From: an uncultured Nitrososphaerota archaeon
GTDB taxonomy: Archaea; Thermoproteota; Nitrososphaeria; Nitrososphaerales; CADDZS01
Assembly: GCA_963799845.1 (NCBI GenBank)
Contig: CAWCYI010000007.1
Coordinates: 128,001-192,000, forward strand
Length of the DNA stretch: 64,000 bases
Reading direction: 5' to 3'
A model generated the notes under the pieces. It was given only the letters and a program-made list of their open reading frames with translations, did no database searches and had not been told where the DNA came from. A program made the translations under genes and the position numbers. Position 1 is the stretch's first letter. Each line of letters starts with the position of its first letter. Below are positions 1 through 64,000 of the stretch, piece by piece.

Positions 1-60
1 GGGGGTGACACATTCGAGCTTGAGGAACGGTCGGTAGTAGTGATGAGAGGAACTGCTTAA
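1..60 (+). CDS. 3' end of a probable glycogen debranching enzyme (GlgX/TreX-like), partial
   Basis: Frame 1 reads GGDTFELEERSVVVMRGTA-stop, resembling the C-terminal ..L..RSvvvl strand of GH13 isoamylases; convergent with glgE. Only 19 codons are visible. Confidence 0.4.
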   Translation, partial: GGDTFELEERSVVVMRGTA

Positions 61-118
61 TCCGAAAACCGTGAACTTTACAGGATTAGAGTTATTCTCA
101 AAGAATGATTTGGTCTTG

Positions 119-2143
119 TCATTCTAATTTGAGTATATGCGCGGGTTCTATATTCGGGTCGAGTCGAACATAGTTGGTTTCACCTTTCCATATGAAAGAT
201 TTTCCAGAGATCAAGTCCGTTACCTCGTAGCTATCGTTTAGGCCGAGCTCTTTCAAAGGAACTTTGACAAATCCTTCGTGAGCAGAGAAGGGATCAAGGT
301 TTACGGCGACCATGATCACACTTGACAGGTCCCTTGACCACTTGCCGTAGAATATTATTTGATCGCTCGTACATTCAAGCAGCCTCAGATTCGAATTCTC
401 TTGTAAGGCGCGATTCTCCTTCCTGATTTTGTTTATCTTTGAAATGTAATCCTTGATGTTACCTTGTCGGTTCCAATCCCATACCTTATACTGATATTTT
501 TCGGAATCGAGATACTCTTCCGAACCCTTGCTCCTCGCTTTGCCTTCACACAGTTCAAAACCATTATAGATTCCGTATGAAGATGATAGAGTAGCGGCTA
601 GCGTCTCCCTGATCTTGAAGGCCGGCCTGCCGCCGGTCTGGAGGTACTCAGGCAGTATGTCTGGAGTATTTGTGAATAAATTAGGGCGATAGTATTCGAG
701 TGTGTCGGACAGGAAGAATTCCTGAATAAACTCCGTCAATTCGCTCTTCGAATTTTTCCAGGTAAAGTACGTATACGACTGATCAAAGCCAGCCTTCGCC
801 AAGAGTTTCATTGGTTTAGGTCTGGTGAACGCTTCCGAGAGAAAAACTATATCTGGAAACCGCGTCCTTATGGTTGATATCATCCATTCCCAGAAAGCGA
901 CAGGTTTCGTGTGCGGATTGTCTACTCTGAATATTCTGATTCCCTTTTCAATCCAGAAGATGACTACCCTGAGCAATTCTTCCCAAAGTTTTTTCCAGTT
1001 TTCATTTTCGAAGTTCAAAGGATAAATATCGTAGTATTTTTTCGGCGGGTTCTCTGCATATCGGATCGTCCCGTCACCTCTTCGATAAAACCACTCGGGA
1101 TGCATTCTTGCATAGGGGTGATCGGGTGAGACCTGAAACGCAATATCTAATGCAATTTCGATCCCCATCTCTTTTGCTTCCGATACGAAGTGTAGAAAAT
1201 CATCCATTGTCCCGAGATCGGGATTTATTGAATCGTGTCCACCTAGCTCGCTCCCTATCGCCCAGGGACTTCCGGGGTCTAACTCAGAGTTGCTTTGAGT
1301 GTTATTCGGTCCCCTGCGATTGGTGTGGCCAATGGGATGAACGGGCGGAAGATAAACGACATCGAATCCCATCTCACTGATTTCTTCAAGCCTAGATTCT
1401 CCCTCTTTGAATGTGGCACTCCTGCCTTCCGCGGTTCCTTGGGAGCGATGAAACATTTCGTACCATGTCGAGTATCTAGCGATGCTCCTATCGACTATTA
1501 CTTGGAATGTTTCGCTTGCGCTGTAACCTTCCTTTTCGAGATTTCTTACAACAAGCGCCGAGAATTTCGGTTCAGAAATTAGTTTCAATAGCTCCGTCCT
1601 GTCAGATTCCGAGAATGGAGCTTCTCCAAAGGTTGCAATCTCGTTAAGCCGCTCCTTGATTATGGATTTCTCTCCTGGAGAAGCGAAAATCGAAGCCTTG
1701 ACTCCTAGGTCGATTAGCTCTGCGATATCCAAACTGACATCTTCACCAGATTCGATCCACTTTTGGATTTCTCGAATTTTTGTCGAATACGGGTCCTCCC
1801 ACGCCTCTATGAAAAACTCGCAGACGCCCAAGAGGGATAGAGTAAGTGTTGCGGACCACTTGTCTTCGTCGAAGCTATACATCATCGCCTCTCTATTCCA
1901 GTACTGGTTACCCTGCATCCTCCAATTCAGGAAAGCTGCCAGAAGTTCGTGCCCTGGTCTCAGTATGTTCGCGCTTACTTCGAGAATATCTCCAACTACA
2001 CGTTTTACAGGGAATCGACCGCAGTCAACTTGAGGTGATACGCTAAGTATGATGGTTGAAGATGGCAGTCTTTGTTTTAGATCAATCAGGCCGGGACTCT
2101 CGTTGAATGCTTTAAATTCGTCTCCGTTACTCTCCTTCTCCAA
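119..2143 (-). CDS. glgE: alpha-1,4-glucan:maltose-1-phosphate maltosyltransferase GlgE (GH13_3)
   Basis: N-terminal PQVDCGRFPVKRVVGD and motifs WYEMFHRS, YLPPVHPIG, GSPWAIG, ENPPKKYYDIYP, IFRVDNPHTKP, FLSEAFTRP, NTPDILP, YLDSEKYQ; TTG start. Confidence 0.95.
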   Translation of the reverse strand: MEKESNGDEFKAFNESPGLIDLKQRLPSSTIILSVSPQVDCGRFPVKRVVGDILEVSANILRPGHELLAAFLNWRMQGNQYWNREAMMYSFDEDKWSATLTLSLLGVCEFFIEAWEDPYSTKIREIQKWIESGEDVSLDIAELIDLGVKASIFASPGEKSIIKERLNEIATFGEAPFSESDRTELLKLISEPKFSALVVRNLEKEGYSASETFQVIVDRSIARYSTWYEMFHRSQGTAEGRSATFKEGESRLEEISEMGFDVVYLPPVHPIGHTNRRGPNNTQSNSELDPGSPWAIGSELGGHDSINPDLGTMDDFLHFVSEAKEMGIEIALDIAFQVSPDHPYARMHPEWFYRRGDGTIRYAENPPKKYYDIYPLNFENENWKKLWEELLRVVIFWIEKGIRIFRVDNPHTKPVAFWEWMISTIRTRFPDIVFLSEAFTRPKPMKLLAKAGFDQSYTYFTWKNSKSELTEFIQEFFLSDTLEYYRPNLFTNTPDILPEYLQTGGRPAFKIRETLAATLSSSYGIYNGFELCEGKARSKGSEEYLDSEKYQYKVWDWNRQGNIKDYISKINKIRKENRALQENSNLRLLECTSDQIIFYGKWSRDLSSVIMVAVNLDPFSAHEGFVKVPLKELGLNDSYEVTDLISGKSFIWKGETNYVRLDPNIEPAHILKLE

Positions 2144-2158
2144 CGTAGATCGCCCCTC

Positions 2159-4405
2159 TCAGCTTGCAGATTTAGAGTCGTTCACTTCGGCTTGGTCGAA
2201 TTCTAGCACGACCAGCGCCAGTGGGGGAAGGGTCAGATTCAGCGAATGAGGCAATCCGTGCCACGGGATGACTTCTGATTTCACTCCACCCAGGTTTCCG
2301 ACGCCGCTTCCACCGTACTCTTTTGCGTCGCTGTTCAGAATCTCTTTGTAAAATCCGTCACTCGGAACACCGATTCGATAACTGTATCTAACAATCGGAG
2401 TCATATTGCAAACTACTATAGCGAACTTTTTCGTATCTGTGCTCGATTTTCTGATGAAGCTGATAATGCTCTGTTCTGCGTCCTTGAAGTCGATCCATTC
2501 AAACCCTTCGTATGAAAAATCGAGATCGTGAAATTCGGAAGCGGTCGAATAAATGTGATTTAAATCTTTTACAAAATTGATTGTTTTTCTATTTAGAGCG
2601 TGATCAGCCTCAGCCCACTCGAGCTCGGTTCTAAAGTTCCACTCATTTCTCTGTCCGAATTCTGATCCCATGAAAAGCAGTTTCTTGCCGGGATGCACGA
2701 ACATGTACCCAAGGCACAATCGGAGGTTTGCAAATTTCTGCCACTCGTCTCCTGGCATTTTGTTCAGTAGAGACTTTTTGCCATAAACTACTTCGTCATG
2801 CGACAAGACGAGCACGAATTTTTCGCTGAAAGCATAGAGCAAGCTAAAAGTAAGGTTCCTTTGATGATGCTTTCGAAAGATCGGATCAGTCTGAAAATAA
2901 TCGAGTGTATCGTGCATCCAGCCCATGTTCCACTTCATATCGAATCCTAGGCCACCCTTTTTCTCGGGGTGAGTGACACCTGGCCAAGCCGTCGATTCCT
3001 CTGCAATCATCATAGCTTTTGGAAATAACTCATGAACTATCTCGTTAGTCCCTCTAAGGAACTCCAATGCTTCCAGGTTTTCCCGCCCACCATACTTGTT
3101 CGGAATCCAGTCTCCCTGTTTTCTAGAATAATCCAGATAGAGCATCGATGCGACAGCGTCGAGACGAAGACCGTCGACGTGGTATTTGTCAAACCAAAAT
3201 AACGCATTGCAGAGGAGAAACATTCTTACCTCTTTTCTGGAGTAGTTGAAAATCAAAGTGCCCCAGTCGAGCTGCTCACCCTTTCTTGGATCTGCATGGT
3301 CGTACAGGTGGGTCCCGTCGAACATCGCTAGGCCGTAGTCGTCTTTAGGAAAATGTGCCGGTACCCAGTCGAGGATTACACCAATCCCTGCTCTATGACA
3401 TCTGTCAACAAAATACATGAAATCTTCTGGGGAACCATATCGCGACGTAGGAGCGTAATAATTAACGACCTGATATCCCCACGAATCGTCCAGCGGGTGC
3501 TCCATGATAGGCATCAGCTCGACGTGTGTGAATCCGAATTCATTTAGGTACGGAACAAGAGAGTCAGCGATTTCCCTGTAATTGAGAAAGGAACCGTCGC
3601 TTGCTTTCTTCCAAGACCCCAGATGAACTTCATAAATTGAGATGGGTGCGCTCGAGGTTTCGAAGCGGTCCATTTTCTGTTGGATCCACTTTTCGTCCGT
3701 CCAGTGATAATTGTCAATGTCGCAAACAATTGATGCAGTTCTTGGCCTTAGTTCCGCTTGGAAAGCATATGGATCAGCCTTTAGATGGATGCTACCATCT
3801 ACATTCGACTTTATTGAGTACTTGTATACCTCACCCTCTTTCACTCTCGGAACAAAGACCTCCCAGACTCCAGATAGACCTCTTGAACTCATAGGAGTTT
3901 CCCCGGCAAACCAGTGATTGAAACCAGCGACGACGGAAACGGATCTAGCGTTGGGTGCCCATACCGAAAAGTGTGTTCCGGATACCGAACCTACAGCGGT
4001 AACGTGAGAGCCGAGTCTTTCATAGATTTTCCGGTGCGTCCCTTCTCCGAATAGATAAAGATCGAGCTCTCCCAAGAGAGGGCCGAAGACATACGGATCT
4101 TCTCTTTCGTCGATGAAGCCGCTCCTGTCTTGGTAAGAAATTGTGTATCTTGGAATTTTTTCTGTTTCGAGTTGAGCTTCCCAAAATCCGCACGGATCAA
4201 TTTGAAAAAAGTCTTTTCTAACACCTTGGTCAAGGTTAAGCCACGCGTTGACAGCCCTTGGTAAGTAAGCCCTAAAGGAAACGATGCCTCTTTGGGAAAT
4301 AATATGAGCACCCAATATTGCAGAGGGATTGACCTCGTCACAGTTGACGATTTTTTCGATTTCTCCACTGCTGACTGTAGTTCGGATATCCTTCAAATAA
4401 ATCAC
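2159..4405 (-). CDS. glgB: 1,4-alpha-glucan branching enzyme GlgB (GH13)
   Basis: FSVWAPNA, IYEVHLGSW, SWGYQ, DWVPAHFP, GLRLDAVASMLY, AEEST, KWNMGWMHDTL, LSHDEVV, HPGKKLLFMG. Confidence 0.96.
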   Translation of the reverse strand: MIYLKDIRTTVSSGEIEKIVNCDEVNPSAILGAHIISQRGIVSFRAYLPRAVNAWLNLDQGVRKDFFQIDPCGFWEAQLETEKIPRYTISYQDRSGFIDEREDPYVFGPLLGELDLYLFGEGTHRKIYERLGSHVTAVGSVSGTHFSVWAPNARSVSVVAGFNHWFAGETPMSSRGLSGVWEVFVPRVKEGEVYKYSIKSNVDGSIHLKADPYAFQAELRPRTASIVCDIDNYHWTDEKWIQQKMDRFETSSAPISIYEVHLGSWKKASDGSFLNYREIADSLVPYLNEFGFTHVELMPIMEHPLDDSWGYQVVNYYAPTSRYGSPEDFMYFVDRCHRAGIGVILDWVPAHFPKDDYGLAMFDGTHLYDHADPRKGEQLDWGTLIFNYSRKEVRMFLLCNALFWFDKYHVDGLRLDAVASMLYLDYSRKQGDWIPNKYGGRENLEALEFLRGTNEIVHELFPKAMMIAEESTAWPGVTHPEKKGGLGFDMKWNMGWMHDTLDYFQTDPIFRKHHQRNLTFSLLYAFSEKFVLVLSHDEVVYGKKSLLNKMPGDEWQKFANLRLCLGYMFVHPGKKLLFMGSEFGQRNEWNFRTELEWAEADHALNRKTINFVKDLNHIYSTASEFHDLDFSYEGFEWIDFKDAEQSIISFIRKSSTDTKKFAIVVCNMTPIVRYSYRIGVPSDGFYKEILNSDAKEYGGSGVGNLGGVKSEVIPWHGLPHSLNLTLPPLALVVLEFDQAEVNDSKSAS

Positions 4406-4422
4406 TCCGCAAACAATCGATT

Positions 4423-6492
4423 CTAACTAGACCGCATCTGAAGCTCTATAGAAGTCTTGAACGGGTCATTGTTAGTACTTAGTTCAACATGATAACCGGG
4501 CAAAACCGAAATTCCCTGTAGATTGCTCTCGAATCCATTCTCTGAAAGAGAAACAGTCTTGACTGGTATAATCCAGCATGAATTCGCCCCCTGAAAGTTG
4601 ATGCTTGCTCGTAATTTGGGAACTTCATACGAAATTTCTACTTCGTCCGAGTTGGTTGTTATTGATTTTCCGTACCTTCTGGCAAATCCTTCGTCCGAAA
4701 GAGATCCAAGATTAATTTCTGGCACGAATAATCCGGATAAGCTTCCCCCGGAGGAGCGCAGCATCTCAATCTGATAATCGACCCTGAGCGCTGCGTAATT
4801 AGCTGGAACATGAATTATCTTTCTCAAGTTGATACTAAACCCTTCAGGATTTAGGCAGCGGCAGGACATGCTTACTGTGACTTCAAGATTAGACTTCTGA
4901 ATCTCTGCTTCATACTTGATGTCCGGGAAATTCGCAAGTTCGTGAAAATCCTGTTTTTCAAAGGAACGAATACCATCATTTTGTTCGAGGAGGAAGTCCA
5001 CAAATGCATATTTTGGGTGTCTGTCGTAAATCAGAAGTTTTTCGAGCCCTTTGTGTGTCAACTTCGGCGAGTCGTGAATTGATGTCGTCTTTTTTCGATT
5101 GGGAACTATTGTTCTGTCAATTGACTTCCTGATTTCATTATGATACCTCTCTGGCCTTCGTGCAAGTGTGTCCAAAAGGTTCGCGAAGCACGGCTTAAAA
5201 TCAAGCTCCGAAATAGATCCTCCCAAGCTTGGAAATATCGTCAACCCTAGGTTTTCGGTTTCTATGTAGATCTCTCTGTTGCCACCATTTGTGCTTTCGT
5301 CAGAGTGGATCCAGTTTTTCCCCCGTTCGAAACGAAGTTTCTCAAATCCCACATTTGCTCTTATCAGATGCTCGTACGTGATTCTACGAAGAATAGGGGC
5401 ATATAATCCTCCGAAGATTCCGTGCCAATACGCATCGTTACATTGCCCCTTCCACAAATCTAGCAAGGCTTCTTTATTGTTCGAGCCATCGAGCGAGTGA
5501 ATGTTTTGGCTGACCCTGAGCATTTTGGAGTAAATGTTGGCGCTCTCAGGATACTTCGCGAGAAAAAGACGCCAGAACCCTCGCAGAGGAACATCGTCCT
5601 TCCTGTTTGTTTTTCTCTGCGTATTTTGCAATTGGGCATACAGCGGTATCGCCCACTCCATCATCTCCGAGTAAGTAGAAGCGGGAAGATAAATTCTCTT
5701 GGTGGCAGGATTCGATTTGAGATATTCCGATAGTTTGACAGTTTCAATCCAGTCTTGTTTAGTGACAGTCTTAAGAAACGATTCGAGCCAACCTTCTTTG
5801 TAAACTCTGTCGAAGGTAGTCGGCCAAGCGCCAAACTTTTCACCATCGTCTCCGTACACTGCGATCTTGAAGTTCCGTTTCGCAGCTTCCCGGAGAAGCT
5901 CTATCGAAGTTGCAATCGGTTTGAACGGTATGTAATATCGTAGCTTTTTCAAAATTGGAAAAACAGTAACGAAATTCCCACGACTCTCTAACAAATAGGG
6001 CTCGTAACATCCGGATTCATCTAGACCAGAACTCTCGAAACTTACGTCGTCAACAACAGTGTGAACAGCCTTTACGGAAGCCAATATCTCTGGGAGATTG
6101 GGCTCCCACGCTCGTTCAGCCGTCCAGAATCCGAATGGATTTACCCCGAACAGGGATCTTATCTTGTCCGAAAGAAGATTAGTCTGTCCTTGGGCATCTG
6201 AATCAGGGATTACCGAAATGACTGGCTCGTAGTATGCTCCGCCGATAAACTCGATTTGACCTCTATCGACCAGCTCCCGCAATAGGAATATGAAATCCGG
6301 ATGATGATTTTCGAGCCATTCTAGCAGAGAGCCGGTATAGTGGAGATTTGCTTTGATTTTGGGAAATTCTGCTAGTTTTTTGATAAAAGGGAAGTACGAG
6401 GTTCGATAGATCCTTTCGATGATATCGTCAGGGTTTCCCACGGGCTGATGGTTGTGAATTACTAAAGCTAGTCTTATTTTCTGGTTTGCCAA
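4423..6492 (-). CDS. GH57 alpha-amylase / 4-alpha-glucanotransferase
   Basis: HNHQPVGN, GFWTAERAWEP (nucleophile Glu), GDDGEKFG (acid/base Asp), QCNDAYWHGIFGGLY; TTG start. Confidence 0.92.
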   Translation of the reverse strand: MANQKIRLALVIHNHQPVGNPDDIIERIYRTSYFPFIKKLAEFPKIKANLHYTGSLLEWLENHHPDFIFLLRELVDRGQIEFIGGAYYEPVISVIPDSDAQGQTNLLSDKIRSLFGVNPFGFWTAERAWEPNLPEILASVKAVHTVVDDVSFESSGLDESGCYEPYLLESRGNFVTVFPILKKLRYYIPFKPIATSIELLREAAKRNFKIAVYGDDGEKFGAWPTTFDRVYKEGWLESFLKTVTKQDWIETVKLSEYLKSNPATKRIYLPASTYSEMMEWAIPLYAQLQNTQRKTNRKDDVPLRGFWRLFLAKYPESANIYSKMLRVSQNIHSLDGSNNKEALLDLWKGQCNDAYWHGIFGGLYAPILRRITYEHLIRANVGFEKLRFERGKNWIHSDESTNGGNREIYIETENLGLTIFPSLGGSISELDFKPCFANLLDTLARRPERYHNEIRKSIDRTIVPNRKKTTSIHDSPKLTHKGLEKLLIYDRHPKYAFVDFLLEQNDGIRSFEKQDFHELANFPDIKYEAEIQKSNLEVTVSMSCRCLNPEGFSINLRKIIHVPANYAALRVDYQIEMLRSSGGSLSGLFVPEINLGSLSDEGFARRYGKSITTNSDEVEISYEVPKLRASINFQGANSCWIIPVKTVSLSENGFESNLQGISVLPGYHVELSTNNDPFKTSIELQMRSS

Positions 6493-6561
6493 TACTGACT
6501 AATTCCCCCTCTGCTTAGAATAAACTGTCACGCTTAGCGGTTGAAATTCCAAACCACGACT

Positions 6562-7089
6562 TCAATACTTTTCGAGAATAGACTTTAGCTCCTTCGAGAG
6601 AAACCAAGATGGATTGAACTCCTTCAGTCTTTTCTTATCGCCTCCGGCTCTCATGTAATCCTTCATAGTCAGCCCCATCTCCAATTTGTCTATCTGCCAT
6701 ACTAGTTTCGATTCATTAGTTCTCGTTCCCATTAGTTCAGTCCAGTCCTGAAGGAGCTGCTTCCTAAATTTAGGCGGAAGCGAGTCAAATATTGATCTCG
6801 CAACATTGTCTTCCTGTTTCCTGTGTTCCTCTTCCGACTCTTTTTCTTCGGGCATCAGATCCCCGATTTCGCTTTCCGCAATGTCGTGAATCAGGCACAT
6901 CCGCATGATTTTGCCGGGCTCTAGTTTCATCATGTCTGCAAGGAACGCCCCGATGATCGCCATTCTGAAACTGTGGTCAGCGACGGATTCGGCGTCGACA
7001 ATTCCAGCTTTTGCCCATCCCTCTCTCCTCAGGGTCTTCAGTTTTCCAGCCGCCGCAAAAAGCGCAGCGGGGTCGTCGCTTAGGCTCAC
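6562..7089 (-). CDS. HD-domain hydrolase (YfbR/HDDC2-like 5'-deoxynucleotidase)
   Basis: LKTLRREGW, ESVADHSFRMA, HDIAES, DKLE. The GTG at 7089 is a more plausible start than 7389 because the upstream extension has no family features. Confidence 0.82.
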   Translation of the reverse strand: MSLSDDPAALFAAAGKLKTLRREGWAKAGIVDAESVADHSFRMAIIGAFLADMMKLEPGKIMRMCLIHDIAESEIGDLMPEEKESEEEHRKQEDNVARSIFDSLPPKFRKQLLQDWTELMGTRTNESKLVWQIDKLEMGLTMKDYMRAGGDKKRLKEFNPSWFLSKELKSILEKY

Positions 7090-7587
7090 TGGGTGATTAC
7101 CTTCCAAGTATAAATTCCTAAAATTCGCACAAAAAGAAGCATAAGGATTGTCTCTTTCATTAACAATCTTGATGACATGAAAAATGTTTCCGACTTCGAT
7201 ATCTTCTATTCTTGAGAAGATTGAAGCTAGAAGCCGAGAGATTGGACATGTGGCATTCAGAAATTCTAAAACCGCACCCTCTCCGCTGCGAAGCTTCAAC
7301 TGACTAGCGAGTCCATGTTTTCTCGAAGTATACACATAGATCTCATCTTGTATTCTACAATTGAACGACGCTGAAAAAGTGATTTCCACACAATTTTTAG
7401 AAAAAGTCCAATTAATGTTTCAAGATCCCTTGCTCTAAATGTTCAGTCTACCATTGTTGTTCGGTCTGCCGCATAGTCGTTCTGGGAAAAGAATCTTCGC
7501 AATCTGAGAGCCGAAGGAATAGTCCGCATTTGTAATTGGCTCAAACGATCAAAAAAAAGAAGAAAAGAGGTGAGTGAGGTTTTCAGA

Positions 7588-9591
7588 TCACCATTGCCAT
7601 TCTCTGGTTGACTTCTGACCCCCAAGTCTGCTCATTTTTCCTAGCAATGAGATCGGTATCACCCCGATAATGAATGTCTCGAATGCGGCAAAGCCTCCAA
7701 GTACCATTGCGGTGGGTTTTGGTTGCTTCAAGCTGATTGGGGCGGATGCCGATGTTGGTGAGGAAGCTGCTACTGGAGGCGCGGTCTGATGCTTGGACGT
7801 GGTTAGAGCAATAGAACTGCCGATCCCATTCGAAGTACTGGCACTATTTGCTATCAAAGAGGAGGTTTCTGAATTTGATATGCCTGATTGAGAAGATTCT
7901 ATCGTTGTTGATTTAGGGGTAACAGTTCGAGTAATTGTGACTGTCAGATTACCACTTTCTACGCTTGTAATGGTTTGAGCGGAAACACTGGGAGAAGCTG
8001 TTGATGTGATAAACGAGGGGTTTGTGACCGTCGTAGAAATCGTCGTGGTCACGGTCGTGATCGCCCCTGAACGTTCATTAGAATTGGTATCACTGGACGT
8101 GGAGGAAGAGCCACTGTTCGTTATTGTGGAATCAGTAGAAGTTGTGCTGCTAATTGAAGTCGAAGTTGTCTGAGAGCTGTGGGAGGTCGTAGTTGACGAG
8201 GTAGTGGAACGCGAGGTTGTACTTGATGTCGTGGATTGCGAAGTTGAGGTAGTCGAGGATGTCGTATGAGTAGTCGAGGATGTCGTATGAGTAGTCGAGG
8301 ATGTCGTATGAGAAGTAGTTGAGGTCGTGCTGGAAGCAGAGGTGGTAGTGGTCGGAAGGGTAAACCAACTCGGTAAATTGGGATTAAATGCGGTCAAAAC
8401 CTGCATGTTTGGTTCAGGCGTTCTCCCATCATTCGGAGTCCCCCAGTTTTGGTACATTCCACCATTGGAAGGGTCTACCCCGTCTGCCCAGAGATTGCTT
8501 ATTGTGTCTTGCAACATTGTTTTCGCCGACATCCCGTCGTAGGTCATGTTGCTCATGGTCCAAGCCTGAGTTGCCCTTGCCGCTTCTATGAAGTGGGCTG
8601 ATCCCCTTGTATCTGACCAGGGATAGCGCGCCATGTCTGTTAGGAAAGCATTCTGCCATAAACTACAGGGGGCAGTTCCAGCGACACATTGCATATCGTA
8701 CTCCATGATCAAAAACCCTTGCGTGTCGTCTCCTCCATCGGTCACGACCGGACTACTGGAGGGAAATTCAGTGTTTATGCAAGGTTGGCTTCCCTGACAC
8801 GCATCGCTGGTCGCGCCACCCGTGAAACCTCCATATCCACTCAAGAACCATGTCTGGCCTTCCGTGCCGCAGTTATTGCCTATTCCACCGATGTGGATTC
8901 CGGGCTGAATGAGAATTGAAGCATACGGATCAATGAAACCGTATTCAGGCTCTCTCCTGTCTAGGAGATAGCCGCTGGAGGTACCATGAAAGCTACCGGG
9001 ATAAGTATAAGGTGTGAAGGGAGCCGAACAAGCGCCTACTCCAAACCAAGTCTGTGAAAGATATTTTCTAACCTGACCGTTGATATCGGTATCGACAGTT
9101 CCCGACCCGTAGTTCTTTGTGTTGAAGTTAATGAAAGTCTGCAATGAAGCGAGCGGACTTGATGCACTATTCCAGTAATCGAGTGATAGTCCTCCCTCAA
9201 GATTGTTGTCACTAATGACGATTATGTTATTGTAGCCACCCGGCACTCCGATAGCAGGCGACGGTTCTATCCCACCACCCTCGACCAGTCCATATTGTGC
9301 ATTGTAACCAAAGCTCCCCGTCTGAAAGGGGGTCATCATAACTTCTCTTACGCCTTCAATTTGGGAAAGATATGGCTGCACCCATAGTTGGTAGTCTTCG
9401 CTGGATGGTGGAGTCGCGCTGTAACTCGTATTGAGCATTGCAAAGAATGGAATGACGACGGAGATGAAAATTAGTATCGCGATGGATATTGTCTTTGAAA
9501 CGGCCCGCTTATTGCGAGTTCGAATCCTCTGAAGGTTGTCACCGTTGCCCTCTTCATCAATTTTATCTAGTTGCTTCCTGTAAGTACCCAT
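7588..9591 (-). CDS. Large secreted/cell-surface protein: N-terminal hydrophobic signal, ~360-aa globular domain, Ser/Thr-rich stalk, C-terminal hydrophobic anchor
   Basis: KRA|VSKTISIAILIFISVVIPFF N-terminus; long T/S-rich tract; C-terminal AMVLGGFAAFETFIIGVIPISLLG followed by a basic tail. Confidence 0.8.
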   Translation of the reverse strand: MGTYRKQLDKIDEEGNGDNLQRIRTRNKRAVSKTISIAILIFISVVIPFFAMLNTSYSATPPSSEDYQLWVQPYLSQIEGVREVMMTPFQTGSFGYNAQYGLVEGGGIEPSPAIGVPGGYNNIIVISDNNLEGGLSLDYWNSASSPLASLQTFINFNTKNYGSGTVDTDINGQVRKYLSQTWFGVGACSAPFTPYTYPGSFHGTSSGYLLDRREPEYGFIDPYASILIQPGIHIGGIGNNCGTEGQTWFLSGYGGFTGGATSDACQGSQPCINTEFPSSSPVVTDGGDDTQGFLIMEYDMQCVAGTAPCSLWQNAFLTDMARYPWSDTRGSAHFIEAARATQAWTMSNMTYDGMSAKTMLQDTISNLWADGVDPSNGGMYQNWGTPNDGRTPEPNMQVLTAFNPNLPSWFTLPTTTTSASSTTSTTSHTTSSTTHTTSSTTHTTSSTTSTSQSTTSSTTSRSTTSSTTTSHSSQTTSTSISSTTSTDSTITNSGSSSTSSDTNSNERSGAITTVTTTISTTVTNPSFITSTASPSVSAQTITSVESGNLTVTITRTVTPKSTTIESSQSGISNSETSSLIANSASTSNGIGSSIALTTSKHQTAPPVAASSPTSASAPISLKQPKPTAMVLGGFAAFETFIIGVIPISLLGKMSRLGGQKSTREWQW
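8249..8311. repeat. Perfect tandem repeat, 3 x 21 bp (GTAGTCGAGGATGTCGTATGA), encoding HTTSSTT repeats on the minus strand
   Basis: Copies at 8249-8269, 8270-8290 and 8291-8311 read directly. Confidence 0.95.
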
Positions 9592-9664
9592 GGAAATTAT
9601 GCTTCCTGTGTTTCTTGAGAAGTAGTACTCGTCGCATTAGGAAGTTGCCCCGTACATGTACGGC

Positions 9665-9730
9665 TGATCATAAATTCATGTTGCCAGTACAAGGCACGAA
9701 TGCTTGATCACAAATTCATGTTGTTAGTAC
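9665..9730. repeat. Imperfect 26-bp direct repeat (40-bp period) upstream of the surface-protein gene
   Basis: TGATCATAAATTCATGTTGCCAGTAC (9665-9690) vs TGATCACAAATTCATGTTGTTAGTAC (9705-9730); 23/26 identical. Confidence 0.85.
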
Positions 9731-10099
9731 GTTATAGGATACCACAAAAAAATTCAGAAGTGGTCGAATCATTTCGAAATGCTTTATCACGACCTTCAAA
9801 ACTGATGATCAGGGAATTATAACCGCGATGCGTATCGGAGCACTAACCTCTAGGTTCAGTTTAAGCCTATCTTAGTGATTCACGAAAATACAAATTTCAT
9901 TTCACAGATTATTGAACAAGAAGCTTCTAGTGCTGTCAATAAGTGGAAAACCGAGTGGTGCTTCTTCTGCGTTTCTGGCCCATACATGTTGAGGATAAGT
10001 TGACCGTCAACGCGGCGAAGTGTGAGTCCTATAGAACCCCTGTAGGATCAGGATTGTTGCAAATGATGCTGCAGAAAAAACTTTGACTTACAAATATTA

Positions 10100-10543
10100 T
10101 CAGGATTCAAGTTTCGATTTGATATTTGCAAAGATTTGAGTTACCTGCTTCTCGCTCTGTCCTTTCAGGATTTGAGAGCCAATCCCTGCCATTAGACCGC
10201 TAATGTCTGCGTCCGCAGACCAGGCCATTTTGGTTCCGCTGTCTTCGGAAGAAATATCCAACTCGCTCTCGATATGCATCTTGCTACCTGCGCCTGATCC
10301 GTCCCCGATTAGTCTCGCATGATTTCCCCCGCTCTTCTCCTTCAGCTCAAACTTCATGTCAACAGTTCCCCTGATCACCGAGATTCCCACTTTGATCTTT
10401 GCTTCAAAATGGTCTTGATCAATTATTCTGGAACTCTGTAAATCAGGAATCGTGGCAACCATGAATGTCGGATCAGACAGGCTGGCAAAAGTCTTCTCGG
10501 GACTGGCATTAATGTGCACAACTCCGTCAAGATGGAATTTCAA
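10100..10543 (-). CDS. CoxG/SRPBCC (START-like) family protein
   Basis: Typical CoxG pattern F.L.G...I.A..E..F..L.DP....  .IP ... W.A.A.I.G..A.IG. Confidence 0.8.
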   Translation of the reverse strand: MKFHLDGVVHINASPEKTFASLSDPTFMVATIPDLQSSRIIDQDHFEAKIKVGISVIRGTVDMKFELKEKSGGNHARLIGDGSGAGSKMHIESELDISSEDSGTKMAWSADADISGLMAGIGSQILKGQSEKQVTQIFANIKSKLES

Positions 10544-10561
10544 TTTCTTATGCCGCCGAGC

Positions 10562-11782
10562 CTACCTGTACGCCTCGAAATCTTTCCCCAAAATTGTGGA
10601 GGCGATCTTCAACTCCATGATTTCGTCGGTTCCCTCATAAATTCTAGCTACTCTGGAATCTAGAAGATGCTTAGCAACGGGTGAAAGCAAAGAGTAGCCA
10701 AACCCCCCGTGAATCTGAACTGCTCGGTCCGCAGAGTCGTAAGCATTTGTCGATGCGATCAGCTTCGCAGTTGCGCTCATCCTGTCAACCTCGTTTCTGA
10801 GTTGCAAATCCTTTGGTCTTGAATCCATTTCATCTTTCATCATCGCTGCACTGTAAACGGGCCAACGAGATGATTCAAGGTTCACCGCGATTTTTGAAAT
10901 GTGTCGTTGAATGAGTTGATGCTTGCCTATCGGCTTTCCGTGCTGGATTCTGTTTTTCGCCCTTTCAACGCTTGAATTCAGACAATCCTCGATCACACCA
11001 AGGCAGCCCGAGCCGATACCGATTCGGCCGTTCAACAAAGCCGAATAAGCAACCGCGAAACCTTTCCCCACTTTTCCCAATACAGCATCCGTTGGAATTC
11101 TCATTTCCTGGAATTCGAGCAGCGCGGTATCGGAAGTAAACAATCCTAATTTCTCGGAAAGATGCATTGCAACGCTGAATCCTTGCGTTCTCGAATCGAC
11201 GATGAATGCTGTCACAGAACTATCTCTGCTTGATTTTGCAAAAACTACGATATATCTCGCTATCGAACCGTTTGATATGAGATATTTCGAACCGTTGAGC
11301 ACATATTCGTCTCCCGTTTCCGAATAAACAGTCGACATTGACGAGGGATCGCTACCTGCATCCGGTTCAGTCAATGCATAGGCTAGGATGGATTCGCCGC
11401 TAGCAGCCTCAGGCAAGATCCTAGACTTTTGCTCAGCGGTTCCCCACTGCTGTACTGTCAAACTTCCGAGAAACTGGTGGACGTCTACCAGAGTGACTAT
11501 TCCCATACCTAGTTGTCCAAGCCTCTCCATCACTAGCGAGTGGAGCAACACGCCGACTCCTTTTCCACCGTATTCTTTCGCGATCGGGAGCCCCATCAGG
11601 TTACGTTCCGACAAGATCTTGGGTGCACTGTCATTGAACCGTCGCTCGATGTAAGCTTCGAATTCGCCCATAGAAAGTTCGTTGCAAACCTCATCAACCG
11701 ATTCCAGCAGCTTCAGATCTTCATCAGAAAGCAATTTCAGTTTTGAAAGTTGATCCACCGATCTAGCAAAAGTCGGCTCCAA
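10562..11782 (-). CDS. Acyl-CoA dehydrogenase
   Basis: AYALTEPDAGSD, LNGSKYLISNG, AVQIHGGFGYS, RIYEGTDEI. Confidence 0.93.
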   Translation of the reverse strand: MEPTFARSVDQLSKLKLLSDEDLKLLESVDEVCNELSMGEFEAYIERRFNDSAPKILSERNLMGLPIAKEYGGKGVGVLLHSLVMERLGQLGMGIVTLVDVHQFLGSLTVQQWGTAEQKSRILPEAASGESILAYALTEPDAGSDPSSMSTVYSETGDEYVLNGSKYLISNGSIARYIVVFAKSSRDSSVTAFIVDSRTQGFSVAMHLSEKLGLFTSDTALLEFQEMRIPTDAVLGKVGKGFAVAYSALLNGRIGIGSGCLGVIEDCLNSSVERAKNRIQHGKPIGKHQLIQRHISKIAVNLESSRWPVYSAAMMKDEMDSRPKDLQLRNEVDRMSATAKLIASTNAYDSADRAVQIHGGFGYSLLSPVAKHLLDSRVARIYEGTDEIMELKIASTILGKDFEAYR

Positions 11783-11858
11783 TAACGATTCGAATAGGAA
11801 TTTGCGCGTTGGTTCTTGAATCTTGCTGAAAATTTGACCTGAACGATTATGATGAGAA

Positions 11859-13002
11859 TCAGTCTAAACTTGTCAAAAAGCGGGTAAATCGGTCCAGGCC
11901 GATCTCGAGTTCTTCAAGGCCTCCCGAGAACGAGATTCGTACTCGAGCCTCTCCTGATCGGCCAAACGTCGTCCCAGGAAGCAGAGCTACATTTTATTTT
12001 AAGTAATTGCTTGCAAAATTCCGTCGCCGACATCTCGAGGTTCTTCAACTTCGGAAAAGCGTAGAACGCTCCCTGAATCTCGTTGCACTCGACCCTAGGA
12101 ATTGTCTCCAATTTTTCAAGTAGAATCTTTCTTTTCAACGAATATTCCTCTTTGATCTCGGCAATGATTTTGTCTCCGTTGTCCAGAGCATACGCAGAGG
12201 CTCTGGATTAACGGAGGGAAGCAGGTAATTGTGTTTTCCAGAAATTTGTTGATCAGACGAACAACGCGTTCGGAAGCGACAGCGTAACCTGCCCTCCAGT
12301 CTGTCATCGAATAAGCTCTTCGATAGGCTGAAAATGGAAATCACTTTTTCTGGTTTTGACTCCAGAGATCCCACTGCAAAATGCGATGCGCCATCATAGA
12401 CCAGATCCTCGTATGCGTCGTCAGAAATTATGTAGATTCCTTTGTCTGAACAAAATTCGTAGAGCTCGTTCAATTCTCCCTTGGAAAGAATTCGCCCAGT
12501 CGGATTAGAAGGAGAGTTTACTATTATCGTCCTCGTTTTTTCCGTGATTTTTCTCTTGATCTCTTCAATATCAAGTGAGAAATCTCCATTTCAGACGGTA
12601 AGGAACTGGATTTCCTCCAGAAATGATTACGGGCTCTGCGTAAAAATAACCACGATCCGGGACTAATGCTTCATAGCCCGGTTCAGTGACGGCGAAGAGC
12701 GAAGCGTAGACAGCCAGCTTAGTTGTAAGAAAAATCGTTTCGCCAAGTTCCGCTCTAATTCCATTTTTCCTCCTAACTTTTCGACAAATAGCTTCGCGAA
12801 TCTCCCTCGTACCATACGACGGAACATAATGAACCTGCCCCGATTTCATGCTCGCATAAGCGACTTCTTCGATTTCTGAAGACGTATTGGAGGAGGGATC
12901 TCCTATTGCCAATGAGATCACGTTTTCCCCTTTCGAACGTTTCTCTAGAACTAGATTTACGATCTCAAGAGAAGGGGAACATTCGATCATGGAAAGATAC
13001 AT
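11859..13002 (-). pseudogene. Class I/II PLP aminotransferase (aspartate aminotransferase-like), broken by about four frameshifts
   Basis: Fragments join to ISLAIGDP ... NSPSNPTG ... ISDDAY ... SLSKS(Y)SMT.WRAGY ... GAFYAFP ... LLPGTTFG..VRISF. Breaks near 12590, 12313, 12200 and 11995. May be sequencing error or a true pseudogene. Confidence 0.85.
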
Positions 13003-13098
13003 GTTGATGAGGCCCGAAAATTTGAAAATTTAAACCAGAGCTTTGACACGTCAATACTTATTATTGAAAGGTCTTCGCAGAAAAAGGGAGAGAGTTTC

Positions 13099-13473
13099 AT
13101 GACAAACAGCTATAGCGAACCTGCTTTATGGAGAGACAAATCTGAATCTTGGCACGAAATCATGCCTGGAGTAAAAAGGAGAATTGCAAATCACGCCTCA
13201 ACGGGAATGATGGTTTACTACAAGATTGAATCCGGCCGAGTATTTCCTAGACACAATCATCCCCACGCCCAGTTCGGATTATTTATCGAAGGGAAGGGGA
13301 TCTTTAAGGTGGGCGATGCCAGCTGGGAGATGAAAGCCGGAGACGGATATTTCATCCCGCCCGGAGTCTTTCACGAACTGATGACCACAGGCAGTAGCCC
13401 GAGCGTCGTTGTAGACTTCTTTACTCCGGAGAGAGATGATTATCTTTTAGAGTCGCCGGCACCTGATAGCTAG
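13099..13473 (+). CDS. Cupin-2 domain protein
   Basis: PRHNHPHAQ ... GDGYFIPPGVFH cupin motifs; DFFTPERDDY tail. Confidence 0.85.
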   Translation: MTNSYSEPALWRDKSESWHEIMPGVKRRIANHASTGMMVYYKIESGRVFPRHNHPHAQFGLFIEGKGIFKVGDASWEMKAGDGYFIPPGVFHELMTTGSSPSVVVDFFTPERDDYLLESPAPDS

Positions 13474-13538
13474 AATACGACTTTCGGATTAAGTTTTTAT
13501 TACAACTTCCAAAACCCACTTGGTGAACATATTGAATT

Positions 13539-14204
13539 ATGGAGAATCTCGCTTCAATCAAGGAAGTAATCGACCTTTCAGTTCCATTGAAGAGCCTTGA
13601 CACACCAGTTTTTCCGGGCTATCCTCAACCCTTACGTTCAATTTACACTACCGTCGGGAAAGAAGGATATGCCTCATTTGTTTGGATGTTTGCAGAACAC
13701 ACGAGCACTCACGTAGATTCCCCAGCTCACTTTTTCGAGGGCGCCCCAACAATAGACCAAGTCCCTCTGAGAAGATACGTGGGACCGGGCATGGTTTTGA
13801 ATTTTTCAGGCAAGCCCAGAAATTACAACATCGGCAAAGAGGATATCGAGAAGGCCTTGAAGAACGTAGGAGAGAAGTCGTTGTCGGGATGGATCATCCT
13901 CTTTTACACCGGTTACACTGACAAGTCCTCCACATCCGAATGGCTGGAGCATCCGGCGCTAAGTGAGGCAGCCTGCAAATATCTTGTCGAACTACAAGTT
14001 AATGCGGTCGGACTCGATGCACCTAGCCCAGATCATCCACCCTTCCCCGCCCACAAGATCTTGCTCCCACAGAAAATAGGTGTTTACGAAAATCTCTGGA
14101 ATCTGGAAAAGATTCTAGAGAAGAAGTTCCTTTTCGTTGGAGCACCGTTGTCTCTGTATGGAGGGAGCGCAAGCCCGGTAAGGGCCTTGGCAATCATCTT
14201 CTAA
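13539..14204 (+). CDS. Cyclase-family metal hydrolase (kynurenine formamidase KynB-like)
   Basis: EHTSTHVDSPAHF (HxGTHxDxPxH), GLDAPSPD, H..LL..YENL, GGSASPVRA. Confidence 0.88.
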   Translation: MENLASIKEVIDLSVPLKSLDTPVFPGYPQPLRSIYTTVGKEGYASFVWMFAEHTSTHVDSPAHFFEGAPTIDQVPLRRYVGPGMVLNFSGKPRNYNIGKEDIEKALKNVGEKSLSGWIILFYTGYTDKSSTSEWLEHPALSEAACKYLVELQVNAVGLDAPSPDHPPFPAHKILLPQKIGVYENLWNLEKILEKKFLFVGAPLSLYGGSASPVRALAIIF

Positions 14205-14363
14205 ACCAAGTACTATTGTTCAACTCACCGACATTCGTGAACTTCCTTTGATTCTCTGGGCCAAAGTCCATTCCCATAGCTTGAATATGGAAACCGCGGA
14301 AATACGTTTTTGAGCGTCGAACGCGCGAGTTCTTCATCTCCAAGTTGAAAGGAATATCGGAAA

Positions 14364-15425
14364 ATGGTCTACGAAAATAATCTGGGCAAGATTTCCTCCG
14401 CCTTTTTGGAAAAAATCATCTATCCAAAACTCGGGGCAAGAAGGGACGAGGTACTTGTTGGACCCACTTCAGGCGTAGACACCTGCGTCATCAGGATCGG
14501 ATCTAACGAAGTTCTCGTAGCTTCAACGGATCCACTTTCCTTGATACCCGACTTGGGCCCCGAAGACTCCGCCTGGATGTCAGTAAATTTGCTCGTGAAT
14601 GATCTTTCGACAAGCGGACTCTCTCCACAATATCTGATGGCGGATCTCAATCTCCCTCCGGACTTGCCGGACGATGTTTTGACAAGATATTGGAATGCAC
14701 TTAGCAATGAATGTTCTCGGCTAGGTGTTGCAATCGTGGGAGGCAACACTGGAAAATTCGATGGTTGTCATTTGACAATTATAGGGGCGGGAACCACTTT
14801 CGCGGTGGGATCTAAGAGCAGGGTAGTCGTTTCGAGCGGCGCCAAGCTTGGAAATAGCGTAATTTTGACGAAGGGCGCAGCGATATCTGCTACAGGTATT
14901 TTATCGAAGATATTTCCGAACCGGGTCAAAGAAATTCTTGGAGAATCGCTTCAGAAGGGCGCAGAGGCATATTTTAGTCAGATTTCGGCGATGGACGATG
15001 CCCTTACCGCAGCTTCGGTTGGAACCGGGGCGGACGGTGTTACGGCGATGCACGATGTGGCGGAAGGCGGCGTTTTTACCGCACTGCTTGAACTTGCGGG
15101 GGCCTCCACACTCGGAATGAGAATCGAGAAACAGGCTATCCCAGTCGCGAATGAAACACGTTCGATTTGCAAATTATTCGGACTTGACCCATACCTGAGC
15201 TTGGGAGAAGGTGCGATGATAATTGCATGTGCAAGAAACAAAAGTGAAGAAATTGTAGGGAGATTAACGAAAAAGGGTATAACGGCGGCTGTGATTGGGG
15301 AGATGACCAATCAAGACAACGGAGTTGTTTCCCACGAAATTCACGGCGATGTGCCGGTAAGCCGTCAGTCTACCGATCCATACTGGAGCGCATATTATGC
15401 GGCGGTCTCAAACAAGTGGAACTGA
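14364..15425 (+). CDS. AIR-synthase-related protein (HypE/ThiL/PurM superfamily)
   Basis: GVDTCVI, STDP, VNDL, IVGGNTG, AMHDVAEGG, GEGAMI. Confidence 0.85.
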   Translation: MVYENNLGKISSAFLEKIIYPKLGARRDEVLVGPTSGVDTCVIRIGSNEVLVASTDPLSLIPDLGPEDSAWMSVNLLVNDLSTSGLSPQYLMADLNLPPDLPDDVLTRYWNALSNECSRLGVAIVGGNTGKFDGCHLTIIGAGTTFAVGSKSRVVVSSGAKLGNSVILTKGAAISATGILSKIFPNRVKEILGESLQKGAEAYFSQISAMDDALTAASVGTGADGVTAMHDVAEGGVFTALLELAGASTLGMRIEKQAIPVANETRSICKLFGLDPYLSLGEGAMIIACARNKSEEIVGRLTKKGITAAVIGEMTNQDNGVVSHEIHGDVPVSRQSTDPYWSAYYAAVSNKWN

Positions 15426-15706
15426 TCGCGATCTTTTTGAAGCGAGAGATTCAGAATCGAAAAGGAATCAGAAGGAAAAAGGGCAGTCTGGAAGAGACTT
15501 TGAGCTACTCCCTTTACAAAGAGGACCCGACCACATATCTGGTTTCTTACAGGGACAAAGATATCATAAAACAAGCAAATTTGAAAGATTTTATGGACTC
15601 TGAAGATTATTCTGCAATACCTCTGACAAGAATTACTTTAATTTCGAAGAATGGAAATATCGTATGGAGGAAAGGTCAGAAGGACATTCTTGTAAAAAAT
15701 CGATAA
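15416..15706 (+). CDS. DUF504/MJ1316-like putative RNA-binding protein
   Basis: SYRD ... IPLTRITLISKNGNIVWRK resembles the IP.HRI..I...G...W signature. Confidence 0.6.
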   Translation: MELIAIFLKREIQNRKGIRRKKGSLEETLSYSLYKEDPTTYLVSYRDKDIIKQANLKDFMDSEDYSAIPLTRITLISKNGNIVWRKGQKDILVKNR

Positions 15707-15806
15707 ACCTTCTTTGAATCGATCTCTTCGTACGTTTGCAAGTCGAATGATTTCGAAAAAGATTTCGTAAACCGCAAGCTAAATCGACGGAAAAATCCCC
15801 ATTCCC

Positions 15807-16085
15807 TTACTTTGAAAAGAAAATCATCTTCTTTCTCCAACCTCTCGACAGGATTCTATCCGATCTGTCGGGTTTGAAGGGAGTCTGGGCTGTTCTCAGC
15901 TCCAAGTTATCAACAAGATTTACGCTCAACGCGCAGAAGCAGTGGCAATACTTGGTTCCATTGGTTTTCGTCCTTGCAACGTACTGAGGATCGAGTATTA
16001 CTTTTTCGCAATGGAAGCAGGGCGCTCCGTAGCCATTCAGCTTCCTCGCTGAATCTATTCGAATGATGCTGACTGGCAACTTCAA
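15807..16085 (-). CDS. Small hypothetical protein with possible Zn-binding motif
   Basis: CFHC ... YCHCFC; divergent from the HTH gene. Confidence 0.45.
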   Translation of the reverse strand: MKLPVSIIRIDSARKLNGYGAPCFHCEKVILDPQYVARTKTNGTKYCHCFCALSVNLVDNLELRTAQTPFKPDRSDRILSRGWRKKMIFFSK

Positions 16086-16260
16086 TCATTAGCTTGTTTT
16101 TCTTGTCCTTTAAACAATCCCACGTCTCTCGTACTTCCTTAATAGATATGGTTAAGATGAGAGTTTTCGAATGTAATCATAGCAACACTTTATCTTTAAG
16201 ACTCGGAATTTGTAAGATCGTAGGGATGAGGTACATTTTGATAAACTGGGAGGACCTCTA

Positions 16261-16626
16261 ATGTTAGAAACAAGTGATCATGTTCGGATTCTCGTCACTC
16301 TGAAGACATGGGGAATTTTGTCGGAAAAACGAATATCAGACCTTTCTAAGATGTCGCACCGCAGATGCAGCGTGAATCTAGAGAGACTAGCCCAGGATCG
16401 CATGGTAAAACTGGTGGAAAATAATAGCTCGTCCAGGACCTACCGCATTACTGGTTCCGGTCTTAACTATCTAGACAAAATAAGACAGAAAGACAGACTC
16501 GTAAATACCGATCTCAGTTCGTCGTCTCTTTTTTCAATATACTTTCATCCCAGAAATTCGGAATTATCTCCTTCGGCTGGATTTCCCATCCTTGACGGAG
16601 CAGGAGACTCCTTGAACTGCGAATAA
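16261..16626 (+). CDS. Winged helix-turn-helix putative transcriptional regulator
   Basis: IL..L...LS...IS..S.MS......NL..L....MV......Y.IT..G..YL wHTH pattern. Confidence 0.65.
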   Translation: MLETSDHVRILVTLKTWGILSEKRISDLSKMSHRRCSVNLERLAQDRMVKLVENNSSSRTYRITGSGLNYLDKIRQKDRLVNTDLSSSSLFSIYFHPRNSELSPSAGFPILDGAGDSLNCE

Positions 16627-16650
16627 TAAAATCTTGAAACCGTGGAACGC

Positions 16651-17049
16651 CTAAATTATCGCAAAGGCTTCAATTTCCACCAGTTGTTTCGGAAAGGCTA
16701 GACCTTTAACTTCAATCAGGGTCGAAGCCGGATAATCACCACCAAAATATTTTTTCACAAGCTCGGTGAAAGTTTGGATATTCGATTGCATGTCTGAAAC
16801 GTAAGCCGTTATTTTCATAACGTTATGCCGTGAGGCTCCCGCCTCCTTCAGGACAGCATCAATTCCTTCGAGCGCCTTCGTACATTGTTCGCTAAAGTTT
16901 GCCGACTCGATAAGGTTTCCTTTTTTGTCGGCCGCCAGTTGCCCTGAAATAAAAAGCGTCTTCTTTCCTTCTTCGACTAGGACGCCCTGGCTGAATCCGA
17001 AAATATCACTTCTGAAAAGTGCGGAAGGCGCTAAATTTGTTCGTTTCAT
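16651..17049 (-). CDS. RidA/YjgF (Rid) family protein
   Basis: FSQGV, LFISGQ, YPASTLIEVKGL, LVEIEAFA. Confidence 0.9.
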   Translation of the reverse strand: MKRTNLAPSALFRSDIFGFSQGVLVEEGKKTLFISGQLAADKKGNLIESANFSEQCTKALEGIDAVLKEAGASRHNVMKITAYVSDMQSNIQTFTELVKKYFGGDYPASTLIEVKGLAFPKQLVEIEAFAII

Positions 17050-17212
17050 AGGAAAAAGACGGAAAGTAATTCTCTTTTCTAGTTTTCGAAAGTCAATTCC
17101 GCTTCAAAGGAGGTGGCCCACCCGAATAATGGCGTGAACTGGGACTTCCTCCAAATTTGAATGATGCGATGAACTTGGAAGTCCGTGTCTCATAATCGGA
17201 AGCAAAAATAGT

Positions 17213-17348
17213 TGGGCCAGGCCGGATTTGAACCGACGACCCACACCGTGTAAGGGTATGACCGCAATCTTGCAAAAATTGCTGTTGTCCTAACCAGGTT
17301 GCCCGAATCTGAGAAGTAATTACTCGGAATCCCCTAGACGACTGGCCC
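17213..17348 (-). tRNA. tRNA-Val(TAC) with two introns: 15/16 (17299-17333, 35 nt) and 28/29 (17258-17283, 26 nt)
   Basis: Removing both inserts gives GGGCCAG TC GTCT AGCCTGGTTA GGAC A ACACC CTTACAC GGTGT GGGTC GTCGG TTCAAAT CCGGC CTGGCCC A with all four stems paired; anticodon TAC at 17252-17250; both junctions form BHB-like motifs. Confidence 0.92.
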
Positions 17349-17627
17349 GCGACAAAATCAAATTCGATCAAGCGCTTTAAGGTTTAACGGGAAAGCACTC
17401 AGTTAATTGAATTTCAAAAAGTTCGCCGTTTCTGTTTTGCCGGCGTTCTATATCCAACCTTTCAATAATATTTTGAAAAATTCTGCCGCTTTGCGTCGCG
17501 CATTTCCACAGGTCTTCATCCTGTACCTTTGGACCTTGAAAGCTTCTAAAGCCATTGTTTCGCTTTCATTTATTTATTATGCAATTTTCCCCCTTTTCTA
17601 CACAGGGGCGCAATTCTGCGTACCGAA

Positions 17628-17701
17628 GAGCTCGTTTCGAGCTCTGTTGGATTGAAACAGCTCGTTTCAAGCTTTTCCATTGAGGGGCTAATTTCGAGCT
17701 C
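17628..17701. repeat. Non-coding AGCT-rich palindromic repeat cluster
   Basis: GAGCTCG-TTT-CGAGCTC (17628-17644) and TTGAAAC-AGCTC-GTTTCAA (17652-17670); AGCT at 17629, 17640, 17659, 17670, 17697. Confidence 0.75.
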
Positions 17702-17756
17702 AAAATCAATCCGATAACAGGAAAATTGGGTCTAGACGAATTACCTGAATTACTTT

Positions 17757-18074
17757 CTACCCGGACTCGATGTAACTCTTAGCTCTTGCCATCGTCGCCT
17801 GAATTTGGGGAACATTATCAGATTTCACGGCGATCGTGAGACCATTTACGTAGGTCTGAAGAATTCTCATTTCTCCCGTCGCATCTTTGGACGAGCGGGC
17901 GAGCTGACCAATCCTCTGGTTGAGACGATTGATGTGCTGCAGTGCCAGTATTCGGTTTTCATCCTTTGAAAATGAGCTGTCAGAACTTCGAATCAAGGGG
18001 CTAACGTAGCGTTCCATCTGAGCAAAAATTTCCTTCAGTGCCGGATCCAACTTCAGATCACGTAACTTTCGCAC
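17757..18074 (-). CDS. Hypothetical helical protein
   Basis: 105-aa ORF overlapping the end of the upstream tRNA-binding gene, co-oriented; no recognised motif. Confidence 0.55.
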   Translation of the reverse strand: MRKLRDLKLDPALKEIFAQMERYVSPLIRSSDSSFSKDENRILALQHINRLNQRIGQLARSSKDATGEMRILQTYVNGLTIAVKSDNVPQIQATMARAKSYIESG

Positions 18075-18423
18075 CGGAATTCAAAGGCCGATCGAGCGTA
18101 AGGGCGGAAATTTCGGGACCTTCGGCCGCTGCTAGTAGCATGACTTCTGAGACAAGGCCCATGAGGCTCCTAGGTTTCATGTTCATCACCACGACGATGA
18201 GCTTGTCTTTCAGCTGATCAGGATCATACCTTGCTCCTATACCGGCGATGCACTGTTTTTCTACTCCGCCGATGTCGAGCTTCAATTTTATCAGCCTTGC
18301 AGAATTGGGAACCCTGGACGCCTCAATCACCTTCGCGACACGGAGGTCGATCCTTTTGAACTCGTCGAAAGTGACTTCTGGAATAAGCTGGGTATCCGAA
18401 GGGGGTGATGGCGGATTTTCCAA
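18058..18423 (-). CDS. Stand-alone tRNA-binding OB-fold protein (MetRS C-terminal domain/Trbp111/CsaA-like)
   Basis: TFDEFKRIDLRVAKV, KLKLDIG, NMKPRSLMGLVSEVMLLA; directly downstream of metG. Confidence 0.9.
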   Translation of the reverse strand: MENPPSPPSDTQLIPEVTFDEFKRIDLRVAKVIEASRVPNSARLIKLKLDIGGVEKQCIAGIGARYDPDQLKDKLIVVVMNMKPRSLMGLVSEVMLLAAAEGPEISALTLDRPLNSGAKVT

Positions 18424-18459
18424 GTTATTCGTCTTCCGTTATTCGAGCCGATAAATAAT

Positions 18460-20142
18460 TCATTTGGAGGCCCTGATGATTTCGAGTTTTTCCTTCAGTT
18501 CCTCGGGCTTTACCTTCGAGAAGATGGGCTGCACTTCGTTCGCGACTATCGGCAGATCGTCCTCGAGGGAGATGTCATTCCACGCGGGTACTCCATCCGT
18601 CTTTTTGAAGATGCCAGCCTGCTTCGAGATTTTTAGCGATGCTTCCGGAATTATCGGATAAAGTTCCGAGGCGAGCAGTTTCATGGACGAAAGGGCGACA
18701 TACAGAATCTGCAGCGCTTTCTGCTTGTCCTGTTTGACTACCTTCCACGGTTCGGTCGAGCTGAGAAACCTGTTTGCTTCGTATCCCTGCGCCACTATGG
18801 CGCGACACGCAGACTGTAGCTCGACCTTCTCGAAGAGATTCCTGACATCGATGTGCCTATCCTGAGCTTCGACGACGAGTTTTGAGTATTCCTCGGGAAG
18901 GTCGTCGTAAACGAATTGAAAATTGTTATCGGCAAATCGTGTCACGCCGACGAGTGTCCTGTTCACGAAATTTCCTATCGTATCATTCAGGTCGTTGTTC
19001 ACTTTTTCTGAGAAGGACTCCCATCCGAAATTTACGTCCCCCGCCTCGGGACGGAGAGAGATTAACGCAAATCTCCAGTAATCAGCCGGGAGCAATTCGA
19101 GGGCCTCATCCGTCCAGATCCCCACCTTCCTGCTCTTCGAGAATTTCTGACCTTCGAAGTTCAGAAACTCCGTCGAGCTGATAAGATTGGGTTCATTGTA
19201 ATCCCGACCGGATGCCCTCAGCAACGATGGCAGTATGATCGCGTGGAACGGGATGTTGTCCTTCCCGATGAAAAACGAAGTCTTCGTGGAAGAATCGAGC
19301 CAGTATTCCTTCCAGACTTGCGGAGTACCTTTTCTCTCGAAGTACTCGATGACCGCGGAAACGTAACCAAGAACGGCGTCCATCCAAACGTAGATTGTCT
19401 TGTCTTCGGCCCCGGGGAACGGAGCCTTGATTCCCCACTTTGAATCGCGAGTTATTGACCTCGGTCGCAGGCCGTCCTTGATCCATCCCTTGCAGAATTT
19501 TATTACGTTCGTCGAAAGCTCGGCCCGGGCAAGAAAGTCCGAAATATAGTCAGACATTTTCGGGAGATCGAAAAACCACTGCTTTGTTTCTCTTAATTCG
19601 GTCGGATTCTTGCAGATCACGCAGTACGCTTTGATGAGTAGGTCAGCATCGAGCGGCCTCCCGCAGTTGTCGCACTGATCGCCCCGGGCCCGCTCGTAAC
19701 CGCAGTAGGGGCAGGTTCCCTCGACGAACCGATCGGGCAGGAAGCGATCATCGTGAGTGCAGTAATGGATCCTCTCAACCTGCGTGAAAATGTATGAATC
19801 GTTATTGTAAATCTCCATGTACAATTCTCGCGTAAACTTCCAGTGGGCTTCCGAATCGGTTCTGGTGTAATTGTCGTAAGAAATATTCCATCTTCTGAAA
19901 ATGTCGGAGATTCCCTGATGATTTTGATCTGCGAGTTCTCTTACGGGTATTTTTCGCTTTAGAGCCTCTACTTCAAGCGGAGTGCCGTGCTCGTCAGAAC
20001 CCGAAACGAAGACCACCTCATTGCCGATCAACCTGTTGAACCTCGCGAAAACGTCAGCGGACAGGACGGATCCGATCATATTACCCAGATGCGGGATGTC
20101 GGAGGAATATGGCCACGCGGAGGTGACGACCCATTTTGCCAT
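18460..20142 (-). CDS. metG: Methionine--tRNA ligase (catalytic core)
   Basis: TSAWPY..PHLGN (HIGH), GSDEHGTP, Zn knuckles, YVWMDA, GKDNIPFH, KFSKS. Confidence 0.97.
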   Translation of the reverse strand: MAKWVVTSAWPYSSDIPHLGNMIGSVLSADVFARFNRLIGNEVVFVSGSDEHGTPLEVEALKRKIPVRELADQNHQGISDIFRRWNISYDNYTRTDSEAHWKFTRELYMEIYNNDSYIFTQVERIHYCTHDDRFLPDRFVEGTCPYCGYERARGDQCDNCGRPLDADLLIKAYCVICKNPTELRETKQWFFDLPKMSDYISDFLARAELSTNVIKFCKGWIKDGLRPRSITRDSKWGIKAPFPGAEDKTIYVWMDAVLGYVSAVIEYFERKGTPQVWKEYWLDSSTKTSFFIGKDNIPFHAIILPSLLRASGRDYNEPNLISSTEFLNFEGQKFSKSRKVGIWTDEALELLPADYWRFALISLRPEAGDVNFGWESFSEKVNNDLNDTIGNFVNRTLVGVTRFADNNFQFVYDDLPEEYSKLVVEAQDRHIDVRNLFEKVELQSACRAIVAQGYEANRFLSSTEPWKVVKQDKQKALQILYVALSSMKLLASELYPIIPEASLKISKQAGIFKKTDGVPAWNDISLEDDLPIVANEVQPIFSKVKPEELKEKLEIIRASK

Positions 20143-20270
20143 GATAGTGCATGCTCGTTTTGTCGATTCTTGGAATGTTAAGAGACCTTTTTCCCTTGAT
20201 TCTAATAATACTATACCTTAATGTCCTAACGATATTTCCGAATGGAACGAACCTCAGAGGGAAGAAAGAA

Positions 20271-21540
20271 TCATTGTCGAGTGAAGGATTGCGAATAACG
20301 CTTCTGTCTTTCAGTCAGCTTGTCTATTTTGAGATCGAATCCTTTCAGACAATAATTTGTTACGAGTTGGTCGATTTCTTCGGGGAACAAGAGCAGTTTA
20401 GATTTTTTCGTTTGAAGCTCTTTGCGATGAACCAGTAAATAGTAAATCGATAGAAGTTGGTTTGCAAACGAGATCTGCATTATCTCGGGGGGATGCCCAT
20501 CTGCTGCGACCAGATTGATAACTCGCCCCTGACATAACAGATAAAGTGACTTGCCCTTCAGATCTATCTTCGTGATATTTCTCCGGACGTTTTCGATTTT
20601 GTTTCCAATTCGATATAGATCGGCCGCGTCGATTTCCTGATCAAAATGTCCGACATTTCCCATAATAGCTCCGTCCTTCATCAGTCTGAAGTGCTCAGAG
20701 CCGAGGATACGAATTTGACCCGTACAGGTCAGGAAAACATCTCCGATTTTTGCAGCCTCCATCATCGGCTTAACTTGAAAACCGTCCAGCTTTGCTTCAA
20801 GCGCCTTCAATGCGTCTACTTCCGTAATGATAGTATTCGCGCCCAGTCCTCTCGCTCGCTCCGCAACGCCCCTGCCGACCCACCCATAGCCTGCTATGAC
20901 AGCAGTCTTGCCTGCGAGGAGGAGCCCGGTTGCTCTCATAAGCCCATCAATCGCGCTTTGACCAGTGCCGTACTTGTTGTCGAAGATGTGTTTTGTCCTT
21001 GCCTCGTTAACGGGTATCGCGGGATACCTTAACTTTCCTTTTCCGTCCAGAGCCTCTCAGTCGCAAAGTTCCTGATGTGGTCTCATCGGTACCACCAATG
21101 CAGCTTTTTGAATTTGCAGTGGCATAAGCAACGTGAAGCTCCCCACCATCGTCGATGATCAGGTCAGGTTTCGACGTTGCAGCAGATCTGATGTGCTCAA
21201 TGTATTCGCTTGAGGTTTCATCGCTCCGAGCGGAGACGGATACGCCTTCAGTTTTCAGAAAGGCCGCGATATCATCCTGGCTAGATAACGGATTTGCCGC
21301 CACTAGATTAATTTCGAGTCCAAACGAGCGCAGAGAGCTAATCAGAACCGCGGTCTCTTTTGAAACGTGAAGGCAAGCGGCAAGACGTAATCCTTGGAAT
21401 GGGTTTTTTCTGGAAAGCAATTGGGATCGCAAATAATCTTCCGCGAGACGGAATACCGGCATGTGGGATTCCGCCCATTCGAACGAGGCCTTTCCTAATT
21501 CGACGCGATCGTCGGCTTCGGTTGACAATTGGCATCGCAA
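20271..21540 (-). CDS. ahcY: Adenosylhomocysteinase with one apparent +1 frameshift at 21051-21055
   Basis: 5' part CLHVSKETA, NPLSSQD, IDDGG, DETTSG; 3' part KHIFDNKYGTGQS, GYGWVGRG, GHFDQEID, DGHPPEIM. Removing one base (AGCCT to AGCT on the + strand) restores LRLRALDGKGKLRYPAIPVNEA. Confidence 0.92.
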
Positions 21541-21677
21541 ACTAACACAGTGCTATTAAGAATACCAAAAGGGGGAACATCACTAGTTAGTTTGTAAATG
21601 GAGATTCAACCCCAAGATCTTGTTGCACTCTAACATTCGTAATTGATAAAAGTAGAAGCCGCGTTTGACGCGTTGAC

Positions 21678-21926
21678 ATGTCCGACGAACCCGAACTCCA
21701 GAAGACTTTGAAAAGACTGACTTGGCAGTACGAGAACTGCCTCTCGTGCGTATTTTTTCATCCGAATGATGTGCTCAACGCCGATCTTTTCGAAAGAGGC
21801 ATGTGCACCCACCCGAAGATGAAGCCCCTCGAACTACTCGTTTCCGGTCGGGATTGGTGCAATCTATTCAAGGAAATCCCGCAGAACACAATCGATGCCC
21901 TGCAGGCGCACGCATCGAAGGGATGA
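21678..21926 (+). CDS. Small 4-Cys protein with HiPIP-like Fe-S motif, no signal peptide
   Basis: NCLSCVFF-x12-RGMC-x11-VSGRDWCNLF. Confidence 0.6.
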   Translation: MSDEPELQKTLKRLTWQYENCLSCVFFHPNDVLNADLFERGMCTHPKMKPLELLVSGRDWCNLFKEIPQNTIDALQAHASKG

Positions 21927-21930
21927 TGGA

Positions 21931-22476
21931 TCATTTGTCGTAGTGGACTAGCGAAACCAAGTCGTATTTCTCGAGTTTGTCTCTCCCCTTCAGAAAGTCT
22001 AGCTCGACAAGAAAAGCCAGCCCGGCGACTCTCCCTCCCATTTTTTCCACGAGCTTAGCCGTCGCCTCCGCTGTTCCCCCAGTTGCGAGCAGATCGTCCA
22101 CGATAGCGATCCGCTGGCCATTCTTGATCGCGTCGCTGTGCATCTCCACCAATTCCGTGCCGTATTCGAGCGAATACTGGACAGACAATTTTTTGAAAGG
22201 AAGTTTTCCCCTTTTTCTAGCGGGGACGAAACCTGTCCTTAACTTGTAGGCGATCGGCGCCCCGATTATGAAACCGCGGGCTTCAACTCCAACTACTGCG
22301 TCGATTCTCTTCTTGGCAAAATGCCTCGTTAGAACGTCTATTACGGATCTAAATGCATCGGCGTCCATAAGGAGCGTCGTGATATCTATGAAATTGACTC
22401 CTCTTTTCGGCCAGTTAGGGATTACCCGGAGTTTGGCCTTGAGATATGATTCTGTAGAATGTCGACTTTTCTGCAC
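21931..22476 (-). CDS. apt: Adenine phosphoribosyltransferase
   Basis: WPKRGVNFIDIT, EARGF, ARKRGKLP, YSLEYG, VDDLLATGGT. Confidence 0.95.
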   Translation of the reverse strand: MQKSRHSTESYLKAKLRVIPNWPKRGVNFIDITTLLMDADAFRSVIDVLTRHFAKKRIDAVVGVEARGFIIGAPIAYKLRTGFVPARKRGKLPFKKLSVQYSLEYGTELVEMHSDAIKNGQRIAIVDDLLATGGTAEATAKLVEKMGGRVAGLAFLVELDFLKGRDKLEKYDLVSLVHYDK

Positions 22477-22522
22477 GCGAGTCCGCTTTCTGACCTTGTA
22501 TCTAAGAATTAAGACCGGACTA

Positions 22523-23332
22523 TCAAATCATTGCGCCTGAGAGAGCTCGGCCGCAGTCGCACGTTCTCACCTCTGGAAGCGAATCAATCGCACTCAGGAC
22601 AAGCCTCTTTGCGTTCTCCGCATTTTTTCGCATGGTCTCGGAAACTTCTGCCGCCGTCACGGGCTTGTCAGCCCAAACATCGTAGTCAGTAACCATCGAG
22701 ATCGACGCATAACAGATCTGCGCCTCCCGGGCCAAGATGCATTCTGGATATAGGGTCATCCCCACAATGTCTGCTCCCCATTGACGGAATAACTTGGATT
22801 CAGATCGCGTCGAGAATCTCGGGCCTTCAATACAGACATAAGTCGCCTCTCCGCTAGCCTCGATCGCCATTTTCATCGCTGACTCGGAGAGAACTCTTCT
22901 GATCTGGGAGCAGAACGGATCTGCCGAGGAGACATGGGCAACCTGGGCCCCATCGAAAAAAGTATCCGCCCGATTCTTCGTCCTGTCGATGAACTGGTCT
23001 GGAAATACAAACCCACCCGGCTTCAGGTTTTCCCGAAGACTACCGACTGATGAAACGCTGATGATTCTTTCTACCCCAATTTGTTTTAGAGCATAGATGT
23101 TGGCGCGATAGTTGATTCCGTGCGGTGGAATGGAGTGATCCCTACCGTGTCTCGGGATGAACGCGACACTTTTTCCGTTGTGCCGTCCGATTGACAAAAA
23201 CGGAGACGGAGAGCCGTACGGCGTTGAAACTTTGACATCCTTTGAGTCATGAAAAAGCTTCGGGTCGTAGACTCCGGTTCCCCCGATGATTGCAAGTTTC
23301 GCAGTCTCTCTCGGCGGATCGACTAGACTCAT
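22523..23332 (-). CDS. mtnP: S-methyl-5'-thioadenosine phosphorylase
   Basis: IIGGTG, PRHG..H..PPH.INYRANI, EGPRFSTRSES, GMT, TDYDVW. Confidence 0.93.
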   Translation of the reverse strand: MSLVDPPRETAKLAIIGGTGVYDPKLFHDSKDVKVSTPYGSPSPFLSIGRHNGKSVAFIPRHGRDHSIPPHGINYRANIYALKQIGVERIISVSSVGSLRENLKPGGFVFPDQFIDRTKNRADTFFDGAQVAHVSSADPFCSQIRRVLSESAMKMAIEASGEATYVCIEGPRFSTRSESKLFRQWGADIVGMTLYPECILAREAQICYASISMVTDYDVWADKPVTAAEVSETMRKNAENAKRLVLSAIDSLPEVRTCDCGRALSGAMI

Positions 23333-23470
23333 AATTCTAATTGCAGCTCGATTCCTTTGTAAAACACTTTAGAATTACCGGTTTACTTATATTGGAAATT
23401 CGACCTGATTCAATGGGCCCTAGCTGGTTTCATTCGGATAAGAAAGCATGGAGAAGGGATTGAATTCGAT

Positions 23471-23785
23471 TTGTCAATCGATAAACAATACATCGCGCGA
23501 ACCATAAAGTGGCAAAACACGATTCTCCTAAACATCTGCGACGAGGAATTGCTCGGAACCACTGTGAAGGGAGGCAAGGTGGAAATGGAGATTTCTCGCG
23601 ATTATTTCGGAGGCGACAAGGTCAGCGAGGATCAAGCCATCAATCTCGTGAGGGTATCGAGCATAATCAATCTTGCAGGTACCAGGATCGTGGAGAAAGT
23701 ATTGGACAAGAAACTGGCTTCGGAACGGGCAGTCAAGAAAGTTGGTCCCGTTTCCTTCCTTATGATCTACAAATTCTCAAACTAA
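23471..23785 (+). CDS. DUF424 family protein
   Basis: LNICDEELLG ... YFGG ... INLAG..IV. Confidence 0.8.
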   Translation: MSIDKQYIARTIKWQNTILLNICDEELLGTTVKGGKVEMEISRDYFGGDKVSEDQAINLVRVSSIINLAGTRIVEKVLDKKLASERAVKKVGPVSFLMIYKFSN

Positions 23786-24124
23786 TCCTGATTTGACGGG
23801 ATACTGGATTGCGAGCTATCGCGAGTTTTTCCGAATTTTCACCTCGTTGATAGTTATGTCGACCGGGAAGAACCTGAGGCTCGTCTTTCAATAAATTGTG
23901 TTATTTTGCATTGAAGGGCTCAAAGTCCCTCAATTTGTCTATGGACCTCTGTGTCTATTTCAAATAGGAGCGATCATTCCTTTATTAAAAAATAAACTTT
24001 CGAAATTCATACTACCTATAGGTCGATCGAAGACAATATCGATGACTTCGGCCTTTTCTTGATCAAACCACATGAGTTGTATAGACTAGAAGTATCCTCG
24101 TAGTAACCCTTTTTCCTTTGAACG

Positions 24125-25012
24125 TTGATTATCGAGGTTAAGGTTCGGATATTTTCGATTTTGAAGTACGTGCGAGAAAGAGACGAAGCCGGGGAAGCTG
24201 ACCTCCAGAAGTTCCACAGGGAGGCGGAAAGAGTCGACAAGAGAGACAGAGTGATTCTGAAGAATGAAGAAGAGCGATCTGTCTTCGAAGAAGTTTTTGA
24301 TCGAAAAACCCTGATGATACTTTACGATCTTTCGAATAACAACGCTTTTTCCTATCTGAACGGGGTAATAAGCTCAGGCAAGGAAGCAAGAGTCTACTGG
24401 GGTGTTAAATCAGACGGAACCGATGTCGCTGTCAAAATCTATCTTGTCGCGTCATCCGATTACAAGAAACGAATGCAGTACGTCGAGGGAGACCCCAGAT
24501 TTAACAAGATTCGCAGAGACAGTAGAGGAATCGCCGAACTGTGGGCTCGGAAGGAGTACATTAACTTGAAACAGGCTTTTGATGCGGGAGCTCCGGTACC
24601 ACAACCCCTGAACTTTCAGGGTAATGTCGTCGTGATGCAGTTTATTGGAACCGGCGGGATACCAGCTCCCCGCCTGATTGATGCTAAAGCCACCAAGGCC
24701 GATTACAAAGTAGTTATCCGCTCGATGCAGTTGATTTACCAGAAGGCCGAGCTAGTCCACTCTGACCTATCGGAATATAACATAATGAAGCTGGATGGAA
24801 AGATCATTCTCTTTGATTTTGGTTCAGCCGTCTCTACCAGACATCCATCTGCAGAGGAATTTCTGAAGCGGGACATCACCAACGTAAACAAGTTCTTTGA
24901 GAAACGTGGGATTCGGGTTGATGACGAAGCGAAACTCCTAGCCAGAATTCAGGGAAGCTCTAAGAATAAGGAGGAGAAATTCGATCTTGAAGAGGAGAAT
25001 TTGAGAATTTGA
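24125..25012 (+). CDS. rio1: RIO1 family Ser/Thr kinase (true start probably slightly downstream)
   Basis: ISSGKEARVY, AVKIY, YVEGDPRF, WARKEY, LVHSDLSEYNI, FDFGSAV. Confidence 0.93.
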   Translation: MIIEVKVRIFSILKYVRERDEAGEADLQKFHREAERVDKRDRVILKNEEERSVFEEVFDRKTLMILYDLSNNNAFSYLNGVISSGKEARVYWGVKSDGTDVAVKIYLVASSDYKKRMQYVEGDPRFNKIRRDSRGIAELWARKEYINLKQAFDAGAPVPQPLNFQGNVVVMQFIGTGGIPAPRLIDAKATKADYKVVIRSMQLIYQKAELVHSDLSEYNIMKLDGKIILFDFGSAVSTRHPSAEEFLKRDITNVNKFFEKRGIRVDDEAKLLARIQGSSKNKEEKFDLEEENLRI

Positions 25013-25590
25013 GCTCTGAACAAGTTGTCAGAGTCCCACTGGAAAGAGTGGGAGCTCTCGTCGGGAAGGAGGGCGTCGTGAAAACCGAAATCGAAAGAAG
25101 GTGCGGAGTAACGCTTGAAATTGATGGCAAGACCGGCGAGGCGAGGATCAGTTACCAGCCGGAAGCCTTGATCGAAGCTAATCCTTTCAAGGCATACGAC
25201 ATTGTTTCCGCGATAGCTAGAGGCTTTTCCCCTCAGCGGGCATTCTCGCTGCTTCAGGAGGAACGGATTTTGACGCTGATAGATCTGAGGGAATATGCGG
25301 GCAAATCCGAAAATGCAATGATCAGAATTCGCAGTCGACTTATCGGAACAGAGGGAAAGGCTAGGAAGATAATAGAACAGCTCACCCAGTCGGAAATTTC
25401 GATCTACGGACATACAGTGGCGATAATAGGAGATCCGGAGGAGTCGAAGATAGCGAAGGAAGCCATCGATAAGCTCGCCAAGGGCGGAACTCACAAATCG
25501 ACGTACGAGATGCTCCAAAAGTACAGGACGAAACAAAAACTCGACCGGATGCAGCTCTGGGAAGCTCAGAGACCTCCGGAAGAAAATTAA
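25009..25590 (+). CDS. KH-domain pre-rRNA processing protein (Dim2/Pno1)
   Basis: RVGALVGKEG, AIARGF, RLIGTEGKAR; conserved position after rio1. Confidence 0.92.
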   Translation: MSSEQVVRVPLERVGALVGKEGVVKTEIERRCGVTLEIDGKTGEARISYQPEALIEANPFKAYDIVSAIARGFSPQRAFSLLQEERILTLIDLREYAGKSENAMIRIRSRLIGTEGKARKIIEQLTQSEISIYGHTVAIIGDPEESKIAKEAIDKLAKGGTHKSTYEMLQKYRTKQKLDRMQLWEAQRPPEEN

Positions 25591-25707
25591 AACTCAATTT
25601 TCGCCAGGAAAGAGCGGGAATATTTTTATCAGACGCCAATAGAGCCTCTGCGTCGTCCTGTTGTTTTGTCTTATCAGAGAAAATTTCGAGGTTAGTTCGG
25701 AGTATGT

Positions 25708-27387
25708 TTGAAATTGGTTGCTAATCAGCAGAAGGTTACTTACTCGGAAATTTCTCCGAGCGAATTTTTCTATCGCAATCGCGATCTCGCCGGTTTCAGC
25801 AATCCGTCAAGGGCTCTCTACACATCAGTCAGAGAGCTGGTCGAAAACAGTCTGGATGCCTGCGAGCAGTTTTCGATTCTTCCTGAGATTACTGTAAAGA
25901 TTGAGTTAGCGCCGGAAGGCACGAAAGCTGGGGAGCAGGTAGCCTACGTGCTTACGGTCAAGGACAACGGCCCCGGGATTGAGGCAAAGCACCTCCCCAA
26001 CGCGTTTGGAAGAGTCTTTTACGGCTCAAAATACAAGCTGAAGCAGTCGCGCGGGATGTTCGGGATGGGCGGGACGATGGCGATTCTTTACGCCCAGATC
26101 ACGACCAATAGGCCAGTCACTATTTCTTCGTGTTCTGACGGTAAAACCAGTCACGTCTTGGACATGCTGATTGACATCCAGGAGAACAAGCCGGTGATTC
26201 TGAAGCACGACACGCAACCCTCGGATGGAACCGGGACGTCGGTTCAGCTGACTCTGATGGGCGACTATTTCCGAGCCGGGCAGAAAATTCAGGACTATTT
26301 CAAGCAAACAGCCCTGGTTACTCCGTACGCGAACATCAATCTGATCGATCCCGAAACAAATGTCATTTCGTATCACAGAGGTACGAATGCAGTACCCCCG
26401 CCGCCCGCCGAGACCTTACCACATCCCTACGGTATCGATGTTGAGGCGCTCCGTCGTTTGATCAAACAAACAATCGATCCGAATCTGGTAAAGTTCATGA
26501 CAAATAATTTCCACAGGGTTGGTGAGAGAACCGCCGAGAAATTTCTAGCGTTTGCTGGCTTTGAGAAATCGAGAAAACCCAAGACTCTTGGAAATGAAGA
26601 CGTCGTAACTTTTGTGAACGCGCTGCACCAATTTGACGAGTTTCTTTCGCCGGACGCGTCCTGCCTTTCTCCTCTGGGTGAGGAAATTATGCAGGCAGGC
26701 ATCATGAAGGAGCTCGCCCCCGAATTCGTGGCGATGTGCGTCAGACCGCCCTCGGCTTACTCGGGTTTCCCGTTCATCGTAGAGGTTGGACTGGCTTATG
26801 GTGGAAGCTTGATTGAACCAGGAATCAGGTTGCTTCGCTTCGCCAACAGAATCCCGCTTCTGTATGATGAGGCTAACGATGTTGCTTACCGTATAATAAA
26901 GGAGGAGATAGACTGGAAACGGTACAAGATTCCTCAGGATGCGCCGATTGCAATAATCACGCACGTTTGTTCCACTAAAGTGCCCTACAAGACCGTGGGG
27001 AAAGAGTACCTTGCCGACCGGCCAGAACTTGAAAGGGAGATAAAGAACGCCTCGAGGGAAGTGCTTCGGAAACTCGCGACCTATGTTTCGAAAAAGGGCT
27101 CGATGGAATTCCAGAAGAAGAGAATGAATATTTACGGAAAGTACTTGCCTTTGATCGCGAAATTTTCGACTGAGCTCTCGGGTAACAAAAAACCTCCAAG
27201 CTACAAGAAACTGCTTGGAAACGAAGTCGCAATAGAACCTGGCTCTGAATCAGAGCAGGCGATAAGCGATGAGACTGCAAAGGAAGTGGCTGACACCGTA
27301 GCGAAGGATCAAGAATCGCGATCGAAAAAGAAGGTAAAGGTTGAAAATGACCAGCAAAGCCTCGAAGAATTTGGCGACAGCTCGTAG
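25708..27387 (+). CDS. top6B: DNA topoisomerase VI subunit B
   Basis: SPSEFF, ELVENSLDA, DNGPGI, GSKY..QSRG.FG.G, RFANRIPLLY, STKVPYK. Confidence 0.97.
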   Translation: MKLVANQQKVTYSEISPSEFFYRNRDLAGFSNPSRALYTSVRELVENSLDACEQFSILPEITVKIELAPEGTKAGEQVAYVLTVKDNGPGIEAKHLPNAFGRVFYGSKYKLKQSRGMFGMGGTMAILYAQITTNRPVTISSCSDGKTSHVLDMLIDIQENKPVILKHDTQPSDGTGTSVQLTLMGDYFRAGQKIQDYFKQTALVTPYANINLIDPETNVISYHRGTNAVPPPPAETLPHPYGIDVEALRRLIKQTIDPNLVKFMTNNFHRVGERTAEKFLAFAGFEKSRKPKTLGNEDVVTFVNALHQFDEFLSPDASCLSPLGEEIMQAGIMKELAPEFVAMCVRPPSAYSGFPFIVEVGLAYGGSLIEPGIRLLRFANRIPLLYDEANDVAYRIIKEEIDWKRYKIPQDAPIAIITHVCSTKVPYKTVGKEYLADRPELEREIKNASREVLRKLATYVSKKGSMEFQKKRMNIYGKYLPLIAKFSTELSGNKKPPSYKKLLGNEVAIEPGSESEQAISDETAKEVADTVAKDQESRSKKKVKVENDQQSLEEFGDSS

Positions 27388-28444
27388 GGAACAGCTCCTC
27401 AAAGAGTTGAAAGATCTCGGTACGAAGACATACCAAGATCTCGACCAGTCGAAGTTTCCGGAGTTCCTCTTCCCAAGCAGATCTGTCAGCAACATCGTCT
27501 ACGATCCGAAGCTGAAGCAGTATATTCTCGACAAAGTTAACGTCAAGCGATCCGCCGGAAACATCAAGCACATTCGTCCGTTTACCCAGATGCTCTGGCT
27601 AGCGTACTTCGCAGACAGGTTGGTCGAGCAGGGAAAGACGAGCACTCTCAGGGATGCGTACTACTCGTCTCAAGCGGATGCCATGGAGTTTGTCGACCAG
27701 GCAGAGTCAGACGAAATCATCACTGACCTTGAAACCGTGCTTTCGAGGGCTAGAGAAGAGTTCAAGATTTACCCAGAAGAGCGAAGTGCCATTTTTGGCG
27801 ACCTTACGATTGAATATACTGTCCCGCGATTTGAGGGTCGGCGCCTAAATCTTTCGTCTCATCCAGACGGATACTTAATCGGCCCCTCGCTCAGCACGGC
27901 AGAGTTCGTCGACACCTCGGCCGAAATGATCATCGCCGTAGAGAAGGGAGGAATATTCACCAGATTTGTGGAAGAACAAGTCGAGAAAAAGTACAAGGCG
28001 ATCCTCATCGACACTTCCGGCCAGGCTCCGAGATCCACGAGATACATGTTGAAGCGGTTGAACAAGGAGTTAAATCTCCCCGTTTATGTTATGACCGATG
28101 GCGACGTATACGGAGAGCATATTGCGATGGTGATAATTAGCGGAAGCGCCAATGCGGCTCACCTTCGAGACCTGACGGTTCCAACGGCAAAATGGATCGG
28201 AGTCTGGGCGAGCGATATCGTGAAGTACAAACTGCCGACCGACAAGATGACCGAAGCGGACGTAAAGAGAGCTCAGGAGCTAAAGAAAGATCCGAGATAT
28301 CACGGCGGAGTCTGGCAGAGAGAGCTCGACATTTTCCTCAAGATTAAGCGAAAGAGTGAGCTTGAAGCGTTCTCGAAATACGGACTTACTTTCATAGTGG
28401 ACAATTACCTGAAAGAGAAGATGGAAGAAGCCAAGTCGCTCTAG
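27347..28444 (+). CDS. top6A: DNA topoisomerase VI subunit A
   Basis: TLRDAYY (catalytic Tyr), VEKGG, TSGQAPR, TDGDVYG TOPRIM motif, KSELEA. Confidence 0.97.
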   Translation: MTSKASKNLATARREQLLKELKDLGTKTYQDLDQSKFPEFLFPSRSVSNIVYDPKLKQYILDKVNVKRSAGNIKHIRPFTQMLWLAYFADRLVEQGKTSTLRDAYYSSQADAMEFVDQAESDEIITDLETVLSRAREEFKIYPEERSAIFGDLTIEYTVPRFEGRRLNLSSHPDGYLIGPSLSTAEFVDTSAEMIIAVEKGGIFTRFVEEQVEKKYKAILIDTSGQAPRSTRYMLKRLNKELNLPVYVMTDGDVYGEHIAMVIISGSANAAHLRDLTVPTAKWIGVWASDIVKYKLPTDKMTEADVKRAQELKKDPRYHGGVWQRELDIFLKIKRKSELEAFSKYGLTFIVDNYLKEKMEEAKSL

Positions 28445-28671
28445 TACTTTCGATTTCACGAAAATAGAACACTACAAAGATTACGACGGCGCAAAAATCT
28501 TGGCCGCGCTGTTTGACTAGATATCACTGCTTTATTCCAAGACTCCCCCACATTTTTATGCCGAAAAATGAAAAATGCGGTAACAGGAATCCTACTCATA
28601 AATTAGGAAAATGTTATTATGGTTGAATCTAGGATACAGGAAATAATCGCGTTTCTGGAAGTTCAAGAGTC

Positions 28672-28875
28672 ATGTCGAAGGCACTTAGCACCTCACAGCA
28701 GCGTATTAGCGCCCTGTTGCGCGTTATAGCGCTAGTTTGCATCTTGCTCGGAGGAGTTTTCGCCTATGATATTTACCAGACAACTTTGATTCCACAGCTG
28801 GTCCCGATCTTCTATTTCATGGCTGCTCTGATGATTTTTGTTGGAGCAGTTGTCTTAATAGCCCGCTTCGATTAA
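28672..28875 (+). CDS. Small two-TM membrane protein
   Basis: Two hydrophobic segments in 67 aa, ATG start. Confidence 0.6.
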   Translation: MSKALSTSQQRISALLRVIALVCILLGGVFAYDIYQTTLIPQLVPIFYFMAALMIFVGAVVLIARFD

Positions 28876-28951
28876 TTCCGGTTGCGTGCCTAATCCTTTG
28901 CGTTGCACTTCGTCTTGATGTTGTGTATACTCTTCATTACACCGATCAACT

Positions 28952-28966
28952 CCAAAGTTTAAAGCC
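28952..28966 (+). promoter_or_regulatory. Probable BRE/TATA promoter of rps26e (near-leaderless)
   Basis: CCAAAG-TTTAAA with TTTAAA at 28958-28963, about 27 bp before the ATG at 28990. Confidence 0.5.
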
Positions 28967-28989
28967 AAGCGATTGCAACTAACATTATC

Positions 28990-29268
28990 ATGACCCAGAA
29001 AAGGAAGAGCAGGGGGAGGTCCAAAGGCGGTAAGGGGAGCTCCGGAACTGTTCAATGCAGTAATTGCGGTAGACAAACTCCAATTGACAAGGCAAAAAAG
29101 ATGACATCCCGGGTAAGCCTTGTTGAACCTATGCTTGCAAGAGAATTGAGGCAGGCAGGTGCTTATATCGCGTCCCCCGTGACAATCAAGTATTATTGTG
29201 TGTCATGTGCTGTGCACTACGGCATGGTCAAAGTTAGGGCCAAGGCCGAGAGAAGACAAGCATTCTAG
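28990..29268 (+). CDS. rps26e: 30S ribosomal protein eS26
   Basis: KRKSRGRSKG, VQCSNCG..P.DKAKK, YCVSCAVH. Confidence 0.95.
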   Translation: MTQKRKSRGRSKGGKGSSGTVQCSNCGRQTPIDKAKKMTSRVSLVEPMLARELRQAGAYIASPVTIKYYCVSCAVHYGMVKVRAKAERRQAF

Positions 29269-29355
29269 CACATTCATTAGCGGAGAGTGTCTACATCACT
29301 CCCAAAATTACGTTTTTCGCTAACAGTCTACTAGGCCGGGATACCTGTCTGCGAA

Positions 29356-29929
29356 TTACTGGGATCTGAGTTTTTTCAAAATTGCAACGTAACGTTGCAG
29401 GAACGTGACAAAGGCGATGATCAGAACTATGATGACTCCAATCCATACAAATCCGGCGATCGAAAATACTATGAGAACCAGTAGCCTTTCGGCTCGTTCT
29501 CCTACGCCGATTCCCGAGAGAGAGACTCCGAGCGAGTCTCCCTTAGCTCTAGTATCAGCTTACCATTAGTGAAAAACTGAGTGCAAGCAGAACGAAAATA
29601 GGTGAGGTATAACCCGCATAGATTATTCCGGAGTAGACTGCGACTTCGGCGACTCTGTCAAGAGTTGAATCGTTGAAAGATCCTGATTTTGACACAAGGT
29701 GATTTACACGCGCCACCGCCCCGTCGAGAACGTCGAAGAGTCCAGAGATTATGAGAGAAGATGCTCCTAGGTACGGTTGTTCAGGTCTCAGGGCGTAAAA
29801 GATTCCTGCAATTAGAGAGAAAAGAAATCCGATGAAAGTCCAGAAGGTTGGTGAAAGTCCGGTGCGACCAAGAGATCTGCCAATTGAATTTACAACAGGC
29901 TCAATTTGGCTTCTGATCTTGTTCAGTAC
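29356..29929 (-). CDS. pgsA: CDP-alcohol phosphatidyltransferase (archaetidylinositol-phosphate synthase-like), +1 frameshift at 29556; missing from the ORF track
   Basis: LNKIR..GLSPTFWT, DVLDGAVARVN..G.F.DSTLDRVAE, SLMVS(Y)TRAKG, GVGERAERL. The span is 574 nt (191 codons + 1). Confidence 0.88.
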
Positions 29930-30053
29930 CGTGATACATCGACCCCAGAATTCTTTCTACATGCCCAACATTGGTATGCTTTTATAGAGTGCGCGTTCAG
30001 CTTTGAATTTGCCTAACAATTCAAAGAATTCGTCAGGAGCTAGATAGAGAAAT

Positions 30054-30257
30054 TTGGGCAAAATCGGGAAAGGCGTTAGTTGCTCGGTAACCGGTTGCAA
30101 GAATCTTGCTGAAAGATCTATCAGCAGAGACCAGATAGGCGGGAGCGGCCTGAGCGTTTCTGGCGATCGTAGAGTGTACCTTTGTCACGAGCATTACAAG
30201 GTCTGGAAAAAAGCTACAAAGAAAGATCGAGATCTAGATAGAGTCCGTTTCAAGTAA
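30054..30257 (+). CDS. Small Cys/His (Zn-binding) conserved hypothetical protein
   Basis: CSVTGC ... YLCHEHYK. Confidence 0.7.
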   Translation: MGKIGKGVSCSVTGCKNLAERSISRDQIGGSGLSVSGDRRVYLCHEHYKVWKKATKKDRDLDRVRFK

Positions 30258-30316
30258 AGCCATTCTGTTTAAAGCTTTGTTGAGCAATTAGTAGGAATCC
30301 ACGCGGTAGATCAGAA

Positions 30317-32213
30317 TTGAGAGTTCTTCAGCTTCATTGCGATGAGGTAGAATACAAGCCGATAAAGAAGGAGATCCCGAATGCGGAGGAAACTTCTACC
30401 GAGACGAGAATCATTCGCGTATGCATTCTACTTCTCATCAGCGTTGAAGAGAGAGATGACGACAGCGTTGTTGAACAGTGTATTTCAGCGGTTGAAAAGG
30501 CTCAGGCGCAATTAAAGTGCGACTCGTTTGTTATTTATCCTTACGCTCACTTGAGTAGCCATCTCGCATCGCCGAAAATCGCGAAAGAAATATTGGGCAC
30601 ACTCGAAAAACGAGTGGAGGGACTCGGCTATTCGGTTCACCATGTTCCTTTTGGATGGAACAAGTCTCTCTCCATCAAAGTGAAAGGTCATCCTCTTGCT
30701 GAGCAGTCGAAGGTCTTCGAACCAAAGATCATGGAGGGCGAAGCTCCCGAAAAGAAAGAAGACGCCAAGGAGATTCTCTCTGCAGCACTGAAAGCCGAGG
30801 ATAACCTAAGATCGCAGTGGTTCATCATAGATCTCGAAGGGAACCTGACACCGATCTCTGAATACAACTTTGCGAAAAGTAAGACTCTTGAGAAGCTGAA
30901 AAATTACGAGACTGCCAAGGTAAGAGCAGTCCAACAAATTCCGCCTCATGTGAACTTTATGAAAAAACTTGGTTTGGTGGATTACGAACCAGCCTCCGAC
31001 CCCGGCAACATGCGGTACTATCCCAAGGGGAGAATGATCAAATCTCTCCTCGAGCGGTACGTTACTCAGAGGGTCCAGGAGTATGGAGGCGTTGAAGTGG
31101 AAACACCTATCATGTACGACCTGGAACATCCCAGTCTTGCGAGCTATCTCAATCGCTTTCCAGCGAGGCAATACTTGGTAAAGTCAGATGAGAAGGAGTA
31201 TTTTCTTCGGTTTGCTGCGTGTTTTGGGCAGTTTTTGATAGCTGAAGGACCTTCAGCTGACATACAAACATCTCCCGCTAAAGCTGTACGAGCTCACTAG
31301 GTATTCCTTTCGTCGTGAAAAAAGTGGAGAACTTATAGGATTACGGCGGCTCCGAGCGTTCACAATGCCGGATTGCCATGCGATAGTTCGCGACATCGAT
31401 CAGGCGAGAGAAGAGTTTCCTAAGAGATTTGAGCTGTCCCAAAGCGTCCTGAAAGAAATTGGTTTCGATGAAGATGATTACGAACTAGCGATCAGATTCA
31501 CTGAGGAATTTTACGGTGAAAACAAGCAGTTCATCGCTTCAATTATTAGAAAGCATGGTAGACCGGCGCTAGTTGAAATGTGGAGGGAGAGATTTTTCTA
31601 TTTCGTTTTGAAGTGGGAGTTCAACTTCATCGACAATCTGGATAAGGCCTCGGCTCTTTCGACTGACCAGATAGATATCGAAAACGCCCAACGTTATGGG
31701 ATTACGTTTGTTGATGAGACCGGCAAAAAGCAGACGCCTATGATTTTGCATAATTCTCCATCTGGGGCAATTGAGCGAGATATCTTCGGGCTGCTAGAGA
31801 AAGCGGGGCGCATGCAGTCAGAGGGAAAAATCGCGACGCTACCTGTCTGGTTGAGCCCCACCCAGATTAGATTGTTACCCGTGTCCCAGAAGTTCCTCGA
31901 CGCGTGCAAGTTGGTTTCGGAAGATTTCGAAACCTCTCATATCCGAGTTGACATCGATGACCGCGAAGAAAGCGTCGGTAAGAGAATTCGCGAAGCGGAG
32001 AAAGAATGGATTCCCTACATAATTGTGATAGGGGAGAAAGAAGAATCAGATCCTTCAAAGTTCATGGTAAGGATCCGCGGTAAGGGAGAGAGCCAAATGT
32101 CCCCAGATCAATTGAAACATGAGATCTCAAATGCCACAAGCGGGCGTCCGTTTGCACCGCTTCCTCTTCCAAAACTTATGTCGAGACGCCCCTCCTTTGA
32201 AATGAGCTCGTAG
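30317..32213 (+). CDS. thrS: Threonine--tRNA ligase, archaeal type with N-terminal editing domain; one apparent +1 frameshift at 31244
   Basis: YPYAHLS editing domain, PFGWNK, KGHPLAE, LRFAACFGQF. Deleting G31244 gives [48 protein letters not shown], continuing to HNSPSGAIER. Confidence 0.95.
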
Positions 32214-32397
32214 TCGTTTTCAATTTCTGGAAGGGACAAGTGGCAAGGATGCCGGTGAGAATTATATCAACTCGACTGCGAATTCAAGATTTCTTCGCCA
32301 GATATTAAGTGCCGAATTCCCTTGCCCTCGACTAACTAGATATAAGAAGAATGGGAACTGTTTCGAGATTGAAAAATATTTGAGCTGATTTTTTAAA

Positions 32398-33336
32398 TTG
32401 AGCGAGAATGGAGCAAGATCATTTGAGATCGTTGTGGCCGGACATATTGTCGTGGATGAAATAATCGACAATATAGGCCAGGTCGCTCCAAGAAGAGCGC
32501 TTGGTGGAGCTCCATCCTACTCCTCGCTCGCACTATCGAGCCTCGAATACAAACCAGAAATCGTAACTCACATCGGCGAGGACTTTCCAATTTCTTACTT
32601 CAAACTTATTGAAGAAAGGACCGGAATCGACATCAGGAAATGGATTTCACCGGGATTCAAAACCACTAGCTATCGAATCGATCGAACGGCGGAACATCGA
32701 CGTCTGTGGCTTGTCGCAAGATGCCGGGAGATTATTTACGATGATTTTAGATTATTCCTTGGGGAGACGTCAAACACTAAGGCTCTGGTATTGAACCCGG
32801 TCGCCGGAGAAATTTCCCTTTCGCTTCTTGAAAGAATCTCAAAAGAGTTTGATCATGTCTACATCGATTCTCAGGGCTTTGTCCGACGGTTCGACAAGAA
32901 AACCGGTGAGGTAGGGATGAGGTCGGGGCTCGATATCTCCGCGCTAACGGGCGTAGACGTTCTGAAGGCAGATCTCGAGGAGCTTTCCGCATGGACCGGA
33001 ACCAGAAACAAAGAGTCCGCCATTCGGCAGCTTTCGAGATTCGTTAATATTTTGCTATTGACTTCAGGACCCTCAGCCGTAGAGGTATATGAGTCGGGTG
33101 AATCAAAAATGAGAGCAATTCCCTTCAAGGTTCAAGTTGCTGATACGACTGGAGCTGGCGACATCATGTTATCATCTTTCGCGGCTAAGTTCACCGAAAC
33201 TGAAGACATTGAGGAGGCATTAGCGTTCGCCGTTACTGCAAGCACACTTGCGGTCAGAAATTACGGAGTCGAGAAGGCTATTCTGTCCCGATCGGAAGTC
33301 GAGAAACAGTCGAAACTCGTTGACATTCAGCGCTGA
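32398..33336 (+). CDS. PfkB family carbohydrate/nucleoside kinase
   Basis: LGGAPSYS, IDSQGFVR, DTTGAGD. Confidence 0.88.
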   Translation: MSENGARSFEIVVAGHIVVDEIIDNIGQVAPRRALGGAPSYSSLALSSLEYKPEIVTHIGEDFPISYFKLIEERTGIDIRKWISPGFKTTSYRIDRTAEHRRLWLVARCREIIYDDFRLFLGETSNTKALVLNPVAGEISLSLLERISKEFDHVYIDSQGFVRRFDKKTGEVGMRSGLDISALTGVDVLKADLEELSAWTGTRNKESAIRQLSRFVNILLLTSGPSAVEVYESGESKMRAIPFKVQVADTTGAGDIMLSSFAAKFTETEDIEEALAFAVTASTLAVRNYGVEKAILSRSEVEKQSKLVDIQR

Positions 33337-33341
33337 AATAG

Positions 33342-33782
33342 TTATTCTTCCCGCCTGAGCTTGTCAGCGAGACTCACAAACTTCCCGTGGTCTTCTACGG
33401 AGATAGTGGTACTTACACTAACCCGCATTCCAATCGATCTAAAGAATTGCAGTAATTCACCGCCTGTTATCGAGCTTATTTTGCCTTGTTTTATCAGAGT
33501 GGCAAGCTGAGGAATCATTATTTTCATTTCTCGAGGATAGGCCGCTTCAGCCGCGGCGAGTACTTCGTCGCCACGATCTCGGAGAGCTTTTGAAAGAATA
33601 TCTCGGTCAGAAGGCTGATTTTTCAATCTCTCCACTCTCTGCTCTTCAAATGACTTTTTCGCAATTTCGGATTTTACCCGTTTTCGGAGCTCGAGCGTTC
33701 TTTTGGCGTTCAGCATCTTGAGATCGAGATCATCGGCGAATTCCTTGTCAGATTCCTCTGGACCGCTGGAAGATTCAGACAT
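33342..33782 (-). CDS. PDCD5-like double-stranded DNA-binding domain protein
   Basis: D..L..L..KR..EL N-terminus; RG.EVL..A...YP ... ITGGELL..FRS.G..V. Confidence 0.65.
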   Translation of the reverse strand: MSESSSGPEESDKEFADDLDLKMLNAKRTLELRKRVKSEIAKKSFEEQRVERLKNQPSDRDILSKALRDRGDEVLAAAEAAYPREMKIMIPQLATLIKQGKISSITGGELLQFFRSIGMRVSVSTTISVEDHGKFVSLADKLRREE

Positions 33783-33976
33783 TATCTGTAGGCTCGTAAG
33801 ACCAAATCCTTGCTAATTGTTTCTTTAAGGTTTTAGAGACAACCAATCGACCTTAATGATTTTGGGACTAGAGGCGGCTGAGAAGCATTTTTTCTGATAA
33901 TATTGTGGAGAAACTAATCACAATAGATTATCGTGAAATATATGGGAAACGGCAGTTACTTTCAAGCTATTAACAA

Positions 33977-34710
33977 ATGAAAAGCTCAAAGGCGCTCGTC
34001 ATTATCTTGGTAGTTTTGATTTCGATTCTTGCCCCGACTTCTCTGGGTTATTTGATCGGGGCTCAACAGACACCAGTTTTCCAAAAGGCCGTCGTCGCAT
34101 TGAACTAGACAACTACCGTCTCGGTTACTGTTACCCCTAGTTCAAATCAAGAGTTCACAAACACGAGTTCGATACCAATCCAGCCCGACCCATTCGAGTT
34201 TTGGACAGTATTCGGAGCAAGTTCGAGTACTTGGTATGTTCCAATTGTTTTCCTTGGGGCTGGTTCGATTTCTCAACTTTACGTTAACTATGAGTGCGAG
34301 GTCCCCTGCACTTCTAATAATTCGTCAATTGCGTCCTTCCATCTAAAGTCGGTGATTCCTCAAGCTTTCTTGTTGAATGAAAACGGTAATGTCACCATAA
34401 CGTCTGATTTGACATTCAACACAACCAGAGTCTTAGATCTTCAAAAACCTCTGAGACAATATTGTATGAACTCTTAATTGCGAATTCAAGTAGCGGCTAT
34501 TACACATTCAATCTACCTTATGGAAGTTCGGTCGAACCGATCCTTTATGTGAAGAGTGGTTCCGCAGGTCTCGATTCCAATCTACTCCGAAAGTGGCTGG
34601 GAAATGTTGCACAGGGCGATGCTGCATGTTCGGACGAAGTACAGGTGACAATTTTAGGGTTTACGAATACGTATTATACAGAAATTCCTCTTAAAGTACC
34701 CAGCTCATAA
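33977..34710 (+). pseudogene. Secreted/membrane-anchored hypothetical protein interrupted by an in-frame TAG (34106-34108) and a frameshift near 34443-34447
   Basis: MKSSKALVIILVVLISILAPTSLGYLIG signal/TM, then LN*TTTVSVTVT. The frame continues to ~34450 and then shifts in an A5 run into ORF 34462-34710. Confidence 0.6.
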
Positions 34711-34780
34711 TTTCTCATTCAAATATTGACTTCCGAGTTATTCTCTCTTTGTCGAGTCGCAAGATGTTTTAGAGAGAATA

Positions 34781-35614
34781 ATGAAGAAAGCCGTTAAGAT
34801 GATTTCAATAGCGATTCCTGATTCAATGTTTCTTGAGGATGATACTTTGCGTGAAAAAACCGTGAAAGTCGGGCTAGTCGCTCGTTCAGCGGCGATATTC
34901 GGAATCGAACGGATTTACATTTACCGAGATTCAACTCGAAACAACGAATCTGATTATGAGGTTGCGAAGACCATTTTCGAATATGCCGAAACTCCTCAAT
35001 ATTTGCGGAAGAGAGTTTTCGGCCGCCGAAAGGAGCTCGAATATGCCGGCCTCTTGCCGCCGTTGAGGATTCCATCTCATGTGATAGAATCTTACCCTGA
35101 AGCCAACCAGACCAGGGAGTCTGTGATAGTCCTTCAAAATGGCGAGCTAATGGCAGATGTCGGAGCCAATGGACTTGCTATGATTGAAGGAAGAGTTCAC
35201 GAAGGACAAAGAGTGACTGTGAGAATCATATCTGTCGATCCTTTGGTTGTCCGTGTTCAGGAGAGACCCTTGGACAAGTACTGGGGTTACGAATTGAGAC
35301 GGGCGCCTTCTTTAGCTCGATTTCTGAAGAGCGCGAACTTTGAGCTAACTATACTCACATCTCGACTTGGCGTTAGCGTTGATAAAATATGGAAGGAATT
35401 TTGCGAAAGATCCGCTTCCGCTCCCAGAATTCTGGTGTGCTTCGGATCTCCGGAGGCAGGGGTCGACAAAATGTTGAAGCAGGATAAAGCGAAGGTTGCA
35501 GATTTTCCATCCATGTATCTCAACACTTTTCCTGGGCAGAATGCTGAAACGATTAGATTGGAAGAAGCTGTATTCGGGTCACTTAGCATTCTGAATTTGG
35601 CAATTCATCTATGA
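34781..35614 (+). CDS. SPOUT RNA methyltransferase (DUF171/SPOUT1-like)
   Basis: ISIAIPDS, ETPQYLRK, AGLLPPLRIPSH, YWGY, FGSP, NTFPGQ..TIRLEEA; conserved position upstream of rpl3. Confidence 0.9.
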   Translation: MKKAVKMISIAIPDSMFLEDDTLREKTVKVGLVARSAAIFGIERIYIYRDSTRNNESDYEVAKTIFEYAETPQYLRKRVFGRRKELEYAGLLPPLRIPSHVIESYPEANQTRESVIVLQNGELMADVGANGLAMIEGRVHEGQRVTVRIISVDPLVVRVQERPLDKYWGYELRRAPSLARFLKSANFELTILTSRLGVSVDKIWKEFCERSASAPRILVCFGSPEAGVDKMLKQDKAKVADFPSMYLNTFPGQNAETIRLEEAVFGSLSILNLAIHL

Positions 35615-35744
35615 CGTCACTACTATAGAAATGCCAAGGTTTTGAAGAATCTGAGCCCTTGTCAAACAAATCAAAAATATGCACGTGATCGCTAAAGGTT
35701 TAAAAACGATAATTGACGCGTGTGTGCAGTACGGCGTTTTACGG

Positions 35745-36800
35745 ATGGGTCATCGTAAGCATAGTAGTCCTAGGCGAGGCTCTCTTGCTTTTGCACCGAG
35801 AGCTCGGCATCAAGTCCTCCTTCCCAGAATAAGGAATTGGACTACCAGAGGAGTTGACAAGCCTACCCTTGCTGGATTTCCGGTATTCAAAGTGGGAATG
35901 GTTCAGATCGTTACGCTAGACGACCGGGAAAAAACTCCAAATTTTGGCAAGCCCACGTTTAATCCTGCTACTGTTTTGTCTGCACCCGCGGTTACTGTTT
36001 ACGGATTTAGAGCATATGGTCGCAAGAATGGAATAGATTTTGCATTAATCGACGTTTTCGCGAACAATCTTCCGAAGGAAATCCAAGAAAGAGTTTCGTT
36101 TATGATAGACTCGAAGGACACTACATCTTTTGATGTTTCCTTGAAAAAGGTTGAGGAGCTTCTTGGAGAAGTCCTGAATTTTACCGCAATTGTTGGGGTT
36201 ATTCCGAGCGAGACTGGGTTGTCTAATGGCAACCCTCAGATTCAGGAAATGGGAGTGATCGGCGGGAACGTTAAATCACAGTTTGAATACTTGAAGGAGA
36301 TTATTGGCCAAGCCGTAAAACCGGGGGATTACTTCAAAGCTGGGGCTTATCTTGACACGATCGCGATCACAAAGGGGAAGGGCTTTGAGGGAGTCATCAC
36401 TAGATTCGGAGTCACTCGAAAACAGCATAAATCAAGGAAAACAGTTCGCGAGGTCGGAGTAATCAGCCCTTGGCATCCTGCTACGGTAATGTACACGGTG
36501 CCACGAGCGGGTCAGATGGGTTTCCACCAGCGTATCGACAAGAATAAGAGAATTCTTGTTGTTTCAAATGCTCAGCAAAACCCAATTACTCCTTCTGGTG
36601 GGTTCCCACATTTTGGTGAGGTGAGAGGAGATTACGTTATTGTCCGTGGTTCTGTCCCTGGACCAATCAAAAGGCTGATTGATTTGAGATTGCCCCTTTA
36701 CCCACGAAGACAAAAAGTGCAGGCCCCCAGAATAGTGGAAATTAATGTTGCAGGGAGAGCAATGCCTCTTGTATCTGCATCAGCCTCTCAACAAAAGTAG
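35745..36800 (+). CDS. rpl3: 50S ribosomal protein uL3
   Basis: MGHRKHSSPRRGSLAF, TKGKGFEG, PRAGQMGFHQR; ATG at 35745 preferred. Confidence 0.97.
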   Translation: MGHRKHSSPRRGSLAFAPRARHQVLLPRIRNWTTRGVDKPTLAGFPVFKVGMVQIVTLDDREKTPNFGKPTFNPATVLSAPAVTVYGFRAYGRKNGIDFALIDVFANNLPKEIQERVSFMIDSKDTTSFDVSLKKVEELLGEVLNFTAIVGVIPSETGLSNGNPQIQEMGVIGGNVKSQFEYLKEIIGQAVKPGDYFKAGAYLDTIAITKGKGFEGVITRFGVTRKQHKSRKTVREVGVISPWHPATVMYTVPRAGQMGFHQRIDKNKRILVVSNAQQNPITPSGGFPHFGEVRGDYVIVRGSVPGPIKRLIDLRLPLYPRRQKVQAPRIVEINVAGRAMPLVSASASQQK

Positions 36801-36812
36801 TGAGATTGGAGA

Positions 36813-37604
36813 ATGGAAGCAAAGATTTTGAATCTTGAAGGTCAGGAAGTAGAGTCGCTCAATCTTCCTTCTGTTTTTAGTACTCCTCTGAGGGAAGATG
36901 TTATCAATCGTGTTTTTGTCGCCTTGACTTCTCATAATAAGCAGCCGCAAGGAAGAGATCCTCTTGCTGGTGAGAGAACTTCAGCTGAATCAGGTCACCC
37001 ACCCACGGGACGAGGGATTTCAAGGATTCCCAGAGTGAAAGGCGAGAGATATTCAAAGTCAGGCATGGCGGGGGCTGTCGCTAGTACGGTTCACGGTAGG
37101 ATGCCTCATCCTCCTAGGTCGGAGAAAGTTATCAGGAAGGAAATAAATGAAAAGGAAAGATATCTTGCCCTTGCCTCGGCGATAGCTGCGACTACAAATC
37201 AAGTGATAGTCGAGAAAAGAGGGCACAAATTTTCATCAATGCTTCCAATTATTGTTTCGAACGACTTTGAAAACATAGTCAAGGTCCGCGAACTCAAAAA
37301 GTTCTTTGTTACTGTCGGGGCGGACAAGGACTTGGAAAGAGCTAGCAACCGAAAAAAGAAAGTTACCAGTTCTCTTTCCAAGAGAGCGAGAAGCGGAGTA
37401 GGTCCGCTGCTGGTCGTCTCCAAGAACTCTAAATTGAGGGACATTGCGAAATCGGTTGAAGGGCTAACTGTTGCGATTAGTTCGAACTTGTCCGTTCTAG
37501 ATCTTGCTCCCGGCTCAATCCCTGGAAGATTAACGATTTGGACTAAGGATTCGCTAGATGGAATATCGAAGAACGTATCGAATCTGAGTGGTAATTCATC
37601 TTGA
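36813..37604 (+). CDS. rpl4: 50S ribosomal protein uL4
   Basis: QPQGRDPLAG.RTSAES, TGRGISRIPR, LAPG..PGRLTIW. Confidence 0.97.
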   Translation: MEAKILNLEGQEVESLNLPSVFSTPLREDVINRVFVALTSHNKQPQGRDPLAGERTSAESGHPPTGRGISRIPRVKGERYSKSGMAGAVASTVHGRMPHPPRSEKVIRKEINEKERYLALASAIAATTNQVIVEKRGHKFSSMLPIIVSNDFENIVKVRELKKFFVTVGADKDLERASNRKKKVTSSLSKRARSGVGPLLVVSKNSKLRDIAKSVEGLTVAISSNLSVLDLAPGSIPGRLTIWTKDSLDGISKNVSNLSGNSS

Positions 37605-37867
37605 ATCCCGAAGACGCCCTAAAAGTCGTATTTAGACCATACGTGACTGAAAAAACTTTCGACCTGATCGAAAGACAAAACAAGATATGTTTTCTGGTCG
37701 AGATCAAGTCGTCTAAGAAAAAGATCAAAAGTGCGATTGAGACTTTGTACCAAGTAAAGGTTGCCAGTGTCAACACTGCAATAACGATCGTAGGCAAGAA
37801 GGCGTTCGTTCGCCTCGCGCCTGAAAGCTCAGCGACAGATCTTGCGTCCAAACTAGGATTGGTGTAA
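37601..37867 (+). CDS. rpl23: 50S ribosomal protein uL23
   Basis: RPYVTEK, VNT....KKAFVRL. Confidence 0.95.
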   Translation: MNPEDALKVVFRPYVTEKTFDLIERQNKICFLVEIKSSKKKIKSAIETLYQVKVASVNTAITIVGKKAFVRLAPESSATDLASKLGLV

Positions 37868-37872
37868 AATGA

Positions 37873-38613
37873 ATGGGTAAGCGAATTTTAGTTAGACACC
37901 GGGGCAAGGGCGGTCTGCAATACAGATCTCCACAGGTAGGCAAGTTTGCAAAGGTGAGGTATCCGTTTGTCCCCGAAGGTCAGACTACTGAGATGAAGAT
38001 ATTGGATATCGTGCATGAGCGAGGGAGGGCTTATCCGCTCGCTGAGCTTGATTATTCTGGAAAGAGGTTCTACATCCCTGCGGTTTCGGGCACTGTTGTC
38101 GGAACCCAAATTCAGATAGGCCCTCTAGCCAGTGTTGAGTCAGGTAACATTCTTCCGCTAGCAAATATTCCAGAGGGAACCGCTATTTGCAACATTGAGA
38201 GGTACCTAGGCGACGGTGGTCGATTGGTTAGACAGGCAGGAGAATCAGCTGTACTTTTCGCAAATACCGCTCAGGGCTCTACAATAAGGATGCCATCTGG
38301 TCGGACTGCTTTTCTTTCTCCAAAATGCCGCGCTTCGATCGGCATAGTGAGCGGGGGGGGTCGAGTGGAGAAGCCATTCCTGCGCGCTGGTGCTAAATTC
38401 CACCTCATGAAGTCGAAAGGAAAGATGTATCCGAGAATGAGAGGAATCGCCATGGCTGCAGTTTATCATCCGTTTGGAGGAGGGAGGCACCAGCATCCAG
38501 GCAAGTCTACTTCAACTTCACGAAATGCTCCACCGGGGAGAAAAGTTGGAAACATTGCTCCAAGGAAGACTGGAAGAAAGAGAATAGTTAGGGCTGAGGA
38601 TAGACAGGAGTAG
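37873..38613 (+). CDS. rpl2: 50S ribosomal protein uL2
   Basis: MGKRI...RGKG, RGIAM....HPFGGG.HQH, PPGRKVG. Confidence 0.97.
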
Positions 38614-38621
38614 ATTATCTA

Positions 38622-39017
38622 ATGCCGAGAGAATTCAAGTACCGCGGATATTCTTTAGAGCAGTTGCAGGGGATGTCGTTCGAGTCGTTTCTGGGATTGC
38701 TTCCATCGCGACAGAGAAGATCTTTGAATAGAGGCATATCAGACGAGAAAAAGAAGTTAATTGAGGAGACTAGGCTCGCGAAAGATGGTAAGATCAAGAA
38801 TCCTATCAGGACTCATGCTAGGGACATGGTAATTCTTCCTTACATGGTGGGGTTGAGTATTCACGTTCACTCGGGGAAGGAGTTCGTTGCACTCGAAATT
38901 AAACCCGAAATGGTTGGCCGATATTTGGGAGAATTTGTGATCACCAACAAGAAAGTAGTACATGGCACTCCAGGCATTGGGGCATCAAGGTCGAGTCTAT
39001 ACGTGCCGCTAAAGTAA
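38622..39017 (+). CDS. rps19: 30S ribosomal protein uS19
   Basis: [30 protein letters not shown]. Confidence 0.97.
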
Positions 39018-39116
39018 AACGAGGGAATTGTAGATAGAACAGGTCCGTCAATGGTTTGTCACAGTAAGGTATTTATCCCATTCAATAGGAAGTTCCTTTT
39101 CTACCACAAGTGTTAG

Positions 39117-39584
39117 TTGCGATTGCCGCTTTTCAGGTATGCCTTTCAGAGTTATGACCCTCTTCAACACATTAAAGCTTCGGGAAGAGAGGTAGATGTT
39201 TCTCCGAAGACTGCTAGGGAGGTTTGTAAGGCGATAAAGGGAATGTTCCTAAGAGATGCGAAGGAGTACCTTGAAGCTGTAAAAGAAAAAGAGGCGGCAG
39301 TGCCTTTTAGGCGCTTCAAAAGGGGCGGAGCGCACAGGTCGGAAATTAATGGGTTTCATGCGGGAGGATACCCGATAAAGGCTGCATCGAAAGTCCTTGA
39401 CGTTTTGAACAATCTAGAAGCGAATGCAGAGTTTAAGGGTCGTGATTTGGATCGAATGAAAATTATTCATGCTAGTGCTGCGAGGGGAAGAATTATTCGG
39501 GCCTACACTCCCCGGGCTCAGGGTAGGTCATCGCCTTCGTTCAACACTTTGGTTCATATTGAATTGGTAGCGACAGAGGCTTAG
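39117..39584 (+). CDS. rpl22: 50S ribosomal protein uL22
   Basis: VSPK...EVC.AIKGM, YP.KAA, PRAQGR, HIELV. Confidence 0.96.
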   Translation: MRLPLFRYAFQSYDPLQHIKASGREVDVSPKTAREVCKAIKGMFLRDAKEYLEAVKEKEAAVPFRRFKRGGAHRSEINGFHAGGYPIKAASKVLDVLNNLEANAEFKGRDLDRMKIIHASAARGRIIRAYTPRAQGRSSPSFNTLVHIELVATEA

Positions 39585-39588
39585 ATTC

Positions 39589-40362
39589 ATGTCAACTACA
39601 ACAATAACGACAACGAAGAAAGTTCTCAACAAGTTTGAACGAAATGCGGAAATCGATGAGTTTTTGGAAAAATCTTTGACCGAAGCTGGTTATGGTGGTG
39701 TTGACATCACGACTTCCCCGGTGGGAACGAGAATCACCCTTTTCGTACAGAGACCTGGCCTAGTTATCGGGCGGAGAGGTATGGGGATTCGTGATTTAAC
39801 TGAAAAACTGGAGAAAAAGTTCGGTCTTCCGAATCCTCAGATATCAGTGGTCGAAGAGGAAGTCCCAGAGCTCAATCCTAGAATAATGTGTTCTCGCATA
39901 GCGCAGACTGTTGTGCGTGGGACTGCGTTTAGGCGGGCTGCTTTATGGGCGATGAATTCAATGATGAACGCCGGCGCCCTGGGAGTTGAAATTACTATTT
40001 CCGGCAAGTTGAGGAGTGAGCGAGCTCACTTTGAAAAGTATGTGTCAGGAGTAGTGCCGAAAAGCGGCGAGACCGCTGACAGGATCGTCCGCAGAGCGAC
40101 AACAGATGTTCTTCTTAAAATGGGATTGTACGGTGTGAAAGTGAATATTGCGATAAAGAACTCGATTGCTCCGGATGTTGAATTAATAGAGCCCACTGTG
40201 TCACCAATCGCTTCGGAATCGACTTCCGAGGAAAAACCAGCCGACCAGACGGCTCAGCAGGAGCAACTTCAGCAAAAGGAAGGTTCGGCCCCCAAATCCT
40301 CTCGACGAAGTTCGACGAGCAAGAAGGAGTCAAAGAAAGGAAATGAAACGCCTCAAAACTGA
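39589..40362 (+). CDS. rps3: 30S ribosomal protein uS3
   Basis: AGYGG, RPGLVIGRRG, GVEITISGKL, G.YGVKV. Confidence 0.97.
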   Translation: MSTTTITTTKKVLNKFERNAEIDEFLEKSLTEAGYGGVDITTSPVGTRITLFVQRPGLVIGRRGMGIRDLTEKLEKKFGLPNPQISVVEEEVPELNPRIMCSRIAQTVVRGTAFRRAALWAMNSMMNAGALGVEITISGKLRSERAHFEKYVSGVVPKSGETADRIVRRATTDVLLKMGLYGVKVNIAIKNSIAPDVELIEPTVSPIASESTSEEKPADQTAQQEQLQQKEGSAPKSSRRSSTSKKESKKGNETPQN

Positions 40363-40597
40363 AGAGTTATCCAAACTATCAGATTCAGATCTGGTAAAAC
40401 GTCTTAATGATTTGAGATCTGAGCTCTCCAGACTAAGGTCCAGTGCGGCCCGCGGTACTCTGAAGAAGGAGCTAGGAGAAATTAAGACTGTACGTAGAAA
40501 CATTGCCAGGATTCTCACCGCGATGAACGCTAAGAAGTCGGCTCTCAAGATTGTGACTACTAAGAGAGCCACTCCTACAGTGGCGGAGAAAAGCTAG
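40343..40597 (+). CDS. rpl29: 50S ribosomal protein uL29
   Basis: L..LR.EL..LR, I..VRRNIARILT. Confidence 0.93.
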   Translation: MKRLKTEELSKLSDSDLVKRLNDLRSELSRLRSSAARGTLKKELGEIKTVRRNIARILTAMNAKKSALKIVTTKRATPTVAEKS

Positions 40598-40621
40598 TTC
40601 CGAAAATCTAGGTGAATTGAT

Positions 40622-40870
40622 TTGTATTCAGGAATGCTAATCGGAAGGGAAATAGAAGTGTTGGCTTCTCGAGACAAGACTATGCTAAAGTTGAGAGGTC
40701 TGGTTGTTAACGAGACGAAGAACTTGCTAGTTGTGATGACTCCGGAAGAGAGACAAGTGAATATCCCAAAGTCGATCGTGACTATCGGTATCTCGTCCAA
40801 GAATTCTGAAAAGCTGATAATCGAAGGCTCAAAGTTGGTCGGAACTCCGGCTGATAGGATAAAGGGTTAG
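40622..40870 (+). CDS. rnp1: Ribonuclease P protein component 1 (Rpp29/Pop4)
   Basis: LIG..I.V, G.VV.ET.N.L, IPK, G..L.G.P.DRIK; canonical operon position. Confidence 0.88.
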   Translation: MYSGMLIGREIEVLASRDKTMLKLRGLVVNETKNLLVVMTPEERQVNIPKSIVTIGISSKNSEKLIIEGSKLVGTPADRIKG

Positions 40871-40879
40871 AGCAATAAA

Positions 40880-41239
40880 ATGTCAGAAGCAAGGAGCATT
40901 GGTCTCGCTGTGAAGCCGCCGGCCAGGCCGTGCGAAGATCCGAACTGTCCATTCCACGGTACTCTGCGAATCAGGGGGAAGCTCTTGACCGGAAAAGTTG
41001 TTAGCGTCTCAGCGAAGAACATGGCTGTGGTTCAGAGAGAGTCAACTCAGTTTAACAAAAAGTACCTGCGATATTTGAAAAAGAGACACAAGCTTCACGC
41101 ACATCTTTCTCCCTGCCTTGATCTCAAACCCGGCGACACGGCGACAGTTGCGGAGTGTAGGCCCGTCTCTAAGACAGTTTCGTTTGTCGTCGTAGATCGC
41201 ATTAGTGCGGGAACTTCAACTTCGGCGGGCGCAAAGTAG
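40880..41239 (+). CDS. rps17: 30S ribosomal protein uS17
   Basis: C.DPNCPFHG, AECRP.SKT.SF. Confidence 0.96.
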   Translation: MSEARSIGLAVKPPARPCEDPNCPFHGTLRIRGKLLTGKVVSVSAKNMAVVQRESTQFNKKYLRYLKKRHKLHAHLSPCLDLKPGDTATVAECRPVSKTVSFVVVDRISAGTSTSAGAK

Positions 41240-41255
41240 GGAGACCTGATTTAGA

Positions 41256-41690
41256 TTGTCGACGAAATCAAGAGCAGTCTCAGCGAAGGGCGTTTCCGAA
41301 TTCAAACTGTACATTACAAGATCAATCCCGAATAATGCGATTATCACTTGTGCGGATAACACTGGAGCGAAGACTCTGCGCGTAGTAAACGTGACCCGCT
41401 ATCACGGTAGATGGGGCCGGATTCCATCGGCGTCAGTCGGAGACCACATTACGGTTGTTGTAAAGCGCGGCCCTCCTGAGCTTAGAAAACAAACATTCGG
41501 AGCTGTGATCATTCGACAAAAGTATCCGGTGAGGAGGGTCAGTGGCCAGCGGATCATGTTTGAGGACAATGCAGCGGTGATAATTACTCCTGAGGGAGAT
41601 CTGAAAGGAACCGACATCAAAGGTCCGGTCGCCGCCGAGGCCGCAGAGAGATGGCCGAGAATCGCTAACCTTGCAACAATGATTGTTTAA
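41256..41690 (+). CDS. rpl14: 50S ribosomal protein uL14
   Basis: CADNTGAK, FEDNAAV, GT.IKGPVA. Confidence 0.97.
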   Translation: MSTKSRAVSAKGVSEFKLYITRSIPNNAIITCADNTGAKTLRVVNVTRYHGRWGRIPSASVGDHITVVVKRGPPELRKQTFGAVIIRQKYPVRRVSGQRIMFEDNAAVIITPEGDLKGTDIKGPVAAEAAERWPRIANLATMIV

Positions 41691-41704
41691 GAACGGGATT
41701 TGGA

Positions 41705-42076
41705 TTGAAAATTTCAGAAAAGTCGTCAAAGCCCGAAAAAGTAAGAAAGGCAACGGCCAACAGCCCGATCCGGGAAAAAGGATTGAAATTTGGGAGAGCT
41801 TCGCTTTCTTCCGATCTTAAAACGAAATACACGACCAACTCTGTTCGTGTCAGACCGGGTGATAATGTGAAACTTGTTAGGGGAGAGTATGCGGGTGTTG
41901 AAGGAAAAATTCAGAAGGTCTTTCCCCAAGAGGGCAGAATTACCGTGGAGGGGGTTACACGAGAAAAGATAGCAGGTGGAACAACACCGCTTAGAATCCA
42001 TACTTCGAACGTTGTTGTTACTGGATTGAATTTAGAAGACAAGCTCCGAAGACAGAAGCTGGAAGGAACTTCCTGA
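41705..42076 (+). CDS. rpl24: 50S ribosomal protein uL24
   Basis: S.KP.K.RK, LS..LK.KY, VR.GD.V...RG, IH.SNV. Confidence 0.95.
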   Translation: MKISEKSSKPEKVRKATANSPIREKGLKFGRASLSSDLKTKYTTNSVRVRPGDNVKLVRGEYAGVEGKIQKVFPQEGRITVEGVTREKIAGGTTPLRIHTSNVVVTGLNLEDKLRRQKLEGTS

Positions 42077-42098
42077 TTTTTATTGGAGGACGATTCAA

Positions 42099-42836
42099 AT
42101 GGCAAAAAAGAGTGGTAGTCTGAAAGCGAAAAGGTCTGCAACACCAGCTTTCTGGCAAATCTCCAGAAAAGACAAGAGGTTTGTTGTTAGGACTTCACCG
42201 GGACCTCATCCCAAGAGCTACAGTTATCCTTTGCTTGTCGTTTTGAGAGACGTCTTGCGTCTTGCGAGAACGCGCAGAGAAGCTCTTTCTGTTTTGAATG
42301 CAGGAAGGATCAACGTCGACGGAAGAGTTGTCAAAGCAGAAGCTTTCCCAATCGGTCTCATGGATGTAATTGATCTTCCGGATGTCGGGAGGTCGTTCAG
42401 GATGGTACCACATTACGGAAGGCTAGTCCCAGTCGAGATTAGTGCGAAAGAGAAAGAGCTGAAACTCTGCATAGTGAAATCAAAGAAATCCGTCAGTGCG
42501 ACGAAAACCAGCTATGGTTTGCATGACGGACGCGTGATCTTCCCAGAAGCCGAAGTCGACATAAAGCCAGGTGATTCGTGCATAATTAAGGTTCCAAAAC
42601 AGGAATTTCAGGGAAGCTTTAGATTGGCGAAAGGGGGTCTTGCTCTCTTGATCAAAGGCGAAAGATCGGGCGAGGTTGCAGCGATAGAGGACGTGAAACT
42701 TGGGACCTATTCGAGAGGCTCTATCGCAACGGTGAGATTTGCCGATGGGACATCGTCGGAGCTTCCCGCGTCTGTCCTTCTCCCATTAGGAAAGCAAATT
42801 CCTGAGATTACACTTACAAAATCGTCGGCATCATGA
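42099..42836 (+). CDS. rps4e: 30S ribosomal protein eS4
   Basis: PGPH, PL.V.LRD.L, FPIGLMDVI, LHDGR. Confidence 0.96.
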   Translation: MAKKSGSLKAKRSATPAFWQISRKDKRFVVRTSPGPHPKSYSYPLLVVLRDVLRLARTRREALSVLNAGRINVDGRVVKAEAFPIGLMDVIDLPDVGRSFRMVPHYGRLVPVEISAKEKELKLCIVKSKKSVSATKTSYGLHDGRVIFPEAEVDIKPGDSCIIKVPKQEFQGSFRLAKGGLALLIKGERSGEVAAIEDVKLGTYSRGSIATVRFADGTSSELPASVLLPLGKQIPEITLTKSSAS

Positions 42837-42857
42837 ATTAGGACAATTTGATTTTCA

Positions 42858-43400
42858 ATGAGTACGACAACAATCCAAGAACAGGATTCAAAAGATCTCG
42901 ACGCCCGGAGCGTAAGAATCGGAAAGGTCGTTATCAATATCGGTGTGGGCCGGTCTGGAGAGGCAATAGAGCGTGCAAGACGCGTAATCGAAGATCTAGT
43001 TCATCAAAAAGCGAGCTCCAGGAAGGCAAAGAAATCGATCAGAGATTTCGGAGTCCACAAGGGTGAGCCGATAGGAATGATGGTAACGATCCGTGGAAAG
43101 AGGGCTCCAGAAGTTTTGAAACTGTTGCTGCAGGGCAGAGAAAACAGAATTCCGTCCTCTGCATTTGATGATTTCGGAAACTGTTCGTTTGGAATAAAGG
43201 AGCACATCGAGATCCCGGGAGTACGTTACAGTCCAGACATTGGGATTTTCGGCATGAATGTTTCGGCAGTCTTGGAGAGAGCAGGCTACCGGGTTGCCAG
43301 GCGAAACAGGTCCCCGGGCAAAGTCGGGAAAAAGCATCGTGTTGGAAGAGAAGAAGCTCTCGAATATTTCAAAAGAAATTTCGGGGTTGAGGTTGTCTAG
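42858..43400 (+). CDS. rpl5: 50S ribosomal protein uL5
   Basis: KVVINIGVG.SG, G.PIG..VT.RG, FD.FGN.SFGI.EHI. Confidence 0.97.
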   Translation: MSTTTIQEQDSKDLDARSVRIGKVVINIGVGRSGEAIERARRVIEDLVHQKASSRKAKKSIRDFGVHKGEPIGMMVTIRGKRAPEVLKLLLQGRENRIPSSAFDDFGNCSFGIKEHIEIPGVRYSPDIGIFGMNVSAVLERAGYRVARRNRSPGKVGKKHRVGREEALEYFKRNFGVEVV

Positions 43401-43565
43401 TTGCCTAAAGAACGACATGGAAAACCGCGCAAGTTTGGTAAGGGTTCTAGGTACTGCAGACGATGCGGTCAATATGGTGCTTTGATCCAAAAATATGATT
43501 TGATGTTATGCCGACAATGTTTCAGGGAAGTTGCCCCGAAGTTGGGTTTCAAGAAATTCGAGTAA
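43401..43565 (+). CDS. rps14: 30S ribosomal protein uS14 (Zn-binding; 54 aa, below the ORF-track cutoff)
   Basis: TTG start; [54 protein letters not shown]. Confidence 0.95.
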
Positions 43566-43584
43566 AATGAAAGGGAATTAAGAA

Positions 43585-43977
43585 TTGCCAGCAAATAATG
43601 TCTTAGGAAATCTCTTTGCAACGATATACAACAATGAGATCAGAAACAAGAAGGAATGTCTTGCGATACCAGCCTCAAAACTTGCGACTGCTGTTTTACG
43701 ATCAATGTCCAAAAACAAGTACATCGGTGAGTTCGAGCTAATTGATGATGGTATCGCGGGTAAGTTCAAGATCCAGCTCTTGGGAAGGATCAATCGTTGC
43801 GGAGTCATTTCTCCGAGATACAGTGTAAGCAAGTCAGGATACACTCGCTGGGAAAGACAATTTCTTCCAGCTTTCGGGGTAGGAATTCTGATCGTGTCTA
43901 CTCCGGCTGGAGTAATGTCGCACACCGAAGCACAAGAAAAAGGATTGGGCGGGAGATTGGTTGGTTATGTCTACTAA
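43585..43977 (+). CDS. rps8: 30S ribosomal protein uS8
   Basis: YIGEFELIDDG..G, GRINRCGVISPR, STP.GVMSH.EA, GGRL.GYVY. Confidence 0.97.
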   Translation: MPANNVLGNLFATIYNNEIRNKKECLAIPASKLATAVLRSMSKNKYIGEFELIDDGIAGKFKIQLLGRINRCGVISPRYSVSKSGYTRWERQFLPAFGVGILIVSTPAGVMSHTEAQEKGLGGRLVGYVY

Positions 43978-44539
43978 GAGCGAAGAAAAGTTAGTCTCTA
44001 AGAAATCTCAAAACCTCGACTTATCAGTCGAGCTTCCGGCGGGAGTTAGTGCCAAATATGCTGAAGGTCAGATCACGATCGTGGGCCCTCTCGGCAAAGT
44101 ATCACAAGATTTCTCAAAAATCCCTCTAGATCTTGAGATCAAAGGGAATGAAGTCAATATTCTTACTCATGGGGCGAGACGGAAAAACAGGTCAATACTC
44201 AATACCGCGAAGTCTCTTGTCCACAATGCTGTAGAGGGAGTAACAAAAGGGTATGAGTACAAGCTAAAGGTAATTTATGCACACTTTCCGGTCACTGTCA
44301 AAGTTCAGGGGAAGAGGATTCTCGTGGAGAATTTTTACGGTGAAAGATCTCCTCGCATTGCTCAAATTATTGGTGATACGAAGGCCGAAGTTCAAGGTGA
44401 GGATATTATTTTACAGGGTGTATCGATTCAGGATGTTGGTCAAACGGCCGCAAATTTAGAGCAGGCGACGACCGTGAGACGAAAGGATCAGAGAGTTTTC
44501 TTAGACGGAGTTTATGTCTATGAGCGAATTAGAAAGTAG
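43967..44539 (+). CDS. rpl6: 50S ribosomal protein uL6
   Basis: GP.G, EGVTKG, YAHFP, NFYGE..PR, D.RVF.DG.YVY. Confidence 0.96.
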   Translation: MSTKSEEKLVSKKSQNLDLSVELPAGVSAKYAEGQITIVGPLGKVSQDFSKIPLDLEIKGNEVNILTHGARRKNRSILNTAKSLVHNAVEGVTKGYEYKLKVIYAHFPVTVKVQGKRILVENFYGERSPRIAQIIGDTKAEVQGEDIILQGVSIQDVGQTAANLEQATTVRRKDQRVFLDGVYVYERIRK

Positions 44540-45035
44540 AAAGAGAAATTCAACGCGTCTCGGCAATAGGCGAGATCTTGAAAAGATGCTTGAAGTTAGG
44601 CGTAAGATTAAGGAAAGAACTCCTTATTTTAGGAGATTTGAATCGTGGCGTTACGCTAGAATCGACTATCCTTGGAGGAAGCCAAAGGGAGTAGACAATC
44701 ATCAACGACTTTCGGTTAAGGGATGGCCTCACCTCGTTAAGATTGGATATCGGGTTCCGAAGGAAGTTCGATACCTACATCCATCTGGATATCGTGATAT
44801 TTTGATTCACAACGTGAAAGAACTCGAAGCCTTGTTGCCAGACACGGATGCAGCTAGATTTGCGGCGGGAGTGGGGAAGAGGAAACGTATCGAACTCGCA
44901 ACTCGTGCTAAAGAACTCGGCATTAGAGTCCTAAACGGCCGAAACCTTCTATCCGGACGAAAGTCGGAAGATGAAGATGAAACGGAGAAGAAGGATGAAT
45001 CTAAGGACAAAAAGAAGTCAAAGAGGAAGAAGTAA
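44514..45035 (+). CDS. rpl32e: 50S ribosomal protein eL32
   Basis: P.F.R.E..R, WRKPKG.DN, R.LHPSG. Confidence 0.95.
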   Translation: MSMSELESRKRNSTRLGNRRDLEKMLEVRRKIKERTPYFRRFESWRYARIDYPWRKPKGVDNHQRLSVKGWPHLVKIGYRVPKEVRYLHPSGYRDILIHNVKELEALLPDTDAARFAAGVGKRKRIELATRAKELGIRVLNGRNLLSGRKSEDEDETEKKDESKDKKKSKRKK

Positions 45036-45049
45036 GGCGAGTTTAGTTT

Positions 45050-45493
45050 TTGGCAGACTTAAGTAGCAAGAAGCGACTAGTCTCGGAGCTTCTGGGTGTT
45101 GGCAAATCTCGTGTAAGACTCGATCCCGATGTTACCGATCAATTGCAAGATTCTATCACGAGAGAAAGTATTCGAGGATGGCTATCGGCAGGAGTAATCT
45201 GGGTAGAGCCGAAGAAAGGGAATTCACGTGGACGGTTCCGCACTCGTCGGTTAAAAAGAAAGAAACGGGGACTTGGGCAGGGATCGAAAAAAGGAGCCCA
45301 GGGTGCGAGAGTCGGGAAAAAGAGCCTTTGGGTAGCAAGAGTTAGAATGCTTCGGCGAATATTGAAAACAAAAAGGGATAGAGGGGAAATCACAAATCAT
45401 GATTTCAAATCTCTTTACCTTCAAGTAAAAGGCGCACAAATTAGGACGAGAAAGAGATTGGATGAAGAGTTAGCGAAGGTTCAGAGAAGGTAG
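45050..45493 (+). CDS. rpl19e: 50S ribosomal protein eL19
   Basis: KRL...L.VG..RV.LDP, G.SR.R, G.GS.KG...AR. Confidence 0.96.
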   Translation: MADLSSKKRLVSELLGVGKSRVRLDPDVTDQLQDSITRESIRGWLSAGVIWVEPKKGNSRGRFRTRRLKRKKRGLGQGSKKGAQGARVGKKSLWVARVRMLRRILKTKRDRGEITNHDFKSLYLQVKGAQIRTRKRLDEELAKVQRR

Positions 45494-45498
45494 AGAAA

Positions 45499-46092
45499 AT
45501 GCCTGCAAACCATTACGTTCACATTTTCCGAAGAAGAAGAGAGGGAAAGACGGATTACAGAAAGAGGAAGGGAATAATTTTGGGTAAATCACCCTTCGTT
45601 TCTATCCACATATCGGGGAGATATATCTATTCTCAGATCCTGAGACCAACTCCGAGTGGTGACACGACTTTAGCGGCCGCATCATCTCGTGATCTTGTGA
45701 GAAAATTTGGCTGGAAAGGATCTACGAAGAATTTGCCTGGAGCATATCTTACCGGTTACTATTTGGGACATCTTGCCGGAGAACGAAATGTGAAAAATGC
45801 CATAGTATATTCGGGGGTTGGGAGATTTGTCCATGGGTCTCGAATCGCGTCGGTAATAAATGGTGCGAGGGATGCGGGTCTCGAAATAGAAGTCGACGAA
45901 GAGATACTCCCGGTGGAATCGCGCCTGACGGGTAAACATATCGCGGACTATGCTAAGAAACTCGAGAAAGATGACAAGGTCAAGCTCGATAAGTTGTTCT
46001 CCAAAGCCCGATCTTCGGGATTGAATCTGTCTGAATACCCTTCGCATTTTGAAAGCGTCAAAGCAAAGATTGCGAATGGAGAAATCAATTAA
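45499..46092 (+). CDS. rpl18: 50S ribosomal protein uL18
   Basis: RRRREGKTDY, N.P.AYLTG, G.RDAGL. Confidence 0.96.
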   Translation: MPANHYVHIFRRRREGKTDYRKRKGIILGKSPFVSIHISGRYIYSQILRPTPSGDTTLAAASSRDLVRKFGWKGSTKNLPGAYLTGYYLGHLAGERNVKNAIVYSGVGRFVHGSRIASVINGARDAGLEIEVDEEILPVESRLTGKHIADYAKKLEKDDKVKLDKLFSKARSSGLNLSEYPSHFESVKAKIANGEIN

Positions 46093-46109
46093 CAAAAAAG
46101 AAGGTTAGA

Positions 46110-46805
46110 ATGATGGCACAAGATTCAGGTAATGCGGCTCAAGTTGAAAGCCCATCCGCTCCTCGACCACCGCCGCAGAGGGAAGAAAGAAGGCGTGAAA
46201 GAGAGCAAGCTCCGTGGGTTCCAAAGACAAGGCTTGGTGAGCTGGTCGCGACAGGGAAAATAACTTCTCTTGAAGAAATTTTCGAATCGGGTCAGAGGAT
46301 AAAAGAGTCCGAGATTGTAAAGAAGCTGCTGCCTGATATAAAGTCAAATGTGGTTAGTGTCGGAATCGTCCAAAAGCAGACTGATGCGGGGGAAATCACA
46401 AAGTTCGCGGCAGTGGTTGCAGTTGGTAACGAAGCCGGATGGTTTGGAGTCGGTAGAGGTAAAGCGGTCCAAATGAGGAGTGCGATCGACAAAGCTACTA
46501 GCGATGCCTATCTCAATATCATTCCTGTTAAACTTGGATGCGGAAGTTGGGAGTGCCGAGATGGGCGACCTCATTCAGTACCTTACAGGATTACTGGTAA
46601 AGGCGGAAGCGTTCGCGTCGAAATTATTCCTGCGCCAAGGGGTCTAGGTCTTGTTGCGGGAGAAACGGTACGAAATCTGCTGGCTCTTGCAGGGGTAAAA
46701 GACGCTTGGACCCGAACTTATGGTTCAACCAATACGATGTCGTCGATTGCGAATGCTGTGTATGATGCCCTTAAGAGAATCCACGGCATAAGCGTAATCA
46801 GGTAG
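46110..46805 (+). CDS. rps5: 30S ribosomal protein uS5
   Basis: WVPKTRLG, QKQTDAG, GCGSWEC, PAPRG.GLVAG. Confidence 0.97.
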   Translation: MMAQDSGNAAQVESPSAPRPPPQREERRREREQAPWVPKTRLGELVATGKITSLEEIFESGQRIKESEIVKKLLPDIKSNVVSVGIVQKQTDAGEITKFAAVVAVGNEAGWFGVGRGKAVQMRSAIDKATSDAYLNIIPVKLGCGSWECRDGRPHSVPYRITGKGGSVRVEIIPAPRGLGLVAGETVRNLLALAGVKDAWTRTYGSTNTMSSIANAVYDALKRIHGISVIR

Positions 46806-46811
46806 ATTGCG

Positions 46812-47321
46812 ATGAGTTCAAGTAAAGCTGCGATGTCGACATCCTCGGAAAATGCTCAGATGGGAAGCCTTCTCGTTGTCAATTTGCGCGGTTTAGTTAA
46901 TACGAGAGCACCGGTCAGGACGACTCTCGATCAACTAAGGGTTGGAAGGAGATTTAATGCGACGATTGTCCCCGATGATAACGTCCATCGTGGCATGCTA
47001 AATCTTGCAAAGGAACATGTTGCCTGGTGCAAGTTGGACGCTGAAATTGCAGAGAAGCTCCTTAAGGCAAGATCTGAGAAATCCACTGGAACAAGAGTCT
47101 CTGAGGCTGAGCTAGGCAAAGATCACTCCTCTTTTGGCGAGATTGCGAAAGGGTTAGAAAACGGGAGCTTAAAATTGAAGTCAATTGCAGAAATAAGACC
47201 GTTCTTCCGGTTGAGCCCCCCAAGAGGGGGTTTCAAGCGATCGATTCGGCGGCAGTATAGGGATGGAGGTATCTTAGGTCCTAATGAAGACCTCCCGAAA
47301 ATCGTCGAAAAAATGCTGTGA
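46812..47321 (+). CDS. rpl30: 50S ribosomal protein uL30
   Basis: VV.LRG, TL..LR, GML, FRL.PPRGG. Confidence 0.94.
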   Translation: MSSSKAAMSTSSENAQMGSLLVVNLRGLVNTRAPVRTTLDQLRVGRRFNATIVPDDNVHRGMLNLAKEHVAWCKLDAEIAEKLLKARSEKSTGTRVSEAELGKDHSSFGEIAKGLENGSLKLKSIAEIRPFFRLSPPRGGFKRSIRRQYRDGGILGPNEDLPKIVEKML

Positions 47322-47345
47322 AAACCAAAAAAGTGAAATGCGCAA

Positions 47346-47819
47346 ATGGCATCGAGACTTAGAAAAGTTAGGAGATTGAGAGGCTCGCGAACGCACGGCT
47401 GGGGGCAGGTAACTCAGCATCGTAGAACGGGTGCGAAAGGAGGTTCGGGCATGGCGGGACTTCATAAGCACAAGTGGAGTTACACTGTCAAATATATGCC
47501 AGACCATTTCGGATCGAACAAGTGGCATCCTCCTAATCAAGTCGAGATCAATCGATGGCTGAACCTTTACCAGCTTGAGAACCTCGCCTCAAATGGAAAT
47601 GAAATAGATCTGGTGGCACTTGGGTTTGACAAACTTCTCGGGCAGGGCTCAGTTCATTCGGCTTTGAAAGTTAAAGCTCGAAGAGCTTCTTCCTCAGCAA
47701 TAGAAAAAATCAAAGCGGCAGGAGGAAGCATAGATGTCCTTGAGGTCGTCGAGGTGAAGGAGAAGGCTCCTCCCGAGAAGAAAGGGAAAGACACCAGTAA
47801 AAAGGGCGTTCAGAAATAA
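47346..47819 (+). CDS. rpl15: 50S ribosomal protein uL15
   Basis: RGSRTHGWG....HR..G..GG.G.AG..KH, KLLG.G, A.EKI..AGG. Confidence 0.96.
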   Translation: MASRLRKVRRLRGSRTHGWGQVTQHRRTGAKGGSGMAGLHKHKWSYTVKYMPDHFGSNKWHPPNQVEINRWLNLYQLENLASNGNEIDLVALGFDKLLGQGSVHSALKVKARRASSSAIEKIKAAGGSIDVLEVVEVKEKAPPEKKGKDTSKKGVQK

Positions 47820-47906
47820 TATATCGATCTGTTTCTAGACTTTGGGTGTAATATCGCAAACCCAGAGTGTTATTAGCAAGATCAATAAAATCGGTGGCAG
47901 AATAGA

Positions 47907-49385
47907 ATGGGAGCAGTCAAGAATTTTGTAAAGGGCGCAGCGACTGTACTCCCCGAAATAAGAAAACCGGTGCGAAAGCCCTCACTCAATGAGAAGCTGA
48001 TGTGGACCGGTATAGCGCTGGTCATTTACATGGTAATGGCGGTCACTCCGCTTACCGGCGTACCAATCGGAGCTTCAAGTCAAACTTCTTACTCCAGCAT
48101 AATTTTTGCATCTCAACAGGGAACTTTGATGACGCTAGGAATCGGTCCGATCGTAACTGCTGGTCTGATTCTTCAGCTTTTAGCAGGGTCCGAAATAATC
48201 AAAGTTGATTTTCAGAATCCTGACGACAGAGCAATTTTCACCTCAGCGACGAAACTTTTGACGATGATCGTCATCGTAGTCGAAGCCTCAGCCTATTTGA
48301 TCGGGGGACTTTTTGGGTCAATACATCCAGATGCGGCTATTGCGATCTTCTTCGAGCTTTTTGTTGCTTCGGTTATAGTCATGTTGCTTGATGAGCTGAT
48401 TCAGAAAGGTTGGGGAATTGGCAGTGGAGTGAGCCTGTTCATTCTAGCAGGCGTGGCCCAGAGGGCAATGTGGGACATATTCTCTCCAATTGTCGTCCCC
48501 ATAACTCAGGCTTCGAGTACGGCTCCAGCAGTGACTCAGTTTTATGGAGTAGTTCCAGCGACGATCGCAGCAATATTTCAAGGCAATCTTGCTTCAATGT
48601 TCTTCAGAGAGAATGCGCCGCAATTTCCCTCGATTTTCGGTCTAATTCTGACAATTACCGCGATTCTGATAATTGTTTACGTTGAGGGAATGAGAATCGA
48701 GATTCCAATCACCTCGACGAAGTACAGAGGATTTGCGGGGGTTTATCCAATCAAATTGCTTTACGTTTCCAACATCCCAGTGATTCTGTTTTCTGCGCTG
48801 ACCTCAAACATCCAGTTCTTCGCTTCCTACTTGTGGAAAGCTTACGATCCTACAAACACGAATCCGTATTTCAACTGGTTTGCGCAATTCAATCAGACTC
48901 AGATCGCCGCGTCTACGGGTGCTTCACCGCTCTCGTATCAACCGCTGCCTGGAAATTTAATCTACTATATGACGTCCCCTAATTCGATATTCGTCCCACA
49001 TCCAGATTATCTGAGGGCATTGACTTACGTTTGCTTCGCAGTAATATTTTCAGTAATGTTCGCTCGAATATGGGTTGAAATTGGTGGACTCTCGCCAAAA
49101 GCTGCTGCTAAGAACCTGATTGGAGCCGATGTAATGGTACCAGGTTTCAGAAGAAGCGGGACTTCCGTCGAAGCGATTCTCTCGAAATATATTCCTATTA
49201 TCACAATAGTAGGAGGAATTTTCATCGGGTTGCTTGCTTCCCTTTCCAACATTCTTGGAGTTTATGGGACAGGAGTCGGCTTATTACTAATGGTGGACAT
49301 AATTATTCAGTACTACCAGATGCTGGTTAAGGAACAGCTCGAGTCTATGATGCCGAGGCTTGGTGCGTTGCTTGGGCGAACCTAG
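47907..49385 (+). CDS. secY: Preprotein translocase SecY
   Basis: GTLM.LGI.PIVTA, GWGIGSG.SLFI, YPIKLLY.SNIP, PGFR, G.GTG..LLL.V. Confidence 0.97.
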   Translation: MGAVKNFVKGAATVLPEIRKPVRKPSLNEKLMWTGIALVIYMVMAVTPLTGVPIGASSQTSYSSIIFASQQGTLMTLGIGPIVTAGLILQLLAGSEIIKVDFQNPDDRAIFTSATKLLTMIVIVVEASAYLIGGLFGSIHPDAAIAIFFELFVASVIVMLLDELIQKGWGIGSGVSLFILAGVAQRAMWDIFSPIVVPITQASSTAPAVTQFYGVVPATIAAIFQGNLASMFFRENAPQFPSIFGLILTITAILIIVYVEGMRIEIPITSTKYRGFAGVYPIKLLYVSNIPVILFSALTSNIQFFASYLWKAYDPTNTNPYFNWFAQFNQTQIAASTGASPLSYQPLPGNLIYYMTSPNSIFVPHPDYLRALTYVCFAVIFSVMFARIWVEIGGLSPKAAAKNLIGADVMVPGFRRSGTSVEAILSKYIPIITIVGGIFIGLLASLSNILGVYGTGVGLLLMVDIIIQYYQMLVKEQLESMMPRLGALLGRT

Positions 49386-49392
49386 CAATTCC

Positions 49393-50055
49393 ATGCAAAA
49401 TGGCGAACAATCCGGAATTTTGGAATCAGCTCAACTCGCGTCAAGTTCCGCTAAGACTCGTTCTTCCACAGAGGAGAAAAAGCGTCGAGTTGTAATTGTT
49501 GGAATTCCCGGCGTCGGCAAGAGCACTGTCGTCACAAGAGTAGTTGGGATCATTAGAGAAAAGGGGCATACTGTTGAACTCGTAAACTATGGTACAACGA
49601 TGATGGAGGAAGCAACGAGACGGCACGGATTGAAATCAAGGGATGATATGCGAAAGCTTCCAGTCGAACTTCAGAGGGCCCTCCAGGTTTATGCTGCAGA
49701 GAGGATCTCAGAACTCGAAAACCAATTCGTGATTATCGACACCCATCTCTTCATCGTGACTAAGGAGGGATTTTGGCCTGGGATGCCTCTCGACGTGCTG
49801 CGCGCATTGAAGCCGACTCATCTAGTGTTAGTTTCAGCATCCCTTGAAGAGATCAAGTCCCGAAGAGAAAACGACTCAACGAGGTCGAGGGACAGTGCAA
49901 CACTTGAGTCGCTAGAACTGGAAATGGACGCGGCAAAGTCGCTCCTATTTGCTTCAAGCTTGATCTGTGGCTGTCCAATGTTGATAGTTACAAACTCCAC
50001 TGATAAAGTCGACGAGGCAGCCAAAAGGATAATCAACTCGGTGTTATCCAACTAA
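49393..50055 (+). CDS. adk: Adenylate kinase, archaeal type
   Basis: GIPGVGKST, RDDMRKL, IDTH, G.WPG.P; follows secY. Confidence 0.93.
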   Translation: MQNGEQSGILESAQLASSSAKTRSSTEEKKRRVVIVGIPGVGKSTVVTRVVGIIREKGHTVELVNYGTTMMEEATRRHGLKSRDDMRKLPVELQRALQVYAAERISELENQFVIIDTHLFIVTKEGFWPGMPLDVLRALKPTHLVLVSASLEEIKSRRENDSTRSRDSATLESLELEMDAAKSLLFASSLICGCPMLIVTNSTDKVDEAAKRIINSVLSN

Positions 50056-50071
50056 ATTACGGTGTAAGATA

Positions 50072-50602
50072 GTGCCATTAGAGGCTTTGTTAGGGGTGCT
50101 GAACGGCCTTTCAAATTCAGCTTTGCAGATCCCCGCGCCGGTGACAATCTCCCTTGAACAGACATTTCTCGTAATTGCCGAGGCGCTGGGAGTTAATTGT
50201 CTATATGCCGTTGGAAGGCGTAAATTTACAAACATTGAGAAGATGAGGCGATACAACGCTGAGATGAAAGCGTTCAGATCGGAAATGTCGGCAGCGCAAA
50301 AAGCTGGTGACAAACAAAAGCTGGATAAGCTAAAGAAAAAGCAGCAGCAGATGCAAAAAATGCAGGCAGAAATGAGCATGGATAATTTGAAGCCTACTCT
50401 TTTATTCATGCTACCGTTGCTTGGGGTCTACTACCTTGTTAGTAGCTTCATCAAGAACGCCACTCTCGCGGTTGCTCCAATTCCGTTTCAACTTTTCAAT
50501 TATGGGCCGCCGATCGAAGTTCCATTTTTCTGGTGGTATATGGTCTGCTCATTCACTTTCAGTGGAATAATAACCCGTCTGTTCGGTCTGTCTTTAGACT
50601 AG
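50072..50602 (+). CDS. DUF106 (EMC3/TMCO1/YidC-like) membrane insertase
   Basis: TM - coiled coil - KP.L TM - WY..CSF; canonical position after adk. Confidence 0.88.
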   Translation: MPLEALLGVLNGLSNSALQIPAPVTISLEQTFLVIAEALGVNCLYAVGRRKFTNIEKMRRYNAEMKAFRSEMSAAQKAGDKQKLDKLKKKQQQMQKMQAEMSMDNLKPTLLFMLPLLGVYYLVSSFIKNATLAVAPIPFQLFNYGPPIEVPFFWWYMVCSFTFSGIITRLFGLSLD

Positions 50603-50721
50603 CCTCCTGCTCTAATTTTTCCTGAATTCGATCCTTAACTGTGATTCCATAATTTTTAATTCAGGAAAACAAAGGCAAAGTCACAAATTGTCTAGAATAG
50701 CAGGAAGTTGTCTTTCGGAAC

Positions 50722-51325
50722 ATGCATTCTAAACGTAAGAGAATCTCCGTAATTATTTCTGGAATGCCATCGGTAGGAAAGACGACTGCCGCCAATGCGA
50801 TCGCTCGAGAATACCATCTGAAGCATGTTGCGGGTGGGGATATGTTGAAGCAGATTGCAATCGATCGAGGTTATCACTTATCTGGTCCTGAATGGTGGGA
50901 TACTGCAGAAGGAATGAGGTTTCTTTCGGAAAGGAAAAAAGACCCAGATTTTGATAGAATCGTTGATCAAAAGCTCGCCGAACATGTCCGCTTGGGGAAC
51001 GTAGTGATGACGAGCTGATTCTATGCCCTGGCTAGCAAAAAACGACGGCCTCAAATTATGGTTTCACGCCTCACAAAAAACACGGGCTGCTCGTCTTGCT
51101 GGAAGAGACTCCATAAGCAAGACTCGTGCGTTGGCCATAATTAAGAAAAGAGATCAAGAGAACAAAAGGCTCTACAAGGAGCTTTATGGAATAAGTTTTG
51201 GTGACGATCTATCCCCATTTCATTTCATTATTGACACTAACAAAATGTCTGCTGAGGAAGTTGCAAGAGCATCCTGCAAGATTGTGGGTGAGTATGCTCG
51301 GGCGAAATCAAGGAAGATTCGCTAA
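50722..51325 (+). CDS. cmk: Cytidylate kinase with one apparent +1 frameshift at 51017
   Basis: ISGMPSVGKTT, AGGDML, D..VD. Deleting G51017 gives VVMTSYSMPWL ... R..R...RD, Y..LYGI. Confidence 0.9.
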
Positions 51326-51328
51326 CAG

Positions 51329-52462
51329 ATGAGCACCCAGTTGTTGAATCTCGATAGATTCACCAAGGAGACGGCCCTTCGAAACGAGACTGATTTGATT
51401 GTAATACGACCTGAAGAGCCTTCTAATCCGGCCTATGGTCATGCTCCCTCAAATCGACCGATTATCGAATATTTGAAAAACGGATTTGTCGTACTGGACA
51501 AACCTCAGGGGCCCACCAGCCATGAAGTCGTAGCTTGGGTCCGAAAAATGCTTTCTCTGGAAAGAGCCGGCCATTCTGGCACACTTGACCCGATGGTTTC
51601 CGGTCTTTTGCCAATTGGATTGGGAAATGCCACGAAAGCGCTCTCGGTTTTACTGCTCGGCCCAAAGGAGTACATTTGTGTTGCGAGGATTCATGATTCA
51701 GTCCCCAAGGACCTTCTTTTTGGGGTAATTAGGCAATTCGTTGGACCAATCTATCAAAAGCCGCCACAGAGGTCATCGGTGAAAAGAGTGACTAGGACCC
51801 GAACAATTTACGAATTGGAAATATTGGAGCAGGTTGGAAATCTATTACTTTTGAGAATCCTCTGCGAGGCTGGAACCTACATTCGAAAACTTGTCTATGA
51901 TATAGGAGAGGTCATCACCGTCGGTGCGACAATGGTCGAACTTCGTAGAACTCGGGTGTGCCATCTGACCGAGGAGGATCTAGTGAGGCTGCACGACCTG
52001 CATGAGGCAAACGAGATTTTCAAAGAGTCAAAATCAGAATCGAGACTCCGCGAGCTGATCAAGCCTATCGAATTTGCGGTCTCGTTCCTGAAGCAGATCA
52101 GAATTAGAGACTCTGCGGTAGAGTCCATTTGTCAGGGCGCACAGCTCGCCATCCCCGGCATCGTTTCGATGTCGAAAGGAATCAAGAAGGGAGAGATTGT
52201 CAGGATAATGACGGGAAAGGGAGAGCTCGTGGCAATCGCTGAAGCCCAACTCGTTGGGGAAGATATCTTGAAAGAGCAGCATGGGCTCGCGACTGTCACG
52301 AAGAGAGTCACGATGAATACCGGAACCTACCCGAAGATGTGGAAATCGAAAGCGGAAGTTCTTGTCAGCGAAGGAATTTCCGAAGTCCTCCTCAAGGAGT
52401 CGATCCTAGATAGGCTCGAAAAAGACGAACAGGAAGAATTAGTGAATCGGAAAAAAAGATAG
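51329..52462 (+). CDS. cbf5: H/ACA pseudouridine synthase Cbf5 (TruB family, PUA domain)
   Basis: DKPQGPTSHEV, GHSGTLDP, KEY, YQKPP..S.VKR, CEAGTYIRKL, ELRRTR. Confidence 0.96.
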   Translation: MSTQLLNLDRFTKETALRNETDLIVIRPEEPSNPAYGHAPSNRPIIEYLKNGFVVLDKPQGPTSHEVVAWVRKMLSLERAGHSGTLDPMVSGLLPIGLGNATKALSVLLLGPKEYICVARIHDSVPKDLLFGVIRQFVGPIYQKPPQRSSVKRVTRTRTIYELEILEQVGNLLLLRILCEAGTYIRKLVYDIGEVITVGATMVELRRTRVCHLTEEDLVRLHDLHEANEIFKESKSESRLRELIKPIEFAVSFLKQIRIRDSAVESICQGAQLAIPGIVSMSKGIKKGEIVRIMTGKGELVAIAEAQLVGEDILKEQHGLATVTKRVTMNTGTYPKMWKSKAEVLVSEGISEVLLKESILDRLEKDEQEELVNRKKR

Positions 52463-52520
52463 AAATACACTAATCGCAGAGGAAAAACGAAAGCACAAGA
52501 TATTCAGGGAACGACTGGAT

Positions 52521-52741
52521 GCCGGGGTCGCCTAGAGCTTCCAGTTAAGTCAGTTTTCGAACTAGAGGCGGGAATCCTGGTAGGGCGCAGCTTCTGACCG
52601 CGGGCTTCTCAAGAAGACCGTGAAGGATTTGCGTACGCCTGGAAAACCAAGGCCTTCCCAAGCGCGCTAACTTGGTGCGTCTTGCAAAACGGAAAGCCTG
52701 TGACCGCATTGGTCTCGTGGGTTCAAATCCCACCCCCGGCG
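52521..52741 (+). tRNA. tRNA-Ser(GGA) with three introns: 15/16 (52536-52575, 40 nt), 29/30 (52591-52636, 46 nt), 37/38 (52645-52694, 50 nt)
   Basis: Spliced: GCCGGGG TC GCCT AGCCTGGTA GGGC G CAGGC CT GGA AA GCCTG TGACCGCATTGGTC TC GTGGG TTCAAAT CCCAC CCCCGGC G. All stems pair, with a long variable arm and G73 typical of Ser; BHB-like junctions. Confidence 0.92.
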
Positions 52742-52780
52742 TTTTCCTTTTTCTCTGATTTTTTCATTTCTTTCTCATCT
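52742..52780 (+). terminator. Oligo-T (pyrimidine-rich) archaeal terminator after tRNA-Ser
   Basis: TTTTCCTTTTTCTCTGATTTTTTCATTTCTTTCTC immediately 3' of the tRNA. Confidence 0.6.
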
Positions 52781-52831
52781 CAAAGCAGCCTTTTGGCCCG
52801 AGTGATAGACACTCCGACGATCCGTTCAATG

Positions 52832-52903
52832 CGTTTCGAGCTCTTCTAAGCTAACAGAGCTCCGTTCTGAGCTGAACGAATTGAACAGTGCTCGAACGTA
52901 GCT
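52832..52903. repeat. Non-coding AGCT cluster
   Basis: AGCT at 52839, 52849, 52858, 52870, 52900; starts with CGTTTCGAGCTCT, identical to 17633-17645. Confidence 0.65.
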
Positions 52904-53118
52904 CTCCCGTCAGAACGTACGCGCGGTTGCGAAACGGCAGAATTTTTCTCTGTATGAATCAATGATAATTCCAATTTAAAGGATAAAATCATCCCGAGGT
53001 TCGTAGGTCTGGACTTTCGTTTATTGCACAAAACGACAAGCTAGATTTGTTTTTTCAATTCAATCTTGTAATTTGATCTTCTGCCAGATCGATAGTTTCT
53101 GTAAAAAGGGGTAACTCT

Positions 53119-53700
53119 CTAACCTTGCTGGCAGACAAAGCCGTAATGGTGTGGCCCCGGATTTAGGGCATAAACAATCACAAAACCATTTTCCCTGATA
53201 ATAAGCCGGGATTCATTTTCAGAAAGTCTCCTTTCGAGTGGAGGTCCCATATTCTCTGTTTCTCGTTTGTGCCAGTCGATGTCGACGATCCGGGCTGTCT
53301 GTTTCGCGATACGTCGTATCTCGTTGAAGAACGACTTCTTATCTTTCAAGTCGTGCAGAATATTTGCAAAAATGACAAGGTCTACGCTTTGATCCGGAAT
53401 ATCCGTGCTACTAACATCGGCTTCAATAATCCTAATTTTGGCGAGATTTTTTTCCAAGTTTGAACTCCCCAAGTTAGTCTTCAAATAACGCAGCATCACT
53501 GGATTATTGTCCACTGCGTAGAGCTGACCGAGACTTCCAATCTTCATCGCGAGTGGAATAGTGAAGAATCCAGGCCCGCAGGCGAGGTCTGCTGCGGACG
53601 AACCCTCAGCGATCCCTATTTGTTCGAGAATATCTTCGGGATTCTGCCACTCCTTCCGATCTTCCGCCATCAATAACTTGGCAAAATCATCGCTGTCCAA
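53119..53700 (-). CDS. Class I SAM-dependent methyltransferase
   Basis: ADLACGPGFF, YAVD, D.V...NILH, DW.K....GPP. Confidence 0.88.
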   Translation of the reverse strand: MDSDDFAKLLMAEDRKEWQNPEDILEQIGIAEGSSAADLACGPGFFTIPLAMKIGSLGQLYAVDNNPVMLRYLKTNLGSSNLEKNLAKIRIIEADVSSTDIPDQSVDLVIFANILHDLKDKKSFFNEIRRIAKQTARIVDIDWHKRETENMGPPLERRLSENESRLIIRENGFVIVYALNPGPHHYGFVCQQG

Positions 53701-53778
53701 TTTTAGTAAAAACTCCAGTCGTCGATGCTAATTCAAAAATATGTCTCAGTCTGAGACGTGGCAATATTGTGAAATACT

Positions 53779-54336
53779 TTGATCAAGCCCAAATTTTCAA
53801 TCCCGATGACTGTCCTAGGAAAAAGCGAACTAATAAAGCTCGTAGAGAATCAAAAGACAATCTACCCATTCGACTATGAGCTTTTCGACGGAGATGGTTA
53901 TGTTCTAACGGTCAGAGAAGAGGTTACTCTGAATTATCTAGAGCATAGAAACGTCATTTCGCATGAAGTAATTTTTACTCCTCCAGATTTAGTAGGGCAT
54001 CTTACTGCAAAGAGTAAATTTGGCAGACTGGGTTTGTCTTTTCTAAATTCAGTCAAAGTTCACAGCGGATTCGTCGGCAGGCTTGCGCTCGAATTGGTAA
54101 ATCTAAACAACGAGAGAGCTCCTATTACTATACGCCGAGGCGACCCTCTCATTCATATTGAATTTGATACGAGGGAAGGATTGCCGAGCCCATACGCAGG
54201 TCAGTACATGTTTCAATATTTGAATGACGACGAATGCGTCATGTACTCTAGATTGTTGTTGTCTGAAAAATATCACAACTTATTTACAAGAGAAGACGTA
54301 GAAAAAAAAGTCAAAGCAAGGGTCAAGTTTGAATAG
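53779..54336 (+). CDS. dCTP deaminase/dUTPase-fold protein
   Basis: KSKFGRLGL, VHSGF.G.L.LE..N, I..G, Y.G.Y..Q. Confidence 0.72.
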   Translation: MIKPKFSIPMTVLGKSELIKLVENQKTIYPFDYELFDGDGYVLTVREEVTLNYLEHRNVISHEVIFTPPDLVGHLTAKSKFGRLGLSFLNSVKVHSGFVGRLALELVNLNNERAPITIRRGDPLIHIEFDTREGLPSPYAGQYMFQYLNDDECVMYSRLLLSEKYHNLFTREDVEKKVKARVKFE

Positions 54337-54388
54337 GATATTAAAAAATGGACAAGCTTTTAAAATCGCGGAATGACCCTTCGAAAGA

Positions 54389-54943
54389 TTGACTTTCCGA
54401 ACAGGGAAGAAGCACAAAGTGCAGGAATCTGGCAAGTCAGCAAGAAACGTCCTAAAACTTGCTTCGCGTTTTCAAAGATTTCTAACTACGGGAGTGGCAA
54501 CGAGGAAAGATCTGAAAGATATCGACGATCAATTCGACGCCTTGGTTTCTCAACAAGGAGACAAAATTCTGATGCTCCTTGATCAACTCCGAGATCACGC
54601 TCCCAGAGGTGAGGTACAAGATAGGGTTGAGCGAACTTGCGAGGTCTGGGTGAAGTGGCTTACTGATCTGGATTCAAAAGGAAGACTCGGTTATTCGAGT
54701 CTAAAATCTGCGGGAATTGAATCAGAAACACACGGGTTATTACTCGAATCTGCAGTTAATGCTGAAACAGATCTTTTTCGAATGCTCTTAACTTTCAAGA
54801 CAAATTTGTCATCCTTGGTAAGGAATATCTCCAATATCAACCCGATGACATTGGATGTTCTTTGCGGAGTCGAAGAAATAATCGATGCTTATGAGCAAAA
54901 GCAGAAAGCGCTCGCTAAAATCGCTTCAAGTCTAAGTCACTAG
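54389..54943 (+). CDS. Hypothetical helical protein
   Basis: 184-aa ORF with no competing frame and no recognised motif. Confidence 0.55.
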   Translation: MTFRTGKKHKVQESGKSARNVLKLASRFQRFLTTGVATRKDLKDIDDQFDALVSQQGDKILMLLDQLRDHAPRGEVQDRVERTCEVWVKWLTDLDSKGRLGYSSLKSAGIESETHGLLLESAVNAETDLFRMLLTFKTNLSSLVRNISNINPMTLDVLCGVEEIIDAYEQKQKALAKIASSLSH

Positions 54944-55070
54944 CCATTTGTCTCGTCCTTACTAAATTTTCAGAGCAGGCCGCAATCCCTCTGTGCCTAT
55001 TACGGATAGCGACTTTCGAAGCTCTAGCCTCAAGGAATGATTTTTAATCAAAACTGACTTTCCTCTTCTT

Positions 55071-55277
55071 ATGATTTATCGTTTCTCAGATAACCTCACA
55101 GACAAACAAATTCAGGAGCTTACTTCGCGATTGGAAAACAGAAAGATTACAAAGTTCGAATACGAGGTTCAAGGAACAGACAACTATTTCGTGCTAGGAT
55201 TTGACGATGAAACGAAACTCACGATTTTCTACGAGTCGGGAAAGGGTAGCGTCGTGCTGGGAGAAGGTTTTCCTTAA
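55071..55277 (+). CDS. Small hypothetical protein
   Basis: 68-aa ATG ORF with a TTTTAA box about 25 bp upstream. Confidence 0.5.
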   Translation: MIYRFSDNLTDKQIQELTSRLENRKITKFEYEVQGTDNYFVLGFDDETKLTIFYESGKGSVVLGEGFP

Positions 55278-55798
55278 CTGGAAGTAACTTTGAGCTCTTC
55301 CGTCAGGAATAGATCGTATTGATTTACCATACCGACTGCGATATCGTCTCGTGTGATTAAGAGTCTCCTGAAATTCTTCTCTTGCATCAAATCAATTGCC
55401 TTCTTGACCGATGTCTTTTCGTCTACTGAGACGAGTGGGGAAGACATTATTTTCCTCAACAAAACGTGGGCAGCAGGAAGATCTTCGGCGACTATTTTGT
55501 AGAGCATATCCCTCTCTGTGACGATCCCAACTGGTCTTCCGTTTTGTGTGACAAAAATACTGCCTGTTTTCTTCTCTCGCATCAATCTGGCGGCATCCCA
55601 GGCGCTCGAATTGATATCTATGGTCAGAAGTTCACGAATCATGAACTTGCCGATTGGTTCATCAAGAGACGTTTTTGCATCGGTCCAGTCTATCCAGAAC
55701 GAAACGTTTGCATTACACCTGGTGCAAGTATCGGGTGGCATTTCCTGATCGTAAACCTCACCACACCGGTAACACTTCCATTTCGGCAATATATTCAT
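55274..55798 (-). CDS. Rubredoxin-like Zn/Fe ribbon fused to a CBS pair
   Basis: WKCYRCG..Y....PP..CTRC, then CBS motifs GIVTERD and IMSSPL. Confidence 0.8.
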   Translation of the reverse strand: MNILPKWKCYRCGEVYDQEMPPDTCTRCNANVSFWIDWTDAKTSLDEPIGKFMIRELLTIDINSSAWDAARLMREKKTGSIFVTQNGRPVGIVTERDMLYKIVAEDLPAAHVLLRKIMSSPLVSVDEKTSVKKAIDLMQEKNFRRLLITRDDIAVGMVNQYDLFLTEELKVTSS

Positions 55799-55848
55799 GA
55801 AGAGTTTTGCTTAAACATAACATTTACTCAACAAAATCGCTTCGAGTG

Positions 55849-56202
55849 CTATACTGAGCCAAAACCGTCAGTATTATGCTCTTCTGGCTTTATGCTTTCA
55901 TATTCGACTACCATTTCGTTGTTCAAGAGGCGCCTCTGGACTTCTGTGATAAGGTCTTCAATCTGCTGTTCGGTTGGGTTCTCCGTTCTTTTGATAAGCT
56001 GAACATCCTCCTCCGAAATGTTCACGCTAACATTGTGGCCACCGTAATTCCCACCGAATGCTACTCCCTCGAACGCGACTTTCATGGACTGTCCTTCCGG
56101 CCGCCGCAATAGGAAATAACCCTTCATCCTGTAAGATGACCCTAACCCTTCTAACCAATTGACGTAAACCTGTTGAAGTTCTTCTACCAACAAAGGAATC
56201 AA
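55849..56202 (-). CDS. Hypothetical protein
   Basis: 117-aa ORF co-oriented with the CBS gene. Confidence 0.45.
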   Translation of the reverse strand: MIPLLVEELQQVYVNWLEGLGSSYRMKGYFLLRRPEGQSMKVAFEGVAFGGNYGGHNVSVNISEEDVQLIKRTENPTEQQIEDLITEVQRRLLNNEMVVEYESIKPEEHNTDGFGSV

Positions 56203-56513
56203 TCTCTTTTCGATTTGAAATAAAAGTGATCCAGCTGATTTATGGGTTCTCTGAGTGATTCGACCAGGTACGTCTTATTACCTGCAAATCGGGCCGTGTC
56301 TTGTTGAATGATACCTATGGATTTTGAGTCAAACATGGTATAGAAATTTCCAGAAAGGTTGTTCTAGATATGAATTGCAAAGACAAAGGATTTCAGATCA
56401 CGACGAACTTTTCTTTCGTTTGCTCCGCGAAGACATCTCGAATCCTCACCCAAAGCCTTAATGCAATATCTGAAAAAAAAGTCGCCGTTATATTTAGAAG
56501 TTGATCTGAATTC

Positions 56514-57542
56514 TTGGAAAAACGAATAGCTCTAATCCGAGGAGATGGCACCGGTCCGGAACTTGTGCAAGCGATGATGACGGTCCTAAGAGCTACTGGA
56601 ACTAAAGCTGAATTCATACAGTGCGATGCTGGCTTGGAATGGTGGGAAAAGCACGGTGGGCCTTCTCTCGTTCCAGACGAAACTTGGAAAGTTCTAGACT
56701 CTTCAGACGCGTGTTTTAAAGGTCCCACGACAACTCCTTGGACCCCAGGTTCTCCGAGGAGTGTCGCTGTAAGTATCAGACAGAGATACAATCTTTACGC
56801 GAATGTCAGACCAATAAAGTCCTACAAGGGCCATATTTCGGTTTTGGGAGAAGTCGATTTTGTTTGTGTTAGGGAGGCGACCGAGGGCATGTACAGCGGG
56901 TTAGAGCACCGCCTAACCAACGATGTGGCTATAGGAATCCGAAAGATAACGAGACTTTCGAGTGAAAGAGTGACAGAGTTTGCTTTCAACGAAGCCGAGC
57001 GTCGAAATTGGTCAACTGTCTACGCCATTAACAAGGCGAACATTCTGAAGGAGACCGATGGTCTTTTCCTTGAGGCAGTTAGGTGTGTTGCTTCGAAACA
57101 TCCCGGAATAAAATTGGAAGAATCATTCATCGATAATTTTTCGCAGCAACTAGTAAAAAATCCCCAGCTTTTCAACCAGTCAATCATTCTCAGCACTAAT
57201 CTGTTCATGGACATTCTATCTGAAGAAGCCTCTGGACTTATCGGGAGTATTGGTACGGTTTATTCTGCAAACATTGGTGAAAAATACGCAATGTTCGAAC
57301 CGGCCCACGGGAGTTCACCAAAATACAAAGGATTGGACAAGGTCGATCCAGTTGCGACGATATTGTCGGGCGCTTGGCTCCTGAGTTACATCGGCGAGGA
57401 AGCTCGTTCAAAAGCGGTGTTTGATGCAACGCGGGAGATCATCGAGGAGAATAAGGTAGTCACATACGACCTCGGAGGAACGGCGAAGACATCCGAAATG
57501 ACCTCGGCAATTGCCGAAAGGGTCGGGAAGATCCTCGACTAA
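56514..57542 (+). CDS. Isocitrate/isopropylmalate dehydrogenase family beta-decarboxylating dehydrogenase
   Basis: GDGTGPE, KGPTTTP, YANVRP, REATEG.Y, KANIL, NLF.DILS, FEPAHGS.P, TYDLGG. Confidence 0.92.
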   Translation: MEKRIALIRGDGTGPELVQAMMTVLRATGTKAEFIQCDAGLEWWEKHGGPSLVPDETWKVLDSSDACFKGPTTTPWTPGSPRSVAVSIRQRYNLYANVRPIKSYKGHISVLGEVDFVCVREATEGMYSGLEHRLTNDVAIGIRKITRLSSERVTEFAFNEAERRNWSTVYAINKANILKETDGLFLEAVRCVASKHPGIKLEESFIDNFSQQLVKNPQLFNQSIILSTNLFMDILSEEASGLIGSIGTVYSANIGEKYAMFEPAHGSSPKYKGLDKVDPVATILSGAWLLSYIGEEARSKAVFDATREIIEENKVVTYDLGGTAKTSEMTSAIAERVGKILD

Positions 57543-57701
57543 ACCCGTCTTCGCGCAATGTCGAGGTCATATGAATCTGATTTTAAATGGTTGACTTCTC
57601 TCGATAGAATTGCGATCAGTTGATGAGATCCTCTTTTCTGAAATGATAAGAAAAAAAGATTTATTCGATGAATACCTGTCAAACTGAACATCGAGATTTC
57701 C

Positions 57702-58322
57702 ATGCCCAAAAGCGATCCTCCAAATGAAGATGAAGTTAAAAAGGCCGCAGAGATGCGTGAGTGGTTGGAGGAGAAGATCGCCGAAGCTGAGAGGGAGCTA
57801 TCACGCCTGAGAGACATGCAATCAATGGTTGATTCAATACTTCGAAAAAACAGTTTCGTTCCTGCAACTGAGCTACGCTCAAACTCGTCTAGTCCTTCGA
57901 AGCCTCTATCTTCGGAAAAAACTGGAACCGCAGTGAAATCGGAGATTCAAACTCCGACCGTCAAGAATTCAGAGGAGCCCCGACAACTTCGGCGCTCGAA
58001 TGATGGGAAGCTCATTGCGACTGCTTTCGTCACGCCGGAAAAAATTGTCGTTGTCCCGAGCAGTGACGTTAAAGTTTCACAAACCATACCACCATTTCAG
58101 AATTTTTTCGTCAACAGAATCGTCAAAGGCTACGAATTAAAAGATCAAGAACTTGTTTCCGCTGGAAAGCTTGATTCGCAACAAGCCCTAAAATTTGCTA
58201 TCGAGGAGTCCGACGGAAATATTAGCAAGGTTACGATCGAAAACTATAGAGAGAAAGTCAGACTCAATGAAATACTGAGCACTATCAATTGGGCCTTCAC
58301 TAGAATGCTGGAAAAAAAATAG
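57702..58322 (+). CDS. Conserved hypothetical protein with N-terminal coiled coil
   Basis: Coiled-coil N-terminus; PPF..FF..R, I.NY....RL.EI.....W...RM. Confidence 0.7.
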   Translation: MPKSDPPNEDEVKKAAEMREWLEEKIAEAERELSRLRDMQSMVDSILRKNSFVPATELRSNSSSPSKPLSSEKTGTAVKSEIQTPTVKNSEEPRQLRRSNDGKLIATAFVTPEKIVVVPSSDVKVSQTIPPFQNFFVNRIVKGYELKDQELVSAGKLDSQQALKFAIEESDGNISKVTIENYREKVRLNEILSTINWAFTRMLEKK

Positions 58323-58406
58323 GCCCTTCGAGGCCTCGATCAATAATAAAGCCTTATAGCAATCTTTCGATATTACAAATTCGGCAAGGGAGAAATTAGT
58401 AGTCTT

Positions 58407-59864
58407 TTGCCAGCCGACTTTTATTCTAAGCTTGTAAACGCCCGCGGCGTTTACACATTCCGCGACTTTGTGTTGCTTCCCGGAAGAAGCGATCTAGAAC
58501 CTTCGAATGTCGATCTTTCTATCAATCTGACCTCTAAACTGAAGTTGAACCTTCCGCTTGTTTCGTCGCCCATGGATACCGTGACTGAAGCAGACATGGC
58601 TATCGCACTAGCGAGACAAGGCGGGATCGGGATCATTCATCGAAACATGTCGATCGAAGAGCAGGTGGAAAACGCGAAGAAAGTAAAGCGCGCTGAATCC
58701 TTCATAATCCGTGACGTCGTGACAATAAGGTCCTACCAGAAAGTTTCGGAAGCCTTTGAACTGATGCAGAAAAACAGCATTTCCGGCCTCCCGGTTGTTG
58801 AAGGGGAGGATACTCTTGTAGGAATCCTGACCAGGAGGGACGTGAACTTTGCGGATCAAGGAGATGACGTGAAATCCGTAATGACGAGCGACGTAAAGTC
58901 GGCCGGGCCGGACGTAACAATCGAAGAGGCAAAGAAGATAATGCATCACCACAGGGTCGAAAAACTGCCCGTTGTGAACAACAATCGTAAACTCCTCGGC
59001 TTGATCACGATCAAGGACGTTTATTCCCGAGAGCGTAATTCCCTAGCTTCTCGAGACTCGGAAGGCAGACTGCTCGTCGGAGCTGCGATCTCGCCGCACG
59101 ATCTCGAAAGGGCGAAGGCTCTTGAGAAATACGTGGATGTCCTGGTTTCGGACGTCGCACACTTCCACAACGTCAACATTATCGAAGCTGCAAAAAAACT
59201 GACGAGAGAGGTCGGAACTGAATTAATTATCGGTAACATCGGAACTGCAGAAGCAACACGCGATTCGGTTACCTCCCTCGACGGAAAGATCGCTGCAATT
59301 CGCGCGGGAGTGGGTTCCGGTTCGATATGTGTTACTTCCGAAGTTACTAAAGCTGGCGCACCAACGCTATTTGCCGTCGCCCAAATCGGCGAGACTCTCG
59401 ACGAGCTCGGGCTGAATGTTCCGATCATCGCCGACGGTGGGATAAGGGCGGCGGGCGATGCTGCGCTTGCCCTAGCTTCTGGAGCTTCAGCAGTGATGAT
59501 GGGAAACGTCTTTGCTGGCTGTACCGAATCGCCCGGCGGCTTAATCAAGATCGGAGGAAAATACTACAAACCTTACCGGGGAATGGGAAGTATATCGTCA
59601 AGGCAAAAACGCTTTGCAATGGATCGCTACAACCAGCCCGCAAAGGGAATCGCGGAAGGGGTAGAGGGAGTCGTGCCTTACAGGGGAGACGTTCAAACCG
59701 TGGTTGAAGAGTTCAGTGCGGGTCTCAGAGCTTCTTTTGGTTATGCCGGAGCTGGCTCCATAGTTGATCTCTGGAGTAAAGCAAAGTTCGGCGCGGTGAG
59801 CGCGGCCGGAGTCGACGAGCTCAGACCCCACAACATCATCTTGCCTGGCGAAGAGAAGATTTAG
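58407..59864 (+). CDS. guaB: IMP dehydrogenase with CBS domains
   Basis: SSPMDTVTE, GIIHRN, GVGSGSICVT, IADGGI, YRGMGS, AEGVEG. Confidence 0.96.
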   Translation: MPADFYSKLVNARGVYTFRDFVLLPGRSDLEPSNVDLSINLTSKLKLNLPLVSSPMDTVTEADMAIALARQGGIGIIHRNMSIEEQVENAKKVKRAESFIIRDVVTIRSYQKVSEAFELMQKNSISGLPVVEGEDTLVGILTRRDVNFADQGDDVKSVMTSDVKSAGPDVTIEEAKKIMHHHRVEKLPVVNNNRKLLGLITIKDVYSRERNSLASRDSEGRLLVGAAISPHDLERAKALEKYVDVLVSDVAHFHNVNIIEAAKKLTREVGTELIIGNIGTAEATRDSVTSLDGKIAAIRAGVGSGSICVTSEVTKAGAPTLFAVAQIGETLDELGLNVPIIADGGIRAAGDAALALASGASAVMMGNVFAGCTESPGGLIKIGGKYYKPYRGMGSISSRQKRFAMDRYNQPAKGIAEGVEGVVPYRGDVQTVVEEFSAGLRASFGYAGAGSIVDLWSKAKFGAVSAAGVDELRPHNIILPGEEKI

Positions 59865-59869
59865 GCGGC

Positions 59870-61420
59870 TTGCCTTCTTCTGACTCTCTGGATAGGATTC
59901 TTGTTCTAGACTTTGGTGCTCAATATGCCCATCTGATATGCAGGCGGATTCGCGAGCTCGGCGTTTTCGCAGAACTTGTTCCGTTCGACATCTCGCGGGA
60001 GGAGGTTACAGCCAAGAAATCCCGAGGGCTAATCTTTTCCGGAGGACCAAGGAGTGTATTTTCGCGAGGGGCTCCTCTTCCCGGAGAATCACTCTACGAA
60101 CTTGGAATTCCGGTCCTCGGAATCTGCTATGGACTTCAAGCGCTTGTGCATCAGAAAGGGGGTGCAGTAGTCAGATCTTCGAAGAAGGAGTTCGGCAAGG
60201 CTGTTGTCAATTTTGATTCTAACTCTGCCTTGTTCTCGGGATTGGGCGAAACTTCTGTATGCTGGATGAGCCATGGAGACGCGGCGCAATCTCTCCCCGA
60301 CGGGTTTGCCTCAATTGCTTTTAGTGAAAACTCTCCCTATGCTGCGATATCATCCGGAAACCTGTTTGCAGTCCAATTTCATCCAGAGGTAACTCAAACC
60401 GAAAACGGGATGCAGATCCTTTCAAATTTCGTATTCGGCGTTTGCAAGTGCGAGAAAAACTGGACGCCCAAGGTCATGATTGAAGATGCTCTTGATATCC
60501 TCGAACGCAAGATCGGGCCGAATGAGAAAGTAATTTGCGCACTGAGCGGCGGAATTGATTCAGCAACTACCGCCGAACTACTGAAGAGGGTCATCGGCAA
60601 AAGGCTTTACTGCGTGTTTGTCGATCACGGCCTTTTACGTAAAGGAGAGCGGGACAAAATCAGCTCGATCTTTGGTCGTGAACTGGGAAAGAACTTGATA
60701 ATTCTTGATGACTCGAAAATTTTCCTGTCCAAACTCAAAGGTGTGAAAGATCCGGAAAGAAAAAGGCAAATAGTTGGAAGGCAGTTCATCAAATCGTTTA
60801 CAAAAGTTAGTAAGAGGATTGGAGGGATCAGGTGGTTGGCACAGGGTACTCTTTACACAGACATTATCGAAAGTGCGGCGGGAGCTTCAAAACACGAGGC
60901 CAAGATCAAGTCTCACCATAACGTCGGCGGACTTCCCAAGAACCTTGGTTTCGAGCTGATCGAGCCTCTCAGAGATCTCTACAAGGATGAAGTGCGCGAG
61001 GTAGCTTCGGCTTTGGGTTTGCCCCAGGAACTTGTAAGAACACACCCGTTTCCGGGGCCCGGGCTCTCGGTCAGGATCATCGGAGAGGTTACAAAAGAGA
61101 AACTACGGATCTGCCGGGATGCGAGCGCTATTGTCGAAGAGGAATTGATCAGAGCTGGCCTCTACAATAAGGTCTGGCAGGCTTACGCCGCGGTTGGTGA
61201 CGATCTTGCTACGGGAGTTCTAGGCGATGAAAGAAAGGTCGGCCACATTGCAATAGTCAGGATGGTCGAGTCGAAGGAAGCGATGACAGCGGACTGGAGC
61301 AGAGTCCCTTACACCATACTCGAAAAAATCAGTTCCAGGATTACGAACGAAGTGCCTGGGGTCACGTGGGTGACGTATGCTATATGCAGCAAGCCGCCTT
61401 CGACGATAGAACCGCAGTAA
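59870..61420 (+). CDS. guaA: GMP synthase (fused GATase + synthetase domains)
   Basis: LDFGAQY, GICYG, QFHPEV, LSGGIDS, IKSHHNV, KPPSTIE. Confidence 0.96.
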   Translation: MPSSDSLDRILVLDFGAQYAHLICRRIRELGVFAELVPFDISREEVTAKKSRGLIFSGGPRSVFSRGAPLPGESLYELGIPVLGICYGLQALVHQKGGAVVRSSKKEFGKAVVNFDSNSALFSGLGETSVCWMSHGDAAQSLPDGFASIAFSENSPYAAISSGNLFAVQFHPEVTQTENGMQILSNFVFGVCKCEKNWTPKVMIEDALDILERKIGPNEKVICALSGGIDSATTAELLKRVIGKRLYCVFVDHGLLRKGERDKISSIFGRELGKNLIILDDSKIFLSKLKGVKDPERKRQIVGRQFIKSFTKVSKRIGGIRWLAQGTLYTDIIESAAGASKHEAKIKSHHNVGGLPKNLGFELIEPLRDLYKDEVREVASALGLPQELVRTHPFPGPGLSVRIIGEVTKEKLRICRDASAIVEEELIRAGLYNKVWQAYAAVGDDLATGVLGDERKVGHIAIVRMVESKEAMTADWSRVPYTILEKISSRITNEVPGVTWVTYAICSKPPSTIEPQ

Positions 61421-62569
61421 CTAAGGTGCTTGAGCCCTCAGAAATTCCAGGACTTCAGGCGTTGTCGGGGAAATCATACTGTCCCGTGAAACGTATAGTC
61501 CGGCCGCGCCGTTTGCGAGAGTCAGGCGATCCTCGTCTTCCAGGCCGGTCATATATCCAACCAAGTCGGCGGCGTCCCATACATCTCCCGCCCCGGTTAT
61601 CGTTTTCTGTTTGAGGCGATTGCACTGGACCAGGGTAATCTCCTTCCTAAAGCATGAGACGCAGAACCGGTGGGTGTGGATGTCCACTCTTTCTCCAGTA
61701 AGATCTGCAAGTATCCGGATCGTCTTTTTGAGATCCTTTTCTGAATAATTCTGCGGGAGACGGTGGCCAGCAAGGACTCCTGACATTATTCTTGCTTCGT
61801 TATCGTTCATGCTGAAATATTGGATCAGGCCCCTGTCCAGCACTTTTTTCTTCAGTTCAGGCAGATCCTCAGCTTTTTCAGATACATCAGCCGGATCGAA
61901 AAACGTCTTGGTCCCACTTTTCTTCGCAAAGGTAAAGATGCTCTCAGCAAGTTCCGATCCTTTTTTGATCGATCCCCAGTTTACCAGGCCGACGTAATCA
62001 GAGTCCGCGATTCTCCGCCAGTGACCGTCCTGGATCTTCGAGCTATCAAAATCTTTGAGATCTCCAGCATCGCTGACCATAACGTTGACAATCCTTTTCC
62101 CCTTCTTGAACTCCAGTGCCACTGTAAATCCCGGATCTCCCTCAATGATGTCAAGATTAACCTTCGAAAGCTTGCGAAATGTAGATCTCAACATTTCAGC
62201 TGGGAGCGAATTTGCGATCGTGATGAGGTTTGCATTTACGCCAAGAGAGCCGAGCGCATAGGCTAGATTCACGGCGTTCCCGCCCTTTACCTCGGACTGG
62301 CGCACTCCCCTGATGCTTCCCCCACCTCCCTCCCTTCCCTTTCCTTCGATAGCCCTCGCGAGCTCGCCAAAGTTTTCAATACGAACGAATCGGTCGACAA
62401 AATAATCGGGAAGGACCGTGATAGTGCCGGAGTTTGTTACCTTGGCCAGAGCGGCCTGGATTCTCTCTAGATTGTCAATTGAGTTCAAATTTCTGGCCTT
62501 CGGAGGGATCCTGTCGTTTCTCTTTATTTCTGGAATTAAGCAAATTGTAAGTCTATTCCAGCAAATCAT
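61421..62569 (-). CDS. PfkB family carbohydrate kinase
   Basis: GGNAVN, FFDPAD, N.NEA, TGAGDVW. Confidence 0.85.
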   Translation of the reverse strand: MICWNRLTICLIPEIKRNDRIPPKARNLNSIDNLERIQAALAKVTNSGTITVLPDYFVDRFVRIENFGELARAIEGKGREGGGGSIRGVRQSEVKGGNAVNLAYALGSLGVNANLITIANSLPAEMLRSTFRKLSKVNLDIIEGDPGFTVALEFKKGKRIVNVMVSDAGDLKDFDSSKIQDGHWRRIADSDYVGLVNWGSIKKGSELAESIFTFAKKSGTKTFFDPADVSEKAEDLPELKKKVLDRGLIQYFSMNDNEARIMSGVLAGHRLPQNYSEKDLKKTIRILADLTGERVDIHTHRFCVSCFRKEITLVQCNRLKQKTITGAGDVWDAADLVGYMTGLEDEDRLTLANGAAGLYVSRDSMISPTTPEVLEFLRAQAP

Positions 62570-62600
62570 TTTTTAGCGTGGTAGGGAATAAGCCCTCTCA

Positions 62601-63013
62601 ATGTCGTCCTCGGGCTATCTCAAACGCGAGTCGCTGGTTGGAAAGTCGGTCGTTGCAAGAAACGCGGTAATAATCGGGACGGTCTCTGACCTCGCGGTAT
62701 CTTTGGACGGTAAAGTCGCTATCCAAGTCCAAAGAAAGACCACCGCGGATGGGACGGATTCTGGTGATATATTCGTCGGCCCCGACGAGATTCAGGCGGT
62801 TGGCGACGTTATTCTCCTAAAGACCACGTCCGACATGGCCGGAAAGGGAGTGTCTCTGCACCTGCGCCGGTAATGCCTCAAACTGTTCCAGGTTCAGTTA
62901 TGCCTCCACCGCCACCGGGAGTGTCCTCACAGGGCAAGGCCTGTCAAAAATGCGGGTATGTGAACGCGCCAAACGCGAAGTTCTGCATAAAGTGCGGCGC
63001 GGCCCTTCAATGA
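62601..63013 (+). CDS. PRC-barrel domain + Pro-rich linker + C-terminal zinc ribbon, with an apparent single-base deletion near 62850
   Basis: L.GK.V.....IG.V.D ... I..VGD.ILL, then in the shifted frame VSAPAPVMPQTVPGSVMPPPPPG..CQKCGYVNAPNAKFCIKCG-x4-stop. Confidence 0.72.
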
Positions 63014-63020
63014 ACGATTT

Positions 63021-64000
63021 CTAACTTAGAGCAAACTCGATTCTGCTAAACTCGGACACTAGCTTGTGCACGCGAGCTCTAATTTCATCTCTCGGTTTTT
63101 TCTGAATTAATGCGTCCGCAATAATTGATCCGATTTTTTCCATTTCATCCTCCTTCATTCCCCGTCTGGTGACTTCGGCAGTTCCCAGCCTGATACCGAT
63201 GTCAGCGATAATGTCGAGGTCCTGTAACCTGTCAGCTATGTCCACGGATTCCTCCTCACCGTAGTCCAGGAGAACCTGGTGCGATTTTGTAAATCCAACT
63301 GATTTGCACTTTACGGCGACGCCGAGATCGTCGAGAGTTTTTGCAAGCGCCCCCGAATTTCTGATTACCTGCTTGGCGTACTGCCTGCCAAATTTCAAGA
63401 GCTCAATCAGGGCGAAAGCGAGGCCTGCAACCCGGTTCACATGGATGTTGTCGACAATTCCCGGAAAAACTTTGGAATCAATTACAGAGAAGGCCGCCTC
63501 ATCGTTCGAAAGTATCAGGCCGCCCTGCGGACCAAACAAGGTTTTGTGAGTTGATCCCATCAAAATGCTGCAGCCCTCCGTCAAGGGTCGTTGAAATTCT
63601 CCACCTGCAATCAGCCCCATGACGTGGGAACCATCGTAAGCGGTTACTCCAGAATAGTTTTCGGGAAGAGAGGACCTGATCTCGTACGGAAATGGAATAA
63701 AGCTCGAGCCAAAGACTGTGAGCTCGGGAGATTCTTTCCCGATATATTCCCTCGTCCGGTCAGGAATTATGTTCATTATTTCCGGATCGTATGGAAAGTA
63801 GAGGTTCTTCAGGTGGAGAAGCGGCCCCAGCCCTTCCTTCGAGGAGCCCGGATAACCGCCGTGTTTCGGAGGGCAGGTGACTACTTTGTCCCCCGGTTTC
63901 AAGAACGACATGAATAGTATCAACGAGCAGGTGTGACCGGACAGAGGACGAACATCTGCAAACTTTGCTCCGTATACCTTCTTTGCCAGATCTACAGCCA
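63021..64000 (-). CDS. glyA: Serine hydroxymethyltransferase (5' end outside the window)
   Basis: RPLSG, YDGSHVMGLIAG, GSTHKTLFGPQGG (PLP Lys), T.SHQV, GIRLGT.E.TR.GM. Confidence 0.9.
   Translation of the reverse strand, partial: AVDLAKKVYGAKFADVRPLSGHTCSLILFMSFLKPGDKVVTCPPKHGGYPGSSKEGLGPLLHLKNLYFPYDPEIMNIIPDRTREYIGKESPELTVFGSSFIPFPYEIRSSLPENYSGVTAYDGSHVMGLIAGGEFQRPLTEGCSILMGSTHKTLFGPQGGLILSNDEAAFSVIDSKVFPGIVDNIHVNRVAGLAFALIELLKFGRQYAKQVIRNSGALAKTLDDLGVAVKCKSVGFTKSHQVLLDYGEEESVDIADRLQDLDIIADIGIRLGTAEVTRRGMKEDEMEKIGSIIADALIQKKPRDEIRARVHKLVSEFSRIEFALS

Follow-up and report, generated by a model that had tools for sequence, protein, structure and literature searches.

A tRNA-Ser(GGA) gene in four exons from an intron-rich lineage of soil Nitrososphaerales

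We describe a tRNA-Ser(GGA) gene, found in a 64,000-nucleotide stretch of an uncultured Nitrososphaerales genome (hereafter the window), in which 136 of 221 nt belong to three introns. We are confident that this is the single functional tRNA-Ser(GGA) gene of its host, and that its three bulge-helix-bulge introns would be cut out by the splicing endonuclease EndA and the exons joined by the ligase RtcB, with the intron at the canonical 37/38 site most likely leaving last. Multi-intron tRNAs, the stepwise removal of their introns and intron-rich tRNA sets have all been published already, and the gene is an ordinary member of this known class. The host lineage is unusually intron-rich, and within its own genome the gene is not exceptional.

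Results

The gene occupies positions 52521-52741 on the forward strand, with all its parts on that strand, and in-silico splicing, the ARAGORN cloverleaf and the orthologs agree on a mature RNA of 85 nt, CCA not being encoded. Exon 1 (52521-52535, 15 nt), invariant in 4/4 same-genus sequences, supplies the 5′ strand of the acceptor stem, U8, C9, the 5′ strand of the D stem, A14 and G15, and is followed at site 15/16 by intron 1 (52536-52575, 40 nt), which has a relaxed junction motif. Exon 2 (52576-52590, 15 nt) resumes the D loop at C16 and continues through the 3′ strand of the D stem and G26 to positions 27-29, where intron 2 (52591-52636, 46 nt) is placed at site 29/30 with the help of a covariation count over 14 orthologs. 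Exon 3 is a micro-exon of 8 nt, GCCTGGAA (52637-52644), which spans positions 30-37, holds the anticodon GGA and is likewise invariant within the genus. After intron 3 (52645-52694, 50 nt), at the canonical 37/38 site, exon 4 (52695-52741, 47 nt) provides position 38, the 3′ strand of the anticodon stem, a variable arm of 16 nt, the T arm, the 3′ strand of the acceptor stem and G73. The preliminary description had already divided the gene into four exons and three introns, and its coordinates and sizes proved exact: ARAGORN calls the joined exons a tRNA-Ser(gga) whose acceptor stem has 7 bp and which also has D, anticodon and T arms, the long variable arm expected from exon 4 and G73; every stem is paired, with no mismatch.

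The gene is intergenic, lying between open reading frames at 51329-52462 (forward strand) and 53119-53700 (reverse strand). Directly after G73 the sequence continues with a T-rich tract, TTTTCCTTTTTCTCTGATTTTTT (52742-52764, forward strand), which likely serves as an archaeal oligo-T terminator; no promoter was identified for the gene. A precursor of about 221 nt would presumably be transcribed from it. A split or permuted, trans-spliced tRNA gene was ruled out, the four exons being colinear within 221 nt, as were self-splicing group I and group II introns, given intron lengths of 40-50 nt and the lack of any Rfam family match in the window. Inspection of the introns by eye revealed no conserved C/D boxes of guide RNAs.

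Could the exons be drawn differently? Other boundaries, or other removed pieces, would give another mature tRNA, and we consider such a map highly improbable. The solver that we used, a heuristic which starts from T-arm seeds and removes up to three junction-motif-like pieces by depth-first search, does return alternatives that score 39 against 40 for the proposed map. It is conservation, and not this difference of one point, that excludes them: the alternative exons sit in stretches that vary within the genus, whereas the proposed exons are invariant, and the same map was recovered independently in six orthologs and in two named public records. A spliced aligner also gave an equal-scoring alternative for introns 2 and 3 of the host, for which the values reported here are those of the intron-removing solver. 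The boundaries of intron 3 can be moved from 33/34 to 38/39 in the same-genus orthologs with listed registers (L002-L004), but each placement yields an identical mature RNA, and the ambiguity leaves the product unchanged; among the registers listed, the flanking exon helix is longest at 37/38, which also ties for the best central helix (3/4 pairs in L003).

In a DNA search with the Ser(GGA) gene, 40 of 41 genomes (40 relatives plus the host) gave a match, mostly via the 3′ exon. Within the genus, every exon column is invariant in the four sequences compared, while intron interiors vary both in length and in sequence, each intron ending in 6-10 conserved nt; between genomes whose exons are invariant, the introns are about 76-90% identical overall. 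The sole genome of the 41 without a match, a complete 2.8-Mb genome of another family (G026), nonetheless has 34 Rfam tRNA hits, and its Ser(GGA) 3′ exon may have diverged or been interrupted.

With the spliced aligner and ARAGORN together, 24 of 30 loci of relatives resolved to Ser(GGA), the six outside this tally being two at contig ends (L008, L025), two other or mis-solved isoacceptors (L010, L024), a Ser(GCT) gene (L021) and L030. None of the 24 recovered loci is intron-free: eight have three introns, nine have two and seven have one, which is then the canonical intron only. The same three sites as in the host (15/16, 29/30 and 37/38) are used in six genomes of its family, the host (G000), G003, G004, G002, G006 and G008; in the remaining three-intron loci 15/16 is replaced by 20/21 (L007) or by 5/6 (L014), and the pair 29/30 and 37/38 recurs in 5 of the 9 two-intron loci. 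When public genome contigs were scanned for the 29/30 layout, the matches listed were mostly chance, bacterial ones, with at least five useful archaeal loci. Among the matches listed, records named 'Nitrososphaerales archaeon' (L147) and 'archaeon' (L138) carry the same three-intron Ser(GGA) gene, and a 'Candidatus Nitrosocaldus' record (L139) has the 29/30 and 37/38 intron pair; these records put the clade in Nitrososphaerota. The archaeal locus L050 gave no solver solution.

As it stands unspliced, the locus receives no ARAGORN call and no match at gathering score from any of the Rfam models, as might be expected of a decaying pseudogene or tRNA-like relic. We find this reading barely credible, since the same tools miss most of the other tRNAs of the host too, the spliced cloverleaf is perfect, and the exons have stayed invariant while the introns changed. 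It is also the only gene with a GGA anticodon that we found. The preliminary description had named an intact Ser(GGA) gene elsewhere as grounds for doubting its interpretation, and no second locus in the host genome matches the mature RNA beyond the T arm; the anticodon GGA appears once among the 27 anticodons resolved in our census of the host genome. Scanning the whole genome for hairpins that would form an uninterrupted GGA anticodon arm returned 129 chance matches and was uninformative.

A bulge-helix-bulge motif has two 3-nt bulges four pairs apart, each cut between its second and third bases; our pair counts assume this standard geometry and cover the 15/16, 29/30 and 37/38 sites. The sequence contains all the junction strings quoted in the preliminary description. 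At 15/16 (GCCT AG^A ... GGGA AT^C, with the caret at the cut), the central helix has 3/4 pairs with a G10·A mismatch, the form is HBh′-like, and the intron carries an internal 5-bp helix (GCTTC/GAGGC). The 29/30 junction (GCGC AG^C ... GCGT AC^G) is hBH-like, with 4/4 pairs in its central helix, formed by G24-C27 with GCGT, and an additional 4-bp exon-exon helix between positions 20-23 and 31-34. At 37/38 (CTGG AA^A ... ACGG AA^A) the central helix again has 3/4 pairs, and the flanking exon helix is limited to 2 bp while intron 2 is present, becoming the full anticodon stem once intron 2 has been removed. The two central helices with only 3/4 pairs, at 15/16 and 37/38, each contain a G·A mismatch. 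The junctions of the gene are accordingly all of the bulge-helix-bulge type or of one of its recognised relaxed forms (hBH, HBh′, BHL).

The orthologs suggest that these helices are maintained. Over 14 orthologs the 29/30 motif is paired in 99.1% of 112 cells, a level that none of 500 shuffles reached (0/500) and that compares with 5-55% for slid controls. Within this helix the pair C25:G is swapped to G25:C in four sequences, which count as one or two events because they fall in two lineages, and the partner of G24 is C in seven sequences and U in seven; the compensatory support for the helix thus comes from a single pair of columns that changed in two lineages. Pairing of the intron 1 helix persists in orthologs through five different sequences (GCTTC/GAGGC, GCCC/GGGC, GCAT/GTGC, GCGCG/CGCGC and GCA/TGC). 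Judged from these alignments, the junction helices appear to be kept by covariation among relatives while the intron interiors drift.

The 29/30 motif occupies nucleotides 31-34 and the 37/38 motif nucleotides 31-35, and because they share nucleotides the two cannot both form in one molecule. Unconstrained minimum-energy folds of the precursor and of partly spliced forms show no textbook 3-nt bulges, and they bury the 5′ splice site of intron 2 within a helix; since they gave no junction motifs, we used forced-structure energies instead, imposing each motif in turn in ViennaRNA. Forcing the intron 1 motif costs 0.5-4.6 kcal/mol and the intron 2 motif 5.8-8.9 kcal/mol, and imposing both together is no costlier than imposing the latter alone. 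The intron 3 motif costs 18.8-23.1 kcal/mol as long as intron 2 is present, and 6.2-9.1 kcal/mol after its removal. These modelled energies support a sequence in which introns 1 and 2 would come out first, the RNA would refold and intron 3 would follow. The ordered splicing that the preliminary description had proposed looks reasonable, given that removal of the 29/30 intron lowers the modelled 37/38 cost from 19-23 to 6-9 kcal/mol.

It is also conceivable, if rather unlikely, that no order is obligatory, and that a broad-specificity enzyme cuts 37/38 while the precursor is still unspliced, recognising the 3-bp central helix with its 2-bp flank or a three-way junction with the anticodon stem formed around intron 2, so that introns leave in any order or intron 3 goes first. 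Enzymes of the (αβ)2 type are described, in passages of two papers, as accepting relaxed motifs that lack one flank (PMC4090602, PMC5829648), and the intron 2 motif costs about the same with and without intron 3 (8.2 vs 8.9 kcal/mol), so that on this side nothing bars the reverse order. The reading is opposed by the much higher cost of the 37/38 motif while intron 2 remains and the competition of the two motifs for nucleotides 31-35, which is the same reason that, according to part of its description, led tRNAscan-SE 2.0 to remove introns iteratively (PMC8450103). The same source, as far as its account of introns goes, has close introns taken out one after another (PMC8450103), and stepwise removal is in this sense already published. 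We therefore prefer an ordered pathway, in which the 15/16 and 29/30 motifs would form together in the primary transcript and 37/38 would most likely be cut after intron 2 has been lost and the RNA has refolded, because the 37/38 motif shares exon-3 nucleotides with 29/30 and needs the anticodon stem.

The host encodes the enzymes that such a pathway would require. Its genome contains two EndA paralogs, in the regions of C6:28787-29023 (186 aa) and C6:111288-111542 (232 aa), and each has the Pfam N-terminal and catalytic domains. The shorter, in our reading, retains Tyr, His and Lys at the places expected for the catalytic triad. Alpha subunits of A. pernix, S. tokodaii and P. aerophilum match it along its whole length (E 1e-37 to 1e-33), without a gap in the loop region and with K42 opposite A. 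pernix K44. That residue is the loop lysine tied to broad endonuclease specificity in a paper that also names the Tyr/His/Lys triad, in the sections that concern us (PMC5829648). The 232-aa paralog lacks the catalytic His in our reading, as would a structural beta subunit, which it resembles in this loss. The host is thus predicted to have an (αβ)2 endonuclease of the crenarchaeal type with the specific-loop lysine, and non-canonical introns and multi-intron tRNA genes have been tied to this enzyme type and its loop, in what parts of two papers report (PMC4090602, PMC5829648). This two-subunit enzyme would cut each of the three junctions, its type being one that tolerates relaxed motifs beyond the anticodon loop, and the exons would then be sealed by RtcB, for which the host has a gene (Pfam RtcB, 575 bits, in a 513-aa open frame).

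The window holds a second interrupted tRNA gene. Our intron-removing solver resolved tRNA-Val(TAC) on the reverse strand at 17213-17348, with one intron at 15/16 (17299-17333) and another at 28/29, equivalent to 29/30 (17258-17283), both also on that strand, in agreement with the earlier remark that both tRNAs of the window are multi-intron and have the 15/16 site in common. The ARAGORN call of a 'tRNA-Ala(tgc)' at 17213-17304 was rejected as a miscall, its 'anticodon arm' being a hairpin inside the second intron of tRNA-Val(TAC).

The same condition extends across the host genome. In its 4.6 Mb (86.7% complete), the Rfam tRNA model gave 12 hits, 11 of which span 90-141 nt and one of which is a 66-nt partial; none of the 12 is of intron-free size. 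In intron mode ARAGORN called 35 genes, three of them without an intron: the Ala miscall, one with poor stems and one tRNA-like sequence with an 8-nt anticodon loop. The last, at C8:78364-78439, is tRNA-like, free of introns and 76 nt long; its stems are perfect, it has an A1-U72 end, ARAGORN gives its anticodon as 'cttg', and it is the sole intron-free-sized tRNA-like call in the host. The one with poor stems, called as an intronless tRNA-Glu(ttc) at C6:39182-39258, has two acceptor mismatches and a T stem of G·T pairs only, and may represent a genuine Glu gene with an intron in its T arm that lies beyond the reach of the solver. At three further places (C4:648515, C6:845106 and C6:917882) we observed identical T-arm-like stretches, CGGAG TTCAAGT CTCTG with TCCATTA, that lack a matching 5′ acceptor strand and may be the tRNA-derived ends of a repeated or mobile element. 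A Pfam search for archaeal AmoA found no match in the host genome at its 86.7% completeness, and the control genomes also matched nowhere, which gives this negative little weight.

Applied genome-wide in strict mode, our heuristic census produced a cloverleaf for 26 of 140 T-arm-like seeds. All 26 anticodons were different and sensible, ARAGORN called all 26 solutions tRNAs after splicing, and some 95 seeds whose T loop or acceptor was not tRNA-like yielded zero solutions; the result is more than chance. A relaxed run on 22 further 3′ ends added a single credible gene, Ser(CGA), which scored 44 by the solver only; the remaining ends, low-scoring or without a solution, were left uncounted, and about 19 expected isoacceptors fall outside the census. 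The 27 resolved genes, with 27 different anticodons, contain 47 introns (about 1.7 per gene): 12 genes have one, 10 have two and five have three, and none is intron-free. Sites recur, with 15/16 used in 8/27 genes and 28-30/31 in 8/27. For Leu(CAG) the solver placed an 89-nt intron after position 1, a solution that we distrust, as ARAGORN finds the same gene with one intron.

The genes with three introns are Ser(GGA), Ser(TGA), Pro(GGG), Arg(CCT) and, weakly, Arg(TCG). Two of the others also have an anticodon micro-exon, of 8 nt in tRNA-Ser(TGA) (C4:146765-146862) and 7 nt in tRNA-Arg(CCT) (C6:390666-390755), and in both the exons are 98-100% identical in relatives. By position, exon identity in relatives is 85-87/87 for Ser(TGA), 76/76 for Pro(GGG) and 75/75 for Arg(CCT), while the predicted introns of these three genes reach 47-86% and almost all length differences are intronic. 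No copies of the three Ser(GGA) introns were found elsewhere in the host genome, and its eight 15/16 introns are not alike.

Among relatives, we counted intron-free-sized Rfam tRNA hits (69-76 nt) by hand from their coordinates. In complete genomes of other families these make up 26 of 42 hits (G023), 20 of 32 (G019) and 17 of 34 (G026), as against 6 of 20 in the third genus of the host's family (G011) and 0 of 12 in its second genus (G008), from which it follows that the expansion is specific to part of one family. The 15/16 intron of Ser(GGA) has a similar range. A pattern for it matched 7 of 401 genomes of the order, all in the host's family: the host and 5/6 others of its genus, 1/1 of the second genus and 0/5 of the third. 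It matched 0/388 genomes in the other 19 families, a count to be read as not found rather than absent, because the pattern tolerates no deviation at the exon ends and limits the intron to 19-49 nt. The lineage-wide intron expansion suggested in the preliminary description is thus supported by the census, the Rfam counts and the 15/16 pattern, in the narrower form of an expansion in part of one Nitrososphaerales family.

Discussion

Passages on multi-intron tRNA genes place most of them in Pyrobaculum and Thermofilum, with three introns at most (PMC3218864, PMC4033280; Sugahara et al. 2007, 2008 cited there), and the earlier view that triple-intron tRNAs are known mainly from Thermoproteales fits these accounts. 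It leaves out others. In a portion of PMC8450103, Crenarchaeota and Thaumarchaeota are both said to have tRNAs with multiple non-canonical introns, some genes with two or three, and for Thaumarchaeota 107 non-canonical introns were counted and a junction model of their own was built. In soil Asgard archaea (Atabeyarchaeia and Freyarchaeia), according to an extract of the report, 92-95% of tRNA genes contain introns, over half of them several, with many at non-canonical sites (bioRxiv 10.1101/2023.11.21.568159). Our literature search on Nitrososphaeria or Nitrososphaerales and tRNA introns returned no paper specific to the host clade.

The host combines features of several of these systems. Like Thermoproteales genes, as portrayed in the passages cited, its tRNA genes have up to three short introns at canonical and non-canonical sites with relaxed junctions, many genes are affected, and the endonuclease, here predicted, is of the (αβ)2 type. 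Unlike the Thermoproteales, which are hyperthermophilic Crenarchaeota, it is a member of the Nitrososphaerales known from soil metagenomes, a different phylum-level lineage. Similar introns in different tRNAs suggested transposition in Thermoproteales, in the relevant parts of two papers (PMC4090602, PMC4033280), whereas the host's Ser(GGA) introns are without look-alikes in the genome and its 15/16 introns are dissimilar. It shares its phylum and its multiple non-canonical introns with the Thaumarchaeota, as these are treated in part of PMC8450103, yet complete genomes of other families of its order keep many intron-free-sized tRNA hits. With the soil Asgard archaea, as far as the extract describes them, it has in common an intron-rich tRNA set, several introns per gene, non-canonical sites and a soil habitat, but the phyla are unrelated and the host figures come from a heuristic census of one 87%-complete genome. 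The pre-tRNA-Glu of Methanopyrus kandleri, in the sections of PMC5829648 that deal with it, similarly has a relaxed (HBh′) D-arm intron beside a further intron in the same tRNA. The M. kandleri enzyme, as those sections have it, is without the specific loop and cuts such introns poorly (PMC5829648), whereas the host alpha subunit aligns through the loop and keeps its lysine.

Taken together, we lean, if only somewhat, towards the view that two genera of one small soil Nitrososphaerales family have undergone a tRNA-intron proliferation of their own, with no intron-free gene, with micro-exons that force stepwise splicing and with no sign of copying. Its scale would be that of Thermoproteales and soil Asgard archaea, and the recurrent 15/16 and 28-30/31 sites would be what creates the anticodon exons of 7-8 nt.

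The genomic context is more useful than the gene, which adds one case of a known archaeal layout. With ARAGORN and the Rfam tRNA model, no more than about a dozen tRNA genes come to light in the host and its near relatives, some of them miscalled, where other families give 32-42 hits. Genome-quality standards use a threshold of 18 tRNAs, and by any standard that counts tRNAs such genomes would consequently be rated lower; analyses of codon usage or decoding would likewise be wrong. The lineage offers a mesophilic system, apart from the Thermoproteales, in which to ask how non-canonical introns spread without obvious copying, and it is also suited to asking whether splicing has to follow an order when junction motifs compete around an 8-nt exon.
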